From Candidatus Kuenenia stuttgartensis (lineage in GTDB: Bacteria; Planctomycetota; Planctomycetia; Pirellulales; UBA1268), in assembly GCA_945883745.1 (NCBI GenBank), contig CAMCYH010000001.1:16946-80945 (forward strand): a stretch of 64,000 nt of DNA. The letters are read 5' to 3'. The translations under genes were made by a program, and so were the position numbers. Numbering within the stretch: the first letter of the stretch is position 1; every line of letters begins with the position of its first letter. The notes beneath the pieces were generated by a model. It was not told the DNA's origin and did no database searches. It worked only from the letters and a program-made list of their open reading frames with translations. Below are positions 1-64,000 of the stretch, one piece after another.

Positions 1-158
1 AGCGGCGGCGAAAGAGTCCGTTGAAGTCGAGTTGAAAAAGGGCTGCGAAGCCCCCTTCGGCGCTCAGGACTCGCGGGCATTGGGTTCGCCGCATGTGAGC
101 CGGCAGGCGGGCCATTGCCTGCTCGTACAGTTCGAGGTTGACTCCGGCGCTGGAATAG

Positions 159-2465
159 GTGGCACCTGACACGATTCATCCATTTTCGAGGGCAGGAAAC
201 TGGTATCATCCCACTGCCATGCCACCCCGCAAGTCCACGGCGCCCAAAACGATCGCCAAGCGTGCCCACGGTCGCCAGCCCCTGCCGGCGTTCCAGTTCA
301 GCCATCCCCTGCCCTACGGCGCGGTGCTGCATGACAAGGGCGTCCAGTTCGTGGTTTACAGCCGGTCAGCCACGGCGATGCGGGTGCTGCTCTACGACGC
401 GGTGGGGGATCCTGAGCCCGCCGAAGTGATCGCCCTCGATCCGGCCAGGGATCGGTGGGGTGATATCTGGAGCATCTACGTGCCCGGCCTTAGGCCTGGG
501 CAACTCTACCACTTCCAGGCCGACGGGCCCTTTGATCCCGAACGTGGACAGCGGTTCGACGGCGAGGCCCGGCTCATCGACCCGTATGCCCAGGCCCTCG
601 CCGGATCCTATCTACCCGGTGACGACGGGATCGTGCGGCCGCCCAAGTGCGTGGTCATCGATGACTCGTTTGACTGGCAGGGAGACCGCCATCTCCGCCG
701 CGGCCTCGCCGACACGGTGATCTACGAGATGCATGTGAAGGGGTTTACGGAGAGCCCCTCGAGCGGTGTCGAGCATCCTGGCACGTATCTTGGGGTGATC
801 GAAAAGATTCCGTATCTCAAGTCGCTGGGGGTGACTGCCGTCGAGCTGATGCCGGTGCACGAGTTTCCCACGGAGGAGCCTTCCGGCGCAGTGGCCGCCC
901 GACGCAACTACTGGGGCTATGACCCGATGGCCTTCTTCGCACCCCACCGGGGCTATGCGGCGGGCACGGAGCCAGGCTGCCAGGTTCGCGAATTCAAGGA
1001 GATGGTGCGGGCCCTCCACGCAGCCGGGATCGAGGTGATTCTCGACGTCGTCTTCAATCACACCGCTGAAGGCAACGAACTCGGCCCGACGTTGTCCTTC
1101 AAGGGCTTGGAAAACCACGTCTACTACATGCTGAGCGAAGGGGGCCGCTACTACCGTAACTACACGGGGTGCGGCAACACCGTGAACGGCAACCATCCGA
1201 TCGTGCGTGAGTTGATCCTCCGCTGTCTGCGGCACTGGGTGCATACCTATCACGTCGACGGCTTCCGGTTCGATCTGGCGAGCATCCTCTCCCGCGACCG
1301 CAACGGCGACATCCTCCCCAACCCGCCGATCGTCGAGGTGATCACGGAAGACCCAATGCTCGCTGACACGAAGATCATCGCCGAGGCCTGGGACGCGGCC
1401 GGAGCGTACCAGGTGGGATCCTTTGCCAGCATGCGGTGGGCCGAGTGGAATGGCCGCTATCGGGATGACGTCCGGCGCTACTGGCGGGGGGACTTCGCCC
1501 AGACGGGCCATCTCGCCACGCGGCTTGCCGGCTCGAGCGATCTGTACGGCGACGACGGCCGCCAGCCCTTCCATTCGATCAACTTTGTGACGTCGCACGA
1601 TGGGTTCACACTCAACGATCTGGTGAGCTATCGCGAGAAGCACAATGACATCAACGGCGAGGGCAACCGCGACGGCGACAACAATAATTTTTCGGACAAC
1701 TACGGGATCGAAGGGCCCACGAAGCGGGCTGACATCGAGGGCCTTCGCGAGCGGCAGATTCGCAACATGCTCGCCACGCTGCTGCTCAGCCAGGGCGTGC
1801 CAATGCTGCTGTCTGGCGACGAGTGCCGTCGTACTCAGCAGGGAAACAACAATGCCTACTGTCAAGACAACGAGATTTCGTGGTTTGACTGGAGCCTCGT
1901 CGAGACGAACCAGGATCTCGTGCGGTTCGTTCGGGAATTGATCCGTCTGCGGCTCGACAACCCGACACTGCGGCGGCGGTCGTTTCTGGAAGGCGGCCGG
2001 TCGGCGGATGGCATGCTGCCCGACGTCGAGTGGTACTCCCCGGATGGCACACACGTCGATTGGTATGCCGCCGACGCAAGTCTGACGTGCTTCTTCAGTG
2101 CACCATCGGCTGTGAAACTCCACGATGCGGCCGACATCGCCGCTGGCGGCATCGAGGGAACTCCCCGGCACGTGCTCATTTTCTGTCATGCCGGCGGCCT
2201 GCCTCGCACGTTTCATTTTCCGCAGTCGCCAGTCATTGCCGGCCTGCCCTGGCGGGTGTTCGTCGAAACCGCCAAACTGCCGCCCCACGACATCTTCCCG
2301 GGCGGTGCCGGCCCGCTGGTCAATGTGTCGAAGCCGCTCGAACTCCCTGAACGGTCGCTTGTCTGCCTTACGGCCGATGTGGTGCCGCCGCTGCATCAGC
2401 CACGGTTGCCGGCCCCGGCAGCGCGACCAGACCCCGGTCGACCCGCGGATGGCAAACACCCATGA
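159..2465 (+). CDS. glgX: Glycogen debranching enzyme GlgX (GH13, isoamylase-type)
   Basis: 768-aa ORF with GH13 conserved regions VILDVVFNHT, GFRFDLAS, IAEAWD and FVTSHDGF. It has an N-terminal CBM48-like segment (GVQFVVYSRSATAMRVLLYD). The ORF opens at GTG 159; ATG 219 (MPPRKST) is an alternative start. Confidence 0.93.
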   Translation: MAPDTIHPFSRAGNWYHPTAMPPRKSTAPKTIAKRAHGRQPLPAFQFSHPLPYGAVLHDKGVQFVVYSRSATAMRVLLYDAVGDPEPAEVIALDPARDRWGDIWSIYVPGLRPGQLYHFQADGPFDPERGQRFDGEARLIDPYAQALAGSYLPGDDGIVRPPKCVVIDDSFDWQGDRHLRRGLADTVIYEMHVKGFTESPSSGVEHPGTYLGVIEKIPYLKSLGVTAVELMPVHEFPTEEPSGAVAARRNYWGYDPMAFFAPHRGYAAGTEPGCQVREFKEMVRALHAAGIEVILDVVFNHTAEGNELGPTLSFKGLENHVYYMLSEGGRYYRNYTGCGNTVNGNHPIVRELILRCLRHWVHTYHVDGFRFDLASILSRDRNGDILPNPPIVEVITEDPMLADTKIIAEAWDAAGAYQVGSFASMRWAEWNGRYRDDVRRYWRGDFAQTGHLATRLAGSSDLYGDDGRQPFHSINFVTSHDGFTLNDLVSYREKHNDINGEGNRDGDNNNFSDNYGIEGPTKRADIEGLRERQIRNMLATLLLSQGVPMLLSGDECRRTQQGNNNAYCQDNEISWFDWSLVETNQDLVRFVRELIRLRLDNPTLRRRSFLEGGRSADGMLPDVEWYSPDGTHVDWYAADASLTCFFSAPSAVKLHDAADIAAGGIEGTPRHVLIFCHAGGLPRTFHFPQSPVIAGLPWRVFVETAKLPPHDIFPGGAGPLVNVSKPLELPERSLVCLTADVVPPLHQPRLPAPAARPDPGRPADGKHP

Positions 2466-2673
2466 TTAGCCGAGGAGGTGCTCCATTACCAAGCCGCGAG
2501 CCGCGAGCCCGGTGGAATGCAGCGGAGCCCGTTAGTGCGTCATCCCCCCGGCTCGCGCCCGGCGGCCTGGTGGGGAACCGGGTTGTCTCTTCTGGAACGG
2601 TGACGCTACGATGTTGTTGCACAGGGATTGCATTTACGAACTCGGTCATCGTTTGTCGTCGAGGAGGTTGGTC

Positions 2674-3312
2674 ATGGTGAGGCTTACGGTGCAGTCTGAA
2701 ACCGCGGTGGTGATCGCGACGATGGCGGCAGGATTTTTTTTCGCAAGCGGCTGCGCACCACAGAAGGCGCCCCAAGCCAAACTGGCGACTGCGAAGGCGT
2801 CGGATGACCATGATCACGGTCATGGCAAGAAAGACACTCACGATGATCATGATCACGACCATGACCATGGTGAGCATGCGGCTCACGACACGCTCGCCGG
2901 TGCTGTGGCGGAACTCATCAAGATTTCTGCGAACGTCAAAGAAGAGCTTGGCAAAAAAAATCTTGACGATGCCGATGGTCATGTGCACATGGTCGGCCAT
3001 TTGGTCGACGACATGCACCGCCTGGTCGGGTCGGCAAAACTTTCCGATGACGCCAAGGCCGCCGCAGCGAAGGCCCTCGATGAGATCTTCGACTCCTTCG
3101 ATAAACTCGACACGGCCCTTCACTCCTCCGATGAAAAGGTGCGAGAAGCGATCGACTATCTGGAGCACGAGCCTCGCATTCAAGCCGCGATCGAGGACCT
3201 GAAGAAGGCTGCTGCCGCAATCCAGGACGGTGCGGCGGATGCTGTGAGAGCGGCTGAAAAGGCTGCCGAAGGACTGAAAGAGTCGGTGGGCGATAGTGGT
3301 GCCGATCAATAA
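2674..3312 (+). CDS. His/Asp-rich putative metal-binding lipoprotein (helical)
   Basis: ATG 2674 lies 7 nt after AGGAGG (2661-2666). It has a signal/lipobox-like N-terminus (AAGFFFASGC), then DDHDHGHGKKDTHDDHDHDHDHGEH and a second His cluster HVHMVGHLVDDMH. The remainder is A/E/K/D-rich and helical. No family name recognised. Confidence 0.6.
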   Translation: MVRLTVQSETAVVIATMAAGFFFASGCAPQKAPQAKLATAKASDDHDHGHGKKDTHDDHDHDHDHGEHAAHDTLAGAVAELIKISANVKEELGKKNLDDADGHVHMVGHLVDDMHRLVGSAKLSDDAKAAAAKALDEIFDSFDKLDTALHSSDEKVREAIDYLEHEPRIQAAIEDLKKAAAAIQDGAADAVRAAEKAAEGLKESVGDSGADQ

Positions 3313-3322
3313 AGGAGTGACA

Positions 3323-3862
3323 ATGCGACATGCCGTTTTGATGCATCTGGTGGTGGCTCCGCTTGTCTACCTCGTGCCGTCGGTAGCGCTGGCCTTGGAG
3401 GCGGTTGATGCTGCCGGTGCGCGGCAGCAATTGGTGCTGGCTACCGAGCCGGCGGGTGCGGTCACCCCGACGGCTGCCCGGCAGCAGCTGCTCAAGTCAC
3501 CGGCCCACGTGCCTCAGCCGCTCGTGGTTGCTGGGCGGCTCGGGGCGAAGGGAATGGAGCCTTTCCTCGAGAACAAGGCGTCGTTTGTCCTTGTGGAAAT
3601 TCCGACTGATGACCATGCCAAGAAGCCGGGTCACGATGCCGACAATTGTCCCTTCTGCAAAAAGAAGCAGGCCAACGCCCCGATGGTGGCCGTGCAGTTC
3701 CTCGGCGCCGACGGGAAGGTGATCCCGATTGATTCGCGACAGTTGTTCGGCATCACCAAGGGGAGCGATGTGGTCGTGAAGGGCACCGCGGTGTTCGATC
3801 CAAAACTCGCGTTGCCGATCGTGCAGTTCACGGCCGACGGGATTTTCGTCCGTGGCCAGTAG
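3323..3862 (+). CDS. Secreted hypothetical protein with CxxC motif
   Basis: ATG 3323 lies 7 nt after AAGGAG (3311-3316), directly after the stop of the His-rich gene. It has a hydrophobic signal-like N-terminus (LMHLVVAPLVYLVPSVALA). An HD-rich patch precedes the cysteine pair (DDHAKKPGHDADNCPFCKKK). Confidence 0.6.
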   Translation: MRHAVLMHLVVAPLVYLVPSVALALEAVDAAGARQQLVLATEPAGAVTPTAARQQLLKSPAHVPQPLVVAGRLGAKGMEPFLENKASFVLVEIPTDDHAKKPGHDADNCPFCKKKQANAPMVAVQFLGADGKVIPIDSRQLFGITKGSDVVVKGTAVFDPKLALPIVQFTADGIFVRGQ

Positions 3863-3880
3863 TCGCGAGCAGTTCCAGTC

Positions 3881-4360
3881 ATGCATGTGGCTTTCAAGGA
3901 ATGGGCAGCGATCTGCCGGGCACTGGCCACGGGCCGCCAAGACGTCATTCTTCGCAAGGGAGGCATCGTTGAACCGGGCGGGGCGTTCTGTCTCGACCAT
4001 CGCCGATTTCTCCTTCTGCCGACGTTTCTCCACCAATCGGCTGAGCAATTGATCCCGGAAGCCCGGGATCTCCTCGAGGGGATCAACGCCGACCGTCCGC
4101 CTGACGGGAGCGTCGTGCTTACGCATGAGGCGGAAATACTGCAAGCCACGCGTGTCGAATCGTTCGACGCCTTGACGCGGTTTCGAGGCCGGCACGTCTG
4201 GGCTGATGCGGTGGTGGCGGAGCGGTTTCACCGCTGGAAGGATGAACTGCACGTGCTGGAAGTCGTGGTGCGGCCTCTTGCGGAGCCCCTGATTCTCCCC
4301 TGGCATACCGACTACAGCGGCTGTAAGTCGTGGGTCGATCTCCGCGCGGTAGACTCCTGA
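3881..4360 (+). CDS. DUF1802 family protein
   Basis: The N-terminus AFKEWAAICRALATGRQDVILRKGGIVEPGGAFCLDHRRFLLLPTFLHQ matches the pattern I recall for DUF1802 (LKEWA...LLLRKGGI...F.L.PT..HQ). Confidence 0.7.
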   Translation: MHVAFKEWAAICRALATGRQDVILRKGGIVEPGGAFCLDHRRFLLLPTFLHQSAEQLIPEARDLLEGINADRPPDGSVVLTHEAEILQATRVESFDALTRFRGRHVWADAVVAERFHRWKDELHVLEVVVRPLAEPLILPWHTDYSGCKSWVDLRAVDS

Positions 4361-4386
4361 CCCTCGGGCCAGGATATTCGGGCATC

Positions 4387-5910
4387 ATGCCGCTTCTCGC
4401 ACAGGGTGAACTCGCCACACTCAACCTCTCGCCGGCAGCGGTATGGCTTCTCGGCGGAGCGCTGGTTGCCTACGTACTTTTTCTGCTCGCAATCAGTATG
4501 TATGCCAGTCGGCGTGTCGAGAACGAGGCCGACTACCTCGTTGCCGGCCGGCGGCTTCCGCTCTTCCTGGCGTGGGGTACGCTGCTCGCTACATGGTTTG
4601 GGGCGGCGACGATGTTTGCCGCCGCCGGCGCCGCCCGCGATGAGGGACTGCTCGGAGTGGTGCTCGACCCGTTTGCCTGCGCGGGCACACTTGTGCTTTC
4701 CGGCATCTTCTTCGCGAGGCCGCTGTGGCGAATGGAACTCTTCACGATGGCGGACTTCTACCGTCGTCGGTATGGACCAGCCGCCGAGGTGGTCGGGGCC
4801 TGCATCCAGGTGCCTGCGTACTTTTCGTGGGTCGCGTTGCAATACACCGCTCTCGCAAGAATCCTCGAGCTCTACTTTGGGATCCCGTTCATCCTGGGCG
4901 TGATCGTGGTCGCCGGTGTGACCCTGATCTACACGCTCGCTGGCGGCATGTGGTCGGTGACGCTCACCGACACCGTTCAGATTGTGGTAGCCCTGATCGG
5001 CCTCGTCGTGCTTCTTGTGGCGACCCTTTCCGATCCACGGCTGGGCGACGGTGACCCGGTCCGGGGGCTCATGTATGTATTTGAGCAGGTGGCAGTGACC
5101 CACCCGGACCATTTGCGGCTCGTCCCCGCCGACACGTCGCTGGCGGTCATGCTGGGCTGGCTCGGGGCCTGGGCGACGGGCCTTTTTGGCAACATCCCCG
5201 GACAAGACCTCCAACAACGGGCATTCGCGGCGAAGAGCCCCAACACGGCGATGTACGCCTGCATCCTGGCCGGCGTGCTGTATCTGCTGTTCGGCATGAT
5301 TCCCGTGACGCTCGGCCTCGCGTCGCTTGTGACGCACCCGCATCATTCGATCGATCCGGTCGGCTTCTTGGCAGGCGAATATCTTTCTACGGGCATGTTG
5401 GTGGTGTTTGTGGTGGCTGTCGTGTCCATGGTGGTTTCCACGGCGACGAGTGCAGTCCTAGCGCCGGCCACCATCCTTGGCCACAACCTGCTGTCACGGC
5501 TGCCGGCAGTTGCGGGCCGCCCGCTCTTTCGTGATCGAATGAGTGTTGTTTTCGTGTCGCTGGGGGGCATTCTGCTGGCGATGTGGGGGAAATCATTGAT
5601 GGCGCTGCTCGACGTGGCCCTTTCGATCCAGCTGGTCGCACTTTTCGTGCCGTTGCTGATGGGCATCTACGGTCGACCGCGGGGGCCGCTCGCGGGGATT
5701 CTTTCGATGCTGTTAGGCTTCGGGGCATGGCTGGCGGCGTTTACGGTGGAGCACCTTGATGGCCACATGTCGGCGTCACTCTTTTCCATGATCACGACCG
5801 TTCCATCCGACTTCTGGGGGCTCGGCTTCGCGGTTGTCGGATACATTATCGGCCAGGCATTTTCGGGACAGCGGGCCGTGTCAGTCCTCCAGGAGGTATC
5901 CGCATCATGA
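4387..5910 (+). CDS. Sodium:solute symporter (SSS family) transporter
   Basis: Multi-TM protein with the SSS N-terminal signature LVAGRRLPLFLAWGTLLATWFGAATM. ATG 4387 is preferred over ORF start 4330. Its stop overlaps the next start (ATGA at 5907-5910). Confidence 0.85.
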   Translation: MPLLAQGELATLNLSPAAVWLLGGALVAYVLFLLAISMYASRRVENEADYLVAGRRLPLFLAWGTLLATWFGAATMFAAAGAARDEGLLGVVLDPFACAGTLVLSGIFFARPLWRMELFTMADFYRRRYGPAAEVVGACIQVPAYFSWVALQYTALARILELYFGIPFILGVIVVAGVTLIYTLAGGMWSVTLTDTVQIVVALIGLVVLLVATLSDPRLGDGDPVRGLMYVFEQVAVTHPDHLRLVPADTSLAVMLGWLGAWATGLFGNIPGQDLQQRAFAAKSPNTAMYACILAGVLYLLFGMIPVTLGLASLVTHPHHSIDPVGFLAGEYLSTGMLVVFVVAVVSMVVSTATSAVLAPATILGHNLLSRLPAVAGRPLFRDRMSVVFVSLGGILLAMWGKSLMALLDVALSIQLVALFVPLLMGIYGRPRGPLAGILSMLLGFGAWLAAFTVEHLDGHMSASLFSMITTVPSDFWGLGFAVVGYIIGQAFSGQRAVSVLQEVSAS

Positions 5911-7577
5911 ATCTCATTCGCGCAGTGGTTGTGGTTGCCGTGATCATCGGTGTGTCGAGCCGAGCGGCGGAGGCTGAACCCCGGGGCAGGTTGACCAAGG
6001 ATGTCCTGACCGACAGCCGATTGTTCCCTGGTGCAAGGCACGAGTATCAGGTCTACGTGCCGGCGGGGTATACGGCCGCGACGCCGGCAGCGCTGATGGT
6101 GTTTCAGGATGGTGCTGCGTATGCCAAGCCGGATGGGGCCTTCAGGGCCGCGGCGGCGTTTGACGCGTTGATCGACAAGGGGACGATGCCGGTAACGGTT
6201 GCGGTGTTCGTGAATCCTGGTGTCGTGCCGCCGACGAGAGACGGAGCGAAGCCACAGAGCATTCGCTCATTCGAGTACGACTCTCTGTCGGATCGCTACG
6301 TACGGTTTCTCATCGAGGAATTGCTGCCAGTCGCCCTTAAGGACCTAAACATCTCTGCCGACCCGGCGCGGCGGGCGATCTGTGGCATGTCGTCGGGGGG
6401 AATCTGCGCCTTCACGGCCGCCTGGAAGCGGCCCGACCAGTTTGGCAAGGTCATGAGCCACATCGGCAGCTTTACGAACATCCGTGGCGGTGATGTCTAC
6501 CCAGCGATCATCCGCAAGACGGAGCCCAAGCCGATCCGTGTCTACCTCGAGGATGCCAGCGGCGACCTCGACAACCTCCACGGGAGTTGGCCGCTCGCCA
6601 ATCAGGAGATGGCCGCTGCACTCAAGTCCATGGGCTACGACATGCGGTTCGACTACGCCGAGGGGTTTGGGCACAGCGGCAAGCACGGCGGCGAACTGTT
6701 CATCGAGGCGCTCACGTGGCTGTGGCGCGACGATTCGCACGACGCCCCATTCGACGCGTCGGCTCCGCTTGGCGGTGATCGCCCCCTCCGGCGGCAACTG
6801 ATTCCGGGCGAGGCGTGGAACGTCGTCGTCGACGGCCTCGGCTTTGCCGACGCCCCCTGCACCGATGCCGCGGGAAATTTCTATTTTTGCGATATGAAGG
6901 CGTCGGCGGTGTACCGCGTGTCGGCTGCCGACGGCACACAGGAGACGCTCGCTAACGAGTCGGTGAGCGGCCTCGAGTTTGGGCCCGACGGTCGACTCTA
7001 CGGCTGCCAAGGGGGCAAGCAGCGGGTGATCGCGATTGACCCGGCGACCGGAAAGTCGGAGGCAATCGCCTCGGGTGTCACGCCCAATGATCTGGCGATC
7101 ACCCCGGATGGCTTCCTCTATTTCACCGACACGAAAGCCGGCGAAGTGAAGCGAGTCACGATCGCGACGGGCGCGGTCACGGTTGCGGCGAAGGGGCTGG
7201 CTGGCCCCAACGGCATCACGCTTTCCACTGACGGTGGAACACTGGCCGTTTCGGAATACCGTGGGGAGCAGGTCTGGACGTTTCGGGTGAATCCCGACGG
7301 GGCACTCGACGCCGGTATGCCGACCATGACACTGCGACGGGGTGAGGGGCCCGAGGCCCGCGGTGACGGTATGGCGGTCGATATTGCAGACCGGTATTAC
7401 GTGACAAGCGCCGTTGGTATTCAGGTCTTCGATCCAACCGGCAGGCTCTCCGGCGTCATGGCGACGCCAAATCCGGCAAAGCCGCTGACCAGCTGCATCC
7501 TTGCCGGGCCGGACCACGAGTATCTCTACGTCACCAACGGCGACACGATTTTCCGCCGCCGGCTGAAAATCGATTGA
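5907..7577 (+). CDS. Secreted esterase (enterochelin/putative-esterase type, GxSxG) fused to an SMP-30/gluconolactonase-like beta-propeller
   Basis: Signal peptide present. The esterase half carries GMSSGG and HIGSFTNIRGG. The C-terminal half has lactonase-type repeats (AGNFYFCDMKASAVYRV, PNDLAITPDGFLYFTDT, PNGITLSTDGGTLAVSE). AGGAGG lies at 5891-5896, upstream of the ATG. Confidence 0.85.
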   Translation: MNLIRAVVVVAVIIGVSSRAAEAEPRGRLTKDVLTDSRLFPGARHEYQVYVPAGYTAATPAALMVFQDGAAYAKPDGAFRAAAAFDALIDKGTMPVTVAVFVNPGVVPPTRDGAKPQSIRSFEYDSLSDRYVRFLIEELLPVALKDLNISADPARRAICGMSSGGICAFTAAWKRPDQFGKVMSHIGSFTNIRGGDVYPAIIRKTEPKPIRVYLEDASGDLDNLHGSWPLANQEMAAALKSMGYDMRFDYAEGFGHSGKHGGELFIEALTWLWRDDSHDAPFDASAPLGGDRPLRRQLIPGEAWNVVVDGLGFADAPCTDAAGNFYFCDMKASAVYRVSAADGTQETLANESVSGLEFGPDGRLYGCQGGKQRVIAIDPATGKSEAIASGVTPNDLAITPDGFLYFTDTKAGEVKRVTIATGAVTVAAKGLAGPNGITLSTDGGTLAVSEYRGEQVWTFRVNPDGALDAGMPTMTLRRGEGPEARGDGMAVDIADRYYVTSAVGIQVFDPTGRLSGVMATPNPAKPLTSCILAGPDHEYLYVTNGDTIFRRRLKID

Positions 7578-7607
7578 CGACCTCTCCACCGATCCAACGG
7601 AAATCGC

Positions 7608-9194
7608 TCAGTGGCGATCGGCGATGCCTTCGACCAGCCGCATGATGCCGAGTGGATTGCCATCTTTGAGGGCGTCGGGCAGGAGTGACGGTGGCACGTC
7701 CTGATAGCAAACCGGTCGGATAAACCGCTCGAGGGCCGCGCTCCCAACGCTCGTGAACCGCGAGTCGCTCGTGGCCGGCCATGGCCCACCGTGCTGCATC
7801 GCATGGCACACCTCGACACCCGTCGGCCACCCATTGACGATCAGTCGGCCCGCCTTGGTCGCGAGAATGGCGACCAGATGATGCGCTGTCGCCACATCCT
7901 CATCCGTCCCGTGGACCGTCGCCGTCAGTTGCCCCTCGAGCCGCTGTGCGAGTGCCCCGAACTGGTCGGCAGAGCGACACTTCACGATGAGACTGAACGG
8001 CCCAAATACCTCCTCGGCAAGCTGTGGCCGCGCGAGGAACGTGGCCGCATCAGTCTCCAGGACGATCGCCGCTGCCTGGGTCTTCGCGGCGTCGGCTGGA
8101 CTGGCCGAGTGGGTGACGACTGCCATGCCGGCGTCCCCACTCAGCGAGTCACGACCGTGCCCAAAAGCCGTGAGAATGTCGGCCGACAGCATCGAGGCCG
8201 GAGCGACGGCGGTGATCGCCTCGGTGAGACCCGCGATGAATGAGTCCAGATGAGGGCCCGTGATCCCGAAGACGATGCCCGGCTTGGTGCAAAACTGGCC
8301 CACGCCGAGCGTCATCGAGGCGGCGAAGCCCTTCGCAATCTCCCCGGCGCGGTCGGCCAGGGCACCCGGGAGGAGAAACACCGGATTGAGGCTGCTCATT
8401 TCAGCGAAGACGGGAATCGGATCGGGCCGGGCAGCAGCGACGTTGCAAAGCGCCCGCCCTGCCGTCCTCGATCCGGTGAATCCGACGGCCTGCGTCGCGG
8501 GGTGCTTTACAAGGGCCGTACCGATCACGCCTCCTTCGCCATGCAGCATCGAAAACGTGCCCGCCGGGAGGCCGCAGGCCTCGACGGCCCGCTGGATCGC
8601 GCCGGCAACGAGTTCCGACGTGCCGGGATGGGCGCGGTGGGCCTTCACGACGACCGGGTTCCCAGTGCACAGTGCACTGGCGGTGTCCCCACCGGCCACC
8701 GAGAACGCAAGCGGAAAATTGCTGCTGCCGAAGACCACGACAGGCCCCATCGGCCGCTTCATGCGACGCAGGTCGGGCCGCGGGAGGGGCTGCCGCTCTG
8801 GCATAGCGCGGTCGATGCGGGCGTCGACCCATGAGCCGTCGCGGGCCAGCGCGGCAAACAGTCGCAACTGATTGACGGTTCGTCCGCGCTCGCCGGTGAG
8901 TCGGGCCGCCGGGAGCGCCGTCTCGAGGCCGGCCCGCTCGATAAGAGAGTCGCCCAACGCAGTGATTTCGTCGGCGATCCGCTCGAGGAATGCCGCGCGG
9001 GCCTCGCCTGTGGTCTGGGCAAAGAGCCCTGCCGCTGCGGCCGCGGCCTGGATCGCGGCCTCGACGTCGTCGAGCGACGCCAGGCAAAAGCGGCCGGGAA
9101 GGTCGCCGCGATCGAGCGGGCTCGTTGCCGCAAACGTGCGATCAGAGTCAGTGAGCGATCCGGCGACAAAATTCTTGCCGTGAAGTGTGGGCAT
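7608..9194 (-). CDS. NAD(P)+ aldehyde dehydrogenase, alpha-ketoglutaric semialdehyde dehydrogenase-like
   Basis: ALDH motifs VKAHRAHPGTSEL, FTGSRTAGRAL, catalytic Cys in GVGQFCTKPG, and EVFGPFSLIV. Start set at ATG 9194 (MPTLHGKNFVAG). The upstream 133 codons of the ORF are low-complexity and treated as non-coding. Confidence 0.88.
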   Translation of the reverse strand: MPTLHGKNFVAGSLTDSDRTFAATSPLDRGDLPGRFCLASLDDVEAAIQAAAAAAGLFAQTTGEARAAFLERIADEITALGDSLIERAGLETALPAARLTGERGRTVNQLRLFAALARDGSWVDARIDRAMPERQPLPRPDLRRMKRPMGPVVVFGSSNFPLAFSVAGGDTASALCTGNPVVVKAHRAHPGTSELVAGAIQRAVEACGLPAGTFSMLHGEGGVIGTALVKHPATQAVGFTGSRTAGRALCNVAAARPDPIPVFAEMSSLNPVFLLPGALADRAGEIAKGFAASMTLGVGQFCTKPGIVFGITGPHLDSFIAGLTEAITAVAPASMLSADILTAFGHGRDSLSGDAGMAVVTHSASPADAAKTQAAAIVLETDAATFLARPQLAEEVFGPFSLIVKCRSADQFGALAQRLEGQLTATVHGTDEDVATAHHLVAILATKAGRLIVNGWPTGVEVCHAMQHGGPWPATSDSRFTSVGSAALERFIRPVCYQDVPPSLLPDALKDGNPLGIMRLVEGIADRH

Positions 9195-9296
9195 AATCAA
9201 CTCCAGGAATGCCAGGGAGATCGGCGGGGCCAGGTCTCTGGCGGAGAGTGTACTCTCTGTGATACGAACGCTCTCAGGAAGACGTGTTGTGTGGAG

Positions 9297-10157
9297 ATGA
9301 TGGTGATGAGACAAGGAGCCTGGAGACGACGGCACTCGATGCTTTGGTTCTTCGTGGGCTGGCTGCTGGCGGGCTCTCAGGTTTTCTGCGCCGACCTCAG
9401 GTTTCCGGATGAGAGAATCGATTCCTGGCACGGGTACAGGCGGCATGTGTTCGTGTTTCAGGGCCACACGGCCTGGGTCGTGGAGCCGGAGCAGCCGCGG
9501 GTGGGGAATCCCTGGTCGTGGTGCATGATGTTTCCGGATGCTTTTGCCAAGCGGTGTGCCGCGCCGCAGCTGCTCGCTGCGGGGTTTCATCATGCCTTCA
9601 TCGACGTCGGCAACACATTCGGGTCACCGGAAGCCATCCGGCAACTGGCGGCGTTTCATGACGAACTCGTCCGCCGCGGCCTTGCTCCCAAGGCCGCCCT
9701 CATCGGCATCAGCCGGGGCGGGCTGTATGCCCAGCGGTATGCAGCCGAGCATCCCGATCATGTGGCCGTCATTTACGGTGACAACCCGGTCTGCGACTTC
9801 AAAAGCTGGCCCGGCGGGAGGGGCTCAGGTAAGGGCAGCCCCAAGGACTGGGCTGCCTGCCTTGCCGCTTACGGGTTTGCCGATGAGGCTGCGGCGCTCG
9901 CCTACTCGGAAAATCCCGTCGATAGACTTGAGCCACTCGCGAAGGCTGGCATCGCGGTCGTGCATGTCGTCGGCGACATGGATGACGTCGTACCCCCGAC
10001 AGAAAACTCGCTTGTCGTCGAAGCACGATACCGAAAACTCGGTGGCAAAGTGCTCGTGATCCATGAGCCCGACAAGGGGCACCATCCGCATGGTCTTGCC
10101 GATCCACAGCCGGTCGTCGACTTCGTGATCGAGCATGCCGATCTCGAGCGTCGGTAA
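9297..10157 (+). CDS. Secreted alpha/beta hydrolase
   Basis: Signal-like N-terminus (RRRHSMLWFFVGWLLAGSQVFCA). Nucleophile elbow GISRGG and a late His (DKGHHPHG). The start is ambiguous, with several ATGs between 9297 and 9339. Confidence 0.7.
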   Translation: MMVMRQGAWRRRHSMLWFFVGWLLAGSQVFCADLRFPDERIDSWHGYRRHVFVFQGHTAWVVEPEQPRVGNPWSWCMMFPDAFAKRCAAPQLLAAGFHHAFIDVGNTFGSPEAIRQLAAFHDELVRRGLAPKAALIGISRGGLYAQRYAAEHPDHVAVIYGDNPVCDFKSWPGGRGSGKGSPKDWAACLAAYGFADEAAALAYSENPVDRLEPLAKAGIAVVHVVGDMDDVVPPTENSLVVEARYRKLGGKVLVIHEPDKGHHPHGLADPQPVVDFVIEHADLERR

Positions 10158-10168
10158 GCTGATTTCGG

Positions 10169-11533
10169 TCACACCATCGGCCAGAGCATGGCCAGAGCGA
10201 GCGTAGCGAGGAGGCCGACAGTGCCTTCGATCGCCACCATCACAGAGGCCGTGCGGAGCGTCTGCATCTCGCCCATCCCGCTCATCCGGGAAATTACCCA
10301 GAATCCGCTGTCATTCATCCACATCCCTATCTTCGAGCCGCAGCCGATCGCAGCCGCCACGTAGACGGAGTGAAACGGCAGGCTGCTGTTGAGCACGATC
10401 GGGGCCATCACCCCGGCTGCCGTGATCATCGCCACCGTGGCTGAGCCCTGCGCGACGCGGATGACCGCGGTGACGACCCAGGCGACCGGGATCAGTGCCA
10501 GACCGGAGCCCTCCCCGAGCCCCGCCGAGAGTTGCGCCAGGCCGGCCTGCCGGAGCGTGGCCCCGAGCGCGCCGCCGGCGGCGATCACCAAGATGATGCT
10601 GCCAGCCTCCGTGATCGCCTCGGCGATGGTAGTGCGAACCTGCGGCATCCCGACACCGCTTGCAGCCAGCACAAGGATCGACAGCAGTGCGGCGATCGAG
10701 AGGGCGAGGTTCTTTTCCCCAACGAGCCGGATGGCCGGAAGGAGGCTGCCGGCGAACAAGCCCGGCGCCGAGCGGGACGCCGACTCGAGGCTGATGAGTA
10801 CGACGGGGAGCAGGATGGGCAGCAGGGCCGCCCAGAGCGGCGGCATCCGCACGGCGGCAGTCTCGACAGGGCCGGCTGTGCCCTCCTGTGTGGGGCTTCC
10901 CGAAACGCTCAGCGGAGTGAGTGGCCAGCGACGATCAGCCCACGTGGCGTACACATACCCTGCGAGGGCGGCGACGAGGCCGACGACCAGTCCGACCATG
11001 ATCATCGTCGCCATGCCGACGGCCAGGGCGTCGGCCACAAACAGTGGCCCTGGCGTTGGGGGCACGAGCGAGTGGGTCATCGTAGCGCCGCCGACGATCG
11101 CGAGCACGCTGAGAAGGTAGCCGCGGCCGGTCCTCTCCCAGACGGCACGAGCCAGCGGCATGAGCAGGTAAAACACGGTTTCGGCGAACATCGGGATGCC
11201 GAGGACAAATCCGGCGAGGAGGAGCGCCAGCGGTGTCCGCCGCTCACCGACGAGCTGCTGGATCGACACGACGATCCGACGGGCACCCCCGGCGGCCGAG
11301 AGACACGTGCCGAGGATCGATGCCATCGCGATGACGATGCCGATGTCGAGCGCCGTTTTGCCAAACCCCTCGGCCACCCGCTGGCCGGCGGAGGCCTGGG
11401 CCGAATCGGTCGGGCTGAGCAACGCGACGGCGATCGCTGCCACGATCAGGATCACAAACGGATGCAATCGGAAGCTGAGCACGCCGCCGATGACGATCAC
11501 AAGCGCGACGGCGAGGATGGCGAGTGGCGACAT
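10169..11533 (-). CDS. GntP family permease (gluconate/sugar-acid:H+ symporter)
   Basis: 454-aa polytopic protein with the GntP-type C-terminal motif GCGSKIGMWMNDSGFWV. Confidence 0.88.
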   Translation of the reverse strand: MSPLAILAVALVIVIGGVLSFRLHPFVILIVAAIAVALLSPTDSAQASAGQRVAEGFGKTALDIGIVIAMASILGTCLSAAGGARRIVVSIQQLVGERRTPLALLLAGFVLGIPMFAETVFYLLMPLARAVWERTGRGYLLSVLAIVGGATMTHSLVPPTPGPLFVADALAVGMATMIMVGLVVGLVAALAGYVYATWADRRWPLTPLSVSGSPTQEGTAGPVETAAVRMPPLWAALLPILLPVVLISLESASRSAPGLFAGSLLPAIRLVGEKNLALSIAALLSILVLAASGVGMPQVRTTIAEAITEAGSIILVIAAGGALGATLRQAGLAQLSAGLGEGSGLALIPVAWVVTAVIRVAQGSATVAMITAAGVMAPIVLNSSLPFHSVYVAAAIGCGSKIGMWMNDSGFWVISRMSGMGEMQTLRTASVMVAIEGTVGLLATLALAMLWPMV

Positions 11534-11616
11534 GGTGGGGGCGTTCCTTGTGCAAGACCGGCGTCAGCGTACAATCGCGGCCGCCTTCACGAAACCGCCT
11601 GCATAAAGGTGCGACC

Positions 11617-13359
<1,743 letters not shown>

Positions 13360-13394
13360 CCGATGAGCAATCACCCTTTCCGGAGCCATGTGTC

Positions 13395-14312
13395 ATGGAC
13401 GCCTCACCCACGCTGACCAAAGCCCACCTCGAACGTTCGGTGATGGCCGTGCCGCCGCTGGCCCGTACCGCGAGCGGCGCGATCGACCGGGTGGCCAATG
13501 AAAAAATTATTCGCCACATTGAGGCGGGGGGCGTGTCGCTCCTGCTCTACGGGGGCAATGCCAACATCTACCACCTGCCCCTGGAGGAGTATGAGCCGTT
13601 GCTCGCCCTGCTTGCCGAGACGGCCGGTTCGTCGACACTCGTCGTTCCGTCAGCTGGCCCAACCTACGGGCTGCTGCTGGAGCATGCCAAGGCGATTCGC
13701 CGGCACCGCTTCCAAACGGTGATGGTGCTGCCGCAGCAGGGAATCACGACGAGCGCGGGGGTGGCGACGGGTGTGCGGAGGTTTGCCGAGGCGGCAGGCG
13801 TGCCCACGCTGCTCTATATCAAGCACGATGGGTATATCGAGCCGGCCGACGTGGCTCGTCTTTGCAACGATGGGCTCATCAGTGCCATCAAATATGCGAC
13901 CGTTCGTGACAATCCGGCCCACGATCCCTACTTACGCGACCTCGTCGGCATGGTCGATCCGGGAATGATCATCAGCGGCATCGGCGAGCAGCCGGCGATC
14001 GTGCACCTGCGAGACTTCGGCCTGGGAGGCTTCACGACCGGCTGCGGCTGCGTCGCACCGGCGCTCTCGCAGGCGATGCTGGGGGCGATCCGTCGCCACG
14101 ACTGGGCCGAGGCAGAAAGAATTCGCAAAGTGTTCGAACCGCTGGAAGACCTCCGCAACGCGATCAGCCCGATCCGCGTTCTCCACGAGGCGGTCGCCGG
14201 CGGCGGGATCGCGGCGACAGGTCCACTCCTGCCGCTGCTCGACCCCGTTGAAGACGCCCAGCGCCCGGCCATCGCCGCCGCGGCCCGGGCTTTGCTAGCC
14301 GCCCAAGCCTGA
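13395..14312 (+). CDS. DHDPS/N-acetylneuraminate-lyase family enzyme (2-keto-3-deoxy-sugar-acid dehydratase or aldolase)
   Basis: TIM-barrel DapA-like pattern (GVSLLLYGGNANIYHL, candidate Schiff-base Lys in LISAIKYATV). It lies immediately downstream of the IlvD/Edd dehydratase. Start is ATG 13395 or TTG 13356. Confidence 0.8.
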   Translation: MDASPTLTKAHLERSVMAVPPLARTASGAIDRVANEKIIRHIEAGGVSLLLYGGNANIYHLPLEEYEPLLALLAETAGSSTLVVPSAGPTYGLLLEHAKAIRRHRFQTVMVLPQQGITTSAGVATGVRRFAEAAGVPTLLYIKHDGYIEPADVARLCNDGLISAIKYATVRDNPAHDPYLRDLVGMVDPGMIISGIGEQPAIVHLRDFGLGGFTTGCGCVAPALSQAMLGAIRRHDWAEAERIRKVFEPLEDLRNAISPIRVLHEAVAGGGIAATGPLLPLLDPVEDAQRPAIAAAARALLAAQA

Positions 14313-14330
14313 GTGGCGACGGTCCGCCTC

Positions 14331-16229
14331 TCACTGGCCTCCCTGCACCTTCATTGGCAGCGTGAAGACGCGGTCGCGGGCGGTGATGAAGAGCGTCCGG
14401 CGGTCAGCGCCGCCGAATGTCACGTTTGCGGCTGCGACGGGCAGCGGAATTTCCCCCAGATTCTTTCCTGTCGATGAGAATACGCGGATGGCATGAGCCT
14501 TGGGCGTCACGTAGAGATTCCCCTGCTCGTCCACCGCGAAACCGTCGGAGCCGGTCTTGGCAAACTCTCGGCGGGGTCCAAGGATGCCCGGTCCCTCGAC
14601 TGGAAAGGCCACGGTGACGTCGGCATCGCGATCGGCGACGTAGAGCGTCTTTTCATCGGGCGAGAGAGCGATGCCGTTGGGCCGTTGGAACCCGCCCGCC
14701 ACCTTCCGCACCGTGCTCCCGTCGGCCGTGATCCAGTAGACCGCCTCGTCCTCGAGTTCTTTGTCTTCCGGCTTGCGGCCGTACGCCGGATCAGTAAACC
14801 ACACGCCCCCCTGGACATCGATGACGAGATCGTTTGGAGCGTTGAACCTTTTGCCTTCGATCCGTTCAGCGAGCGGCGCGATCGCCTTCGACTTCGGATC
14901 GATTGCCACGATCCGGCGACCGGCTCCCATTTGGCAGCCGACGAGCATACCGTTGGGTCGAAAGAAGAGACCGTTGATCTTGTCGGTCTTCTCGAGCCAG
15001 GTCTCGATCGTTCCGGTTGCCACCCGCCAGACGTGAATTTTCTCCTGCGGGATGTCGGTAAAGAAGACATCGCCGCGGCTGTCGGCAGCTGGCCCTTCCG
15101 TAAACGTGAAGCCGCCCGCCACCTCTTTGACTTCGATCGGGCCATCGACCAGTTCGGTGATGCTTGTCGCCTGGTTGGTCGATGGCACGCCATGCGATCC
15201 ATGTCGATTCATCTCGCAGTCGGCATCGAACGGCACCGCAGCGGCAGCCTCGTCGACAGGATGCATGAAGAGATACCGCCAGACCGGCTCATGGACAAAC
15301 TTGCCGGTGGCATCCTTGCAGGCTGCCCCGCCGGGGATCACGCCGGAATGGGCGCGGCCGGCATCTCCGCCGACGTCGCAGTCGGTAATGAGCCGCCGCG
15401 TGTTGCCATAGGGGGCCGCCGTGTCATCGACATCGACCACGGGCCCGTGCTCGTGCATCCGCAAAAGCTGCCACGAGCGACAGTAATGATCCGCGGCCCA
15501 GCCACTGTCTAGCACATGGGTGAATCCAAAAAACCGGTTGGACGGTGTGGCTGACGGCCCCCCCTGCCAGGTCTCGGTGTTGTCGCGGGGACCAGAGAAC
15601 ATCACGACCCGATCGACCGGCTGATGCATCGCAAACCGGGCGGCGGTCGTAGAGCCGTGAGAAATACCAGCCAGCGTCACCTTGTCCCAGCGGAGATCCT
15701 GCCGATCATCGGTGAGAAACTGAGCCCAATGGCCCTCCGGGTTTTCCGTGTCGAGCCAGAGCAGAAACTGCCGCGCCCGCTCCCGCATGCTGTCGGGTTT
15801 TGGGATTGCAACAAGCGGGCTGAAGTCCTCCCCGGTAGCCGCCTCGAGCCGGATCTTGCCCAGCACGTCGCCGGAGTCGCGAACCTCGGGTTTCAGACTC
15901 CCAAACCAGCGATTGGCATAGCTCACCTGGATACCATGCAGCCCGTAGCCGGCGATGCGGTCGAAGAGCCCCTTGCTATGATCCATCAGCCAGATCACGA
16001 GCCGCCCCTGCGAGGGCACGCGTGTATCGACCACGGCATGCTGCAGGTCGATCGGCTTGCCGGTCTTGGGGTCGTTGAAGGTAAAGCCGATCGCGGGATG
16101 CTCTTTCGCGTCGGAGTCGATCGCACTTGCTCGGGCGGCCAGATCAAAACGCCGGCCCTGCTCCGCAGCGGTCGCCCACAATGAAATGCCGGCGAAAAAG
16201 AAAGTGAAAACGCGCAGTGAAGTCTTCAT
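14331..16229 (-). CDS. Secreted alpha/beta-hydrolase-like domain (GxSxG) fused to SMP-30/gluconolactonase-like beta-propeller
   Basis: Signal peptide present. The N-terminal half has GISHGSTTAARF. The C-terminal half has FTEGPAADSRGDVFFTDIP, PNDLVIDVQGGVWFTDP and PNGIALSPDEKTLYVAD. Confidence 0.85.
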   Translation of the reverse strand: MKTSLRVFTFFFAGISLWATAAEQGRRFDLAARASAIDSDAKEHPAIGFTFNDPKTGKPIDLQHAVVDTRVPSQGRLVIWLMDHSKGLFDRIAGYGLHGIQVSYANRWFGSLKPEVRDSGDVLGKIRLEAATGEDFSPLVAIPKPDSMRERARQFLLWLDTENPEGHWAQFLTDDRQDLRWDKVTLAGISHGSTTAARFAMHQPVDRVVMFSGPRDNTETWQGGPSATPSNRFFGFTHVLDSGWAADHYCRSWQLLRMHEHGPVVDVDDTAAPYGNTRRLITDCDVGGDAGRAHSGVIPGGAACKDATGKFVHEPVWRYLFMHPVDEAAAAVPFDADCEMNRHGSHGVPSTNQATSITELVDGPIEVKEVAGGFTFTEGPAADSRGDVFFTDIPQEKIHVWRVATGTIETWLEKTDKINGLFFRPNGMLVGCQMGAGRRIVAIDPKSKAIAPLAERIEGKRFNAPNDLVIDVQGGVWFTDPAYGRKPEDKELEDEAVYWITADGSTVRKVAGGFQRPNGIALSPDEKTLYVADRDADVTVAFPVEGPGILGPRREFAKTGSDGFAVDEQGNLYVTPKAHAIRVFSSTGKNLGEIPLPVAAANVTFGGADRRTLFITARDRVFTLPMKVQGGQ

Positions 16230-16393
16230 AGTTTCTCCAGGAGAGGGGCCCGACTGACCAGGTTAAGGTAGCCGAAATACGGCCGGAATGGGGTGATGAT
16301 GTCCAGAAGCGTCCAAGCCCCTCCTGCCGAGGCAAGGAAGTCCGCCGGCCCGCAATAGCCGACGCGTGACAGAGTCGAGGTGCCGGCGGCGCG

Positions 16394-16410
16394 TGGCGTC
16401 AGCGACGCCA
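16394..16410. promoter_or_regulatory. Inverted repeat TGGCGTC-AGC-GACGCCA in a divergent intergenic region
   Basis: 7-bp perfect arms with a 3-bp spacer, between the lactonase-fusion gene (start 16229, minus strand) and the methyltransferase gene. Function unknown (operator or hairpin). Confidence 0.25.
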
Positions 16411-16446
16411 TAATGCGGATTCTGCTGGTCGTGGTGACGCACCATT

Positions 16447-17661
16447 GTGACAGTCGTGGATCGGGTGAGGAGCACGGTGACGTTGGCGATGACAGACGAT
16501 GTGGCGTTGCTACAACAGTTGCGGTCTGCCCCTGAACTGTTGGCAGCCGTGGCGGCCTGCTCGCCGGCCGAGCGGGCGAGCCAGAAGTCGCTGCGGGGGC
16601 TATTTCCTGATGAGCTCGTGCGGGCGGCAATTGGGTTGCAGGAGGCACGCGAGCGGGCTGTTGGGCGGCTGCCTCACGCCGAGCGGCTCTGGCTTACGCG
16701 GACGGGACTCGAGCAGGCGACCAGCTGGCATGTGGCCGTGCATAAGGCAGAGCGGTTTGCCGGGTGCGGCGAAGTGGTTGATCTCTGCTGCGGTATCGGG
16801 AGCGACGCGGCAGCGCTGTCTCACCGCGGACAGGTGATGGCCATCGATCGTTCTCCGGCCATGGTGCTGCGGGCCGCCTGGAATGCCGAGGTGCTGGGGC
16901 AGCCAGAGCGGCTTGCAACCCGCTGCGGCGATGTCATCGCCGAGGATTGGGCGGGACGATTCGTACACGCCGACCCCGACCGCCGCGATGGCCGCGACCG
17001 GCCCGCCCGCTGGCTCGAGCACTACCAGCCCGGTCTCGATTGGATGCAAAAGCTTGCGGCGACGGCACGCGGCGGAGCAATCAAGGTGGGGCCGGCGAGC
17101 GATTTCCCCGGCAAGTTTCCTGGCTGCGAGGTCGAACTGGTGAGCCTGAGTGGCGAATGCCGGGAGGCGACGATCTGGTTTGGTGAGTTGGCCGGAGCTG
17201 AGCCTGCCCGGGCGACGAATCTCACCACGGGCGAAAGCCTTGCCGGGAAACCGGCGGACGCACGCCGAAGACTCACCGATCCCATCGGCAGCTTTCTCTG
17301 CGATCCCGATCCTGCCGTGGTGCGGGCGGGACTCCTCGATAAACTCGCCGAGCAGCACGGTATGCTCCGTCTCGATGCCGACGAGGAATACCTCACCGCC
17401 GAGCAGCCTCCGGCGACTAGCCTGGTCACGGCCTTCTCTGTGGACGCGGTGCTGCCGGCGGGCATCAAGGATCTCAAGCGGCATCTACGGCAGCAGCCGG
17501 CCCATCACTACGAGATCAAGTGTCGCCGCCTGGCGATCGACGTGGAGGACGTCCGCCGCCAGCTGCCGACCGGAGATGCCCCACCCTGCGTGGTCATCTT
17601 CTGCCGGATTGCCGGTCGTGCCCGTGCTGTGATCGGACGACGGTGCGAGCCGGTGGGATGA
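16447..17661 (+). CDS. Class I SAM-dependent methyltransferase with THUMP-like C-terminal region
   Basis: SAM-binding motif I VVDLCCGIGSDAAAL. Overall architecture resembles the THUMP-like methyltransferase family. GTG 16447 or ATG 16489 as start. Confidence 0.75.
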   Translation: MTVVDRVRSTVTLAMTDDVALLQQLRSAPELLAAVAACSPAERASQKSLRGLFPDELVRAAIGLQEARERAVGRLPHAERLWLTRTGLEQATSWHVAVHKAERFAGCGEVVDLCCGIGSDAAALSHRGQVMAIDRSPAMVLRAAWNAEVLGQPERLATRCGDVIAEDWAGRFVHADPDRRDGRDRPARWLEHYQPGLDWMQKLAATARGGAIKVGPASDFPGKFPGCEVELVSLSGECREATIWFGELAGAEPARATNLTTGESLAGKPADARRRLTDPIGSFLCDPDPAVVRAGLLDKLAEQHGMLRLDADEEYLTAEQPPATSLVTAFSVDAVLPAGIKDLKRHLRQQPAHHYEIKCRRLAIDVEDVRRQLPTGDAPPCVVIFCRIAGRARAVIGRRCEPVG

Positions 17662-17686
17662 CGCGAGAGCCAACGCCGCTGCAGTC

Positions 17687-17706
17687 CACCGGGCTTCCGC
17701 CCGGTG
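17687..17706 (+). terminator. GC-rich hairpin CACCGGGC-TTCC-GCCCGGTG downstream of the methyltransferase gene
   Basis: 8-bp perfect stem with a tetraloop, 26 nt after stop 17661. There is no U-tract, so terminator function is only inferred. Confidence 0.4.
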
Positions 17707-17738
17707 CTTCCTGGGAGGAGAACGCTGCCCGCCTGGAG

Positions 17739-17960
17739 GGCGGGCGTACGAGAGCGACCGGATGGTTGCCAAGCAAGCTGAGGCCAGGATGGCGAAGCTT
17801 GCGTGAGGTAGCGGCGGGCGTACGAGAGCGACCGGAAGGTCGCCAAGAAAGCTGAGGCCAGGATGGCGAAGCTTGCGGGCGGTAGCGGCGGGCTTTCGTG
17901 AGCGAACGGATGTTCGCGAAGAAACCCGAGGCCACGATGGCGAGGGTTTCGTGAAGCCAG
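17739..17960. repeat. Three tandem 74-bp units, each with two conserved hairpins (candidate structured RNA or REP-like element)
   Basis: Units start at 17739, 17813 and 17887. Units 1 and 2 differ at 5 of 74 positions; unit 3 is more diverged. Hairpin A (GCGACC-GGAW-GGTYGC) and hairpin B (7-bp stem, 16-nt loop GAGGCCASGATGGCGA) are maintained by compensatory changes in unit 3. Confidence 0.9.
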
Positions 17961-17963
17961 CCA

Positions 17964-19061
17964 CTACCGGACGACTCGTGCGCCGCCGCCCTTGATCTGC
18001 TTTTCGACTTCGGCGCGGGTGGCCATCGACGTGTCACCGGGGGTTGTGCTCGCGAGGGCGCCGTGGGCAGCGCCGTACTCGACCGCCTTCTGCGGGCAGT
18101 TGAACTCCAGAAAGCCAAACGCGAGGCCACTGGCGAAACTGTCGCCGCCGCCGACGCGGTCGAGAATCTCGAGTTCGGGATACTGGCGACTGTCAAAAAA
18201 CTGCCCGTCGTGCCAGCAGATAGCGCTCCAGTCGTTCTTGGTCGCCGTGATCACTCGGCGAAGCGTCGTGGCTGCGACCTTGAAGTTGGGATACTCATGC
18301 ACGGCCTTTTCGATCATCTTTCGGAAGGCGTCGGTCTCGATCGTGCTGATCGCATGATCGACCCCCTCCACCTCAAACCCGAGGCTGGCAGTAAAGTCTT
18401 CCTCGTTGCCGATCATGACATCGACGTACTTGGCAATCTCGCGATTGACCTCGCGGGCCTTGGCCTGGCCGCCGATGCTCTTCCAGAGGCTGGGGCGGTA
18501 GTTCAGGTCGTAGGAGACGATCGTGCCATGCTTCTTGGCCGCCTTGACGGCCTCGATCGTGACCGCCGCTGTGGTCTCCGAGAGTGCGGCGAAGATGCCG
18601 CCGGTGTGGAACCACCGGGCCCCGACTTTCCCGAAAATGTGATCCCAGTCGATGTCGCCCGGCTTGAGCTGGCTGGCGGCCGTGTTGCCCCGGTCGGGCA
18701 CGCCCACCGCGCCGCGGATGCCAAAGCCCCGCTCCGTGAAATTGAGCCCGTTGCGGACGGTGCGGCCGATGCCGTCGTCAGCCCGCCATTGGATGAAGTC
18801 GGTCGCCACGCCCCCCTGCATGATGAAGTCTTCGATCAGGTGGCCGACCTCATTGTCGACGAACGCCGTGACGACGGCGGTCCTCAGGCCGAAGCACTTT
18901 CGCAGGCCGCGGGCGACGTTGTACTCGCCGCCCCCTTCCCAGGCCGTGAATTGACGTGCCGTGCGAATCCGTCCCTCACCGGGGTCGAGCCGGAGCATGA
19001 TCTCACCGAGTGAGATCTGATCGAAGGTGCAGGTGCCATGGGGCTTGATGGGAAGGGACAT
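17964..19061 (-). CDS. PfkB-family sugar kinase (2-dehydro-3-deoxygluconokinase-like)
   Basis: PfkB signatures GGGEYNVARGL (N-terminal) and DRVGGGDSFASGL (C-terminal). Confidence 0.88.
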   Translation of the reverse strand: MSLPIKPHGTCTFDQISLGEIMLRLDPGEGRIRTARQFTAWEGGGEYNVARGLRKCFGLRTAVVTAFVDNEVGHLIEDFIMQGGVATDFIQWRADDGIGRTVRNGLNFTERGFGIRGAVGVPDRGNTAASQLKPGDIDWDHIFGKVGARWFHTGGIFAALSETTAAVTIEAVKAAKKHGTIVSYDLNYRPSLWKSIGGQAKAREVNREIAKYVDVMIGNEEDFTASLGFEVEGVDHAISTIETDAFRKMIEKAVHEYPNFKVAATTLRRVITATKNDWSAICWHDGQFFDSRQYPELEILDRVGGGDSFASGLAFGFLEFNCPQKAVEYGAAHGALASTTPGDTSMATRAEVEKQIKGGGARVVR

Positions 19062-19070
19062 GGGTGTGTC

Positions 19071-20162
19071 CTACGAGGCTGTGGGGAGCGTGGAAATGTC
19101 GAACGGGGCCATGCCGGCCTCGTGGGCGATCTCGTTGAGAGCCTCGATTTCGGCCTTCGAGAAGAGCAGACCGCCGGCCACCTCACTGCGGGCGGCGGCT
19201 TCGGCCTCCAGCTGCCCTGGCAGCATGCACTGCTCATTGCCATGGCCGAGGATGTCGGCCAGCACGGCTTTGACGTTGTCAGCCTGCGAGCGGCCCTTGG
19301 CGAAGACGCCGCTCGAGATCGCGTCGGGATGGATCACCTGGAAGAAGAAGGCACAGTTCTGCTTCTCACCCGGCACTACGGCTCGGCTGCGGATCGTCGG
19401 GAGCGAGCCACCGATGAATCCCGCCACGATCTCGTTGATGAGCGACAGGCCGTAGCCCTTGTGGTCGCCAAACGGCAGGAGCGACACGGCCTGTTCGGCG
19501 TCTGTGGTCGGGTTGCCGTCCTTGTCTACGGCGGCATTGGGCGGCAGGGCCTTGCCCTCCCGCTTGAACTGCTGCACCCGCCCCATCGCGATCACGCTCG
19601 TCGCCCAGTCGATCACGATGGGATAGCCGACGGCATCGTTTGTGGGAAAGCCCCACGAGTGCGGATTGGTGCCGAGCGTGGGAAACTTTCCCTTGAACGG
19701 CACCACCTCGGCCAGCGACGCCGTGCAGTTGGTGTAGGCGATATAGCCCTTCTTCGCCGCCTCCATCACATAGCCGCCGCCCCAGAGATAGTGAAAGGCA
19801 TTGTCGATCGACACCGTGCCCGTGCCGTAGGTGTCGGCGAGCCGCATGCAGGTGTCGACCGCCTCCCAGGCCACCGCCTGCCCCAGCTTCTTCTGGGCAT
19901 CCCACACTTCAGCCGCCTGGAACCGGCTGGGGAGCTTTCTGATGGATGCCCCTGGCGTGCAGCCGCCCGCCTTGGAGCCGAAGAGGTCGTCGAGGTGCAG
20001 CGCCTTGATGGCGTTGTGCGTACGGATGCCATGCTTTGTCGCGGCCGTTGCGAGCTTCGCCGCATGGTCGGCTTCGGCGGCGTCGAAGCCACGCTTGAGA
20101 TAGGCGCCCTTGACGACTGCTTCGTGGGCATCGACAGGGACAACAAAAAAGGTTTCAGTCAT
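19071..20162 (-). CDS. Ldh2-family (malate/L-lactate/sulfolactate-type) NAD(P)H oxidoreductase
   Basis: Family motifs GTNPHSWGFP and FGDHKGYGLSLINEI. The gap to the downstream kinase gene is 9 nt. Confidence 0.85.
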   Translation of the reverse strand: MTETFFVVPVDAHEAVVKGAYLKRGFDAAEADHAAKLATAATKHGIRTHNAIKALHLDDLFGSKAGGCTPGASIRKLPSRFQAAEVWDAQKKLGQAVAWEAVDTCMRLADTYGTGTVSIDNAFHYLWGGGYVMEAAKKGYIAYTNCTASLAEVVPFKGKFPTLGTNPHSWGFPTNDAVGYPIVIDWATSVIAMGRVQQFKREGKALPPNAAVDKDGNPTTDAEQAVSLLPFGDHKGYGLSLINEIVAGFIGGSLPTIRSRAVVPGEKQNCAFFFQVIHPDAISSGVFAKGRSQADNVKAVLADILGHGNEQCMLPGQLEAEAAARSEVAGGLLFSKAEIEALNEIAHEAGMAPFDISTLPTAS

Positions 20163-20165
20163 GGC

Positions 20166-21152
20166 TCACTTCAAATGATTGCTCACCGGTACTTCAGGGT
20201 TCACCTGGGCGAGTGGTTTTTCACCGTGCATGGCGTTGATCAGGTTGGTGACTGCCGCCATCGCCTGACGCTGCACGCTCTCGTGGGTGCGGGAGCCGAT
20301 GTGGGGGGTGACGACGCAATTGGGCAGGTGAAGCAGCGGATGGTCGGCCCGGGGCGGCTCCTCGTCGAGCACGTCGGTGCCGTAGCCGAGGACGTGGCCT
20401 GATGCCAACGCGGCGGCAATATCAGCTGTGTTCACGATTTCGCCGCGGGCACAATTGAGGATGATCACGCCCGGCTTCATCTTCGCGATCGTCTTCGCAC
20501 ACACGAGGTCGCGGGTCTCGGAAGTGAGGTTCGTGTGGAGCGAGATGTAGTCGGCCTGGCCGAATAGCTCGTCGAGCGAAGCAGCGCGGGGGATGCCGTG
20601 CTCGGTGGCGAAGGCTTCGTCCCAATAGACGTCGTAGCCAAGCGGCTGCATGCCAAACGCTTTTGCGCGAATCGCCACTTCCTTGCCGATTCGCCCCATG
20701 CCGACAATGCCGATCGTCTTCCCGAGCAGTTCATGGCCGGTCTGCCGCTTCCAGCCCCCAGCGCGGGTCGAGTCAGTATGGAAGAGCAGGTTTTTTTCCA
20801 GCGCCAACAGCAGCAGGAAGGCATGCTCCGCGACCGTCGTATGGTTGACGCCGGGCGTAAAGAGCAGCGGGATGCCAAACTCCGTACACGCTTTCACATC
20901 GATCTTGTCGACGCCGATGCCATACTTCGAAAGCACCTTGAGCCGCGGCCGAGCCTTCTCCAGCACGGTGCGAGTGATTGCGTCGTCGCCGCAGATATAC
21001 CCGTCGATCTCACCGACAAGGGCCAGCGTATCGGCCTCGCTCAGCGGTCCGCGGGCCGTGACGATGTCCCAGCCGGTGGCGGCGAGTTTTGTGTGATGAT
21101 CGCCCGGAGTGTCTTGGAAGGAGGTGGTGGTGACCAGGATGCGGGGCGTCAT
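20166..21152 (-). CDS. D-isomer-specific 2-hydroxyacid dehydrogenase (PGDH/glyoxylate reductase-like)
   Basis: NAD fold GKTIGIVGMGRIGKEVA and catalytic region ISLHTNLTSETRDL, CARGEIV, TPHIGSRT. The gap to the next gene is 3 nt. Confidence 0.9.
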   Translation of the reverse strand: MTPRILVTTTSFQDTPGDHHTKLAATGWDIVTARGPLSEADTLALVGEIDGYICGDDAITRTVLEKARPRLKVLSKYGIGVDKIDVKACTEFGIPLLFTPGVNHTTVAEHAFLLLLALEKNLLFHTDSTRAGGWKRQTGHELLGKTIGIVGMGRIGKEVAIRAKAFGMQPLGYDVYWDEAFATEHGIPRAASLDELFGQADYISLHTNLTSETRDLVCAKTIAKMKPGVIILNCARGEIVNTADIAAALASGHVLGYGTDVLDEEPPRADHPLLHLPNCVVTPHIGSRTHESVQRQAMAAVTNLINAMHGEKPLAQVNPEVPVSNHLK

Positions 21153-21218
21153 TGGCGTATCCAGAAGGTTGGCGGAAAAGTAGCGAAAACCCTGCGTTTG
21201 TTCAACGGCTGTGAATCT

Positions 21219-21836
21219 TCACGCCGAGCCGCCTGGGTGGTCCGTCGACCTGTTTGACAGCGCCTCCACGCGTTCCTGGATGAACGGCTTGAGGAGGGCG
21301 GCGTGAGAGCCGTTCCACTTCCAGAGGTGGCCGTGGCGGCACTCGTTGCTGCCGGGGCCGCTCGTACCGGTGCGGTGGAGCCAATAGTCTTCATCGGGCT
21401 GGATCGGCCAGGCACAGAACTCCGCGTGGCGTTGATGCGGCACCGGAGCCTTGATCCAGCTCCAGTGATTCACATGAAGCAATCGATCAGGGTCGGGGTG
21501 ATCCTTCGTCCAGAGCCGGTATTCGATCTCACGCACGGGCAGGATTCGCGGCCGCACGCTCTCGATCAGTGGCTCACGGCCGGAAAGAAACTGCTCGGCC
21601 ACCGCGATGCCGATGTCCGACGTTGTCAGAACGATGGCATGCGTTGTCGGCAACGCTGCTCCCTCACCGTCGATCCAGGTGGCGAGGTGAGTCGCCAGGA
21701 TCGGCCGCTGGCGCAGCTGTGCCGGGGTCGTGCCTGGCAGAACCGGACGGCCAGCCCGATACCGGCCGACGAAGTCACGTAGCCCTTCCAGCCACCGGGC
21801 CGCTGTTGGAGTCATGCCGAATTCCTCGACACTCAT
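21219..21836 (-). CDS. Hypothetical protein
   Basis: 205-aa ORF from ATG 21836 (MSVEEFG). The composition is ordinary, W/H-rich and not low-complexity. No family recognised. Confidence 0.5.
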   Translation of the reverse strand: MSVEEFGMTPTAARWLEGLRDFVGRYRAGRPVLPGTTPAQLRQRPILATHLATWIDGEGAALPTTHAIVLTTSDIGIAVAEQFLSGREPLIESVRPRILPVREIEYRLWTKDHPDPDRLLHVNHWSWIKAPVPHQRHAEFCAWPIQPDEDYWLHRTGTSGPGSNECRHGHLWKWNGSHAALLKPFIQERVEALSNRSTDHPGGSA

Positions 21837-21875
21837 CCTACAGCGCTCACCCGGCAGCTGGAGGAGGCCCACAGA

Positions 21876-22163
21876 TCAATTATTCCGGAACGTTTCCCGC
21901 AGCCACTCGTTCTTGCGGCGCTCGAGTTCAATGAGCTTCGCAACCGGGCCGCGGCGGGTCTGCTCAACAGACCGGCTGGAACGCTGAGCGGGGCGGGCAG
22001 AACGCTGCTGCACCGCAGCCTGCGGGGCGGCGTCGACGGCAGCCTCGGTAGCGGCTTCGACAGCCGGATTCGGAGCGGCGGCAGGCGTGGGGGCGTCGGC
22101 ACGAAGAACTGACGGGAGAAGCGTGGCAACGACGATCGCGAACAGAGACGCAAGGCGGGTCAT
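21876..22163 (-). CDS. Small secreted hypothetical protein
   Basis: 95-aa ORF from ATG 22163 with a signal-like N-terminus (MTRLASLFAIVVATLLPSVLRA), an A/P-rich linker and a basic C-terminus. No homology recognised. Confidence 0.4.
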   Translation of the reverse strand: MTRLASLFAIVVATLLPSVLRADAPTPAAAPNPAVEAATEAAVDAAPQAAVQQRSARPAQRSSRSVEQTRRGPVAKLIELERRKNEWLRETFRNN

Positions 22164-22290
22164 GAGTATTTCTAGCTCCATCGGGAAAGGGTACCGGCAC
22201 TATGGGATCGGCAGACTCACCGCCAAGCCCCAGCCTGATCTTCAGCCCCCTGCCCGATCGCTACGACCAGCCTGACCAGAATACCCGCGA

Positions 22291-24909
22291 TTAGTGGGCG
22301 TCGCGTTTGAGGCCTGACTGCGACGCCTTTGCGGCCAACGGGTCATCTGGCCATGCGTGCTTGGGATACCGCCGTCGCAGTTCCTTCTTCACTTCGGGAT
22401 AGGTGTTTTTCCAGAAGCTGGCGAGGTCGCTCGTAACCTGTTGCGGCCGATGGTTGGGGCCGAGCAGATGAAGCAATACAGGCACCCGGCCGCCGGCGAT
22501 CCGTGGGGTCTCGGCAATGCCGAAGAGCTCCTGAATACGAACCGCGACGATCGGCTCCTTTCCGGCGTCGTAGCGGATGGCGTGTCGCTTGCCATTCGGC
22601 AGTGCGATCTCAGCTGGCGCGAGCCGGTCGATGTCAGCGAGTCGCTCATACCCTACCGCGGCGTGCAGCCGCGAGAGCCAGTCCGCAGCTTTGACTTCAT
22701 CGAGGGACGTGAGCCCCCTGCACACGTCCGGCAGGATCGCGACGAGCGACGCCGTATCAAACAGAGGAAGCCCCAGATCGGGCATCGCGGCGGCCAGCCA
22801 GCTGACGCGGCTGCGAAACGCCCCTGCGGCCGACTCCGCCTGCGGCGCGACGCGATCAAACTGTGCCGCAGCCTCACGGGCGAGCACGGCCGCCGCCGCC
22901 GCCGCGTCGCTGATGGCGATCGGCGTCTCGTCCAGAAGGAGGTCATCCCAGTACGTACGGCGGCGGGCTTCCACCTGACGCCGCGCTGGTGAAAACACGA
23001 TCTCATCGACCGTCCGCATGTTGGAGGTTGCGAGGTTCGTGGACACCAGCGGCTCCTCGTCGAGCCAGGCCATGTCGATGGCCGACGCCTGCCGCACCCG
23101 CGCCTCACCGCGGTCATCGGCGAGGTCGATCGCCAGCACGAATGGCTCCTGCCGCACCCGCGATCCACCGTCGAGCCGGAGGCCGCGACCGCCCACCATC
23201 GTGGCCCGGTCGCCACTTCCGGGACGGAGCTTGGCCAGCCGATCGGGAAACGCCTCCCACAGCGCCTGCATGAGGGCCGCCGCCGGGTCGGCAGCCCGCG
23301 GTGCGAGATCGGCCTCGACAAGGCGATAGAGCTGCTCAGCGGCCTTGAGCACCGTCCGGCCACCACCGGGGTGGACATCGAGATCTGGGTCTGCGACAGG
23401 CGTGCCAGCGTGAAACGCCTGCAGCGCGATCACGCGGTCGACCACGTCGCTCCGCGTCCGGACGGTCATCCGGTCTCGCGGGCCGCGGCCGGCATGCTGG
23501 CCGGCACGAAAGGGATCCCGCTCCGAAAGCATGGCGGCGGCGATCGACGTCTCCCGGAGCACGCCATGACGTGCCCCGGCGAGCAGAAGCCGGGCCAGTC
23601 GCGGGTGGGTAGGCAATCGGGAGAGCTCACGGCCAAGGAGCGTCACCGCTGGTGCTGCATGCTCACCGCCAGTCGGCGTGTCGATCGCCCCGAGCCGCTT
23701 GAGGAGCGTGATTGCCTGATTCGCGGCCTCAGCCGACGGTTCATCAAGCCAGGGAAACGCCTCCTGCTCGCCCAGCACAAGCAGCTGCAGGAGCGGCCCG
23801 GCAAGATCACCCCGCAAGACCTCGGGTGTGTCGGCCGCCGGCCGAACATGGTGCGCAGCCTCGTCCCACAGCCGCCAACAGCGGCCCGGCCCCGTTCGTC
23901 CGGCTCTGCCCGCCCGCTGCTCGGCCGAAGCCTGAGAGATCGGAATCAGCTCCAGTCGCGGCAGCCCGGTTGCCGCCGCCACCCGCATCTGCCGCACCAG
24001 CCCCGAATCGATGACCGCGGTGATGCCGGGAATTGTCAGCGAGGTTTCCGCGACGTTCGTTGAGAGAATGATCTTGCGGCGGCCGACATCATCGAGCACG
24101 CGATCCTGCTGCTCAGGTGGCAGGTCGCCGAAGAGCGTGAACAAGGCATGCCCCTGCCGGCTGGCCACGTCGGCGAGCATCCGCTCGCACTGGATGATCT
24201 CACCCACGCCGGGCAAGAAGACAAGAACATGGCCGTCCGTGGTCTTGAGTGCCTCGGGCACGGCCGCCGTAACCCGCTCCGGAAGTGGCCGCTGATCGCC
24301 CCGCTTCTGATAGCGAACCTCGACTGGATAGAGTCGGCCATCGGCGGTGACGACAGGGCATGGACCGGCCTTTCCACCGAGCAGGCGGGCGACCGGTTCC
24401 GTGGCCAGCGTCGCGCTCATCACGATCACCCGCAGGTCGGGCCGCACGGTCTGCCGGAGCCGCACGAGCAGGCCGAGGACAAGATCCATTTCGACCGACC
24501 GCTCATGAAACTCATCGAGCACGACCGCGCCAATGCCATCAAGTGCGATGTCACTCAGCAGCCTACGCAGCATGATGCCGGTGGTCTCGACGACGAGACG
24601 GGTCGCGCGGCTGGTGCGGGAATCGAATCGCACCTGGTATCCCACCTCGCCGCCGAGATCGGAGCCACGCAGCCGGGCGATCTGGTGGGCGACGGACCGT
24701 GCCGCCAGCCGGCGTGGCTGCAGCAACACGACGGTTTGGTCGGCCGGCAGGTCATCGAGCACCGCCGCCGGCACGAGCATCGTCTTGCCGGAGCCGGGGG
24801 GGGCGGTGATGACGGCCGCCCCGGTCCGCGAGGCAGCCACGGCCTCATTGAGGACCGCAGCGACCGGCAGGTCATCGGGCAGAAGCCACGTTGGGGCACC
24901 GCCTGTCAT
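22291..24909 (-). CDS. hrpB: ATP-dependent RNA helicase HrpB (DEAH-box)
   Basis: Motifs APPGSGKT, VVLDEFHERS, VMSATL, TNVAETSLTIPG and QRAGRAGR, plus the long HrpB-type C-terminal region. 872 aa. Confidence 0.93.
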   Translation of the reverse strand: MTGGAPTWLLPDDLPVAAVLNEAVAASRTGAAVITAPPGSGKTMLVPAAVLDDLPADQTVVLLQPRRLAARSVAHQIARLRGSDLGGEVGYQVRFDSRTSRATRLVVETTGIMLRRLLSDIALDGIGAVVLDEFHERSVEMDLVLGLLVRLRQTVRPDLRVIVMSATLATEPVARLLGGKAGPCPVVTADGRLYPVEVRYQKRGDQRPLPERVTAAVPEALKTTDGHVLVFLPGVGEIIQCERMLADVASRQGHALFTLFGDLPPEQQDRVLDDVGRRKIILSTNVAETSLTIPGITAVIDSGLVRQMRVAAATGLPRLELIPISQASAEQRAGRAGRTGPGRCWRLWDEAAHHVRPAADTPEVLRGDLAGPLLQLLVLGEQEAFPWLDEPSAEAANQAITLLKRLGAIDTPTGGEHAAPAVTLLGRELSRLPTHPRLARLLLAGARHGVLRETSIAAAMLSERDPFRAGQHAGRGPRDRMTVRTRSDVVDRVIALQAFHAGTPVADPDLDVHPGGGRTVLKAAEQLYRLVEADLAPRAADPAAALMQALWEAFPDRLAKLRPGSGDRATMVGGRGLRLDGGSRVRQEPFVLAIDLADDRGEARVRQASAIDMAWLDEEPLVSTNLATSNMRTVDEIVFSPARRQVEARRRTYWDDLLLDETPIAISDAAAAAAVLAREAAAQFDRVAPQAESAAGAFRSRVSWLAAAMPDLGLPLFDTASLVAILPDVCRGLTSLDEVKAADWLSRLHAAVGYERLADIDRLAPAEIALPNGKRHAIRYDAGKEPIVAVRIQELFGIAETPRIAGGRVPVLLHLLGPNHRPQQVTSDLASFWKNTYPEVKKELRRRYPKHAWPDDPLAAKASQSGLKRDAH

Positions 24910-24938
24910 CGTGCTCTTCGATCCACTGAGGACTGCCG

Positions 24939-26033
24939 TCAGGAGACTGGGTATGCAGGGAAATCGGTGTAGCCGCGGCCGCCCTGTGGAGAATACCAGT
25001 CGGCCATCGGGGCCGGGGCGGCGAGGGGCCAGCCGTGGGCGAACCGGTCGACGAGGTCGGGGTTGCTGATGTACGGGCGGCCGAAAGCAATCAGGTCGGC
25101 AGCCCCGGAGGTGATGGCTGCCTCGGCGGTCTCCTGCGTGTAGCCACAGTTGCCCATGAGCGGCCCACGAAACACCTTCCGAAACTCGGCCAACGTCATC
25201 GCCTTAGCGAGTTCGTGGAAGCCGAAGCCGAGGCCATCGACCACGTGGAGATAGGCCAGTCCGAATGGATCGAGGGCCCGCGCTGCGGCCGTGAATTGGT
25301 CGCGGAAGTCGGGCGATCCCATATCGTTGAACGAGCCATTGGGCGACAGCCGCACGCCCACGCGGCTGGCCGGCCAGACACTGGTGACCGCCTCGACCAC
25401 GTCGCGGAGAAAGCGGCAGCGGTTGATCACGTTGCCGCCGTAGGCATCGGTGCGATGATTGGTCTTCGACTGCAGAAACTGATCGATCAGATAGCCATTG
25501 GCGGCATGGACTTCGACACCATCGAAGCCCGCCTCCTTGGCCCGGGCCGCCGCGGTGCGGTAGTCATCGACCACACGGGGGATCTCGGCCGTGTCGAGTG
25601 ACCGTGGTGTTTCGTACGGCTGCTTGCCGGCAGTCGTGGGGATGCCGTCGCCGTTGATCGGAATCGGCGAGGGGGCGACCGGCAGGCTGCCGCCATGAAA
25701 ACTGCTGTGCGATGCCCGGCCCATGTGCCACAACTGGAGAAAGATGCGGCCGCCATGGTTGTGCACTGCCTGGGTGACCGTTTTCCAGCCTGCGACCATG
25801 GCGTCGGAATAGATGCCTGGAGACTCAAGCCAGCCGTTGGCCTCAGATGAGATCGTCGTGGCCTCGGAGATTATCAGCCCGGCACTCGCCCGCTGGGTGT
25901 AGTACTGGGCCATCACGGCATTGGGAATCCGCTCAGAACCGGCCCGTGAGCGGGTAAGTGGGGCCATGACCATGCGGTTGGGAAGTGGCAGTCCGTGCAG
26001 ATCGAAGGGCTGCAGAAGTGGCGAGGCGTGCAT
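24939..26033 (-). CDS. Old Yellow Enzyme family NADH:flavin oxidoreductase (N-ethylmaleimide reductase-like)
   Basis: Motifs PNRMVMAPLTRSRA, LQLWHMGR and GVEVHAANGYLIDQFL. Confidence 0.92.
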   Translation of the reverse strand: MHASPLLQPFDLHGLPLPNRMVMAPLTRSRAGSERIPNAVMAQYYTQRASAGLIISEATTISSEANGWLESPGIYSDAMVAGWKTVTQAVHNHGGRIFLQLWHMGRASHSSFHGGSLPVAPSPIPINGDGIPTTAGKQPYETPRSLDTAEIPRVVDDYRTAAARAKEAGFDGVEVHAANGYLIDQFLQSKTNHRTDAYGGNVINRCRFLRDVVEAVTSVWPASRVGVRLSPNGSFNDMGSPDFRDQFTAAARALDPFGLAYLHVVDGLGFGFHELAKAMTLAEFRKVFRGPLMGNCGYTQETAEAAITSGAADLIAFGRPYISNPDLVDRFAHGWPLAAPAPMADWYSPQGGRGYTDFPAYPVS

Positions 26034-26053
26034 GCCGGCTACAATATCGCACG

Positions 26054-26506
26054 ATGCCTGTTTTCGACTACACCTTTACGGTCAATGCCCCGGTCTCTGC
26101 CGTGCGTGATTTCCATCACGACACCAGTGCCCTCAAGCGGCTCACGCCGCCCCCCACCATCGTGCGGCTGCATTCAATCGAGCCGCTCGCCGAGGGGTCG
26201 GTGTCGAAGTTCACGCTGTGGGTCGGCCCCCTGCCCCTCCGTTGGACCGCTGTGCATAAGAATGTATCGGACACCGGCTTCACCGACATTCAGGCCGAGG
26301 GCCCGGCGAAGAAATGGGAGCACACGCATTCCTTCGTGCCGCTCTCCGATTCGGTCACGGAGATCCGCGAACACATCGAATATGAGCACAAGGCCGGCCC
26401 GTGGGGCATTGTCACTCGCCTCCTGTTTTCGTGGCCCAACCTGATGTTCATGTTTGGCTACCGTTGCTGGGCCACCCGTCGCGGCCTCAAGCAAGGCAGG
26501 CGCTAG
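26054..26506 (+). CDS. SRPBCC (START/cyclase-dehydrase-like) family protein
   Basis: 150-aa protein from ATG 26054 (MPVFDYTFTVNAPVSAVRDFHHD). The pattern is typical of polyketide_cyc2/SRPBCC ligand-binding proteins. Family-level call only. Confidence 0.7.
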   Translation: MPVFDYTFTVNAPVSAVRDFHHDTSALKRLTPPPTIVRLHSIEPLAEGSVSKFTLWVGPLPLRWTAVHKNVSDTGFTDIQAEGPAKKWEHTHSFVPLSDSVTEIREHIEYEHKAGPWGIVTRLLFSWPNLMFMFGYRCWATRRGLKQGRR

Positions 26507-28092
26507 CCTGTCACTCGCTTCACGAACGCGGGATCTTCCGCGTCCCACGGGCTGACCACCACGAGCCTCGCCCCCGGTACGGCGGCCACTTCCTCCCGCG
26601 TGATCGGCTGGCGGCTGCCCAGCTGCGATCGCACCACGTCGAGCGATGCATCGGAGGCATCGGTGCCGGCGGCCTGCCGCGCTGCCACGCGAGCCAGCAC
26701 AAACTCTGCCGGCACATCGAGCTCGAGCCACACGAGGGGTACTCCCACATCCCGAGCCACCGCCGCCAGCATGTCTCGCTGTCGACGGATGTTGCAGGTG
26801 GCATCGATCACGACGTTCGTGCCAGCCCGCAGCAGGGTCGCGGCGAGGGTCGCGAGCCGCTGATACACACGGTCGGTCATCTCCGTCGCATACAACTCGC
26901 CGGCGTGGCTCTCGTCCGCCGGCCGGTCGGTGGCCGCCATCCCGGCGAGTCGTTTCCTCTCCACATCGCTCCGCAGGCGAACCGCCCCGCAGGCGTCGAT
27001 GATCCGGCCGGCGAGCGTGGTCTTTCCCGTACCCGACACGCCTGACGTCACGAAGAGCCGAGGCTGGCGGGTCGCTGTGAGGCTCATGGCGAGGTCGAGA
27101 TAGCGGTCGCTGTCGCGGCCCGCAGCCTCGGCAGCGGCGGCGTCGCCGACCGCGGTCGCCTGCCCCAGCCGGATGGCGGCCACCGCTGCCCGCACGATGG
27201 CCCGGTAGACCATGTAGACGGGCAGGACCTCGGCGGCGGCGTGGTCATCGGCCACCTCCATCCAGGCATTCAGCACACGCGCCGCAAAGTCTGGCCGCCC
27301 CCGAGCATGCAGATCCATCGCGAGGAAGGCGACGTCGTTGGCAACGTCGATCCACCGCAGCGACTCGTTGAACTCGATGCCGTCGAAGGCCATCAACTGG
27401 CCGTTGTGAAGGACGATGTTGGCCAGATGGAGGTCGCCGTGGCACTCGCGAATCTTTCCCGCCACCACGCGGTCCTCGATCGCGGGGCCAACCTGGTCAA
27501 CCTCGGCATCGATCCAAGCCTGCAGGGAATCAGCCTGCTGAGCGATCTGCGGCCGTGCTCTCCTGAGCTGGTCGAGGTTCATCGCCACGGTGGCGGCCAA
27601 GGCGCTGGGCGTGCCCCAGCCGGCCTGTGAGTCGGCGACGGCCAGCCGTGCCTCGACATGCGCGATTTCCGCGCCGAGCCGCTCGCAGTCGTCGGCTGAG
27701 AGCTTTCTGTCGTCGAAGAGCCGATCAAGACGGCCGGCCTCGTCAAACTGCCGGAGCTTCACCGCCCACTCGATCGCGTCGCCCTTACCATCGACCATTG
27801 CCTCATGCGCCGGGCCCGCAATTGGCACCACGCCCAGATAGAGGTCGGGGGCAAACCGTCCGCTCAGCCGCACCTCCTCCTCGCAAAACTGCCGCCGCCG
27901 CTCGAGTGTCGAGAAATCAAGGAAGCCAAGGCTACACGGCTTCTTTACTTTGTAGACAACGTCTCCCGTCAGAAAGACCCACGAGATGTGGGTCTCGATC
28001 AGGCGGATGCCGGTGGTCGGATGGGGGTAGGCAGCTGGATCGAGAAGCCGGATGACGAGGGATGGTGATGATTCAGCCACGTTCGACTCCAT
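26503..28092 (-). CDS. Bifunctional aminoglycoside-phosphotransferase-like kinase / P-loop ATPase protein
   Basis: The N-terminal APH/ePK-like half has HGDLHLANIVL. The C-terminal half has the Walker A motif GVSGTGKTTLA. The gene overlaps the convergent SRPBCC gene by 4 nt. Confidence 0.8.
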   Translation of the reverse strand: MESNVAESSPSLVIRLLDPAAYPHPTTGIRLIETHISWVFLTGDVVYKVKKPCSLGFLDFSTLERRRQFCEEEVRLSGRFAPDLYLGVVPIAGPAHEAMVDGKGDAIEWAVKLRQFDEAGRLDRLFDDRKLSADDCERLGAEIAHVEARLAVADSQAGWGTPSALAATVAMNLDQLRRARPQIAQQADSLQAWIDAEVDQVGPAIEDRVVAGKIRECHGDLHLANIVLHNGQLMAFDGIEFNESLRWIDVANDVAFLAMDLHARGRPDFAARVLNAWMEVADDHAAAEVLPVYMVYRAIVRAAVAAIRLGQATAVGDAAAAEAAGRDSDRYLDLAMSLTATRQPRLFVTSGVSGTGKTTLAGRIIDACGAVRLRSDVERKRLAGMAATDRPADESHAGELYATEMTDRVYQRLATLAATLLRAGTNVVIDATCNIRRQRDMLAAVARDVGVPLVWLELDVPAEFVLARVAARQAAGTDASDASLDVVRSQLGSRQPITREEVAAVPGARLVVVSPWDAEDPAFVKRVTG

Positions 28093-28227
28093 GCTCGAGA
28101 AGACCAGCAGAGTGTATGCGGCGGCCCGCTTTTGGTGATCGGCTCGGTGCCTTTGATCGCAGCGGCGCTGTGTGCGACAATTCTGTCAGGCGGTCCGGGC
28201 TCAGGAAATGTTTCGAGGCGTGGCCGC

Positions 28228-29070
28228 ATGAAACTGGCGATTCGGTATCGGGCAGAGTATCGCTACGAAGCTCCGGCCTCGCTTTCGATTCACGTGCTGC
28301 GGCTCTTTCCTCGGCCCGATCCGCTGGTACGAATCGAACGGCAGTCGCTCGTCACGGTCGATGGAGCGAGCGCTCACTTTCGCCGCGACCTGTTCGACAA
28401 TGTGGTGGCGGCCTGCTTCTTCCCAGACGAACTGCCGCGGCTACCAATCAGCCTCGATCTTGAACTCGAGGTCGGGGAACGGAATCCATTCGGTTTTCTG
28501 CTCGAGCCTCGCGGGCTACGGATCCCCTGCGACTACACGCCCGAGGAGCGTCGGCTTCTCGCCCCATTTCTCCGGCCGACGCAGTCTGCCGCGTGGCCCG
28601 GACCGCTGGCGGTCGCGAGCCGCCCGACGCTCGAGGGCCTCGTCGCCATGAACCGCTGGATCGCCGAGACCATCTGCTACGAGCGGCGGGAAAATGGCGA
28701 GCCGCTCTCCGTCGGCGAGACGCTCGCCCGCGGCCGCGGAGCCTGCCGTGATGTGGCTGTGCTCCTGGCGGAAGCGGTCCGACACAACGGCCTGGCAGCG
28801 CGGCTGGTATCTGGCTACTTGTTTGAAGGTGCGATGGCCGAGGACAGCCGCCGGGCATCGAGCGCGATGCACGCCTGGGTCGAGGTCTACCTTCCCGGCG
28901 CCGGCTGGGTTGGGCTCGATCCGACCCACGGCGTCCTATGCGATCACTGCTTTGTACCGACCGCAGTGGGGCTCTCCCCTGCCGACATCGCCCCAGTGAG
29001 CGGGACCTATTTCAGCGACACGCCCGTCGGAAGCACCCTTTCGTCATCGCTCGCTGTGGTCAGGCCGTGA
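28228..29070 (+). CDS. Transglutaminase-like family protein
   Basis: N-terminal Bact_transglu_N-like start MKLAIRYRAEYRYE. The catalytic core has Cys in GRGACRDVAVLLAEA and His/Asp in HAWVEVYLPGAGWVGLDPT. Confidence 0.85.
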   Translation: MKLAIRYRAEYRYEAPASLSIHVLRLFPRPDPLVRIERQSLVTVDGASAHFRRDLFDNVVAACFFPDELPRLPISLDLELEVGERNPFGFLLEPRGLRIPCDYTPEERRLLAPFLRPTQSAAWPGPLAVASRPTLEGLVAMNRWIAETICYERRENGEPLSVGETLARGRGACRDVAVLLAEAVRHNGLAARLVSGYLFEGAMAEDSRRASSAMHAWVEVYLPGAGWVGLDPTHGVLCDHCFVPTAVGLSPADIAPVSGTYFSDTPVGSTLSSSLAVVRP

Positions 29071-29077
29071 CCACGAC

Positions 29078-32000
29078 TCACTTGCCAAGCTCCGAGAGGT
29101 ACCGGACGAGGTCGGCGAATTCTTCGCGGGAAAGCGGGTCGATCAGTCCCGCCGGCATCAGCGACGTGCCTATTGACTCCTCGTCGATCTCGGCCGTAGG
29201 AACCCGGACCTCGCGGTCGAGCGCATCGCGGATCACGAGTGCCTCATCGCTTCTCGCTACCTGGATGCCGGTCACCACGCGACCGTCGTCCGTAAGCACG
29301 ACGAGCGTCTGGTACCCCTCCTTCACGTTCTTGGCCGGATGCACCAGGGAATCGATGATGTAGTCGAGCGGGCTGGCAGCGCCAATCGCCGCGAGGTTGG
29401 GGCCGACCCGCGGCCCATGGTCGCCGACCCTGTGGCAGGCAACACACTTGAGCGATTCGCGACGAAAAATTTCCTCACCTCGCTTCGCATCTGCCTTGGT
29501 GCGGACCTGCTGCACGAAGGCATCGAGGTCTGCACCAGTCATCACGTGGCGGCCGCTGACGGATTCCGCCATGCCGCTGGAGCGGCTGCCGGCAGCGGTG
29601 AGCGCCTGCTGCAGCTCGGGCTCCGGACGACCGGCTGAACTGATCGCCTGCAGACCGGCTTGCACGGCGGCAGCGGGCAGGGTTTTGCTGCCGGTGTCGA
29701 GGACTGCGGCGAGCTTTCCGGCGGCACCCTTGGTCGTGAGAAACCCGCGATAGACGGTATCCAGGGCCTTTGAATCGCCGCACTCGGCCAGAAACACGGC
29801 AGCCTGCGTGGCTGCCGCCTCGGGCCACTTCGCTACCATCGCGGTGATTGCAGTGGCGCGATTCTCAACAGCGGAGTCGGGCCCGCGGGCGATATCGACC
29901 AGGGCAGCACGGGCAGCCTCGCCAGAGAGACTGCCGAGGGCTCGGATCGCTGCCAGTCGGTCAGCTGATGGCCGGGCCACATCGTTGGCGATGGCGGCCA
30001 GCGGCTGACCTGCCGCACCAATGTTCCAGGCCGCGCAGGCTTCGATCGCCGGCGCGAGGCCCGGGCCATCACCCGCCGTGAGAAAGCGGGTGACCACCGC
30101 GAGGTCACCGGCCGGTCTGACCCGCCGCCGGCCCTGCGTCTCGACGAGGAGCCTGAGCAGGCTGGCGGCCTGTGTAGGATCCGTCTTGGGATCGGCGGCG
30201 AGATCAAAAACGAGCCGTAACTCGGTCGGGCCACCGAGCGCCGCGATGGCTTCAAGCGCTGCGGCCTGATCAGTGGCCGTCAGTCTGCCCTGCTGTACGC
30301 GGTCTACGATCCAGGGCACCACCTCCTGCGCCTCTGCCGCTCGGGCGGCAAAGATGATGCGAGCCGGCTTGCCGCCATCATCAAACGTGCCTGCGACGAC
30401 CGCCGGAAGCCAGGCGTCTCGCAGGTCACGAGCCGCCAGCCATACGGCGTAATCCAGGTACTCATCCCGATCGTGATCGACCGCATGAAGGGCCAACTCA
30501 GTGGCCCGCTGGCCACCGATGGCCGCCAGGGCGCCGACTGCCTCCAGTCGCACCTGCGGCGCAGGGTCATCGATCACCGCAGCCAGGAGATCGGCCGGCT
30601 GTTCGATCCGGCCGGCCCAGTCGATCGCAATGCGGGCTGCCGCGGCCCGAGCTCGCGAGTCGGGCGAGGCGAGCACCGCCTTCAGAAGCGGCAGGTCGAT
30701 GTCTGCCGCACTGCCGCGATCGAGTCCCTGTTTGAGCCGCAGTGCCTCCAGTCGCAGTCGCTCGTAATCGGTGCCGGGTCGATCGAGGCTTGCCAGCCAG
30801 CGATCGACATCCGCCCGCACCGCATCGCCGCGGGCAAACAGCTCCCGCCGCGCCATATCGTGCGCATACGACTCCGGCGCTGCGAGCTGGGCGAAAAGCT
30901 CCGCCGTGGCGAGGCCGCGAAAGTCGATCCGTGGTACGAGCGGCCGTCCTTTCGCCGTCACCCGCCAGATCCGGCCATGCTCGCGGTCGCGGCGAGGATC
31001 ACGGAAGTCGACCTCGCCGTGCTGAATGATCGGGTTGTACCAATCGGCGATGTAGATCGCGCCGTCCGGCCCCATCTTCACGTCGATCGGGCGGAATGTG
31101 ACGCGGCTGGAATGAATGAGGTCAGGCAGTTTCATGCTCGCGAACCCCGAGCCAGTCTCGGTGAGGCGGAAGCGGCAGACGCGGTTGGCGCGAAAATCGT
31201 TCGTCACCAGCATGCCCTGGGCATCGTCGGGGAGGTGGCGGCCGCCGATGATCTCCAGCCCGCAATACTTGGGGCTGCCCGGGTTCATGCCGTGCAGGAT
31301 CCGCGGCGTGCCGACCGCCGCCTGATAGGCCGCCCCCGGGAAGGCGTAGTAGATGCCTTCGCCCCCGGCGCCGTCGGTCGCCAGGGACCGCCCCCAGGCA
31401 TCGAAGACGTGGCCCCAGGTGTTGACCCAGCCGCGGGCGAAAACATCGAGCGCGAGCGAATCGGGCGCGAATCGCCAGATTCCGCCGCCGTTGAGCCGCT
31501 GCACGCCGCTGGGGGTCTCCACGTGGCTGTGGATGTAAATCGACTGACTGAAGTAGACACGTGCGTCGGGACCATGGCAGAACGTGTGGATGATGTGGTG
31601 GGTGTCTTCGGCACCGAAGCCGGAGAGCACCGCCCTTCGCTCATCGGCCCGCCCATCGCCGTCGCGATCGATGCAGTGGAGCAATTCCGTACTGTTGGCG
31701 ATGTAGGCGCCGCCGCGGTCATCGGGAAGCACGGCCGTGGGCATGAGCAGGCCATCGGCGAACGTCGTGTGGGCGTCGGCCCGACCATCACCATCACGGT
31801 CTTCCAGAATCGTGACAGTGTCGTTGGCCACCTCACCCGGCCGGATCTGCGGATACACGCTCGACGACGACACCCACAGCCTGCCCTGCGTGTCGAAATT
31901 GATCTGGAGCGGCTTGCTGATCAGGGGATCAGCCGCAAAGAGGCTCACCTCGTAGCCCTCGGCCACCTGCATCGCGGCCAGCTCGGCCGCCGGATCGGGA

Positions 32001-32080
32001 GGTGGGATGTCTTTGAGACCACGCTGGGCAAATGCCGGAGTTGTGGCCGCAATCACACAGCAAGCGATGAGGCAACGCAT
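29078..32080 (-). CDS. PVC-type heme-binding CxxCH protein (beta-propeller dehydrogenase-like domain + HEAT repeats + C-terminal cytochrome c)
   Basis: Signal peptide from ATG 32080 (MRCLIACCVIAATTPAFA). N-terminal glucose/sorbosone-dehydrogenase-like propeller, HEAT-like A/L-rich repeats, and a heme motif LKCVACHRVG near the C-terminus. Confidence 0.88.
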   Translation of the reverse strand: MRCLIACCVIAATTPAFAQRGLKDIPPPDPAAELAAMQVAEGYEVSLFAADPLISKPLQINFDTQGRLWVSSSSVYPQIRPGEVANDTVTILEDRDGDGRADAHTTFADGLLMPTAVLPDDRGGAYIANSTELLHCIDRDGDGRADERRAVLSGFGAEDTHHIIHTFCHGPDARVYFSQSIYIHSHVETPSGVQRLNGGGIWRFAPDSLALDVFARGWVNTWGHVFDAWGRSLATDGAGGEGIYYAFPGAAYQAAVGTPRILHGMNPGSPKYCGLEIIGGRHLPDDAQGMLVTNDFRANRVCRFRLTETGSGFASMKLPDLIHSSRVTFRPIDVKMGPDGAIYIADWYNPIIQHGEVDFRDPRRDREHGRIWRVTAKGRPLVPRIDFRGLATAELFAQLAAPESYAHDMARRELFARGDAVRADVDRWLASLDRPGTDYERLRLEALRLKQGLDRGSAADIDLPLLKAVLASPDSRARAAAARIAIDWAGRIEQPADLLAAVIDDPAPQVRLEAVGALAAIGGQRATELALHAVDHDRDEYLDYAVWLAARDLRDAWLPAVVAGTFDDGGKPARIIFAARAAEAQEVVPWIVDRVQQGRLTATDQAAALEAIAALGGPTELRLVFDLAADPKTDPTQAASLLRLLVETQGRRRVRPAGDLAVVTRFLTAGDGPGLAPAIEACAAWNIGAAGQPLAAIANDVARPSADRLAAIRALGSLSGEAARAALVDIARGPDSAVENRATAITAMVAKWPEAAATQAAVFLAECGDSKALDTVYRGFLTTKGAAGKLAAVLDTGSKTLPAAAVQAGLQAISSAGRPEPELQQALTAAGSRSSGMAESVSGRHVMTGADLDAFVQQVRTKADAKRGEEIFRRESLKCVACHRVGDHGPRVGPNLAAIGAASPLDYIIDSLVHPAKNVKEGYQTLVVLTDDGRVVTGIQVARSDEALVIRDALDREVRVPTAEIDEESIGTSLMPAGLIDPLSREEFADLVRYLSELGK

Positions 32081-32136
32081 CGGAGAAATCCTGAGTGGAT
32101 GTGGAGTACCAGACATTGCGGGACAGGCATGCATCG

Positions 32137-33048
32137 TCAGGGCAGAGCCCGCGCCGCCGCGCGCACCTTCGCTTCGGCAGCCTCGACAAGTGGATCAAAC
32201 TGGGGAATCTCGACGGCGTTGTTCCCCTGTTCGTGCTTGCGAAACAGGAAGATGTAGGTTTCGTTCGCCGGCCGCCAGCGGTGGAAGAAAAGTCGATTCT
32301 TATCGATGACGAGTTGGCGAACCACCGCCGACCGGATGGCGAAGTCAGCTGGCAACTCCCCGCCGCATGCCGCGGCGAACACTCGCGCGGCCGCGGCGTA
32401 GCCTGTCGCGGAGAGATGCACGCCGTTCTCGGTCGCCGAAGATTCGGCGGGCAGCTCGGCAGCGAGCTTCGCAAACAGATCGACAAGTGTGGCCTTCTGG
32501 TCGGCGGCGATCATGCGAATGGCCACGCAGTAGTCAGCCAGAGCGGCGTTGCGATGTGCCGCATCAACGCCCTCGAAGGGGTGCGGTGTGACAAACACGA
32601 GCCGTGTCGCAGAGGCTCCCGCACCTGTGGCGGCTCGCAGGTCTTCGCAGAGTGTGCTGAGCTGGTCACGAAACGCCGCCAGGCCAGCGGGGCCGCGGAA
32701 CGACTCATTGCGGCCGTAGGCCAGGAAGATCACCGTCGGGGAAAGCTCCTTGACGAGCGCAAGCATCCGGGCGTAGCCCTTGGCGGGCGGGTCGAAGACG
32801 CCGCGGGAGTCGGCCCACACGGTGTCGCCGCTCCAGCCGAGGTTGCGGAAGGTCAGCGATGCGGTGGGGTGCGTGGCGACGAGCGCCGTCTCGATAAACC
32901 CCTGCTCCCCTTCTCGCTCGATAAACGTGTCGCCGAGGAGCACCACGCGGTCGCCATCCCGCAGGCAAGGCTCAGCCCAGGCCGCTCCTCCGGACAGGCA
33001 TGAGGCCACAATCAGCCCAACCAGCGTGCAGCCACCGAAAGCCCTCAT
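32137..33048 (-). CDS. SGNH/GDSL-type hydrolase family protein
   Basis: Signal peptide present. Block I reads VVLLGDTFIE (Thr where Ser is expected). Block II GWSGDT, block III AYGRNES, block V ENGVHLS. Confidence 0.8.
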   Translation of the reverse strand: MRAFGGCTLVGLIVASCLSGGAAWAEPCLRDGDRVVLLGDTFIEREGEQGFIETALVATHPTASLTFRNLGWSGDTVWADSRGVFDPPAKGYARMLALVKELSPTVIFLAYGRNESFRGPAGLAAFRDQLSTLCEDLRAATGAGASATRLVFVTPHPFEGVDAAHRNAALADYCVAIRMIAADQKATLVDLFAKLAAELPAESSATENGVHLSATGYAAAARVFAAACGGELPADFAIRSAVVRQLVIDKNRLFFHRWRPANETYIFLFRKHEQGNNAVEIPQFDPLVEAAEAKVRAAARALP

Positions 33049-33084
33049 TGAACAACTCCGTGACTGCCAGTCTTATCGACAGAC

Positions 33085-33101
33085 CCCGCACAGTGTGCGG
33101 G
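33085..33101. promoter_or_regulatory. 17-bp palindrome CCCGCACA-G-TGTGCGGG in the divergent SGNH/sulfatase intergenic region
   Basis: Perfect 8-bp arms around one central base, 37 nt upstream of the SGNH start and about 130 nt upstream of the sulfatase start. Candidate operator. Confidence 0.3.
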
Positions 33102-33229
33102 CCGCTACGCGGTCATGCTCCTACTCCCCGAGCAGTATACTCATCGTAACAAGGGGTGTCTGAGGAAGGAGTCTGAGAAGTGGAAAGTTGCTGGGTCCAA
33201 AACGAGGCAGCGCGAGGATCGGCATTGTC

Positions 33230-34729
<1,500 letters not shown>

Positions 34730-34730
34730 C

Positions 34731-34762
34731 GCCGCGGGGACAATTGCGATCTGCCCCGCGGC
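34731..34762 (+). terminator. Hairpin GCCGCGGGG-N14-CCCCGCGGC immediately after the sulfatase stop
   Basis: 9-bp perfect GC-rich stem starting 2 nt after the stop codon. There is no U-tract. Confidence 0.5.
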
Positions 34763-34836
34763 TGGGCTACACTCGACGGGAATGGGTAGCATGCGGTGGC
34801 TGAGCCGCGCACGCCCTTGTCTTGGGATGAAGGACC

Positions 34837-36492
34837 ATGTTTTTCTCGATTGCCTGCCCCCATTGCCAGAAGACCCTCAAGGTTCGCGATGAGTTGATCG
34901 GCAGCAATGCCCGGTGCCCTCATTGCCGCGGCACGATCACGGTGCAGCGACCATCAACGTCGGAGGAACAAACTGCTGCGACGCCATCCGGTGCTGTCGC
35001 GGCGACGGGCCTCGCCCCCAATGCCGAGCAGCAGAAGGGTGAACCGGCGTCGCCGCCCGTTTCGCAGGTGCTCTCGGTGACGGCCAGCACCGATGTGAAT
35101 GTGGGAATTTTCATCCTGTTCGGAATCGCCGCCACTGTCATTTTTTACCTTGTGCTGTGGCCCTTCGCTGGAGCACCAGCCCAACGCTCCTATCTCGGCC
35201 GGCTCTTCATGGGGGGTGAAGGGGCAACGATGGCGAACGGTCTCTGGGTGCCCTACGCAGAGGTGTTCCTCTTCTTCTGGGCCATTGGCATGCTGATCTC
35301 GAAGTACTTCAAGATCAGGCGGCAGCGACGGGCTTTGTTGTTCGATGTGCTCCCGAGCGACATCGGGGAAAAGATCACCACCAGGAATCTCGACTCCTTT
35401 CTCAAATACATCGGCGAGTTGCCGCGGGACGCCGTCGGCAGTTTTCTGGTGACTCGCTGTGTTCGTGGCCTCGAACACTTTCGTGCCCGTCGAAGCGCGG
35501 CTGATACGGCGACGATGCTTGCCAGTCAGTCGGATCTCGACGCCGGGAGCGTCGACTCGAGTTACTCGCTGTTTCACGTCTTCATCTGGGCGATTCCGAT
35601 TCTCGGGTTTCTCGGCACGGTGATCGGTGTGAGCTCTGCCGTGGGTGGGTTTACTGATACGCTCAGTTCCTCGAGCGATATGGAGTCGCTCAAAGCCGGT
35701 CTTAAGAACATTACCGGTGGCCTCGGCACCTCCTTCGACACCACGCTCGTCGCCCTGTCGATGGCGATGATCCTCACCTTTCCCGTGACGGCCCTCCAGA
35801 AGATGGAAGGCGATGTGATCGGCGAGGTGGACGAATACACCAACGAGTATCTCCTGCGGCGGCTGGAGGATGGCCGCGGCGGGCCGGAGCAGCAGGCGTC
35901 TGGTCATGCGGCCAACCGTATCGACGTCCAAGAGGTGGTCAATGCGGCCCTGACCGCGCACCGCGCTGAGTTGGAGTCGTGGGGCAGCCAGCTCAAGTCG
36001 CTCGGCAGTACCGTCGCGGCGGATCTGCTCGACTCGTGGAAGAAGATTGATGAGCGGGAGACCGAGCGGATGGCCCAGACCGAGGCCATGCTGGGTCGGT
36101 TCGTCGGTCAACTTGACGGTGTCGGCGAGAACATCGGCAAAAGGGTCGAGGCTGGCTGGCTGCAGGTCACCGACGCCATGCATGCCAAGCATGCCGACCA
36201 GGCGGCCCAACTCAACGCTGTGCTCACGCACAGTCGCGAGGAACTCACCGCGATCGCCGTCGACGCCGAGGCGGCTCGCGAGCGGGCCACTCAGGTGATG
36301 ACGCAGGCCGCCGAGCAGGTCAAATCATTTTCTACCACAATGCAGCATGGGCTCTCCGGTCTCTCGGAGACACTGCAGAAACTTGACGGGAAGACGGTGA
36401 CTGTCGAAATGAAGCCGCGAGGCTGGTTCGGTTTCGGTGGTGGCGGCAAAACGAAGGCCGGCACCAACGGCAACATCAAGTATCGATCCTGA
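34837..36492 (+). CDS. MotA/TolQ/ExbB-family proton-channel protein with N-terminal zinc ribbon and long C-terminal helical tail
   Basis: CPHC-x16-CPHC at residues 7-30. There are four hydrophobic segments. The channel signature region is LFHVFIWAIPILGFLGTVIGV ... GGLGTSFDTTLVALSMAMILTF. A roughly 200-aa A/E/Q-rich tail ends in GWFGFGGGGKTKAG. Confidence 0.85.
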   Translation: MFFSIACPHCQKTLKVRDELIGSNARCPHCRGTITVQRPSTSEEQTAATPSGAVAATGLAPNAEQQKGEPASPPVSQVLSVTASTDVNVGIFILFGIAATVIFYLVLWPFAGAPAQRSYLGRLFMGGEGATMANGLWVPYAEVFLFFWAIGMLISKYFKIRRQRRALLFDVLPSDIGEKITTRNLDSFLKYIGELPRDAVGSFLVTRCVRGLEHFRARRSAADTATMLASQSDLDAGSVDSSYSLFHVFIWAIPILGFLGTVIGVSSAVGGFTDTLSSSSDMESLKAGLKNITGGLGTSFDTTLVALSMAMILTFPVTALQKMEGDVIGEVDEYTNEYLLRRLEDGRGGPEQQASGHAANRIDVQEVVNAALTAHRAELESWGSQLKSLGSTVAADLLDSWKKIDERETERMAQTEAMLGRFVGQLDGVGENIGKRVEAGWLQVTDAMHAKHADQAAQLNAVLTHSREELTAIAVDAEAARERATQVMTQAAEQVKSFSTTMQHGLSGLSETLQKLDGKTVTVEMKPRGWFGFGGGGKTKAGTNGNIKYRS

Positions 36493-36543
36493 TGGATCGG
36501 TGCGGTCACCAGCATCTGACGGCGTGAAGGGGAACCCGCGGCG

Positions 36544-37428
36544 ATGGCGAGGCGAGCGAAGAAGAAGCAGGAAGTGTCGCTCTTCCCGTTTCTCGACATC
36601 CTGGCCTGCGTGATCGGCAACCTGATCCTCATCATCACGGCTGTCGTCCTTGAGCAGGTTGACACGAAGCCTGTAGCCGACGCCGCCGAGTACGAAGCGA
36701 AGCTCGTCAAGGTAAAGGAGCAGGAACAGCAGATCGAGAAGCTCGAAAAGGAACTCGAGGAACTGCGGAAGGAGACCGCCAGTACCAGCGTGGAGCTGGA
36801 GAAGATCGAAGAGCAGGTTGAGGCCGCCGAGGAAAAGTTGCGGGAGGCCCGCAGCCAGGTTGCGAAAATCCCCAAGACGCCTCCCAAGATCGATCCTGCC
36901 CTCCTCCAGGAAAAGAAGCTGCTCGAGGATAAGCTGCGGGAATTGGAGGCGGATGCCACCAAGATCAAGGCCGACATCGCCGAAAAACAAAAGAAGCCGG
37001 AGCAATCGATCTCACTTTTGCCCGGCAAGATTGCCGGTCTTGCGGGCGGCGCGCCATCGAAGGCGGTGTTTGTCGAGGTCAACAAAGATGGCCTCGTCAT
37101 CTACCCCGACCAGCCGCTATGGCCTGAGAAGCAGCCGGTCGTGATCAAGATTGACACGATCGCGAAAGACGAGGCTCTCGGTAAGCTCATTGCAGCCGTG
37201 CTCGCCGACGAGGCGGCGATCGTCACCTTCCTGATGCGGCCTGATTCACTCACCGTGTACAGCACCGTCAGGGCACGTTTTGACGCGTTTCAGAAGGCCA
37301 ACGAGGCGAAGCTCAAGAGCCCGATCGATCCCCAGAATCCAGACAGTCCGCTGCAGGTGCGAAAGCTCTATGGGGCAGTACCGCTTCCGGGCGAGGGTGT
37401 TCTCGACTTTTCTGGTGTGCGGGGCTAG
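36544..37428 (+). CDS. ExbD/TolR-like single-pass protein with extended E/K-rich coiled-coil stalk
   Basis: Basic N-terminus MARRAKKKQE. TM helix with Asp (FPFLDILACVIGNLILIITAVVL). Long heptad-like E/K region (EQEQQIEKLEKELEELRKE...). The C-terminal domain has an ExbD-like pattern (AVFVEVNKDGLVIY ... IVTFLMRPDSLTVYSTVRARFDAF). Confidence 0.7.
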   Translation: MARRAKKKQEVSLFPFLDILACVIGNLILIITAVVLEQVDTKPVADAAEYEAKLVKVKEQEQQIEKLEKELEELRKETASTSVELEKIEEQVEAAEEKLREARSQVAKIPKTPPKIDPALLQEKKLLEDKLRELEADATKIKADIAEKQKKPEQSISLLPGKIAGLAGGAPSKAVFVEVNKDGLVIYPDQPLWPEKQPVVIKIDTIAKDEALGKLIAAVLADEAAIVTFLMRPDSLTVYSTVRARFDAFQKANEAKLKSPIDPQNPDSPLQVRKLYGAVPLPGEGVLDFSGVRG

Positions 37429-37446
37429 TGAGCACGGAGTGAACCA

Positions 37447-38694
37447 ATGGCACGACGACGCAGCAAAACCTCGGCTACTGGCGGCAACATGGACTCGTTG
37501 CTCGACGCACTCACGAACGTCGTGGGGATTCTGGTGATCGTGCTGGTGGCTGTGCAGCTGTCGAGCCAGGATGCCGCCCGACAGATCGTTGAGGAATACG
37601 AAAAGAAAATCACTCCGGAGGAGCGGGAAAAAGCCAAGCAGCGGGCCGAGGAAGTGGCTCGCCAGCTCAAGAAGGTCGAGAAGCTCATCCAGCGGGAGAG
37701 GAAGCTTCAGGCTGGTGATCCGGAGAAGGAGCTCGAGAAACTGAAGGACGAACTTCGGAAAGTCGAGGAATTGGCCAAGAAAGAGACGGCGGCTGCCGAG
37801 AAACAGCGGCTGGAGGCCGAGGCCAAGAAGGCGGAAGTGATGGAGCAGATCGATGGGCTCCACAAACTCATCGCCGAACTCGAGGAAAAGAGCAACAAGG
37901 CGGAAGTGCAGAGAATCGCTCTCATGACCGAGTTGAAGGAGACCCGAGCCGCAAAGCCACCTCCTGTCAAGGAGGTGCGGCTGCCGACACCCAAGCCATC
38001 GTTCATGTTCGTCCGCAATACCAAGGGCGAGCCCGAGCTGAAGACGCTCCAGCCGCTGTTTGTGCTCTGTCGGGGTGATCGGATCATTCCGTTTCCGACC
38101 ACGGGACTGTCATGGAAGAACGACCCAAACCTCGAGCGGTGGTTTGTCCGCACGCTCAAGTCGTTGAAAATCACGTCTGACAAAGACGGCTGGCTCATAC
38201 CCAACCCCGAGCTCTACAAGTCGTACGAGGAGATGGCCGACGCGATCGTCAAGGAGTCTCAGGAGAAGCCGTTGAACCTGCGGGGCTACGACGACTTTGA
38301 GATCTCGATGAAGCGGGTTGGGCCGAATCTCAACCTCGTACTCACGCCGAAGGAGAACGCTGGCGAGCGGGTCAACAGTGCAGCCTCAAAGAGTGGCGAC
38401 TTCAACAAAATTCTTTTTGAGATCGCCAGTAGCAAGAACCCCTATTACTACATTCGCTACCTGGTCGAGCCGGATGCCTTCGAAACGTATCTTGAAGTTC
38501 GTAACTTCAGCGACAGCTGGACAATGCCCGGCAACAACGCCGTTCAGGGCTGGCCGGCGGGTTGGGAGCCAATCGCAGAAAACACCTATACCCGGGAATA
38601 CTTCGCTGGTGTCCGGGCTGGCGAAAAACCCCCTGCTCCGACCACTCCCCCTGCGAAGGCTGCTCCGCGGGTCGTCGGCAATGACCTGGACTGA
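37447..38694 (+). CDS. Second ExbD/TolR-like single-pass protein with coiled-coil stalk and larger C-terminal domain
   Basis: Basic N-terminus MARRRSKTS. TM helix with Asp (MDSLLDALTNVVGILVIVLVAVQL). E/K-rich coiled-coil region of about 130 aa. The globular C-terminus includes YYYIRYLVEPDAFETYLEVRNF. The gap after the previous gene is 18 nt. Confidence 0.65.
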   Translation: MARRRSKTSATGGNMDSLLDALTNVVGILVIVLVAVQLSSQDAARQIVEEYEKKITPEEREKAKQRAEEVARQLKKVEKLIQRERKLQAGDPEKELEKLKDELRKVEELAKKETAAAEKQRLEAEAKKAEVMEQIDGLHKLIAELEEKSNKAEVQRIALMTELKETRAAKPPPVKEVRLPTPKPSFMFVRNTKGEPELKTLQPLFVLCRGDRIIPFPTTGLSWKNDPNLERWFVRTLKSLKITSDKDGWLIPNPELYKSYEEMADAIVKESQEKPLNLRGYDDFEISMKRVGPNLNLVLTPKENAGERVNSAASKSGDFNKILFEIASSKNPYYYIRYLVEPDAFETYLEVRNFSDSWTMPGNNAVQGWPAGWEPIAENTYTREYFAGVRAGEKPPAPTTPPAKAAPRVVGNDLD

Positions 38695-38700
38695 TCGCGG

Positions 38701-39825
38701 TCACTCTTCGCTGAGCAGGATCGCCCAGCCCTCCGCTCCCTTCACGTGCGCGAGCACGATCTTGACGGCCGCCAGCATGGGGTAGGCGAGCAGAAGACCA
38801 AGCACGCCCCACACCCAGCCCCAGTAGGCCAGCCAGAGAAACATGAGCGTCGGGTCGAGATTGAGCTGTTGCCCCGACATCCGAATCTCGACAAAGTCGA
38901 TCCACACCATGCGGTTCACGATGAGCAACGCCGCCAGTAGCAACGCCGCCCCCGTCGTCTCGAGCGCGACAAAGCCAAGAACGATCGGCGGGATGCAGGC
39001 GGCGATGCTGCCGATGTAGGTGATGTAATTGGTGGCGAAGAATAGGAAAGCCCACAGCAGCCAGTAATCGAGCCCGAGGGTGGCTGCGATGAGGCCCGCC
39101 GTCAGCCCCATGCCCAGGCCGACGATCGTCTTGACTGCCATGAATCGCTCCATCGATTCGGCGATGCCGCTGCCGATTTGCAGCAGCTTCTGACCGCGCT
39201 CACCGGGAAATGCTTGGGCAATCTTGCCGGGAAGACGCCTGCTCCCCATGAAGAGAAAGACGAGGTAGACGAGTACCAGACTGAACACCTCGGCGGACTC
39301 GAGTCCGTGCTTGAAGACATAGTCGATTGCCTGCTTCGATGCATCCCGAAACATGTCTGTGTAGAGGCCAGCATCAGACCGCCTGGTCTCGCGACCCGCC
39401 CTGGCCGGATCGGTCCCCGGTGCCGGGGGTGGCGGCGTGTCGCCAGCGGCCGACCACGGAAGGAAATCGTCGAGCTGCGGAAGACTATCGATGAGCCGGG
39501 CGATCTTCCGTTCATAGTCGGGCCACTTGAGCCGGAAGGTAATCGCCTCCCGATACACGAGCTGGGCGATGATTGTCGACCCGAGCAGGAGCAGGAGCAG
39601 CAGGCCGAGATAGGCGGCCCGCTGCCCGAGACCGAGGCGGATCAGCGTGTTGACGCCGAAGTGGGCGACATAATAGAGAAATACCGCGAGGAGAAACGGC
39701 TTCAGTACCGGCCCGAGGTAGGTGACCGCAGCACCAACCGCGAGCACAGCCACCACGACTGCGGCCACGGTGGCGGTCGCTACGGATGTCGTCTCTTCAG
39801 GAACCTGCATGCTAGGGTATGCCAT
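38701..39825 (-). CDS. AI-2E family transporter (PerM/UPF0118)
   Basis: Polytopic protein with the typical C-terminal region LMFLWLAYWGWVWGVLGLLLAYPMLAAVKIVL. Start ATG 39825 (MAYPSMQ) is preferred over 39864. Confidence 0.85.
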   Translation of the reverse strand: MAYPSMQVPEETTSVATATVAAVVVAVLAVGAAVTYLGPVLKPFLLAVFLYYVAHFGVNTLIRLGLGQRAAYLGLLLLLLLGSTIIAQLVYREAITFRLKWPDYERKIARLIDSLPQLDDFLPWSAAGDTPPPPAPGTDPARAGRETRRSDAGLYTDMFRDASKQAIDYVFKHGLESAEVFSLVLVYLVFLFMGSRRLPGKIAQAFPGERGQKLLQIGSGIAESMERFMAVKTIVGLGMGLTAGLIAATLGLDYWLLWAFLFFATNYITYIGSIAACIPPIVLGFVALETTGAALLLAALLIVNRMVWIDFVEIRMSGQQLNLDPTLMFLWLAYWGWVWGVLGLLLAYPMLAAVKIVLAHVKGAEGWAILLSEE

Positions 39826-39930
39826 GTGTTCATGCGGTAGTGGATGCCGAAACCGATCGCACACCCTCGCCGCGGCCTCCAGCCTATGGCCAGCCCGGGG
39901 ATATTTCCAAACCCTCCTGAGAACCCGAGC

Positions 39931-40332
39931 ATGAATGCCCTCAATCCGTGGCTGCTTCTTCTCATTGCGATCCTGCTGGAGGTTGCGGGCACGCTGTGCC
40001 TCAAGCTTTCCAACGGCATGGCGCGACTGCTGCCGGTTCTCGGGGTCGTGGTGTTCTACGTCTCAACATTTGTGCTGATGGCGATATCAATGAAACGGCT
40101 GGAAGTGGGCACCGCCTATGCGGTGTGGGCGGGCGTGGGGACAGCGCTGGTCACCCTGTTTGGGATCATCATCTTCGGAGAGAGTGTTGCCTGGTCAAAG
40201 CTTGCCGGCACCCTGCTGATCATCGGCGGTGTCATCCTGCTTCATGCCTCGACCAAAGAGGCCGGCAGCGGACCCAGCGAGGAGGGCCGGAAGCAGCACC
40301 AGATCCCCGAACAACGCCACGGCGAGCAGTGA
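39931..40332 (+). CDS. SMR-family small multidrug/quaternary-cation efflux protein
   Basis: Four TM segments. Membrane-embedded Glu in LLEVAGTLCLKLS and motif VGTAYAVWAGVG. A 26-aa hydrophilic tail overlaps the convergent MMPL gene. Confidence 0.88.
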   Translation: MNALNPWLLLLIAILLEVAGTLCLKLSNGMARLLPVLGVVVFYVSTFVLMAISMKRLEVGTAYAVWAGVGTALVTLFGIIIFGESVAWSKLAGTLLIIGGVILLHASTKEAGSGPSEEGRKQHQIPEQRHGEQ

Positions 40333-42471
40333 GGCCAGGAGAAGGCCAAACTGAGCGATCGGCGCGAAGTCGCACAAGGCGAACACGGCAAACGCCGATC
40401 CCAGAATCAGCGATGTACGAAGAATCGGCGCCGCCGATCGGCGGAGCGCTGCGTCTATTCGGTCCCGCGGCTCCGCCGCGTGGCCTCCGCTGCGCATGAA
40501 CCATGTCAAGAGGTGCGCGGTATCGTCGACCGATATGCCCAATGCCACACTCGCCGTCATCATGCCGCCAACATCGAGTGGCTGGCCAAGCCAGCCCAAC
40601 AGCCCAAACACGCAGATGGGTGGGAGAACATTGGGAATCATGGCGACCACACCGGCCGTTGCGCTGCGGAGAAACACCGCCAAAACTCCGACAATCGTCA
40701 CGCACGCGAGGGCAAAGCTTTCCAACAGGGCGTCGAGCAGTTCATGTTGCGCGGCGATGACAAGCGGCACGCCGCCCGTACAGATCGTCGCCGCCGGTGG
40801 CAGAACGTCGAGTGCAGCGACGGCATCCCCGACACTCTTCTCGACGGCGGCCTCGAAGGCCCGTTGTCGCTCGGCTGTAAAGTTGGCGACCTGCAAGGAG
40901 ATTCTCCACAGCTGGCGGTTGCTGGCATCGGCGACCATGCCGGCATCGATGAGCGTGCTCATGCTGCGGCGCAGTCGGCCGTCGATCACCCCACGACGAA
41001 TCACCGATCGCACCTGGCCACGGTCGGCAAAGCCCAACAGATCATCGGGAAGAAACGTGGCCGCCGACATGCTGCCCCGCACGTCGGAGAGCGATGCCAG
41101 CCGCGCCTCCACTTCTTGAGTGAGCGCCGCCCGGTCACCGACACCTGCCCGTGGGTCGTCGAACGCGAGGACCACGTCGACCGTCTGAAAGGGGGCGACC
41201 TGCTCGTTGAACCAGTCGAGATCGGCAATCCACCGGCTCTCTGGCGGCAGAAAGCGTGCCGGTCGCACTTCGGTGCGAATTCGTGATAGTCCGGCCGCCC
41301 CCAGCACCATCGCCGCGAGGCAGCCGATCGTCGACAGCCGGTGCAGCGAGACAAGCCGCCTCACGGCAGCCGTGAAGCGAGGCAGGTGCGTCGTGACTCG
41401 AGCTACTGCCGCTCGCGGTGGGAAAAGCTGCAAGAGCGCCGGCAGGATGCTGAAGACGATCAGAAAGGCCAGGCTGGTGCTGATCGCCCCATACAGACCA
41501 AACTGCCATACGGGCCGGACCTGGCTGACGCACAGCGATGCCAGCCCGAGCACCGTGGTGAGTGTCGCCACAAAGCCCGGCTTCCAGCCGATCGCGACAG
41601 CCGCTGCGGGAGCGTTGCGCAGCCCGTGGCGAGCCGCTTCCTCGGCCCAGTACGCGGCGAGATGAACGGCGGCCGAGATGGCCAGCACGAAGGTCACCAC
41701 GGGGACCAGTGCGACAAGCATGTTCATCGTGCCGCCGGCAAAATAGACGATTGCTTCGGCCGATATCGAGCAGATCCCGGCGACGACAATCACCATCACG
41801 CCGAGGCGGAGGCTGCCGAGCGAGACGCAGGCAACGATCAAGGCGACACCCATCGCCAGATTCGACCAGATGCCGGCAGTGCGCTCGTTCTCCACATCGA
41901 TCGCCACACCGATCACGGCATCACCGGTGAGTCGCAGCGATGCCGGGGGGATGGCCGCCGAATTGCTGGCGGCCTCCCTCACCCAGGCAAAGGCCTCGCG
42001 GCGCGATGGGTCATCGAGCGGAGAGAGCGTGATGACGCAGCAGGTCGTCCGTCCGTCTGGGCCGACGATCACCCCCTGCAGCCGCTCCACGGCGGCGGTG
42101 GCGTCGCATCGCGCTGCCGCGGCGATGCGATCGCGAAGCCGGGTGCCCGTGGTGACCGACGCAAACCACTGCGGCATGGTGCCGGCGCTCGCTGCGGCGA
42201 TTCTGCCTTCCACCGCCTCGGCCAGCTGCTCAAGGCCTGGATGATCGAGCGTGCAGCCCGGCCAACTGACGAGGATCGTTTCGTCGGGGCCAAAATCACG
42301 CAGGAACTCGCGGTAGGCCTGCGTCACCGGTGATCCTTCAGGAAGCCATCCGAGCACGCCATTGTCACGACGGTCGTAGGCATGCCAGGCCCCCCAGCCG
42401 ACGAATGGGAGCAGGCACAGGCCGGCCAACAGGATCCGGACGGCATACCGCGGAAAGAAATCGATGAGCAT
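40195..42471 (-). CDS. MMPL/RND-superfamily transporter (lipid exporter-like)
   Basis: 758 aa from ATG 42471 (MLIDFFPRYAV). The protein has two six-TM bundles, each preceded by a large extracytoplasmic loop, as in MMPL/HpnN-type RND proteins. Confidence 0.85.
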   Translation of the reverse strand: MLIDFFPRYAVRILLAGLCLLPFVGWGAWHAYDRRDNGVLGWLPEGSPVTQAYREFLRDFGPDETILVSWPGCTLDHPGLEQLAEAVEGRIAAASAGTMPQWFASVTTGTRLRDRIAAAARCDATAAVERLQGVIVGPDGRTTCCVITLSPLDDPSRREAFAWVREAASNSAAIPPASLRLTGDAVIGVAIDVENERTAGIWSNLAMGVALIVACVSLGSLRLGVMVIVVAGICSISAEAIVYFAGGTMNMLVALVPVVTFVLAISAAVHLAAYWAEEAARHGLRNAPAAAVAIGWKPGFVATLTTVLGLASLCVSQVRPVWQFGLYGAISTSLAFLIVFSILPALLQLFPPRAAVARVTTHLPRFTAAVRRLVSLHRLSTIGCLAAMVLGAAGLSRIRTEVRPARFLPPESRWIADLDWFNEQVAPFQTVDVVLAFDDPRAGVGDRAALTQEVEARLASLSDVRGSMSAATFLPDDLLGFADRGQVRSVIRRGVIDGRLRRSMSTLIDAGMVADASNRQLWRISLQVANFTAERQRAFEAAVEKSVGDAVAALDVLPPAATICTGGVPLVIAAQHELLDALLESFALACVTIVGVLAVFLRSATAGVVAMIPNVLPPICVFGLLGWLGQPLDVGGMMTASVALGISVDDTAHLLTWFMRSGGHAAEPRDRIDAALRRSAAPILRTSLILGSAFAVFALCDFAPIAQFGLLLASLLAVALFGDLVLLPALLAGSAAGLFGRGMKQDDTADDQQGAGKL

Positions 42472-42587
42472 GGTGGCGTGCCGGCGTGGTCTGTGGCCGC
42501 GCTTTCCCGATGCGCGTCGCAGAGGGTACCCTCCCCTGCCATGCTGCGCCAACGTGGCCGCCACCACGGAGTGACTTGAAAGGCACC

Positions 42588-43700
42588 ATGCCCGCCAGAC
42601 GTTCGCTTGTCTTTCCGATGTGGACCGGAGTGCGGCTCATTCCGTGGCTGCGACGACTCGCCGCCAACGGGTTTCGTGTGTCGCCATCGCGGCTGCCGCG
42701 TGCCGCCGCCATCACAGCGGCCAGCGCCGTCGGCGAAGTCCTCGCCATCATCCAGTGGGCCACCTGGGGTCGGGGCCTGGCCGAGTCGCGGATCGAGGCC
42801 GATCCAATTGTGATCCTCGGCCACTGGCGAAGCGGGACGACGCTGCTGCATGAGTTGTTCGCCTGCGACGCACGACTCTGCCCCCCCACCACGGCGCAGT
42901 GCGCCTGCCCGACCCACTTCGTGCTTTCCGAACAATTCGCCCAGGATTGGCTCGGCTTCCTGCTGCCGGAGCGAAGGCCGATGGATGCCATGCGGATGGG
43001 CTACGACCGGCCGCAGGAGGATGAGCTTGCTCTCTGCAACCTCGGGCAGCCGAGTCCCTGGTGGATGGTCGCATTTCCAAACGAACCCCTTCCCGATCCG
43101 CAATACACCGATCTCGAATCCGTGACGGCGGCCCAACGACGGCGGTGGGTGAGGGCCTGGACCGATTTCCTGCGTCATGTCCAGTTCGAGCATCGGGGGC
43201 GGCTGGTCCTGAAGAATCCCCTTCACACCTACCGCGTACCTCTCATCCGTGACGTCTTTCCGCAGGCCGAGTTCATCCACATCGTTCGTGATCCCTACGA
43301 CCTTGTGCCATCGTGTCTCCACTTCTGGCGACGGATGTTCGACCAATACGGCCTGCAGCGGGCGACCGGTGAGCAACTTGAATCACAGGTGCTCGACTCG
43401 ATCACAGCCATGGATGAGCGTCTGGCTGCCACGTGGAGCACGATCCCCGAGCGACAACGGCTGCCGGTTCGCTATGAGCAGCTTGTGGACGATCCCATCA
43501 CAACGATGCGGATGATCTACGGCCACTTCGGCTGGCCCGTTGACGACGCGACGAATGCCGGCTGGGAGTCGTACCTGCACGCCCAACGAGACTACCAGCG
43601 AAACTCGCATGCCATCGACGAGCGGCTGCGGAGGCGGATCACGGAGGAGCTCGCGGATGTGCTTGCGCGGTATGGCTATCCGCGGCGGCGGGAGGCCTGA
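42588..43700 (+). CDS. PAPS-dependent sulfotransferase family protein
   Basis: 5'-PSB loop LGHWRSGTTLLHEL and 3'-PB motif IHIVRDPYDLVPS. Divergent from the MMPL gene, with a 116-bp intergenic region. Confidence 0.85.
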   Translation: MPARRSLVFPMWTGVRLIPWLRRLAANGFRVSPSRLPRAAAITAASAVGEVLAIIQWATWGRGLAESRIEADPIVILGHWRSGTTLLHELFACDARLCPPTTAQCACPTHFVLSEQFAQDWLGFLLPERRPMDAMRMGYDRPQEDELALCNLGQPSPWWMVAFPNEPLPDPQYTDLESVTAAQRRRWVRAWTDFLRHVQFEHRGRLVLKNPLHTYRVPLIRDVFPQAEFIHIVRDPYDLVPSCLHFWRRMFDQYGLQRATGEQLESQVLDSITAMDERLAATWSTIPERQRLPVRYEQLVDDPITTMRMIYGHFGWPVDDATNAGWESYLHAQRDYQRNSHAIDERLRRRITEELADVLARYGYPRRREA

Positions 43701-44634
43701 GCAACGTTCGAAATGCCTGCCAGCTCGAATAGGTGCAGACGAAGCCACATTCAGCTTTCAGTCGCTGCGATGTCATGACCCACGGATGCCGCAGGTAGTG
43801 GACGAGGCCCGGTGGGGTGGTAATCCATGGCAGCCGCAGCATCCACCACGTGCGAGCAAGCGCGGCGAGCAGAAAAAATGGAAGCGAGAGAGCAGGAATG
43901 CCCATGGCGTCAGCGAGCTGCCGCTGCGTGAGTGCATCTTCAGGGGAAATGTTGAAGCCGCCGCGGCCGCCGTGGACCAGGATCGCCAGTGTCCCTCGGG
44001 CCACGTCGTCCTCGTGAACGAACTGCAGCGGAGTATTGCGGCCGTCCGGCAGCACCATGCACGGCACCGTCAGGAAAATGTCCGTCAGGAAGTTCTTCAC
44101 ACCAGGACCACAAATGATCGCAGGACGTGTCCAGGCCACGGCGACCTGTGGATGCACCGCGGCGAACGCGGCCACATCCTGCTCCACGATCCCCTTATGG
44201 TGGGAGTAGTAGTAATCGGGCCGCGGTCGCAGTGGCGTGGTCTCGTCACAGAGCGGCGGATTATCGGGCCATGCACCGTAGACAGTGCCGCTGCTGGCCA
44301 CGAGCAGCCGTGTTGCACTGCATGCTGCTGCTGCCGCGAGGACCGCCCGCGTTCCGTCGACATTGACCGATTCCATCGCCCGGAGATCGCGCCCCGGCTG
44401 CACCGCGTAGGCGAGATGGATCACGGTATCCGGTCGAAAGTCATGAATGGCGGCCGCCGCGTCCGGGTGACGGATGTCTCCCTGCCAAAATGAATCTGGC
44501 TGCGGTGACTCGGCCGGCCGTCGATCGAGACCCAGCACCCTTGCGTCGGGGATGCTGCGGCGGATCTCTCGCAGCAGCGCGCGGCCATACACGCCGCTGC
44601 TCCCGGTCATCACGATCCTTTCGAGTGCCGGCAT
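43639..44634 (-). CDS. NAD-dependent epimerase/dehydratase-family (extended SDR) protein
   Basis: Rossmann motif VMTGSSGVYGRAL and catalytic YxxxK in YYYSHHKG. The start lies 2 nt after the stop of the upstream hydrolase gene. Confidence 0.85.
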   Translation of the reverse strand: MPALERIVMTGSSGVYGRALLREIRRSIPDARVLGLDRRPAESPQPDSFWQGDIRHPDAAAAIHDFRPDTVIHLAYAVQPGRDLRAMESVNVDGTRAVLAAAAACSATRLLVASSGTVYGAWPDNPPLCDETTPLRPRPDYYYSHHKGIVEQDVAAFAAVHPQVAVAWTRPAIICGPGVKNFLTDIFLTVPCMVLPDGRNTPLQFVHEDDVARGTLAILVHGGRGGFNISPEDALTQRQLADAMGIPALSLPFFLLAALARTWWMLRLPWITTPPGLVHYLRHPWVMTSQRLKAECGFVCTYSSWQAFRTLLRPPAAADSHTAQAHPRAPP

Positions 44635-44636
44635 GG

Positions 44637-45518
44637 TCAGAGACTCCGACGCCACGCGGCGAAATCCTCACGGTATTGCGGCCACTCGCTGAAAAAGAGG
44701 TGGCCTGCCTGCTCGTAGACGCGAAGTGTCGCATGGGGGATGGCAAGGGCAATCCGTTCAGTCTCGGCGCGTGGCACGGCTGGATCAGCCGCCCCGCCGG
44801 CAATCCAGGCGGGCACGCCGATCTCGGCGAGCCTGTCGGTGATATCGAGGGACCATAAAGCGGCCAGCGCCATGACGAGCGAGTTGGCATCGTGGCGGGC
44901 AAAGTCACGGTGCATCTGGCTGATCATCGCAGCGGGGACCCTGGCCGCGGCTCTGGCATCGGCTGCCAGGCACCCCAGGAGGCTCGAATAGCCGCGAGGC
45001 CAGACTGCCGCCAGACGCATGCCAAGCCTGATGGCCGGCCGGCCGAGTGGCCGACCGGCCATCCACACCAACCACCGCATCATGCCGGCGATCCGTTGTC
45101 CGCTGGCAAACCCCGCAAGGCTGGCTACGGCCGCCACGCGGGCGGGGTGACGGATGGCAAGATTGAGCGCGGCAAATCCCCCCGTCGACCAGCCGGTGGC
45201 GATCACCGGACGACCGCCGAGCAGTTGCCGGAGGGCGGCCTCGGAGAGCCAGGCAAACAGTTCCTCGTCGAGCTCGGCCGCGGTGCACGCCGGTGGAAGC
45301 ACGCCGGGATGATGGCCGGGGAGGCTGAGCCCAATCCACGGCTCGGAGGTGGGGTCGACGAACAGCTCGGCTGCCAGATTGAGTGAGGCCAGAATGCCGT
45401 GGAGAAACACGACGGGCGGCCGGTCGTCATTCGCGGGGAGATGCACGTCGGCGGCCACGGTGTGGCCGTCGACACACAGGAGTTCGCGACGGATGGAAGG
45501 TGACGGTTGCAAAGGCAT
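44637..45518 (-). CDS. Alpha/beta hydrolase
   Basis: 293 aa from ATG 45518 (MPLQPSPS). Oxyanion region VVFLHGILAS, nucleophile elbow GWSTGG, and a late His in EQAGHLFF. The rest of the 563-aa ORF is antisense to the SDR gene. Confidence 0.8.
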   Translation of the reverse strand: MPLQPSPSIRRELLCVDGHTVAADVHLPANDDRPPVVFLHGILASLNLAAELFVDPTSEPWIGLSLPGHHPGVLPPACTAAELDEELFAWLSEAALRQLLGGRPVIATGWSTGGFAALNLAIRHPARVAAVASLAGFASGQRIAGMMRWLVWMAGRPLGRPAIRLGMRLAAVWPRGYSSLLGCLAADARAAARVPAAMISQMHRDFARHDANSLVMALAALWSLDITDRLAEIGVPAWIAGGAADPAVPRAETERIALAIPHATLRVYEQAGHLFFSEWPQYREDFAAWRRSL

Positions 45519-45542
45519 GACCACATCTCGTTCAATGACGGC

Positions 45543-46322
45543 ATGATTTCGAAAACCTTCTGGCATGGCAAATCGGTTCTGGTCACCGGCGGTTCGAGCG
45601 GGATCGGGCGGGAACTGGGCAGGGCCGCCGCCGCCGCCGGGGCCCGAGTCGGGCTGTTGGCTCGCCGTGCAGACGCCCTCGCTGCGGTGGTCGCTGAGGT
45701 TCGTCACGCTGGTGGTCACGCGGAAACGGCCGTCTGCGACGTCACCGACCCGGCGGCCATTGTCGAGGCGGTCAGGCATCTCGAAACGCACCTCGGCCCC
45801 ACGGATGTTGCGATCGCCTGCGCTGGCCTGCACCGCGTCACCTGGCCGCTCGACGCCACGCGGTCGCGGGCCGTCATCGATGCCAACGTCAACGGCACGA
45901 CCAACCTGTTTGCCGCGGTACTGCCTGGGATGCTCGACCGTGGCCGCGGCCACCTCTGCGGTGTCGCGAGCCTCGCCGCGGTGGTGGGGCTCCGGAAGAA
46001 TGCGGCTTACTCCGCGAGTAAGGCGGCGGTGCAGATGCTGTTGGAGAGCCTGCGAATCGATTGTCGGCCTGTCGGCATCACGGTAACGTCGGCATTTCCC
46101 GGATATGTCGACACGCCCATGATCACTGCCCGAGAGCGGGCTGCTGGCATCGGGATACCGGTTCACGAGGCAGCGGAGCGAATTCTGCTCGCCATCGAGC
46201 GGGGCCGGGCAGAGGTCTGGTTTCCCAGGTGGACGGCGTTTCAGGCAAGACTCCTGCGGCTCCTGCCGCCAGCCATGCGGGATGCCATCGTCTGCCGACT
46301 GCCGCCGATGGAAGAGGCATGA
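45543..46322 (+). CDS. Classical short-chain dehydrogenase/reductase (3-keto reductase-like)
   Basis: VTGGSSGIGRE cofactor motif and catalytic YSASKAAV. ATG 45543 lies 24 bp from the divergent hydrolase start. Confidence 0.9.
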   Translation: MISKTFWHGKSVLVTGGSSGIGRELGRAAAAAGARVGLLARRADALAAVVAEVRHAGGHAETAVCDVTDPAAIVEAVRHLETHLGPTDVAIACAGLHRVTWPLDATRSRAVIDANVNGTTNLFAAVLPGMLDRGRGHLCGVASLAAVVGLRKNAAYSASKAAVQMLLESLRIDCRPVGITVTSAFPGYVDTPMITARERAAGIGIPVHEAAERILLAIERGRAEVWFPRWTAFQARLLRLLPPAMRDAIVCRLPPMEEA

Positions 46323-46334
46323 TCCCAAAAATCG

Positions 46335-47699
46335 CTATGCCGAGGCCGCGAGCGGCTCGATTCGGCTTCGCATGGGGATCTGTACCTCGCTGGCAACGTC
46401 ACCTAACGCATTGAGGAGTCCGTCGATCGCAGTCGTCGGGTGGTTTGCGTTGACCTGAATTCGCAGTAAGCCACCGTTGATTGGCACCGCGGGATACGTG
46501 GCGGACTGCACATAGAATCCGCGGTCGAAAAGGCTCTTGCCGGCTGCAAAAGTCTTCTCGATGTCGCCGACCACGACCGACACGATGGCCGCCCCGCCGC
46601 CGTGGTAGGACAGCCCTAGCCTGTCGAGGCCGGCCGTGAGCTGCCGCGTGCGATTTCGTAAGGCGGTCAGGAGCCGATCGTATTCAGGCGTCATGAAAAT
46701 GTCGCAGACGGCACAGATGGCAGCCAGATACGGAGGCGGCACAGGACCGCCGAAAATAAACGTGCTCGAGCGGATCTTGAGGACGGTCTTGAGGTCGGGC
46801 GTGCAGGTGACGAAGCCGCCCAGGCAGGAAAATGCCTTCGAGAGGGATCCCACCATCAAGACGTTGTCGAGCGTGCCGAGCGCGGCGGCGGCGGCCCCCC
46901 TCCCCTGCGGTCCGACGACGCCAGTCCCGTGTGCATCGTCGACGTAGAGCGTGCCACCGAGCCCGCGGACAGCGGCGTCAAGGTCGGCCAGTGGTGGCGT
47001 CTTCCCGGACATGCTGTAGACGCCGTCGATGGCCATGACCATGCCCTTGGCGACGCTGCGGTGCATGACGTCAGCGACGGCGGCAGGCGACGGCGTGACA
47101 ACCTGTTCCAGCCGCGCGCCCCCTGCAGCGGCGAGGCGTGCCCCCTGATGAACACTGTCGTGCGACTCGCGGTCGACGATGAGCAAATCACCGGAACCGG
47201 CGATTGCCGGGAGAACACCCATGTTTGCGAGCGTCACGCTCGGAAAAATGAACGTGTCGGCGACACCAAGCCAGCGGGCTAGCTTCGCCTCGGCCTCGTC
47301 GGTGAGTGTTGGGCTCGAGAAGGCCCGCGAGGCACCGTTGTGCGATCCCCATTCTGGCAACGCGTCAGAAATGGCCTCGTGCACCCGTGGATGACGGTCC
47401 AGCCCGAGGAAGCTGTCGGAGCCGAAATTCCAAAACGCGCGCCCCTCGTACTTGGCCCGCCGGTCGTCCGTCATCTCTTCGAGGCCCAAATCCTTTAGGT
47501 GAAGGCCGTCGTTTGCCGCGAGAAACGAGAGGGCGAGCCGCGTGACCTTATGGCTGGAGAGCCGCTCCGTGAGCCCTTCAAGACCGACAACCGCACCAGC
47601 CGACGGCTCGACACCGCGGCGTCGGCCCGTCACGCGGGCAATGAGGGAGCGAACGGAGAGTTGTCCTCGAGTGGGCATGCGTCGTGGCTTCCTTGTCAC
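46335..47699 (-). CDS. PLP-dependent alpha-oxoamine synthase (serine palmitoyltransferase / CapB / BioF-Kbl family)
   Basis: Motifs TLANMGVLPA, VDDAHGTGV, DGVYSMSG and the PLP-Lys in VGSLSKAFSCLGG. An N-terminal extension of about 80 aa is present. ATG 47678 is an alternative start. Confidence 0.9.
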   Translation of the reverse strand: MTRKPRRMPTRGQLSVRSLIARVTGRRRGVEPSAGAVVGLEGLTERLSSHKVTRLALSFLAANDGLHLKDLGLEEMTDDRRAKYEGRAFWNFGSDSFLGLDRHPRVHEAISDALPEWGSHNGASRAFSSPTLTDEAEAKLARWLGVADTFIFPSVTLANMGVLPAIAGSGDLLIVDRESHDSVHQGARLAAAGGARLEQVVTPSPAAVADVMHRSVAKGMVMAIDGVYSMSGKTPPLADLDAAVRGLGGTLYVDDAHGTGVVGPQGRGAAAAALGTLDNVLMVGSLSKAFSCLGGFVTCTPDLKTVLKIRSSTFIFGGPVPPPYLAAICAVCDIFMTPEYDRLLTALRNRTRQLTAGLDRLGLSYHGGGAAIVSVVVGDIEKTFAAGKSLFDRGFYVQSATYPAVPINGGLLRIQVNANHPTTAIDGLLNALGDVASEVQIPMRSRIEPLAASA

Positions 47700-47905
47700 G
47701 CGTGGAGGATTGCGGCGGTCGTCCGCCCGTTAGCACGGCGGCTCCATGCCGGGCCAACCGCGGAAAAGTAGCAGATGAGTCACGTTTTTGACCACACCAT
47801 GGTCGCCCATCGCGGCCGAGGCCGATCCGGCCGGGGTGCCCTGGGCGGCGGTTGGCGGAATACAATCCGGGCTCAATCCCGCTGCGACCCTCCAGGGAGC
47901 CAATC

Positions 47906-48880
47906 ATGCCGCAGACCGGCGACGGACAAGGCCCGATCTTCCTCACCGCCACCGACTACGACCTGCCAAAGACTCTGCCGGAGGGCGTCGCTAAATACAC
48001 GAATTTCCGCCCGATGGCCACGGGAGGCACGGGGGTTCTTCGCACCTGCTTCGACCAGATCACGGGCCGGACGGTCGTAATGAAGACGCTCCTCCGTCAG
48101 TTTCTCCTTGACGCAAAGGAAAACCGCCGGCTGCTCCGAGAGGCGCGTGTGACGGCCCAACTTCAGCACCCCAACACGGTGCCCGTCTATGAGATTGGCC
48201 GCGACCCCGTTCAGGGGCTGTACTTTACGATGAAGCGGGTCTCGGGGGAAAACCTGTTCGAGATTCTCAAGCGTGTCGCGACCAAGGTACCGGAGACGGT
48301 GGCAGAATTTCCGCTGCGGCGACGCGTCGACATCGTGGTCTCGGCCGGCCTCGCGTTGATGTATGCCCATGCCCGCGGTGTCATTCACCGCGACGTCAAG
48401 CCTGAGAATATTTGGGTTGGCAATTTCGGCGAAGTCATCCTGCTGGACTGGGGCGTGGCAAAAGTGTGGGGACAGCCGGACGACGCTCCGCTCTCTCCTC
48501 TCCTCACCGCGCAGCAGAATCAGCCGCAGGCGCTCACCATGGCCGGTGACCGGCCGGGTACGCCGCTCTACATGTCGCCTGAGCAGATCAATGTCAACCG
48601 GGCCGCTGTCGACGAGCGAACCGATGTCTTCAGCACTGGCGTCGTTCTCTACGAAACGACGGCGTTGCGGGAACCGTTCCGCGGTCGCATGATCCAAGAG
48701 ACGTTCGAAAACATTCTTCACGATACGCCGCCAGTCCCATCGGCTATCCGTCCCGAAGAGAGGATTCCGCCGGCGCTCGATGCCGTCATCATGAAGGCGA
48801 TCGAGAAGAATCCGGCGAGCCGGTATCAGACGATGCGGCAGATGCTGGATGCGCTGCGGGCCGTCGAGTTTCCGGAATGA
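47906..48880 (+). CDS. Serine/threonine protein kinase (kinase domain only)
   Basis: Hanks motifs are VVMKTL (Lys), HRDVKPENIW, DWG in place of DFG (LLDWGVAK), and GTPLYMSPEQ. There is no TM or sensor domain. ATG 47906 is preferred over TTG 47852. Confidence 0.9.
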   Translation: MPQTGDGQGPIFLTATDYDLPKTLPEGVAKYTNFRPMATGGTGVLRTCFDQITGRTVVMKTLLRQFLLDAKENRRLLREARVTAQLQHPNTVPVYEIGRDPVQGLYFTMKRVSGENLFEILKRVATKVPETVAEFPLRRRVDIVVSAGLALMYAHARGVIHRDVKPENIWVGNFGEVILLDWGVAKVWGQPDDAPLSPLLTAQQNQPQALTMAGDRPGTPLYMSPEQINVNRAAVDERTDVFSTGVVLYETTALREPFRGRMIQETFENILHDTPPVPSAIRPEERIPPALDAVIMKAIEKNPASRYQTMRQMLDALRAVEFPE

Positions 48881-49049
48881 CGTTGACGATGGATGCGTCT
48901 AGCCCCAGCAGCCCCGGCCGCGAGCCCTATGCTGGTTGGTGCTTCATCCCGCCGGCTTGCGCCTGGCGGCTATGTGGCTGACTCGTCTGCTCCACCCAGC
49001 CCCGCTCGCGAGCCCGGGGGCCTGTCCGCATTCGAGCCTCCCACTCGAC

Positions 49050-49090
49050 AAAAAAGCCCCCCGCGGCGGCTGCCACGGGGGGCTTTCGCT
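49050..49090. terminator. Bidirectional intrinsic terminator between the kinase gene and glnII
   Basis: AAAAAA-GCCCCCC-loop-GGGGGGC-TTTCGCTT. On the minus strand the hairpin is followed by UUUUUU, 20-60 nt after the glnII stop. On the plus strand a weaker U-rich tail follows. Confidence 0.7.
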
Positions 49091-49110
49091 TCCTTCCCTG
49101 GAGGACTGAA

Positions 49111-50139
49111 CTAGACCGGAGAGGCCGCGAGGGCTTCCTTCACCGTCTTGATGATCGCAGCGGCAACCTTGTAAGGATCGGCATTTGATGCTGGGCGGCG
49201 ATCCTCGAGGCGGCCCTTCCAGCCGTTCTCGATCGTGCCAACCGGGATCCGAATCGATGCTCCACGGTCTGAAACACCGTAGCTGAACTGATCGATCCGA
49301 GCCGTCTCGTGCTTTCCGGTGAGCCGCTGATCGTTATCGGCACCGTACACGCTGATGTGCCGGTCGATCACGCCTCCGAACCCTTCGCAAATCCGCGTGA
49401 AGACATCCCTGTCGCCACAGGTTCGCATCAGGCCGTTGGAAAAGTTGGCGTGCATGCCAGAACCGTTCCAGTCGAGCTTGCCGAGCGGCTTCGGGTGCCA
49501 CTCGATGGCATACCCATACTTCTCACCGATCCGCTCGAGCAGATACCGGGCGACCCAGATTTCGTCGCCGGCCCGCTTGGCACCCTTGGCGAATACCTGG
49601 AATTCCCACTGTCCCGCAGCAACCTCGGCGTTGATTCCCTCGACATTGATGCCGGCATCGAGGCAGGCATCAAGATGCTCGTCCACGCAGGCCCGGCCGT
49701 GGGCGTTTTCCGCACCCACGGAGCAGTAGTACGGCCCCTGTGGGGCCGGGTAGCCACCGGCGGGGAAGCCCGGCGGATTATTGTTTTTCGTGCACCAGAG
49801 GAAATACTCCTGCTCGAAACCAAACCAGAAATCGTTGTCGTCGTCATCGATCTTCGCGCGGCCATTGCTTGCATGCGGGGTTCCATCAGGATTGAGAACC
49901 TCCGTCATGACAAGGTAGGCGTTTTTCCGCTCGGGGTCCGGGAAAATCGCGACGGGTTTCAGCAGGCAGTCGGAATCATGGCCAGTCGCCTGCTCGGTAC
50001 TGCTTCCATCAAACGACCACATCGGGCACTCCTCAAGCGAGCCCCCGAAGTTTGATCGCACTTGCGTCTTCGAACGCAGGCTTTGAGTGGGCTTGTAACC
50101 GTCGAGCCAAATGTACTCGAGTTTCGTCTTCGCGCTCAT
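49111..50139 (-). CDS. glnII: Glutamine synthetase type II (eukaryote-like GSII)
   Basis: 342 aa. N-terminus KLEYIWLDGYKPTQSLRSKT. Motifs WFGFEQEYFLW and NGSGMHANFS. The size and sequence are typical of GSII. Confidence 0.95.
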   Translation of the reverse strand: MSAKTKLEYIWLDGYKPTQSLRSKTQVRSNFGGSLEECPMWSFDGSSTEQATGHDSDCLLKPVAIFPDPERKNAYLVMTEVLNPDGTPHASNGRAKIDDDDNDFWFGFEQEYFLWCTKNNNPPGFPAGGYPAPQGPYYCSVGAENAHGRACVDEHLDACLDAGINVEGINAEVAAGQWEFQVFAKGAKRAGDEIWVARYLLERIGEKYGYAIEWHPKPLGKLDWNGSGMHANFSNGLMRTCGDRDVFTRICEGFGGVIDRHISVYGADNDQRLTGKHETARIDQFSYGVSDRGASIRIPVGTIENGWKGRLEDRRPASNADPYKVAAAIIKTVKEALAASPV

Positions 50140-50294
50140 ATCTGAAGCTAGTCCTTACTTCGGGGAGAAAAGAAAACACAAGGGCCTGGCGACCGACAGG
50201 ACTCCGCGACCTCGACCTACCGCGCCAGTCGAAAAGAATGACGCAAGCAGCCGCCTTGTCGGTGTCTGCAGGGCTTCAAGCGTTGTAGCATCTG

Positions 50295-50310
50295 TGCAAA
50301 AGGCGTGCCA
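50295..50310 (-). promoter_or_regulatory. Sigma-54 (-24/-12) promoter of glnII
   Basis: The minus strand reads TGGCACGCCTTTTGCA. This matches TGGCACG-N4-TTGCW with the exact GG/GC spacing, about 155 nt upstream of the glnII ATG. Confidence 0.7.
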
Positions 50311-50388
50311 CTTGCCGCGGAGTTTGCCGGGGTTTCTTAACCGGCTGAAACAGAAAAGGACGAGTCCGGATGAGTGATCTGGATCGCC

Positions 50389-50433
50389 CGAAAAATCGGC
50401 AACTCCCTCTTCCGCATGCGCGAAAAATCGGCA
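50389..50433. promoter_or_regulatory. Two identical 13-bp direct repeats (CGAAAAATCGGCA), candidate enhancer-binding-protein sites upstream of the sigma-54 promoter
   Basis: Copies at 50389-50401 and 50421-50433, a 32-bp period. They lie about 80-125 bp upstream of the -24 element relative to minus-strand transcription. The first copy sits inside CCGA-AAAA-TCGG dyad symmetry. Confidence 0.35.
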
Positions 50434-50439
50434 CGCCAT

Positions 50440-50856
50440 TCAGGGGCGGCTGGTCGCGCGAACGTTGGACTCTTTTGCCTCGCGATAGTCACCGCTCGGG
50501 ATCACGACCGCGTTGTGAAGCGACTGCCGATAGCAGTATGTCCAAGCTGCAACGGAGGTGCCGTCGGGCCGTGTCGCCACGGTCAGCTCCCGCTGGTAGA
50601 GCGGGTTGTCGCCGCCTGTCTCCTCATAGGCATCGAGCAGGGCGAGCTGACCGTCGGTGGCGATGATCAGGAGATCACCGTAGACGATGCCCCGCCCGTC
50701 AACCAGCGCAGGGTATGGACCGATGTCATACAGCACACCAGGCACCGTGGCGGGCCCGGCGACCGCGAGCTCCGCGATGAGCCGCTGCTGCTCGAGCCCT
50801 GCCAGACAGGGCCGCAGCGTGCCATAGACAAAAAGGAACGGAGTCGCAGGCTGCAT
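50440..50856 (-). CDS. Gamma-glutamylcyclotransferase (AIG2/GGACT-like) family protein
   Basis: N-terminal LFVYGTLR motif, 138 aa. The later Y..E pattern is typical of the GGCT fold. Confidence 0.85.
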   Translation of the reverse strand: MQPATPFLFVYGTLRPCLAGLEQQRLIAELAVAGPATVPGVLYDIGPYPALVDGRGIVYGDLLIIATDGQLALLDAYEETGGDNPLYQRELTVATRPDGTSVAAWTYCYRQSLHNAVVIPSGDYREAKESNVRATSRP

Positions 50857-50939
50857 GCCCGCGAGTATAGCTCTCCCTGTCGGGAGCGTCGGAGTTGCCC
50901 CAAGTGGAAAAGGCCATGGACGGCTCTTTCGACGGACAG

Positions 50940-52238
50940 CTAGAGCGCCCGGCGATGCTTGCGGCGTTGGCGACCGGCAGCTTGTGCGACAGCGGTGGCA
51001 ACCGGGGCTGGCGCCGCCATCGGCTCCGAGCGACTACCACGCGGAGCGGGCCTGGCCCTGCCACGCGGCGACCGACGCCGCTGCGGCTCGCGTTCCACGA
51101 CGGGCTCATGCGACGGCTCGTTTTGCCGGACGAGCGACCGCCGGATCAGCTTCTCGATGGCCTTGAGCCGCGAATGCTCCTCAGCATCACAGAAGCTCAC
51201 TGCCTCGCCAGTCTGCCCGGCTCGGCCCGTCCGGCCGATCCGATGGACGTAGGTCTCCGGCTCATGGGGTAGATCAAAATTAACGACGTGCGACACGTGA
51301 TCGACGTCGATGCCGCGGGCGGCGATGTCGGTGGCGATCAGCACTGGTGGCCGCTGGGACTTGAAGGCCGCCAACGCACGCTCTCGTTGCCCTTGGGTCT
51401 TGTTGCCGTGGATGGCAGCCGCATTGATGCCAGCCTTGTCGAGGTCGCGATGGAGCTTGTCGGCGCCGTGCTTCGTACGTGTGAAGACGATGACGCGGGG
51501 CATCGCCTCCGCCTTGAGGAGCTTGACGAGCGTCGCCTTCTTCTCCTTCTTGGGCACGAACACGACCGACTGGCTCACCGTCTCCGCCGACGTGGCCTGT
51601 GGAGTCACGTGGACCTCCAGCGGATCACGCAGCATCGTGTCGGCGAGGCTACGGACTTCGGCCGGCAGCGTGGCAGAGAAGAAGAGGGTCTGCCGCTCAC
51701 GGGGCACCATGGCGATGATCTTCCGCATGTCATGGATGAATCCCATGTCGAGCATACGGTCAGCCTCATCGAGTACGAGAAACTCCGTCGCGCGGATGTC
51801 GACCAGCCGCTGGCCGATGAGGTCGAGCAGGCGGCCCGGCGTGGCCACGAGCACATCGACGCCCTTCATCATCGCGCGGGCCTGGGGCTGCTGCCCCACA
51901 CCGCCATAGATCACGGCGGACGTGATGCCGGCATGCCGGCCGTAGGCCAGGAAACTCTGGTGGATCTGGCCGGCGAGCTCCCGCATCGGCGCGAGGATGA
52001 GCGTGCGGCAGCGTCGTGGAGCGGCGCCGCGGGGGGCGGCCAGCATGCGATCGATAAGCGGGAGGGCAAACGCGGCCGTCTTGCCCGTGCCGGTCTGGGC
52101 ACAGCCGAAGAGGTCGCGGCCAGCGAGCACGTGTGGGATCGCCTTGGCCTGGATGGGCGTGGGCGTGGCGTAGCCTTCTTCAGCAAGGCTCCGCAGCACG
52201 AGCGGCGAGAGGGCGAGGTCAGAAAAGGAAATTGGCAT
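50940..52238 (-). CDS. rhlE: DEAD-box ATP-dependent RNA helicase (RhlE-like) with basic C-terminal tail
   Basis: Q-motif region GYATPTPIQ. Motifs AQTGTGKTAAFALP, VLDEADRMLDMGF, FSATLP and HRIGRTGRAG. The C-terminus is R-rich. Start at ATG 52238 (MPISFSDL). Confidence 0.93.
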   Translation of the reverse strand: MPISFSDLALSPLVLRSLAEEGYATPTPIQAKAIPHVLAGRDLFGCAQTGTGKTAAFALPLIDRMLAAPRGAAPRRCRTLILAPMRELAGQIHQSFLAYGRHAGITSAVIYGGVGQQPQARAMMKGVDVLVATPGRLLDLIGQRLVDIRATEFLVLDEADRMLDMGFIHDMRKIIAMVPRERQTLFFSATLPAEVRSLADTMLRDPLEVHVTPQATSAETVSQSVVFVPKKEKKATLVKLLKAEAMPRVIVFTRTKHGADKLHRDLDKAGINAAAIHGNKTQGQRERALAAFKSQRPPVLIATDIAARGIDVDHVSHVVNFDLPHEPETYVHRIGRTGRAGQTGEAVSFCDAEEHSRLKAIEKLIRRSLVRQNEPSHEPVVEREPQRRRSPRGRARPAPRGSRSEPMAAPAPVATAVAQAAGRQRRKHRRAL

Positions 52239-52460
52239 GGTCTGGTTCGTATTCAAAAGACATTCCCAAAGGGGGTGTGAAAAAAGCAGCAGATACACGG
52301 TGGACCGGACGGGCATCCCGGATGAGGCCAGAGGCGACAACGCGATCCCGGTGATGGACCACTGCTTGCCGGGCAAGAGGTTTTTGGTGAAACGAGGGTT
52401 CGAAACCCGCCGGACACGAAAAACGGCCGCTGCGAAAAGAGGCGATCGCGGTGAGGAAAC

Positions 52461-52478
52461 CACGCCTGATCAGGCGTG
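52461..52478. promoter_or_regulatory. 18-bp perfect palindrome CACGCCTGATCAGGCGTG in the divergent helicase/symporter intergenic region
   Basis: Exact dyad symmetry, 223 nt upstream of the helicase ATG and 164 nt upstream of the symporter ATG. Candidate dimeric-regulator operator or a hairpin in the helicase leader. Confidence 0.35.
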
Positions 52479-52641
52479 TCCAACCACCTTCATCAATTCC
52501 GTTCTAGCTCAAGCGTACCATCGTCCTGGCCAGTTGGCAACGCGACATTGCCGGCCGAGTTGCACGATTGTGATCGATTCGCAAGGCTTTCGAGCCGGTG
52601 GGCCCGCACAACACTGCGTCTGATGGCAGACGTGCCGTCGA

Positions 52642-54147
52642 ATGAATCGATTCGTCAAACTCGCTCTCCACTGGCAAATCCTCATCGGCATGCTGGCCGG
52701 GGCGGCGATTGGTGTCGGGCTCAATGTCGGAGGGGGGCGGTCGCACGTCGTGATCGAAGACGGGCTGCCCGCCGCCATGCGGGCTGTCAGCATCGAGGAC
52801 TCGTCTGAACAGACATCAATTCGCCAGCGGATGGCGGATGGCGCGGAGAGAGTCTTCGTGATCAGGGGAGCCGGCGAGGCCCCGGCGGGAGCGGGGGCGG
52901 CGAGTGTATTTGACACGTGGTCCGAGTTCAGCCGTCAGGAACCAGCGCTTTCCGCGATCTGCGAGGCCCGGGGCCGCAGCCCGGCCCGCGTCTGGGGCGG
53001 GCGTTTTCGCCGACTCGGCGGCCTTTTTCTACGGCTGCTCAAGATGGTTGCTGTGCCGCTCATCATCACGTCGTTGGCCAGCGGCGTGCTCGGCCTCGGC
53101 GGCACCACCAGTCTGGGACGGATGTTTTCCCGCACGCTCGGCTACTACCTTGTGACAAGCTTGCTGGCCATCGTCACCGGCCTGCTCGTGGTGAACATCG
53201 TGCGGCCCGGTCTCCGCGGCGGCGGGCTGCCAGTGGCTGCGGCCGGTCACGCCGCCGACCCGGTTGCCGCGCGGGGGCTCGGTGACGTGCTCTTTTCACA
53301 AGTGGAGGCGATGATCCCGGAGAACCCGTTTGCCGCGTTGGTCGAACCCAATTTCCTCTCGATCATCACCTTCACGATTGCCTTCACCCTCTTCGCCATG
53401 CTCGTAGGAGGTGAGGTGGCGGCAGCTGTCCGTCGTGCGGCCGAGATCGGCTTTGCTGTCATGATGGCGATGACAACGGCGATCATTCGGCTCGCACCGC
53501 TGGGGGTCTTTTGTCTTGTCGCTTCCGTCACGGCCACCCAAGGGATCGGTGTGTTCGGCTCGTTGGCCTGGTACATGCTCGCCGTGGCGATCGGGCTCGT
53601 CATTCATGCGACTGTCACCTTACCGGCAATGGTCTGGCTGCTCGCGCGGAGGAGCCCGCTCGCCTTCGCTCGGGCGATGTCCCCCGCCCTCCTCACGGCG
53701 TTCTCCAGCGCCTCGAGCAACGGCACGCTCCCGCTGACGCTCTCCTGCGCCGAGCGCCGCGCCGGCATCCGTAATCGCACCGCGTCGTTCGTGCTGCCAC
53801 TCGGGGCCACGATCAACATGGATGGCACCGCACTCTACGAGGCGGTCGCCGTGCTCTTCATCGCGCAGCTGCATTTCGGTGAAAACCTTCCGTTGGTACA
53901 GCAGGTGGTGGTGTGCGTGACGGCCCTGGTGGCCAGCGTGGGCGCTGCGGGCATTCCCCACGCCGGCCTCGTCATGATGGCGATCATCCTGCAGGCCGTG
54001 GGGCTTCCGATGGAGTCGCAGGGAGTCATCTTGGCAATCGATCGCGTTCTCGACATGATGCGGACGACGGTCAACGTCTGGAGCGACTGCTGCGGTTGTG
54101 CGGTGATCGATGCGTGGGATGAGCACGAGGTGAAGGGAGTGACATGA
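52642..54147 (+). CDS. Dicarboxylate/amino acid:cation symporter (DAACS/GltP-like) with a large insertion after TM1
   Basis: Family motifs FSSASSNGTLP and GATINMDGTALYE. A non-family segment of about 95 aa lies between TM1 (WQILIGMLAGAAIGVGL) and LRLLKMVAVPLII. Confidence 0.9.
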   Translation: MNRFVKLALHWQILIGMLAGAAIGVGLNVGGGRSHVVIEDGLPAAMRAVSIEDSSEQTSIRQRMADGAERVFVIRGAGEAPAGAGAASVFDTWSEFSRQEPALSAICEARGRSPARVWGGRFRRLGGLFLRLLKMVAVPLIITSLASGVLGLGGTTSLGRMFSRTLGYYLVTSLLAIVTGLLVVNIVRPGLRGGGLPVAAAGHAADPVAARGLGDVLFSQVEAMIPENPFAALVEPNFLSIITFTIAFTLFAMLVGGEVAAAVRRAAEIGFAVMMAMTTAIIRLAPLGVFCLVASVTATQGIGVFGSLAWYMLAVAIGLVIHATVTLPAMVWLLARRSPLAFARAMSPALLTAFSSASSNGTLPLTLSCAERRAGIRNRTASFVLPLGATINMDGTALYEAVAVLFIAQLHFGENLPLVQQVVVCVTALVASVGAAGIPHAGLVMMAIILQAVGLPMESQGVILAIDRVLDMMRTTVNVWSDCCGCAVIDAWDEHEVKGVT

Positions 54148-55571
54148 GTGGAGCGCCGACGGGATCCTGGTGGCGGAGTGACGATCTGTGGGCGATGCTG
54201 ATGGCGGCTGGCCTGCTGACCATCGCCTGGTGGTGCACTGTGCCAATGAGTGAGGCCACGACGGAGCCGGGTCAGCCCGCGTTTCGCAACCTGCTTACTC
54301 CATGGCTCGCCACTCCCGGCGGGTGGTCGACCGATCCACTCCGGGCCTTCAGCGGCCCGACCGAGCCGGGTGGCCCGAGCCGGGCCTCTGCTGTGGCTGT
54401 GACCATGGCCGGCTGCGCTCTGATCGTGGCAGTCGGCCTGGCGGGCGTCGGCGTGCCGCCCGCCCGCAGTGTGCCGGCCGTCGGAGGGCTGGTCGCTCTG
54501 GCCACGCTCGCGTGGCTCGTCAACGGGCAATCCCTGAACAAGCTCCTGCAACTGGAGTATGTGTTGTGGGCTTTTGCCGGTGGCCTTTTTATCAGCAACG
54601 TGATCGGTACGCCGGCCTGGCTCAGGCCGGCACTGCGCGGCGAACTCTATATCAAGATCGGGTTGGTCCTGATGGGGGCCAGCCTGCTCTTCGGAACCCT
54701 GATGAAGCTCGGTCCGCCCGGGATTCTCGTCTCGTGGGTCACGACACCGATCGTGCTCGTCACCACGTATCTCTTCGGGCAGCGGGTGCTGAAGATCGAG
54801 TCGCGCTCGCTGAATCTCGTGCTTTCGGCCGACATGAGCGTATGTGGCGTATCAGCGGCGGTGGCGACAGCTGCAGCCTGCCGGGCCAAAAAGGAAGAGC
54901 TCTCGATTGCCATCGGTATCTCGCTGGCCTTCACGGTGATCATGATGTTTGCCCTCCCGATGGCGATCGAGGCAATGGGGCTCGACCAGGTGCTCGCCGG
55001 GGCATGGATCGGCGGAACGGTCGACTCCACCGGCGCTGTTGTGGCTGCAGGAGAACTCGTGGGCCCGGTCGCTCGTGACGTGGCCGCGTCGGTGAAACTC
55101 ATCCAGAACGTCCTGATCGGTGTGATCTCGCTCGCTGTGGCGGCCTGGTGGGCCCGGACAGAAGACGACGGTGCTGCCTCGCTTGCTGTGCGGCCGGCAG
55201 CAACGCTGTCAGCTGGCAACATGGTGGCTGAGATCTGGCGCCGGATGCCCAAGTTTGTCTTCGGCTTTCTCGGTGCGTCAGCCCTGTTCACCCTCCTCGC
55301 CGCGAGCGGGCCGGGGCGGGATGTCGCCGTGGCGACGATGCTGAAGGGCCCGGTGAAGATGATGCAGTCGTGGTGCTTCTGCCTGGGTTTTGTCAGCATC
55401 GGACTGGAGACCGAAGTTCGCCGGCTTGCCACGGCGATGGGCTCCTGGAAGCCGGTCGCCCTCTACGTGTGTGGGCAGACTTTCAATCTGTTTCTCACAT
55501 TTGTCATGGCATGGCTCGCATTTCGGGTAATTTTCCCTGACGTCGCCGCTCGCCTCGCAGGAGGCGGCTGA
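54144..55571 (+). CDS. YeiH/UPF0324-family putative sulfate-exporter-type membrane protein
   Basis: Polytopic protein with the characteristic SADMSVCGVSAAVATAAACRAKKEELSIAIG region. Its start overlaps the upstream stop (ATGA at 54144-54147). Confidence 0.8.
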   Translation: MSGAPTGSWWRSDDLWAMLMAAGLLTIAWWCTVPMSEATTEPGQPAFRNLLTPWLATPGGWSTDPLRAFSGPTEPGGPSRASAVAVTMAGCALIVAVGLAGVGVPPARSVPAVGGLVALATLAWLVNGQSLNKLLQLEYVLWAFAGGLFISNVIGTPAWLRPALRGELYIKIGLVLMGASLLFGTLMKLGPPGILVSWVTTPIVLVTTYLFGQRVLKIESRSLNLVLSADMSVCGVSAAVATAAACRAKKEELSIAIGISLAFTVIMMFALPMAIEAMGLDQVLAGAWIGGTVDSTGAVVAAGELVGPVARDVAASVKLIQNVLIGVISLAVAAWWARTEDDGAASLAVRPAATLSAGNMVAEIWRRMPKFVFGFLGASALFTLLAASGPGRDVAVATMLKGPVKMMQSWCFCLGFVSIGLETEVRRLATAMGSWKPVALYVCGQTFNLFLTFVMAWLAFRVIFPDVAARLAGGG

Positions 55572-55580
55572 AGTCGCCAT

Positions 55581-55611
55581 GCATCAACACTGATGCCGAC
55601 GGTGACGTCAC
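55581..55611. terminator. Two short hairpins between convergent genes (GCATCA-ACAC-TGATGC and palindrome GTGACGTCAC)
   Basis: Seen in the 71-bp gap between the YeiH-like and PQQ-propeller genes. The stems are short and there is no U-tract, so support is weak. Confidence 0.3.
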
Positions 55612-55642
55612 GATGACAGAGCCGGAGAGACTCGCCGATCGG

Positions 55643-56962
55643 TCAGTTCGCCCGGATCGCGTAGAGCGCATCATAGGAGCGGATGTAGAGCGTGCCATTG
55701 GCGACCAGCAGTGAGGCGGTGATCGCCTCACCGATGTCGATCGAGTCGAGCAACTCGAAATCTCGACCCGCCCTCACCACCGAAACCCATCCATCGTTTG
55801 AGCCGAACGAGAGCCGACCGTCCACAAGGAGCGGGCTGGTGCGGTGCTGACTGGTATGGGTCCGCTTTACGTACACGTCCTTGCCCGTCTCGAGATCCAC
55901 GCACTGTAACTTGCCATCTTTATGCAACAGGTAGACGAGCCCATCGTGGATGACTGGCGTGCTCACGTCGGGGGTGAGCGGGTTGATCCAACGGATGACC
56001 GCGGCCTTGTCGGAGCAGTCGCCGACGAGGTCGTCATTGACCCTCAAGGCGACGGTGGGGCCGCTCTTGCAGGTGGGAATGATAATGGTGCCGGGCACAA
56101 CACCGGGCGAGGCAACGAGCCGAAACGTCTGGTCGTGGGGCTTGGGATTGGTCGCAGTCGGCCCGTTGAGCCCACCAAACCGCCAGAGCTCGCGCCCATC
56201 CTCGAGAGCATGGCCCGTCGTGCAGTCGGCCCCGTGGGCCACAAGAAACTCGCGGGTGTCATCGCGATAGAGCATCGGCGAGGCATACGAATGCTTGCAC
56301 TCAAACTGCGCGTCGGTGACCCGATCGACCTCCCAGATGGTCCTCCCGGTCTTTTTGTCGAGCTTGATCACCTTTCCGGTGCGGGTCTGGTCGTCGAGCT
56401 TCATCGGGCCATGAATCAGTTGCAGGTAAAGAAAGTCACCATCGAGCACCGGGGTCGATGTCATCCCGAATTGGATGTCAATCGGGCCAAACCGCTCATT
56501 GGTATCAAGCCGCCAGACCTCAGCGCCGTCGACCGCGTAGCAGGCCAGGATGCCCGTGCCAAAGAATGCCCACACATGCTCGCCATCAGTTGACGGCGAC
56601 GGTGAAGCTGAATTGCCTTCGCCAGCCCGGGCGTCCTGATTGCCGGAGCAGGCCGTCCGCTTCCATTTGATGGATCCGTTCTCCGCGGCGACGCATAGCA
56701 GCACAAGGTCGTCACCCTCATTGCTGGTCAGGTAGATGCGGTCGCCCCACACGCACGGCGTAGCTCCGGCACGACCTGGCAGGGGCGTTCGCCAGGCGAC
56801 GTTGACGGTTTTTGACCATGAGGTTGGCACCCCGTGCTCCGTGGAGATACCGTCGTTCAGCGGCCCCCGCCACTGCGGCCAGTTGTCGGCGCGGCCCGCC
56901 GAGGCGGCCCCGAGAACCAGCGCGGCGACCACAGCCACAATGTCTGTGCGACGATCTTCCAT
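55643..56962 (-). CDS. PQQ-like (BamB-type) beta-propeller repeat protein, secreted
   Basis: Signal-like N-terminus followed by DNWPQWRGP and repeated G..Y.....G.L.A.D propeller blades. Its start overlaps the upstream stop (TGATG, or GTGA if GTG 56965 is used). Confidence 0.85.
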   Translation of the reverse strand: MEDRRTDIVAVVAALVLGAASAGRADNWPQWRGPLNDGISTEHGVPTSWSKTVNVAWRTPLPGRAGATPCVWGDRIYLTSNEGDDLVLLCVAAENGSIKWKRTACSGNQDARAGEGNSASPSPSTDGEHVWAFFGTGILACYAVDGAEVWRLDTNERFGPIDIQFGMTSTPVLDGDFLYLQLIHGPMKLDDQTRTGKVIKLDKKTGRTIWEVDRVTDAQFECKHSYASPMLYRDDTREFLVAHGADCTTGHALEDGRELWRFGGLNGPTATNPKPHDQTFRLVASPGVVPGTIIIPTCKSGPTVALRVNDDLVGDCSDKAAVIRWINPLTPDVSTPVIHDGLVYLLHKDGKLQCVDLETGKDVYVKRTHTSQHRTSPLLVDGRLSFGSNDGWVSVVRAGRDFELLDSIDIGEAITASLLVANGTLYIRSYDALYAIRAN

Positions 56963-57483
56963 CACCCTCTCCGTGCTGTCTTCTTCGTGGCCCGGGTCTT
57001 TTGAACGGGCCGCTTTTTCGTGGTCTGCACGGCCGCCTTTGCGGATTTCTTGGCGGCCTTTTTTTTCGTCTGCTTCGCGCTGCTCTTTTTGGCAACCTTT
57101 TTGGCCGTCGTCTTGCGGCGGGCGGCCTTCCGAGCCGGTCGAATCAACCGGGCTTCGGCCACCTCGTCAAGAAAGTCATGGGCCGTCGCGGTCAGGTCGG
57201 CTTCCGAGAGTGGCTCCACTTCGTCCATGATCAGAAGCGAGAGATCACCCCGCTGCTGTGCCGTCATGAGCGTCTTGTATTCATCGAGGGTGAGGTCGTC
57301 ATGGTCGTCATCCTCACTGGTGAGAAATTCAAAACCGATTCTGTTCTTGGCGTCCCAGCCATCGATATGAAACGTCACGCCGTACTCCCGAAACATGATG
57401 TTGCGAGCGATCGCGTACCCACGGGCGCGGAACAGGCGGGCAAGGAGTTCGCAGGCTCTGGTTTCAGAAAGCGTGTCAGACAT
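56962..57483 (-). CDS. Hypothetical protein with acidic globular N-domain and Lys/Ala-rich histone-H1-like C-terminal tail
   Basis: 173 aa. Residues 1 to about 115 form an alpha/beta-looking domain (FHIDGWDAKNRIGFEFLTSEDDDHDD). The tail is RKAARRKTTAKKVAKKSSAKQTKKKAAKKSAKAAVQTTKKRPVQKTRATKKTARRG. Confidence 0.7.
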   Translation of the reverse strand: MSDTLSETRACELLARLFRARGYAIARNIMFREYGVTFHIDGWDAKNRIGFEFLTSEDDDHDDLTLDEYKTLMTAQQRGDLSLLIMDEVEPLSEADLTATAHDFLDEVAEARLIRPARKAARRKTTAKKVAKKSSAKQTKKKAAKKSAKAAVQTTKKRPVQKTRATKKTARRG

Positions 57484-57570
57484 CAGGAGCCCCTCGACGG
57501 AAGAAGATCAAACCGGCAATTCCCGGCAAGATAGCCGATTGTTCGGGGGCGTGCCACGAGTCGGCAGAAC

Positions 57571-58854
57571 CTACGATTGTGCAGGGAGCAGACGGTCGCT
57601 GGAGGCGTGGTTCGTCTGCGGGGAGCCCGCGAGTAGGAATTCCGGAAGGTCGTCCACTTCGACCGTGTCGCCCGCCGTGTTCCGTGCGATCGGCCGCGTC
57701 GGATTCCGTGGAAACGCCTCAAGCTCCCGCATACTCGTTCGGCCAACGGCCACGTCAAGCATCCTGCCAAATCTCTTGAAGACGCTCTCCTGCCGGTAAG
57801 GAATTCCGTGCTTCTCGCAGAGTGCCTTCACCTGCGGCTGGATCAGGCGGTACTGACGCATCGGCAGGTCGGGAATGAGGTGGTGCTCGATCTGGTAGTT
57901 GAGCCACAGACTCATGTAGTCGGTGAAATCGTCGCCGCAGTGGTAATTCGCCGATCCCATCACCTGGGTGACGTAAAACTCATCCTTACGGTGGTAATGG
58001 AAGGAAAAGCGGTAGAGGTCGTCGGCGGTGTGATTGGGAGCGATGACCAGAAAAGCATGGGCATTGGTGATCGCCTCGGCGAGCAGTTTGTTGCCCAGCA
58101 CGCACCAGACCGCGGTCGTGCCCAGCGGCAGAAACATCAGCGGAATAACGCCGAAATGCCAGGTTGCATACGGCAGATAGCATGTGGCCCAGAGCCGTCG
58201 CACCGTCGCACGACGAAAGTCGAGCACGCTCCCGATTGTGAAGGCCACGACCCGCGAGTGGTGGAGCCGCTTGCGGGTCACCGGGTCGAGAACGCTGAGG
58301 GAATTGGGGGCGTAGTAGATGATCTTCCAAGTGCAGGCCGCCAGCGCCATGAGCAGGTATTTGATCCACAGTGGTACCCGCATCTGGCGGAGAAACTCCA
58401 GATTTCGTTCCGCCAAGTCCGGGTCGGATTCCTCACCTGTGTGGTAGTGGTGAAGGATATTGTGCTCGTGATCCCAGGCATCGGGGTCGAGCCAGTCAAA
58501 CCAGTCGATGTATCTCCGCCAGCCGCGGGCAAATACGCGACTCGTGTATCGGGCGGGAATACCCGGCACGCGGTCGTACCCGCGGTGGGTGATGTGGTGG
58601 GCCAGGAGCCAGCGGGTGAATTGTCCAAGGCTCAGCAGAAAAGCCGTTATGGGATTGGGAATGGTCCAGGCCGTCGCGAGACCGAGGATGGCCGCGACAC
58701 GGCCGTACCGCTCGATCTTCCGCAAGTGGGCGAAGTCTTCCGGGCCGATCCGGCGGTAGGAATCAGCCTTCAGCCGCTCGATATCCGCGGAAAATCCCTC
58801 GACATTCATCCGTGAAAGGTCTGCAGAAGTCATCGCGATCGGGTTGGTGGTCAT
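57571..58854 (-). CDS. Membrane fatty-acid desaturase, front-end-type histidine boxes
   Basis: His boxes HHITH, HNILHH and the Gln-substituted third box in WLNYQIEHHLIPD. Start at ATG 58854 (MTTNPIAM). The upstream part of the 577-aa ORF is R/A/P-rich and treated as non-coding. Confidence 0.9.
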   Translation of the reverse strand: MTTNPIAMTSADLSRMNVEGFSADIERLKADSYRRIGPEDFAHLRKIERYGRVAAILGLATAWTIPNPITAFLLSLGQFTRWLLAHHITHRGYDRVPGIPARYTSRVFARGWRRYIDWFDWLDPDAWDHEHNILHHYHTGEESDPDLAERNLEFLRQMRVPLWIKYLLMALAACTWKIIYYAPNSLSVLDPVTRKRLHHSRVVAFTIGSVLDFRRATVRRLWATCYLPYATWHFGVIPLMFLPLGTTAVWCVLGNKLLAEAITNAHAFLVIAPNHTADDLYRFSFHYHRKDEFYVTQVMGSANYHCGDDFTDYMSLWLNYQIEHHLIPDLPMRQYRLIQPQVKALCEKHGIPYRQESVFKRFGRMLDVAVGRTSMRELEAFPRNPTRPIARNTAGDTVEVDDLPEFLLAGSPQTNHASSDRLLPAQS

Positions 58855-59038
58855 GGAAGCGGCACGTGGCTGGTGAAGGTTGCCGACAAGGGCCACAGAA
58901 TAGCGGGATCGGCCGTCAAGGTGATACACCAGCCGACTTTTTTCCGGCAGAGAGGGCGGTGCCAAAGCCACAGGAGGTGGCCTGAACGCCGCGTGGCCGG
59001 CCGTGCGGCCTATCCAGGGACGCCCAGCGCGTGGCCGT

Positions 59039-60445
59039 CTACGACGCGACCGCGTCATAGACATGGCCCTCGTTGGCATCGATCCGCTCGGGGCGACCGG
59101 CGTGGAAGTAGACAAGTTTCTTGTGGTCGAGGCCAAGCAGGTAGAGGATCGTGGAGTGGAGATCGTGGACGTGGAGACGGTTCTCCACTGCGTGAAGACC
59201 AATCTCGTCGGTGCTGCCATGCACCGTGCCGCCGCGGACACCGCCGCCGGCCATCCACATCGTGAATCCGCTTGGGTTGTGATCGCGTCCATTTCCTTTC
59301 TCACTCATCGGGGTGCGACCAAACTCCCCCCCCCAGACCACAAGCGTGTCATCGAGCAGACCACACCGCTTCAGGTCGGTGAGCAGCCCGGCAACCGGCT
59401 TGTCCATCTCTCGACACATCTTCGCATGATTTCCCTCGATGTCCTTGTGGGCATCCCACTTGCTGCCGGCACCGTGATAACACTGGACAAACCGCACACC
59501 CCGCTCCACGAGGCGGCGGGCAAGAAGACAGTTGCGGCCGAAGGCGCTTGTCTCCTTGTCGCCGAGCCCGTACAGCGCCTTGGTCTCGGCGGTCTCCGAA
59601 GAAAGATCGACTGCCTCCGGGGCATGAGCTTGCATCTGGAAGGCGAGCTCGTACGAACGGATGCGGGCATCGAGTTCGCTATTTTCACCGCGACCATCCT
59701 GATGCCGACGATTGCGTGCCTGGAGGTAGTCGAGCGTGAGTCGCTGCTGCGCAGCAGTGACATGGCTTGGTGGGGCGAGGTTGGGAAACGGCGGCCCCTC
59801 GACTTCGAGCGCGGCCCCCTGGTACACGGCGGGCATGAAACCGCTCCCCCAGTTCCGCGGACCATTGACGACGACGTCTTCACGGTCCTGCATCACCACA
59901 AACGCCGGAAGATTGTCATTCTCCGTGCCGAGGCCATAGGTCACCCAGCTGCCGAGAGACGGCCGGCCGGCAAATTGAGTGCCGGTATTCATCTGGCAGA
60001 CGCCGCCTGAGTGGTTGATGCCGTTGGTCCAACAGGAGCGGATGACGGCCAGTTCGTCAGCCTGCGTGGCGATGTGGGGAAGCCAGTCGCTGATCCAGAG
60101 GCCCGCCTCGCCGTGCTGCTTCCATGCACGCTTTGAGGCCAGAATCGGCGAGTCAAACTCACCCATCGACGTAATCACGCGGCCGAAGCTCTCTGGAACG
60201 GGCTTGCCCGCCAGGCGATCGAGCGCCGGCTTCGGATCAAACAGGTCGATGTGGCTGGGGCCGCCCTCCATGAAGAGGAAGATCACACTCTTGGCCCGTC
60301 CGGCCACATGCGGTGGCTTGGCTGCCAGTGGTGAAGCGCCTGCCGGAGAGGCCGCCGCCTCCCGGCCGCAGAGCCCGGCGAGAGCGACAGCCCCAAAGCC
60401 AGCCCCGGCCGATGTGAGCATTTCGCGACGGTTGAGAAAAGCCAT
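59039..60445 (-). CDS. DUF1501 domain protein (sulfatase-fold, Tat-signal)
   Basis: Tat-like N-terminus MAFLNRREMLTSAGAGFGAVALAG. A DUF1501-type core follows (FMEGGPSHIDLFDPKP ... GGEFGRTP ... GRDHNP). It is the typical partner of the upstream PSD1 gene. Confidence 0.92.
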   Translation of the reverse strand: MAFLNRREMLTSAGAGFGAVALAGLCGREAAASPAGASPLAAKPPHVAGRAKSVIFLFMEGGPSHIDLFDPKPALDRLAGKPVPESFGRVITSMGEFDSPILASKRAWKQHGEAGLWISDWLPHIATQADELAVIRSCWTNGINHSGGVCQMNTGTQFAGRPSLGSWVTYGLGTENDNLPAFVVMQDREDVVVNGPRNWGSGFMPAVYQGAALEVEGPPFPNLAPPSHVTAAQQRLTLDYLQARNRRHQDGRGENSELDARIRSYELAFQMQAHAPEAVDLSSETAETKALYGLGDKETSAFGRNCLLARRLVERGVRFVQCYHGAGSKWDAHKDIEGNHAKMCREMDKPVAGLLTDLKRCGLLDDTLVVWGGEFGRTPMSEKGNGRDHNPSGFTMWMAGGGVRGGTVHGSTDEIGLHAVENRLHVHDLHSTILYLLGLDHKKLVYFHAGRPERIDANEGHVYDAVAS

Positions 60446-60477
60446 TGTGATGTCCTGAGGCGAGTTCGAACCAAGAC

Positions 60478-63400
60478 TCAATCCAAGTAGAACAGCTCGT
60501 TGTCGTTGAGCAGGGCATGGACAACAGCGGCGCGAGCCTGCTCTCGTGGCGAGTGCAGGTCGAATGCGCCGACCGTCACATGGGCGTGGTGACCGTGGCC
60601 AGAGGCGTCGTGGCCAAGCATGGCGGGATTGTCAAACCGCCAGTCCAGCACCGCACCACGGGAGTCACCGGCCTCGACCTCTGCCGCTGAGAGGCGGGCG
60701 GCGTCGAGCTGCAGCCTCCCGACGAGGCCATCCCAGGCATGTTTGTCGGCACGGGTGCCGAGCCGCAACACCGCGCCGTCCTGAATGAAACGGTTCACCT
60801 CATGACGCACGCTCGCCGCCTGGAGCGGCGCATCGGGTGAGCTAAGATCGCGAAGGTAAAACGTGATCCCGCGGTCGCTCAGGTCGTCGAGATCGACACT
60901 GACACTGACAAAGTAGGGCCGGTCGAGCTCCAGTCGCAGGTTCGAGGGCACCACTTCGTAGTGAATGTTTTCGGCATCCTCGGTCTTCCCTACGAGTTGG
61001 AGGATCAGGTTCTGTGGCTGGTAACGGCTCTTCGCCGACGTCACCCCAAGCGACCAGCCAGGCTCTTTCGGATCGCCGGACCACGTGGCGGCGATCGTCC
61101 GCACCTTGGCGTCCTCGTAGACAGACCGCAGCAAGACCACGGTCCGGACGGTGAAGTTGTTGACCGGGAGGCAAGCCAGCTCCGGAAGATCAATCGCGAG
61201 CGGACCCTCCGGCGACAAGGCGACCGCGTGGGCGGCCGGACCTTCGACGACGCCGGGCATGGCCACGAGTTTTTCCGCTTCGGAGCGACGCCGATCGGCA
61301 GGCGTTATGCCCTCGTAGGACGCCATGAAGGCGGCAGCGTCTCGGAGTTCGCCTGCGGTCGCCTCCCGGCCGTAGAGCCGTCGATGGAGCGTGCTAACAA
61401 AATCACTGTCGGAGAGCGACTGAAGCCGGCGGGCGATTCCCCGAGCCTGCTCATGGGCCCAGTCACCATTTGCCAGGAGCAGCGCCTGCATCGGCGTCGT
61501 GGTACGGTGCCGCTCACCGGCCGACTGGATGCGGTCGGGAAGATCGAAGGCGGCCAGCAGTGGATCGGGCTTGTTGCGGCGGACGGGCTTGTAGATCGCC
61601 CGCTGCCGCGATTTGCCCGGCACAACACCGTCGGCTGTGGCGAGAATCGTGTCGGTGATCTCTTCGCCGGAAAGTCGCCGCGGATTCATGCGCCAGAAAA
61701 GCTTGTTTTCTGGATCGACGCGTGTGATGCGGTCGTCGGGATCGCGGTCGGAAGCCTGCTGAAACGTTGCCGACGTGAGGATGAGCCGATGGAGTTTCTT
61801 GAGGCTCCAGCCCTCCCGGATAAACCACGAGGCCAGCCAGTCGAGCAGCTCCGGGTGGGTCGGCGGCTGGCCGAGGTGGCCGAGGTCGCTGGTCGACGCC
61901 GACAGGCCCCGGCCGAAGTGCTGCTGCCAGACACGGTTGACGATGACTCGCGCGGTGAGGGGATTGCTCGGGCTGGCGATCCAGCGGGCCAAGGCCGTAC
62001 GTCGGCCGGTGGTGCCGAGGGCGGATGACGGGGGCTCGATCACGGTGGGCTCGGGGTCGAGCAGCGTAAGGAAGCCGGGATCGATCGGCACCATCGTGCG
62101 ATCGTCGGGGATGCGGGTGACGGGGGCCTCCGGCCCGACATCGGTCGCCACAAACGGCTGTGTCGGTAGCGGCTTTGGCTTGATGCTGTCATAGGCGGCA
62201 AGCTGCGCGAGTAGCTCTTTCCGCTCGGCGGCTGCCGCCTCGTCGAGGTGCTTGTCGAGGGCCTCCGGATGAAACGTAAACTGCCGTGCAGCCAGCGCTG
62301 CGAGCTGCTGCTCCTGGGGAGACCGATCCTCCGGACGCTTGGCGATCATCGCCTGGATCTCCGGAGGAAACATCTTCGGCTCCTGGCCCTTCGCATACCT
62401 GATGAGAAGGGGCCGTTCGATGGCGTCGAGCCGCCGCCGGATATCGGCTGTGGCGTGTTCCCAGGCCTGCTGCTTCGCGGCATACGCCGCCAGCGTGGCC
62501 AGATCGGCCACTGGCAGGGCCTCCGTGGGCTGGAACGCCGCGAAGAACGCCTGCAGCCGGTAGTAGTCCTTTTGTAGCAGCGGATCGAACTTGTGGTCGT
62601 GGCAACGGGCGCACTTGACGCTCTGCGCCAAGAAGACGTCGGCCGTGGTCTCGGTGAGGTCGTCCAGTATTTTCTGCCACTGCCCCTCCACGTCCCGCTG
62701 GTTCCATTCATAAATCCAGTGCCGCAGAAACATCGTGCCGATGACGGCATCGCGGTTGCCGGGATCGATCTCATCGCCGGCAAGCTGCTCCATCACGAAG
62801 CGGTCGTAGGGCTTGTCGGCGTTGAACGAGCGGATGCAATAGTCGCGGTACTCCTTGGCATGGGGCCGAGGATGATCGCCCCGATAGCCGTCGGAGTCGG
62901 CGTAGCGAACGAGGTCGAGCCAGAAGCGGGCCTGGTGTTCGCCATAGGCGGAATTCGCCAGCAGTTCGGCGACCAATTGCTCGACCGTAGCAGGATCCTG
63001 CAGGGTGCCGCCACCGTCTGTTTCGAGCAGGAGCCGTTCGCTCGGTGGCAGGCCCGTGACCGCGTAGTGAACCCGGCGGAGAACGGTCCCCGGTGAAGCG
63101 GCCGGAGCGGGGGCGATCCCCTGCTCTGCCAGCTTCGCAACCACGAACCTGTCGATCTCGTTGCGGCACCAGTCCGCCATCGCGGCCGGCGGCTCCGGCA
63201 CTGTCGGATTGGTAAGAGGCTGGTAGCACCACCAGGCCCGATCCTCGGCCGTGATCGGATTGGCCGGCGCGAGCACTGTTCCCTCTGGCCACGGTGCACC
63301 TGCGGCCACCCACTGCTCGATTCCGGCGATCACGGCATCGTCGAGTTTGCCGGTCGGTGGCATCTCCAACGACTCGTAGCGGAGCGCCTCCAGCAGCAAG

Positions 63401-63657
63401 CCTTCCGCGGGCTCTCCGGGCACGACGGCCGCGCCGGACTCGCCGCCGGCCAGGATTCCTTCTCGAGTGGCGAGGTTGAGCCCGGCCTCCTGCTTGGCTT
63501 CCCCGTGGCAGCGGATGCAATGAGCCACGAGCAACGGCCGGGCATGGATCTCAAAGAGATCGTCAGTCGCAGTCGGCAACTCGGCCGCCACCAGCATGTC
63601 CGAGATGCTCGCACACGCAATCACGCAAAGGATATGCCACACGGTTTTCTGTTTCAC
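60478..63657 (-). CDS. PSD1/PSCyt-domain protein (planctomycete cytochrome c + DUF1549 + DUF1553 + C-terminal LamG-like domain)
   Basis: Signal peptide present. PSCyt1 heme motif CIRCHGEAKQEAGLNL. DUF1549 motif CARCHDHKFDP. Long DUF1553 region. The C-terminus is concanavalin/LamG-like (WSLGVTS ... YFVSVSVD ... DGLVGRLQL). Confidence 0.92.
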   Translation of the reverse strand: MKQKTVWHILCVIACASISDMLVAAELPTATDDLFEIHARPLLVAHCIRCHGEAKQEAGLNLATREGILAGGESGAAVVPGEPAEGLLLEALRYESLEMPPTGKLDDAVIAGIEQWVAAGAPWPEGTVLAPANPITAEDRAWWCYQPLTNPTVPEPPAAMADWCRNEIDRFVVAKLAEQGIAPAPAASPGTVLRRVHYAVTGLPPSERLLLETDGGGTLQDPATVEQLVAELLANSAYGEHQARFWLDLVRYADSDGYRGDHPRPHAKEYRDYCIRSFNADKPYDRFVMEQLAGDEIDPGNRDAVIGTMFLRHWIYEWNQRDVEGQWQKILDDLTETTADVFLAQSVKCARCHDHKFDPLLQKDYYRLQAFFAAFQPTEALPVADLATLAAYAAKQQAWEHATADIRRRLDAIERPLLIRYAKGQEPKMFPPEIQAMIAKRPEDRSPQEQQLAALAARQFTFHPEALDKHLDEAAAAERKELLAQLAAYDSIKPKPLPTQPFVATDVGPEAPVTRIPDDRTMVPIDPGFLTLLDPEPTVIEPPSSALGTTGRRTALARWIASPSNPLTARVIVNRVWQQHFGRGLSASTSDLGHLGQPPTHPELLDWLASWFIREGWSLKKLHRLILTSATFQQASDRDPDDRITRVDPENKLFWRMNPRRLSGEEITDTILATADGVVPGKSRQRAIYKPVRRNKPDPLLAAFDLPDRIQSAGERHRTTTPMQALLLANGDWAHEQARGIARRLQSLSDSDFVSTLHRRLYGREATAGELRDAAAFMASYEGITPADRRRSEAEKLVAMPGVVEGPAAHAVALSPEGPLAIDLPELACLPVNNFTVRTVVLLRSVYEDAKVRTIAATWSGDPKEPGWSLGVTSAKSRYQPQNLILQLVGKTEDAENIHYEVVPSNLRLELDRPYFVSVSVDLDDLSDRGITFYLRDLSSPDAPLQAASVRHEVNRFIQDGAVLRLGTRADKHAWDGLVGRLQLDAARLSAAEVEAGDSRGAVLDWRFDNPAMLGHDASGHGHHAHVTVGAFDLHSPREQARAAVVHALLNDNELFYLD

Positions 63658-63702
63658 ACAAGGACCTTTCGGCTGTCGGAATCACTTCACCCACCAACCG
63701 CG

Positions 63703-64000
63703 TCAGTCGTCAAGCGGCGGCAGGCCCGCGATGAAGACCGGGTCGATCGTCGTCTTGTTGTCGGCGGCGTCTTGGATGAAGAGGCCGTCGCAGGTTTCGC
63801 CCTCCGCATAGCCAAGATCTGAGAGGTCAATCGCCACTGCGTTCGCCTGCGCCCGCACGGGGAGCAGGCTGCCATCGTTGGTCGAACTGGCCAACCATGC
63901 CGGCAGCGACGTCGGCGCTTCAGCGAACGAAAACAGCTGAAATGGCGCGAGCAACTGCGATTCGGGCGACGTCGAGTCGATGTCATAGGCGGTCACAGTG
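63703..64000 (-). CDS. Hypothetical protein, C-terminal fragment (ORF open at the window edge)
   Basis: The reading frame has no stop from 64000 down to the stop at 63703-63705. It lies 45 nt upstream of, and co-directional with, the PSD1 gene. No family recognised from the 97 visible residues. Confidence 0.35.
   Translation of the reverse strand, partial: TVTAYDIDSTSPESQLLAPFQLFSFAEAPTSLPAWLASSTNDGSLLPVRAQANAVAIDLSDLGYAEGETCDGLFIQDAADNKTTIDPVFIAGLPPLDD

Follow-up and report, generated by a model that had tools for sequence, protein, structure and literature searches.

Modules of two dispersed palindromic repeat families make up a spacer between convergent genes of a freshwater Pirellulales-type planctomycete

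The 302-bp spacer between a methyltransferase gene and a convergent pfkB gene, found in a 64,000-nt stretch of DNA (hereafter the window), consists throughout of modules from two families of dispersed palindromic repeats, and the source of these modules is a freshwater Pirellulales-type planctomycete. The three tandem units in the spacer are copies of the body of an interspersed element of about 95 nt. The best reading, to which we give a probability of roughly 0.8, is that the element is a REP/BIME-like dispersed repeat transcribed here as the 3′ UTR of pfkB. An earlier note on this DNA had offered three explanations, namely a tandem sRNA or decoy array, a protein-binding REP/BIME-like element and a stack of terminator hairpins, and the second is the fitting one: the element is dispersed, located at gene 3′ ends, abuts stop codons, takes part in mosaics and is present or absent in relatives. 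The element represents an apparently undescribed family of a known type (REP/BIME- or BOX-like) and not a one-of-a-kind RNA gene.

Between the two flanking genes the spacer holds, in this order, a remnant of an H4 module, an H(-1) hairpin, hairpin 0 and the three units, which are followed by the pfkB stop codon. The methyltransferase gene has also been called at the equivalent position on metagenome contig L001. The pfkB gene is the last of a 2-hydroxyacid dehydrogenase / Ldh_2 / PfkB operon, and the gene order around it is kept in the loci L094-L109. The features are listed below by their positions in the window.

16447 to 17661, plus strand: flanking gene for a THUMP-like methyltransferase (Pfam PF18096 and PF13649), with stop codon TGA at 17659-17661.
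17642 to 17661, plus strand: degenerate 3′ part of an H4 module, ...AGCCGGTGGGATGA, which extends across the final codons of the methyltransferase gene, stop codon included.
17662 to 17686, plus strand: family linker between H4 and H(-1), CGCGAGAGCCAACGCCGCTGCAGTC.
17687 to 17706, plus strand: H(-1) hairpin, a REP-type palindrome, CACCGGGC-TTCC-GCCCGGTG.
17727 to 17745, plus strand: hairpin 0, GCCCGCC-TGGAG-GGCGGGC, whose 3′ arm is the first 7 nt of unit 1.
17739 to 17812, plus strand: unit 1, with hairpin A at 17754-17769 (GCGACC-GGAT-GGTTGC), hairpin B at 17773-17802 and the junction GTGAGGTAGC.
17773 to 17802, plus strand: hairpin B of unit 1, GCAAGCT / GAG GCCA-GGA-TGGC GA / AGCTTGC.
17813 to 17886, plus strand: unit 2, with hairpin A at 17828-17843 (GCGACC-GGAA-GGTCGC) and hairpin B at 17847-17876 (GAAAGCT...AGCTTGC).
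17887 to 17963, plus strand: unit 3 and tail, with hairpin A at 17902-17917 (GCGAAC-GGAT-GTTCGC) and hairpin B at 17921-17950 (GAAACCC...GGGTTTC).
17964 to 19061, minus strand: flanking gene pfkB for a PfkB-family sugar kinase (Pfam PF00294), with stop codon TAG at 17966-17964.

The hairpin at 17687-17706 had been described as an isolated one; it is indeed present, but it is a member of the second dispersed repeat family, because a profile that joins H4, linker and H(-1), built from other genomes, matches positions 17642-17713 in nhmmer (E = 5e-15), the linker at 17662-17686 included. The same type of linker, GATGACGCnCCAGCCnnCGCCGCTGCAG, occurs in the JBIKNV and CAZODJ loci, where most three-hairpin copies are also preceded by an H(-1) module at a distance of 15-45 nt. 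H(-1) is roughly H4 inverted and shows a GNRA loop when read as the reverse complement. Most copies of the three-hairpin unit are bordered by H4 and H(-1) modules, and the mosaics seen run from H4 over the linker and H(-1) to the three-hairpin unit, with another H4 at the end; in another lineage, a GTAG-tagged REP is fused to the tail. The two modules also stand alone elsewhere in the window, where more copies of the H4/H(-1) family lie at 2488-2566, 48909-48970 and 48993-49025.

The three head-to-tail units of 74 bp claimed before were recovered by Tandem Repeats Finder at 17739-17954 (period 74, 2.9 copies, 85% matches, score 313), and they can be aligned without gaps at a mean column identity of 88%; when the sequence was re-read, all hairpin sequences quoted earlier proved correct at their coordinates. 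The unit length of 74 bp thus stands, but the element does not start at 17739, since GCCCGCC at 17727-17733 pairs with GGCGGGC at 17739-17745 and forms hairpin 0, which is reduced to its 3′ arm in the later units. The repeated body opens with the 3′ arm of hairpin 0 and continues through a linker of 8 nt into hairpin A; CAAG joins this to hairpin B, behind which CGTGAAG forms the tail. The full element consists of three hairpins (0, A and B), all of whose loops carry GGA in the plus-strand element described here. The covariance model of the family gives 89.6 bits for the unit 1 region (17724-17815) and 92.4 bits for unit 3. Unit 2, in which stem B has one A.G mismatch, is 93% identical to unit 1 and 75% identical to unit 3, and its nearest sequences outside the locus are array units of L063 (88%). 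The tail behind unit 3, GTGAAGCCAGCCA at 17951-17963, adjoins the pfkB stop codon (CTA, 17964-17966).

The view that the stems are constrained in structure and the loops in sequence, which had been proposed from three units, is borne out on 102 distinct copies. In this family alignment, whose copies were ascertained by an exact pattern, 97.4% of the cells are paired, compared with 86.8% in shuffles and 21-46% when the partners are slid; the cells changed on both sides number 191 against 58 expected, and 8 pairs show such changes. There are at least 8 distinct perfectly paired stems for hairpin A and at least 10 for hairpin B, and hairpin 0 of full-length members has covarying stems (GCCGGGC/GCCCGGC, GCGTCGC/GCGACGC and GGCCGCC/GGCGGCC) around a YGGAG loop. 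While the stems vary freely in concert, the linkers and the 16-nt internal loop are nearly invariant. This loop had been described as nearly invariant with one change in unit 3, and it does differ by a single base between units 1 and 3; it is not open, however, for it holds a 4-bp inner stem, GCCA-[G/C]GA-TGGC.

The three base pairs of stem B reported to be exchanged between unit 1 and unit 3 have indeed changed on both sides. The pairing constraint that they were taken to reveal is real, but the changes did not originate at this locus: one pre-existing subfamily supplied units 1-2 and another unit 3, so the apparently compensatory changes are subfamily differences. Folding is more stable than that of shuffled sequence on both strands (z = -6.1 for the plus and -4.4 for the minus strand). 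The earlier note had further argued from a G.U wobble in unit 1 for RNA of the plus strand, and this argument fails when the whole family is considered, because 25 G:T against 19 A:C mismatches indicate no strand preference; the mismatches therefore point neither to the functional strand nor to RNA as opposed to single-stranded DNA. Hammerhead-core and K-turn assignments for hairpin B were rejected by eye, since the conserved core residues do not fit.

The absence of any further copies had been named as a ground for refutation, and well over a hundred were found in planctomycete genomes and metagenomes. An exact 25-nt core pattern, for which our own calculation with equal base frequencies gives a chance expectation of about 1 in 596 Gb, is present at at least 92 loci, almost all in Planctomycetota MAGs, and at 41 loci in metagenomes. 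The family profile collects 140 copies in 100 arrays, which comprise 74 single, 18 double, 7 triple and 1 quadruple ones, so that 26 of the 100 arrays have 2-4 units. Genomes carry dozens of copies each. The median identity of copies within a genome is 86-90%, with some pairs at 95% or above, and that between JBIKNV and JBIIIP copies is about 73%; each lineage has its own consensus. GTAG is found only at array junctions, and the tag beside hairpin B is CGTG/CGTA. Within the 64-kb window, neither nhmmer nor blastn found other copies of the unit, and a covariance-model match of 30.8 bits at 5291-5375, located inside an SSF transporter ORF and devoid of the inner hairpin, was judged to be due to chance. 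A junction pattern specific to this locus had 0 matches in metagenome contigs, in a collection without the relevant samples.

The copies are polar and lie where genes end, often in contact with the stop codon or providing it. Intergenic positions account for 88 of the 100 arrays, and the neighbours of the 54 arrays with both genes called are convergent in 19 cases, unidirectional in 20 + 12 and divergent in 3. In 52 cases versus 21 the array points its tail at a gene of the opposite strand, a bias which is repeated in the metagenome loci (24 versus 8), and a stop codon is located 11-14 nt past the core in 16 of 95 arrays. REPs, which are grouped into GTAG- and CGTC-tagged superfamilies, are likewise found close to gene 3′ ends, for the most part in spacers of convergent or unidirectional gene pairs, and their termini can give stop codons (Di Nocera et al., 2013, PMC3733652). 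In our search of literatures on planctomycete REP, MITE, structured RNA or CsrA, only this general REP survey turned up.

Because the tail begins right at the pfkB stop codon, transcription of the pfkB operon would necessarily run into the array and give its reverse complement as the 3′ UTR. By the precedent of REPs, the G+C-rich hairpin stack would there most plausibly block 3′-to-5′ exonucleases and read-through from the convergent gene. The spread of the element and the growth of its arrays are probably driven by a putative trans-acting, sequence-specific protein, which would recognise the invariant loops as single-stranded DNA or RNA.

Comparison with close relatives shows changes in copy number at one and the same locus: between the same flanking genes, L108 and L109 have an 11-bp spacer with zero units and L094 and L095 have one unit, while the window has three. 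The occurrence of 0, 1 or 3 units means that the locus has been gained, lost and amplified. The statement that this is not a slippage repeat accordingly applies to the unit, which is a selected structure, and does not apply to the array itself, which is an amplification of variable copy number. Unit 3 is the orthologue of the single L094/L095 unit (97%; 87/89 versus L094), and the two extra units come from a different, array-type subfamily, the hairpin-0 loop being the point where they are joined. In CAZODJ, the contig breaks off at the array.

These differences in presence and copy number are also what is expected if the family is purely selfish, non-autonomous mobile DNA without host function, whose hairpins and loops are signals for a single-strand transposase (HUH-type or other) encoded elsewhere and whose arrays grow by site-specific insertion at the hairpin-0 loop. 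We regard this alternative as rather unlikely, although it can call on near-identical copies at unrelated loci inside one genome, on the common junction in short-period arrays of several genomes, where the tail ...nnAG is joined to the 3′ arm of hairpin 0, and on the fact that units 1-2 are closer to array units elsewhere than to unit 3. The wobble pairs without strand asymmetry and the lack of terminal inverted repeats (none by eye, 5′ end CACTGCCCGCC... versus 3′ reverse complement GGCTGGCTTCACG...) and of target-site duplications (best candidate in only 6 of 56 copies, with k = 4 and any boundary pair) are in line with it as well, since IS200/IS605-type elements show neither repeats nor duplications of these kinds. 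On the other hand, no transposase lies beside any copy examined, and Pfam searches of the genes adjacent to the repeat modules of the window gave none; a tblastn search with E. coli RayT against the repeat loci and the window, which covered about 1 Mb around repeats rather than whole genomes, gave nothing below E = 0.4, clustering of neighbours revealed no recurrent protein, and viral contigs had 0 matches to the family. The sequence of the element is, moreover, conserved across lineages with different partner REPs, and the orthologous unit is kept far above synonymous sites (87/89 identical to L094 versus 82% identity). This conservation could reflect a host function beyond that of a mere REP, or gene conversion.

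The unusual conservation of loops and linkers across lineages predicts a specific binding partner. A bolder and quite improbable reading is that the three-hairpin module is a putative sequence-specific docking site for a conserved planctomycete protein, which would explain why the loops, the linkers and the 16-nt internal loop are fixed amid exchanged stems. It can be formulated in three versions: the module may be a device that, 5-8 nt past a stop codon, influences ribosomes during termination or decides the fate of the mRNA; the copies may be genome-wide GGA-loop decoys or targets for a CsrA-like regulator; or they may represent a new type of mobile element, without TIR, TSD or a visible RAYT, which inserts at REP hairpins or stop codons and at its own first hairpin.

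Similarly improbable in our estimation is a protein-binding RNA module that titrates a regulator or affects a ribosome terminating 5-8 nt upstream of it; here the plus-strand GGA in three loops resembles CsrA/RsmA-type sites and the minus-strand CUCC/UCC resembles the anti-Shine-Dalgarno sequence. The GGA of loops 0 and A is kept across every subfamily, but loop B has CGA in its place in about 40% of copies. The inner hairpin GCCA-GGA-TGGC is nearly invariant with its rare variants compensated, 16 of 95 arrays keep a fixed distance between stop codon and hairpin B, and the orthologous copy is strongly conserved in sequence; all these favour such a module. The plus strand, however, would be antisense to both neighbours in 20 of 54 contexts and the minus strand in 12 of 54, the element is absent at the locus in close relatives, and no CsrB/Rsm family of Rfam is matched. 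With the Rfam models, whose use had been recommended, no part of the window gave a match at gathering thresholds, and a permissive search (E up to 10) of 17400-18200 gave chance-level matches only, CsrB/Rsm not being among them. The proposal of a tandem sRNA or decoy gene is not supported, as the array has neither promoter, terminator nor Rfam family and dozens of copies exist per genome.

It is very unlikely that the array is a bidirectional terminator stack, selected locally to end the two convergent transcripts of the methyltransferase gene and pfkB. The convergent location, the very stable hairpins on both strands and the enrichment of the family at gene 3′ ends would suit this function; nevertheless, no T/U tract follows any hairpin, a scan of 17400-18200 gave 0 promoter- or terminator-like sites on either strand, relatives manage with an 11-bp spacer and zero units, and 32 of 54 copies lie between co-directional genes. 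Finally, a neutral slippage VNTR or a coding repeat (ORF 17485-17964, minus strand), to which the copy-number differences among relatives and the 159-aa ORF spanning the array might point, is regarded as excluded by the family-wide covariation, the period of 74 and the array periods of 74-88 without preference for multiples of 3, the lack of a Pfam match for the ORF, the missing array at orthologous loci, and units 1-2 not being copies of unit 3. A small-peptide reading was rejected likewise, as neither of the two ORFs over the array has a Pfam match and the 74-nt period is not a multiple of 3; stop codon read-through was rejected because the offsets (11-14) and periods are out of phase, and a CRISPR array because the units are contiguous head to tail without spacers.

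With regard to known systems, the family resembles REP/BIME elements in being extragenic hairpin repeats with dozens or more copies per genome, a lineage consensus and mosaic clusters, and in having its tail fused to a CGTC-type (H4) or GTAG-tagged REP. It differs from them in being a fixed trio of different hairpins of 74-95 nt rather than a single palindrome of 20-40 bp, in having its own tag, CGTG/CGTA, instead of GTAG or CGTC, and in keeping loops, linkers and the 16-nt internal loop across lineages far more than is usual; in about 1 Mb of repeat-bearing DNA, no RAYT was found. A genome architecture of the REP/BIME kind, including hairpins that abut stop codons, is therefore well developed in Planctomycetota, where it has hardly been described. 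The family accounts for broken contigs and spurious small ORFs in MAGs of planctomycetes, and it can serve as a lineage marker, with a VNTR-like locus, in abundant freshwater Pirellulales; identification of the binding partner would tell host tools from parasites among planctomycete repeats.

BOX of Streptococcus pneumoniae has the composition boxA-boxB(n)-boxC with variable tandem internal modules, and both BOX and the ERIC/IRU of enterobacteria are modular, multi-hairpin intergenic repeats of about 100 nt co-transcribed with neighbouring genes. The present element is likewise modular, multi-hairpin, interspersed and roughly 100 nt long, whereas its sequence is unrelated, its phylum is another one, and its repeated module is the body minus the 5′ arm of hairpin 0. 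The MIRU-VNTR of Mycobacterium tuberculosis were reportedly described by Supply and colleagues in 1997 as tandem intergenic units of 40-100 bp with strain-variable copy number. MIRUs are polar to their neighbours, touch stop codons and carry small ORFs coupled to flanking genes. The likeness lies in units 40-100 bp long that stand in tandem at many places between genes, in variable copy number, in polarity and in contact with stop codons; the difference is that our frames and periods are inconsistent with coding and that the units are defined by covarying hairpins.

CsrB/RsmY/RsmZ resemble the element in their short, repeated hairpins whose loops contain GGA (here on the plus strand), but the present family matches no Rfam model, has neither its own promoter nor its own terminator, is dispersed in dozens of copies and often carries CGA in loop B. 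As in the REPIN/RAYT system (Bertels and Rainey, 2011, PMC3116915), H4 and H(-1) form an inverted REP doublet and near-identical copies form populations within a genome, whereas the three-hairpin unit is not an inverted doublet; no repeat-flanked RAYT was found in about 1 Mb of repeat-bearing DNA. When compared with MITEs, the family lacks terminal inverted repeats and target-site duplication and has the presence/absence polymorphism at an orthologous site.

The three-hairpin element, of which the window carries three units, is a dispersed, structurally constrained and polar repeat at gene 3' ends, which close relatives have variously gained, lost or amplified and which sits in a REP-type mosaic; these properties support the REP/BIME-like element (a class of bacterial extragenic palindromic repeats) suggested in an earlier note. 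The units form the sole strong tandem array of the window (17739-17954; period 74, 2.9 copies, 85% matches in Tandem Repeats Finder), and lie in the 302-bp spacer between two genes:

17659-17661, plus strand: stop codon of the THUMP-like methyltransferase gene, the 5' flank of the spacer
17727-17745: hairpin 0, GCCCGCC-TGGAG-GGCGGGC, upstream of the array
17964-17966, minus strand: stop codon of the PfkB kinase gene, terminal in a 2-hydroxyacid dehydrogenase / Ldh_2 / PfkB operon

Gap-free alignment of the units and the Tandem Repeats Finder result confirmed three 74-bp units with two hairpins each, and every hairpin sequence quoted previously was found in place. The array region folds far better than shuffled sequence on both strands (z = -6.1 and -4.4). 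Hairpins A and B are real, and to them must be added a third, hairpin 0, of which units 2 and 3 retain the 3' arm alone; the 16-nt "loop" of hairpin B is not open and contains a 4-bp inner stem. Stem B of unit 2 has a single A.G mismatch, and the tail of unit 3 adjoins the pfkB stop codon without a gap. The full element, about 95 nt in length, consists of the following parts in order:

hairpin 0 (loop YGGAG)
a linker of 8 nt, TTACGAGA or a lineage-specific variant
hairpin A (loop GGA(N))
CAAG, between hairpins A and B
hairpin B, with a 7-bp outer stem, an internal loop GAG/GA and an inner hairpin GCCA-[G/C]GA-TGGC
the tail, CGTGAAG-nnAG

The stems covary family-wide. In the cells of hairpins A and B, standard pairs accounted for 97.4%, vs 86.8% after shuffling and 21-46% when partners were slid, and both-side changes numbered 191, vs 58 and 4-53, respectively. 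At least 8, 10 and 5 distinct perfect stems were found for hairpins A, B and 0, respectively; mismatches among distinct stems were G:T in 25 cases and A:C in 19, giving no strand signal. The exact search pattern itself imposes some of the invariance seen in the B loop; the loop was nevertheless mostly kept in 16 profile matches failing that pattern, and the two real variants were compensated in the inner stem.

When the core pattern AAGNAANNNGAGGCCANGATGGCGA was searched in a 596-Gb genome collection, where about one match is expected by chance (our own calculation assuming equal base frequencies), at least 92 stretches matched, and 41 metagenome loci also carried it; viral contigs gave 0 matches, and nhmmer and blastn found no other copy of the unit in the window. 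The matches listed (119 occurrences in 93 loci) were nearly all from Planctomycetota MAGs labelled Pirellulales or Planctomycetia, many per MAG. At two loci, L082 and L089, the flanking hairpins are absent and the matches look like chance. A family profile built from 102 distinct copies detected, among the loci listed, 140 copies in 100 arrays (74 with one copy, 18 with two, 7 with three and 1 with four). Copies at different loci of one genome had a median identity of 86-90%, some pairs reaching 95-100%, and the median was about 73% between copies of the planctomycete MAGs JBIKNV and JBIIIP. The family gave no match in Rfam, and no earlier description of it was found there or in the searchable literature.

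Gene calls were made by our own GC3-based method, which reproduced the window's genes. Among the loci listed, 88 of 100 arrays were intergenic; where both neighbours were called (n=54), 19 were convergent, 32 co-directional (20 + 12) and 3 divergent. With the window plus strand as reference, the tail-side gene was on the opposite strand in 52 vs 21 cases among the loci listed, and in 24 vs 8 in the independent metagenome set, showing that the element is polar. The tail-side stop codon lay 11-14 nt past ...GATGGCGA, flush with CGTGAAG, in 16/95 arrays listed (by eye, TAG 7, TGA 6, TAA 3); in the window this offset is 20. This placement resembles that of REPs, which lie mostly between convergent or unidirectional ORFs, <=20 bp from 3' ends, and whose termini can provide stop codons (PMC3733652).

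Most copies of the JBIKNV and CAZODJ lineage are flanked by two further hairpin modules: H(-1), CCCCGGGC-TYGC-GCCCGGGG followed by CTKSSTGG, 15-45 nt upstream, and H4, CCGC(A)GGGC-GCAA-GCCCGCGG-GATGACGC, downstream, with a CGTC tag on its reverse complement. The two are roughly inverse of each other, as in a REPIN-like doublet of REP-type hairpins, and represent a second dispersed family in the window, where a profile of H4-linker-H(-1) gave four matches, all at gene 3' ends:

17642-17713, plus strand: methyltransferase gene end, its TGA and the hairpin at 17687-17706
2488-2566, minus strand
48909-48970, minus strand
48993-49025, minus strand

The hairpin at 17687-17706, previously regarded as isolated, belongs to this family, and the final codons and TGA of the methyltransferase gene lie within a degenerate H4 module (17642-17661; ...AGCCGGTGGGATGA). 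In another lineage (L111-L151, e.g. L111 ~3981-4010, L123 and L134), the tail CGTGAAGAC passes without a gap into a classical GTAG-tagged REP, GTAGGCGAGGGG-TTAC-CCCTGCC.

Freshwater metagenomes contain many PfkB relatives of 90-98% identity, and the locus differs among them:

window and L001: three units
L094, L095 (PfkB 98% aa): a single complete element, the orthologue of hairpin 0 and unit 3 together
L105, a CAZODJ contig (PfkB 98% aa): contig end 5 nt past the stop, within the element's first bases
L108, L109 (flanking genes as in the window; PfkB 97% aa, 92.6% nt): 11 bp between stop codons, H(-1) kept, no unit
L096-L098 (PfkB 96% aa) and L099-L101 (PfkB 93% aa): unrelated spacers
L102-L104 (PfkB 91% aa): a relative of hairpin B, diverged in sequence and, in L103 and L104, present as a duplication of 109-bp period

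The CAZODJ assembly appears to have been broken by the repeat. The diverged hairpin B, GCCGA(G)GCCA-GGA-TGGCTCGGC, in which a bulged G replaces the GAG/GA internal loop, was missed by the family profile; it lies at 3593-3674 in L102 and 3593-3783 in L103/L104, where the 109-bp repeat includes the pfkB stop codon. The orthologous unit is identical at 87/89 positions between the window and L094, vs 82% at PfkB third codon positions and 66% in the neighbouring spacer; constraint, gene conversion or recent exchange could account for this conservation. In L108/L109, the called methyltransferase ORF continues through the H(-1) hairpin (403 aa vs 390-404 aa).

The three units are not simple triplicates: units 1 and 2 share 93% identity, but each shares only about 75% with unit 3. 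Outside the window, units 1 and 2 come closest to array units of L063 (87-88%), and unit 3 matches copies from unrelated loci of other MAGs at 95% identity. Since the stems of unit 1 (GCAAGCT, GCGACC) and those of unit 3 (GAAACCC, GCGAAC) each represent an established variant of the family, the changes between them that had been read as compensatory substitutions are differences between subfamilies. In short-period arrays (74-78 bp) of several genomes, the junction is always from the tail ...nnAG to the hairpin-0 3' arm, and 86-88-bp-period arrays repeat the whole of hairpin 0. The view that this is not a slippage repeat holds for the structurally constrained units; the array itself has been amplified, with 0, 1 or 3 copies among relatives.

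Because the tail begins at the pfkB stop codon, the array would have to be transcribed as the 3' UTR of the pfkB operon, in reverse complement. As the precedents of REP, BOX and ERIC suggest, the present hairpin stack would protect the 3' end of this mRNA and limit read-through. From the invariance of loops and linkers, a sequence-specific partner is predicted, which may be an RNA-binding protein or a nickase/transposase that mobilises the element. The search for such a partner gave no recurrent protein among the neighbours of copies, no match like RayT (the Y1 HUH transposase of REPs) in about 1 Mb of repeat-bearing DNA, no transposase near the window's repeat modules and no TIR or TSD on the element. 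Purely selfish mobile DNA, which the turnover would fit, ranks lower as a reading. Binding of the GGA loops in a CsrA-like manner, or anti-SD-like binding, by a protein or the ribosome is likewise ranked lower, as is a terminator stack, neither promoter nor terminator consensus being found at the array. A tandem sRNA or decoy is unsupported by the same consensus search, the Rfam result and the dispersed copies.

A covariance-model match (30.8 bits; 5291-5375, minus strand) within a sodium:solute symporter ORF (4330-5910) has hairpin-A-like and outer hairpin-B-like stems without the inner hairpin, and is probably a chance match or a decayed copy. Further imperfect tandem repeats of the window lie at 22015-22080 and 41315-41385 (periods 24 and 31, 2.3-2.8 copies in Tandem Repeats Finder). 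MAGs labelled "Candidatus Kuenenia" and "Chitinophagaceae" bear this planctomycete repeat (L105, CAZODJ010000014.1, and the CAZONY and JAYQOK loci), and these taxonomic labels are doubtful. In the window, an ORF over the array (17485-17964, minus strand), whose GTG shares one base with the pfkB TAG, had no Pfam match; it is one of the long ORFs of 72-159 aa on repeat spacers (also L096-L098 3635-3973 and L106 2143-2361), some of which pass gene callers.
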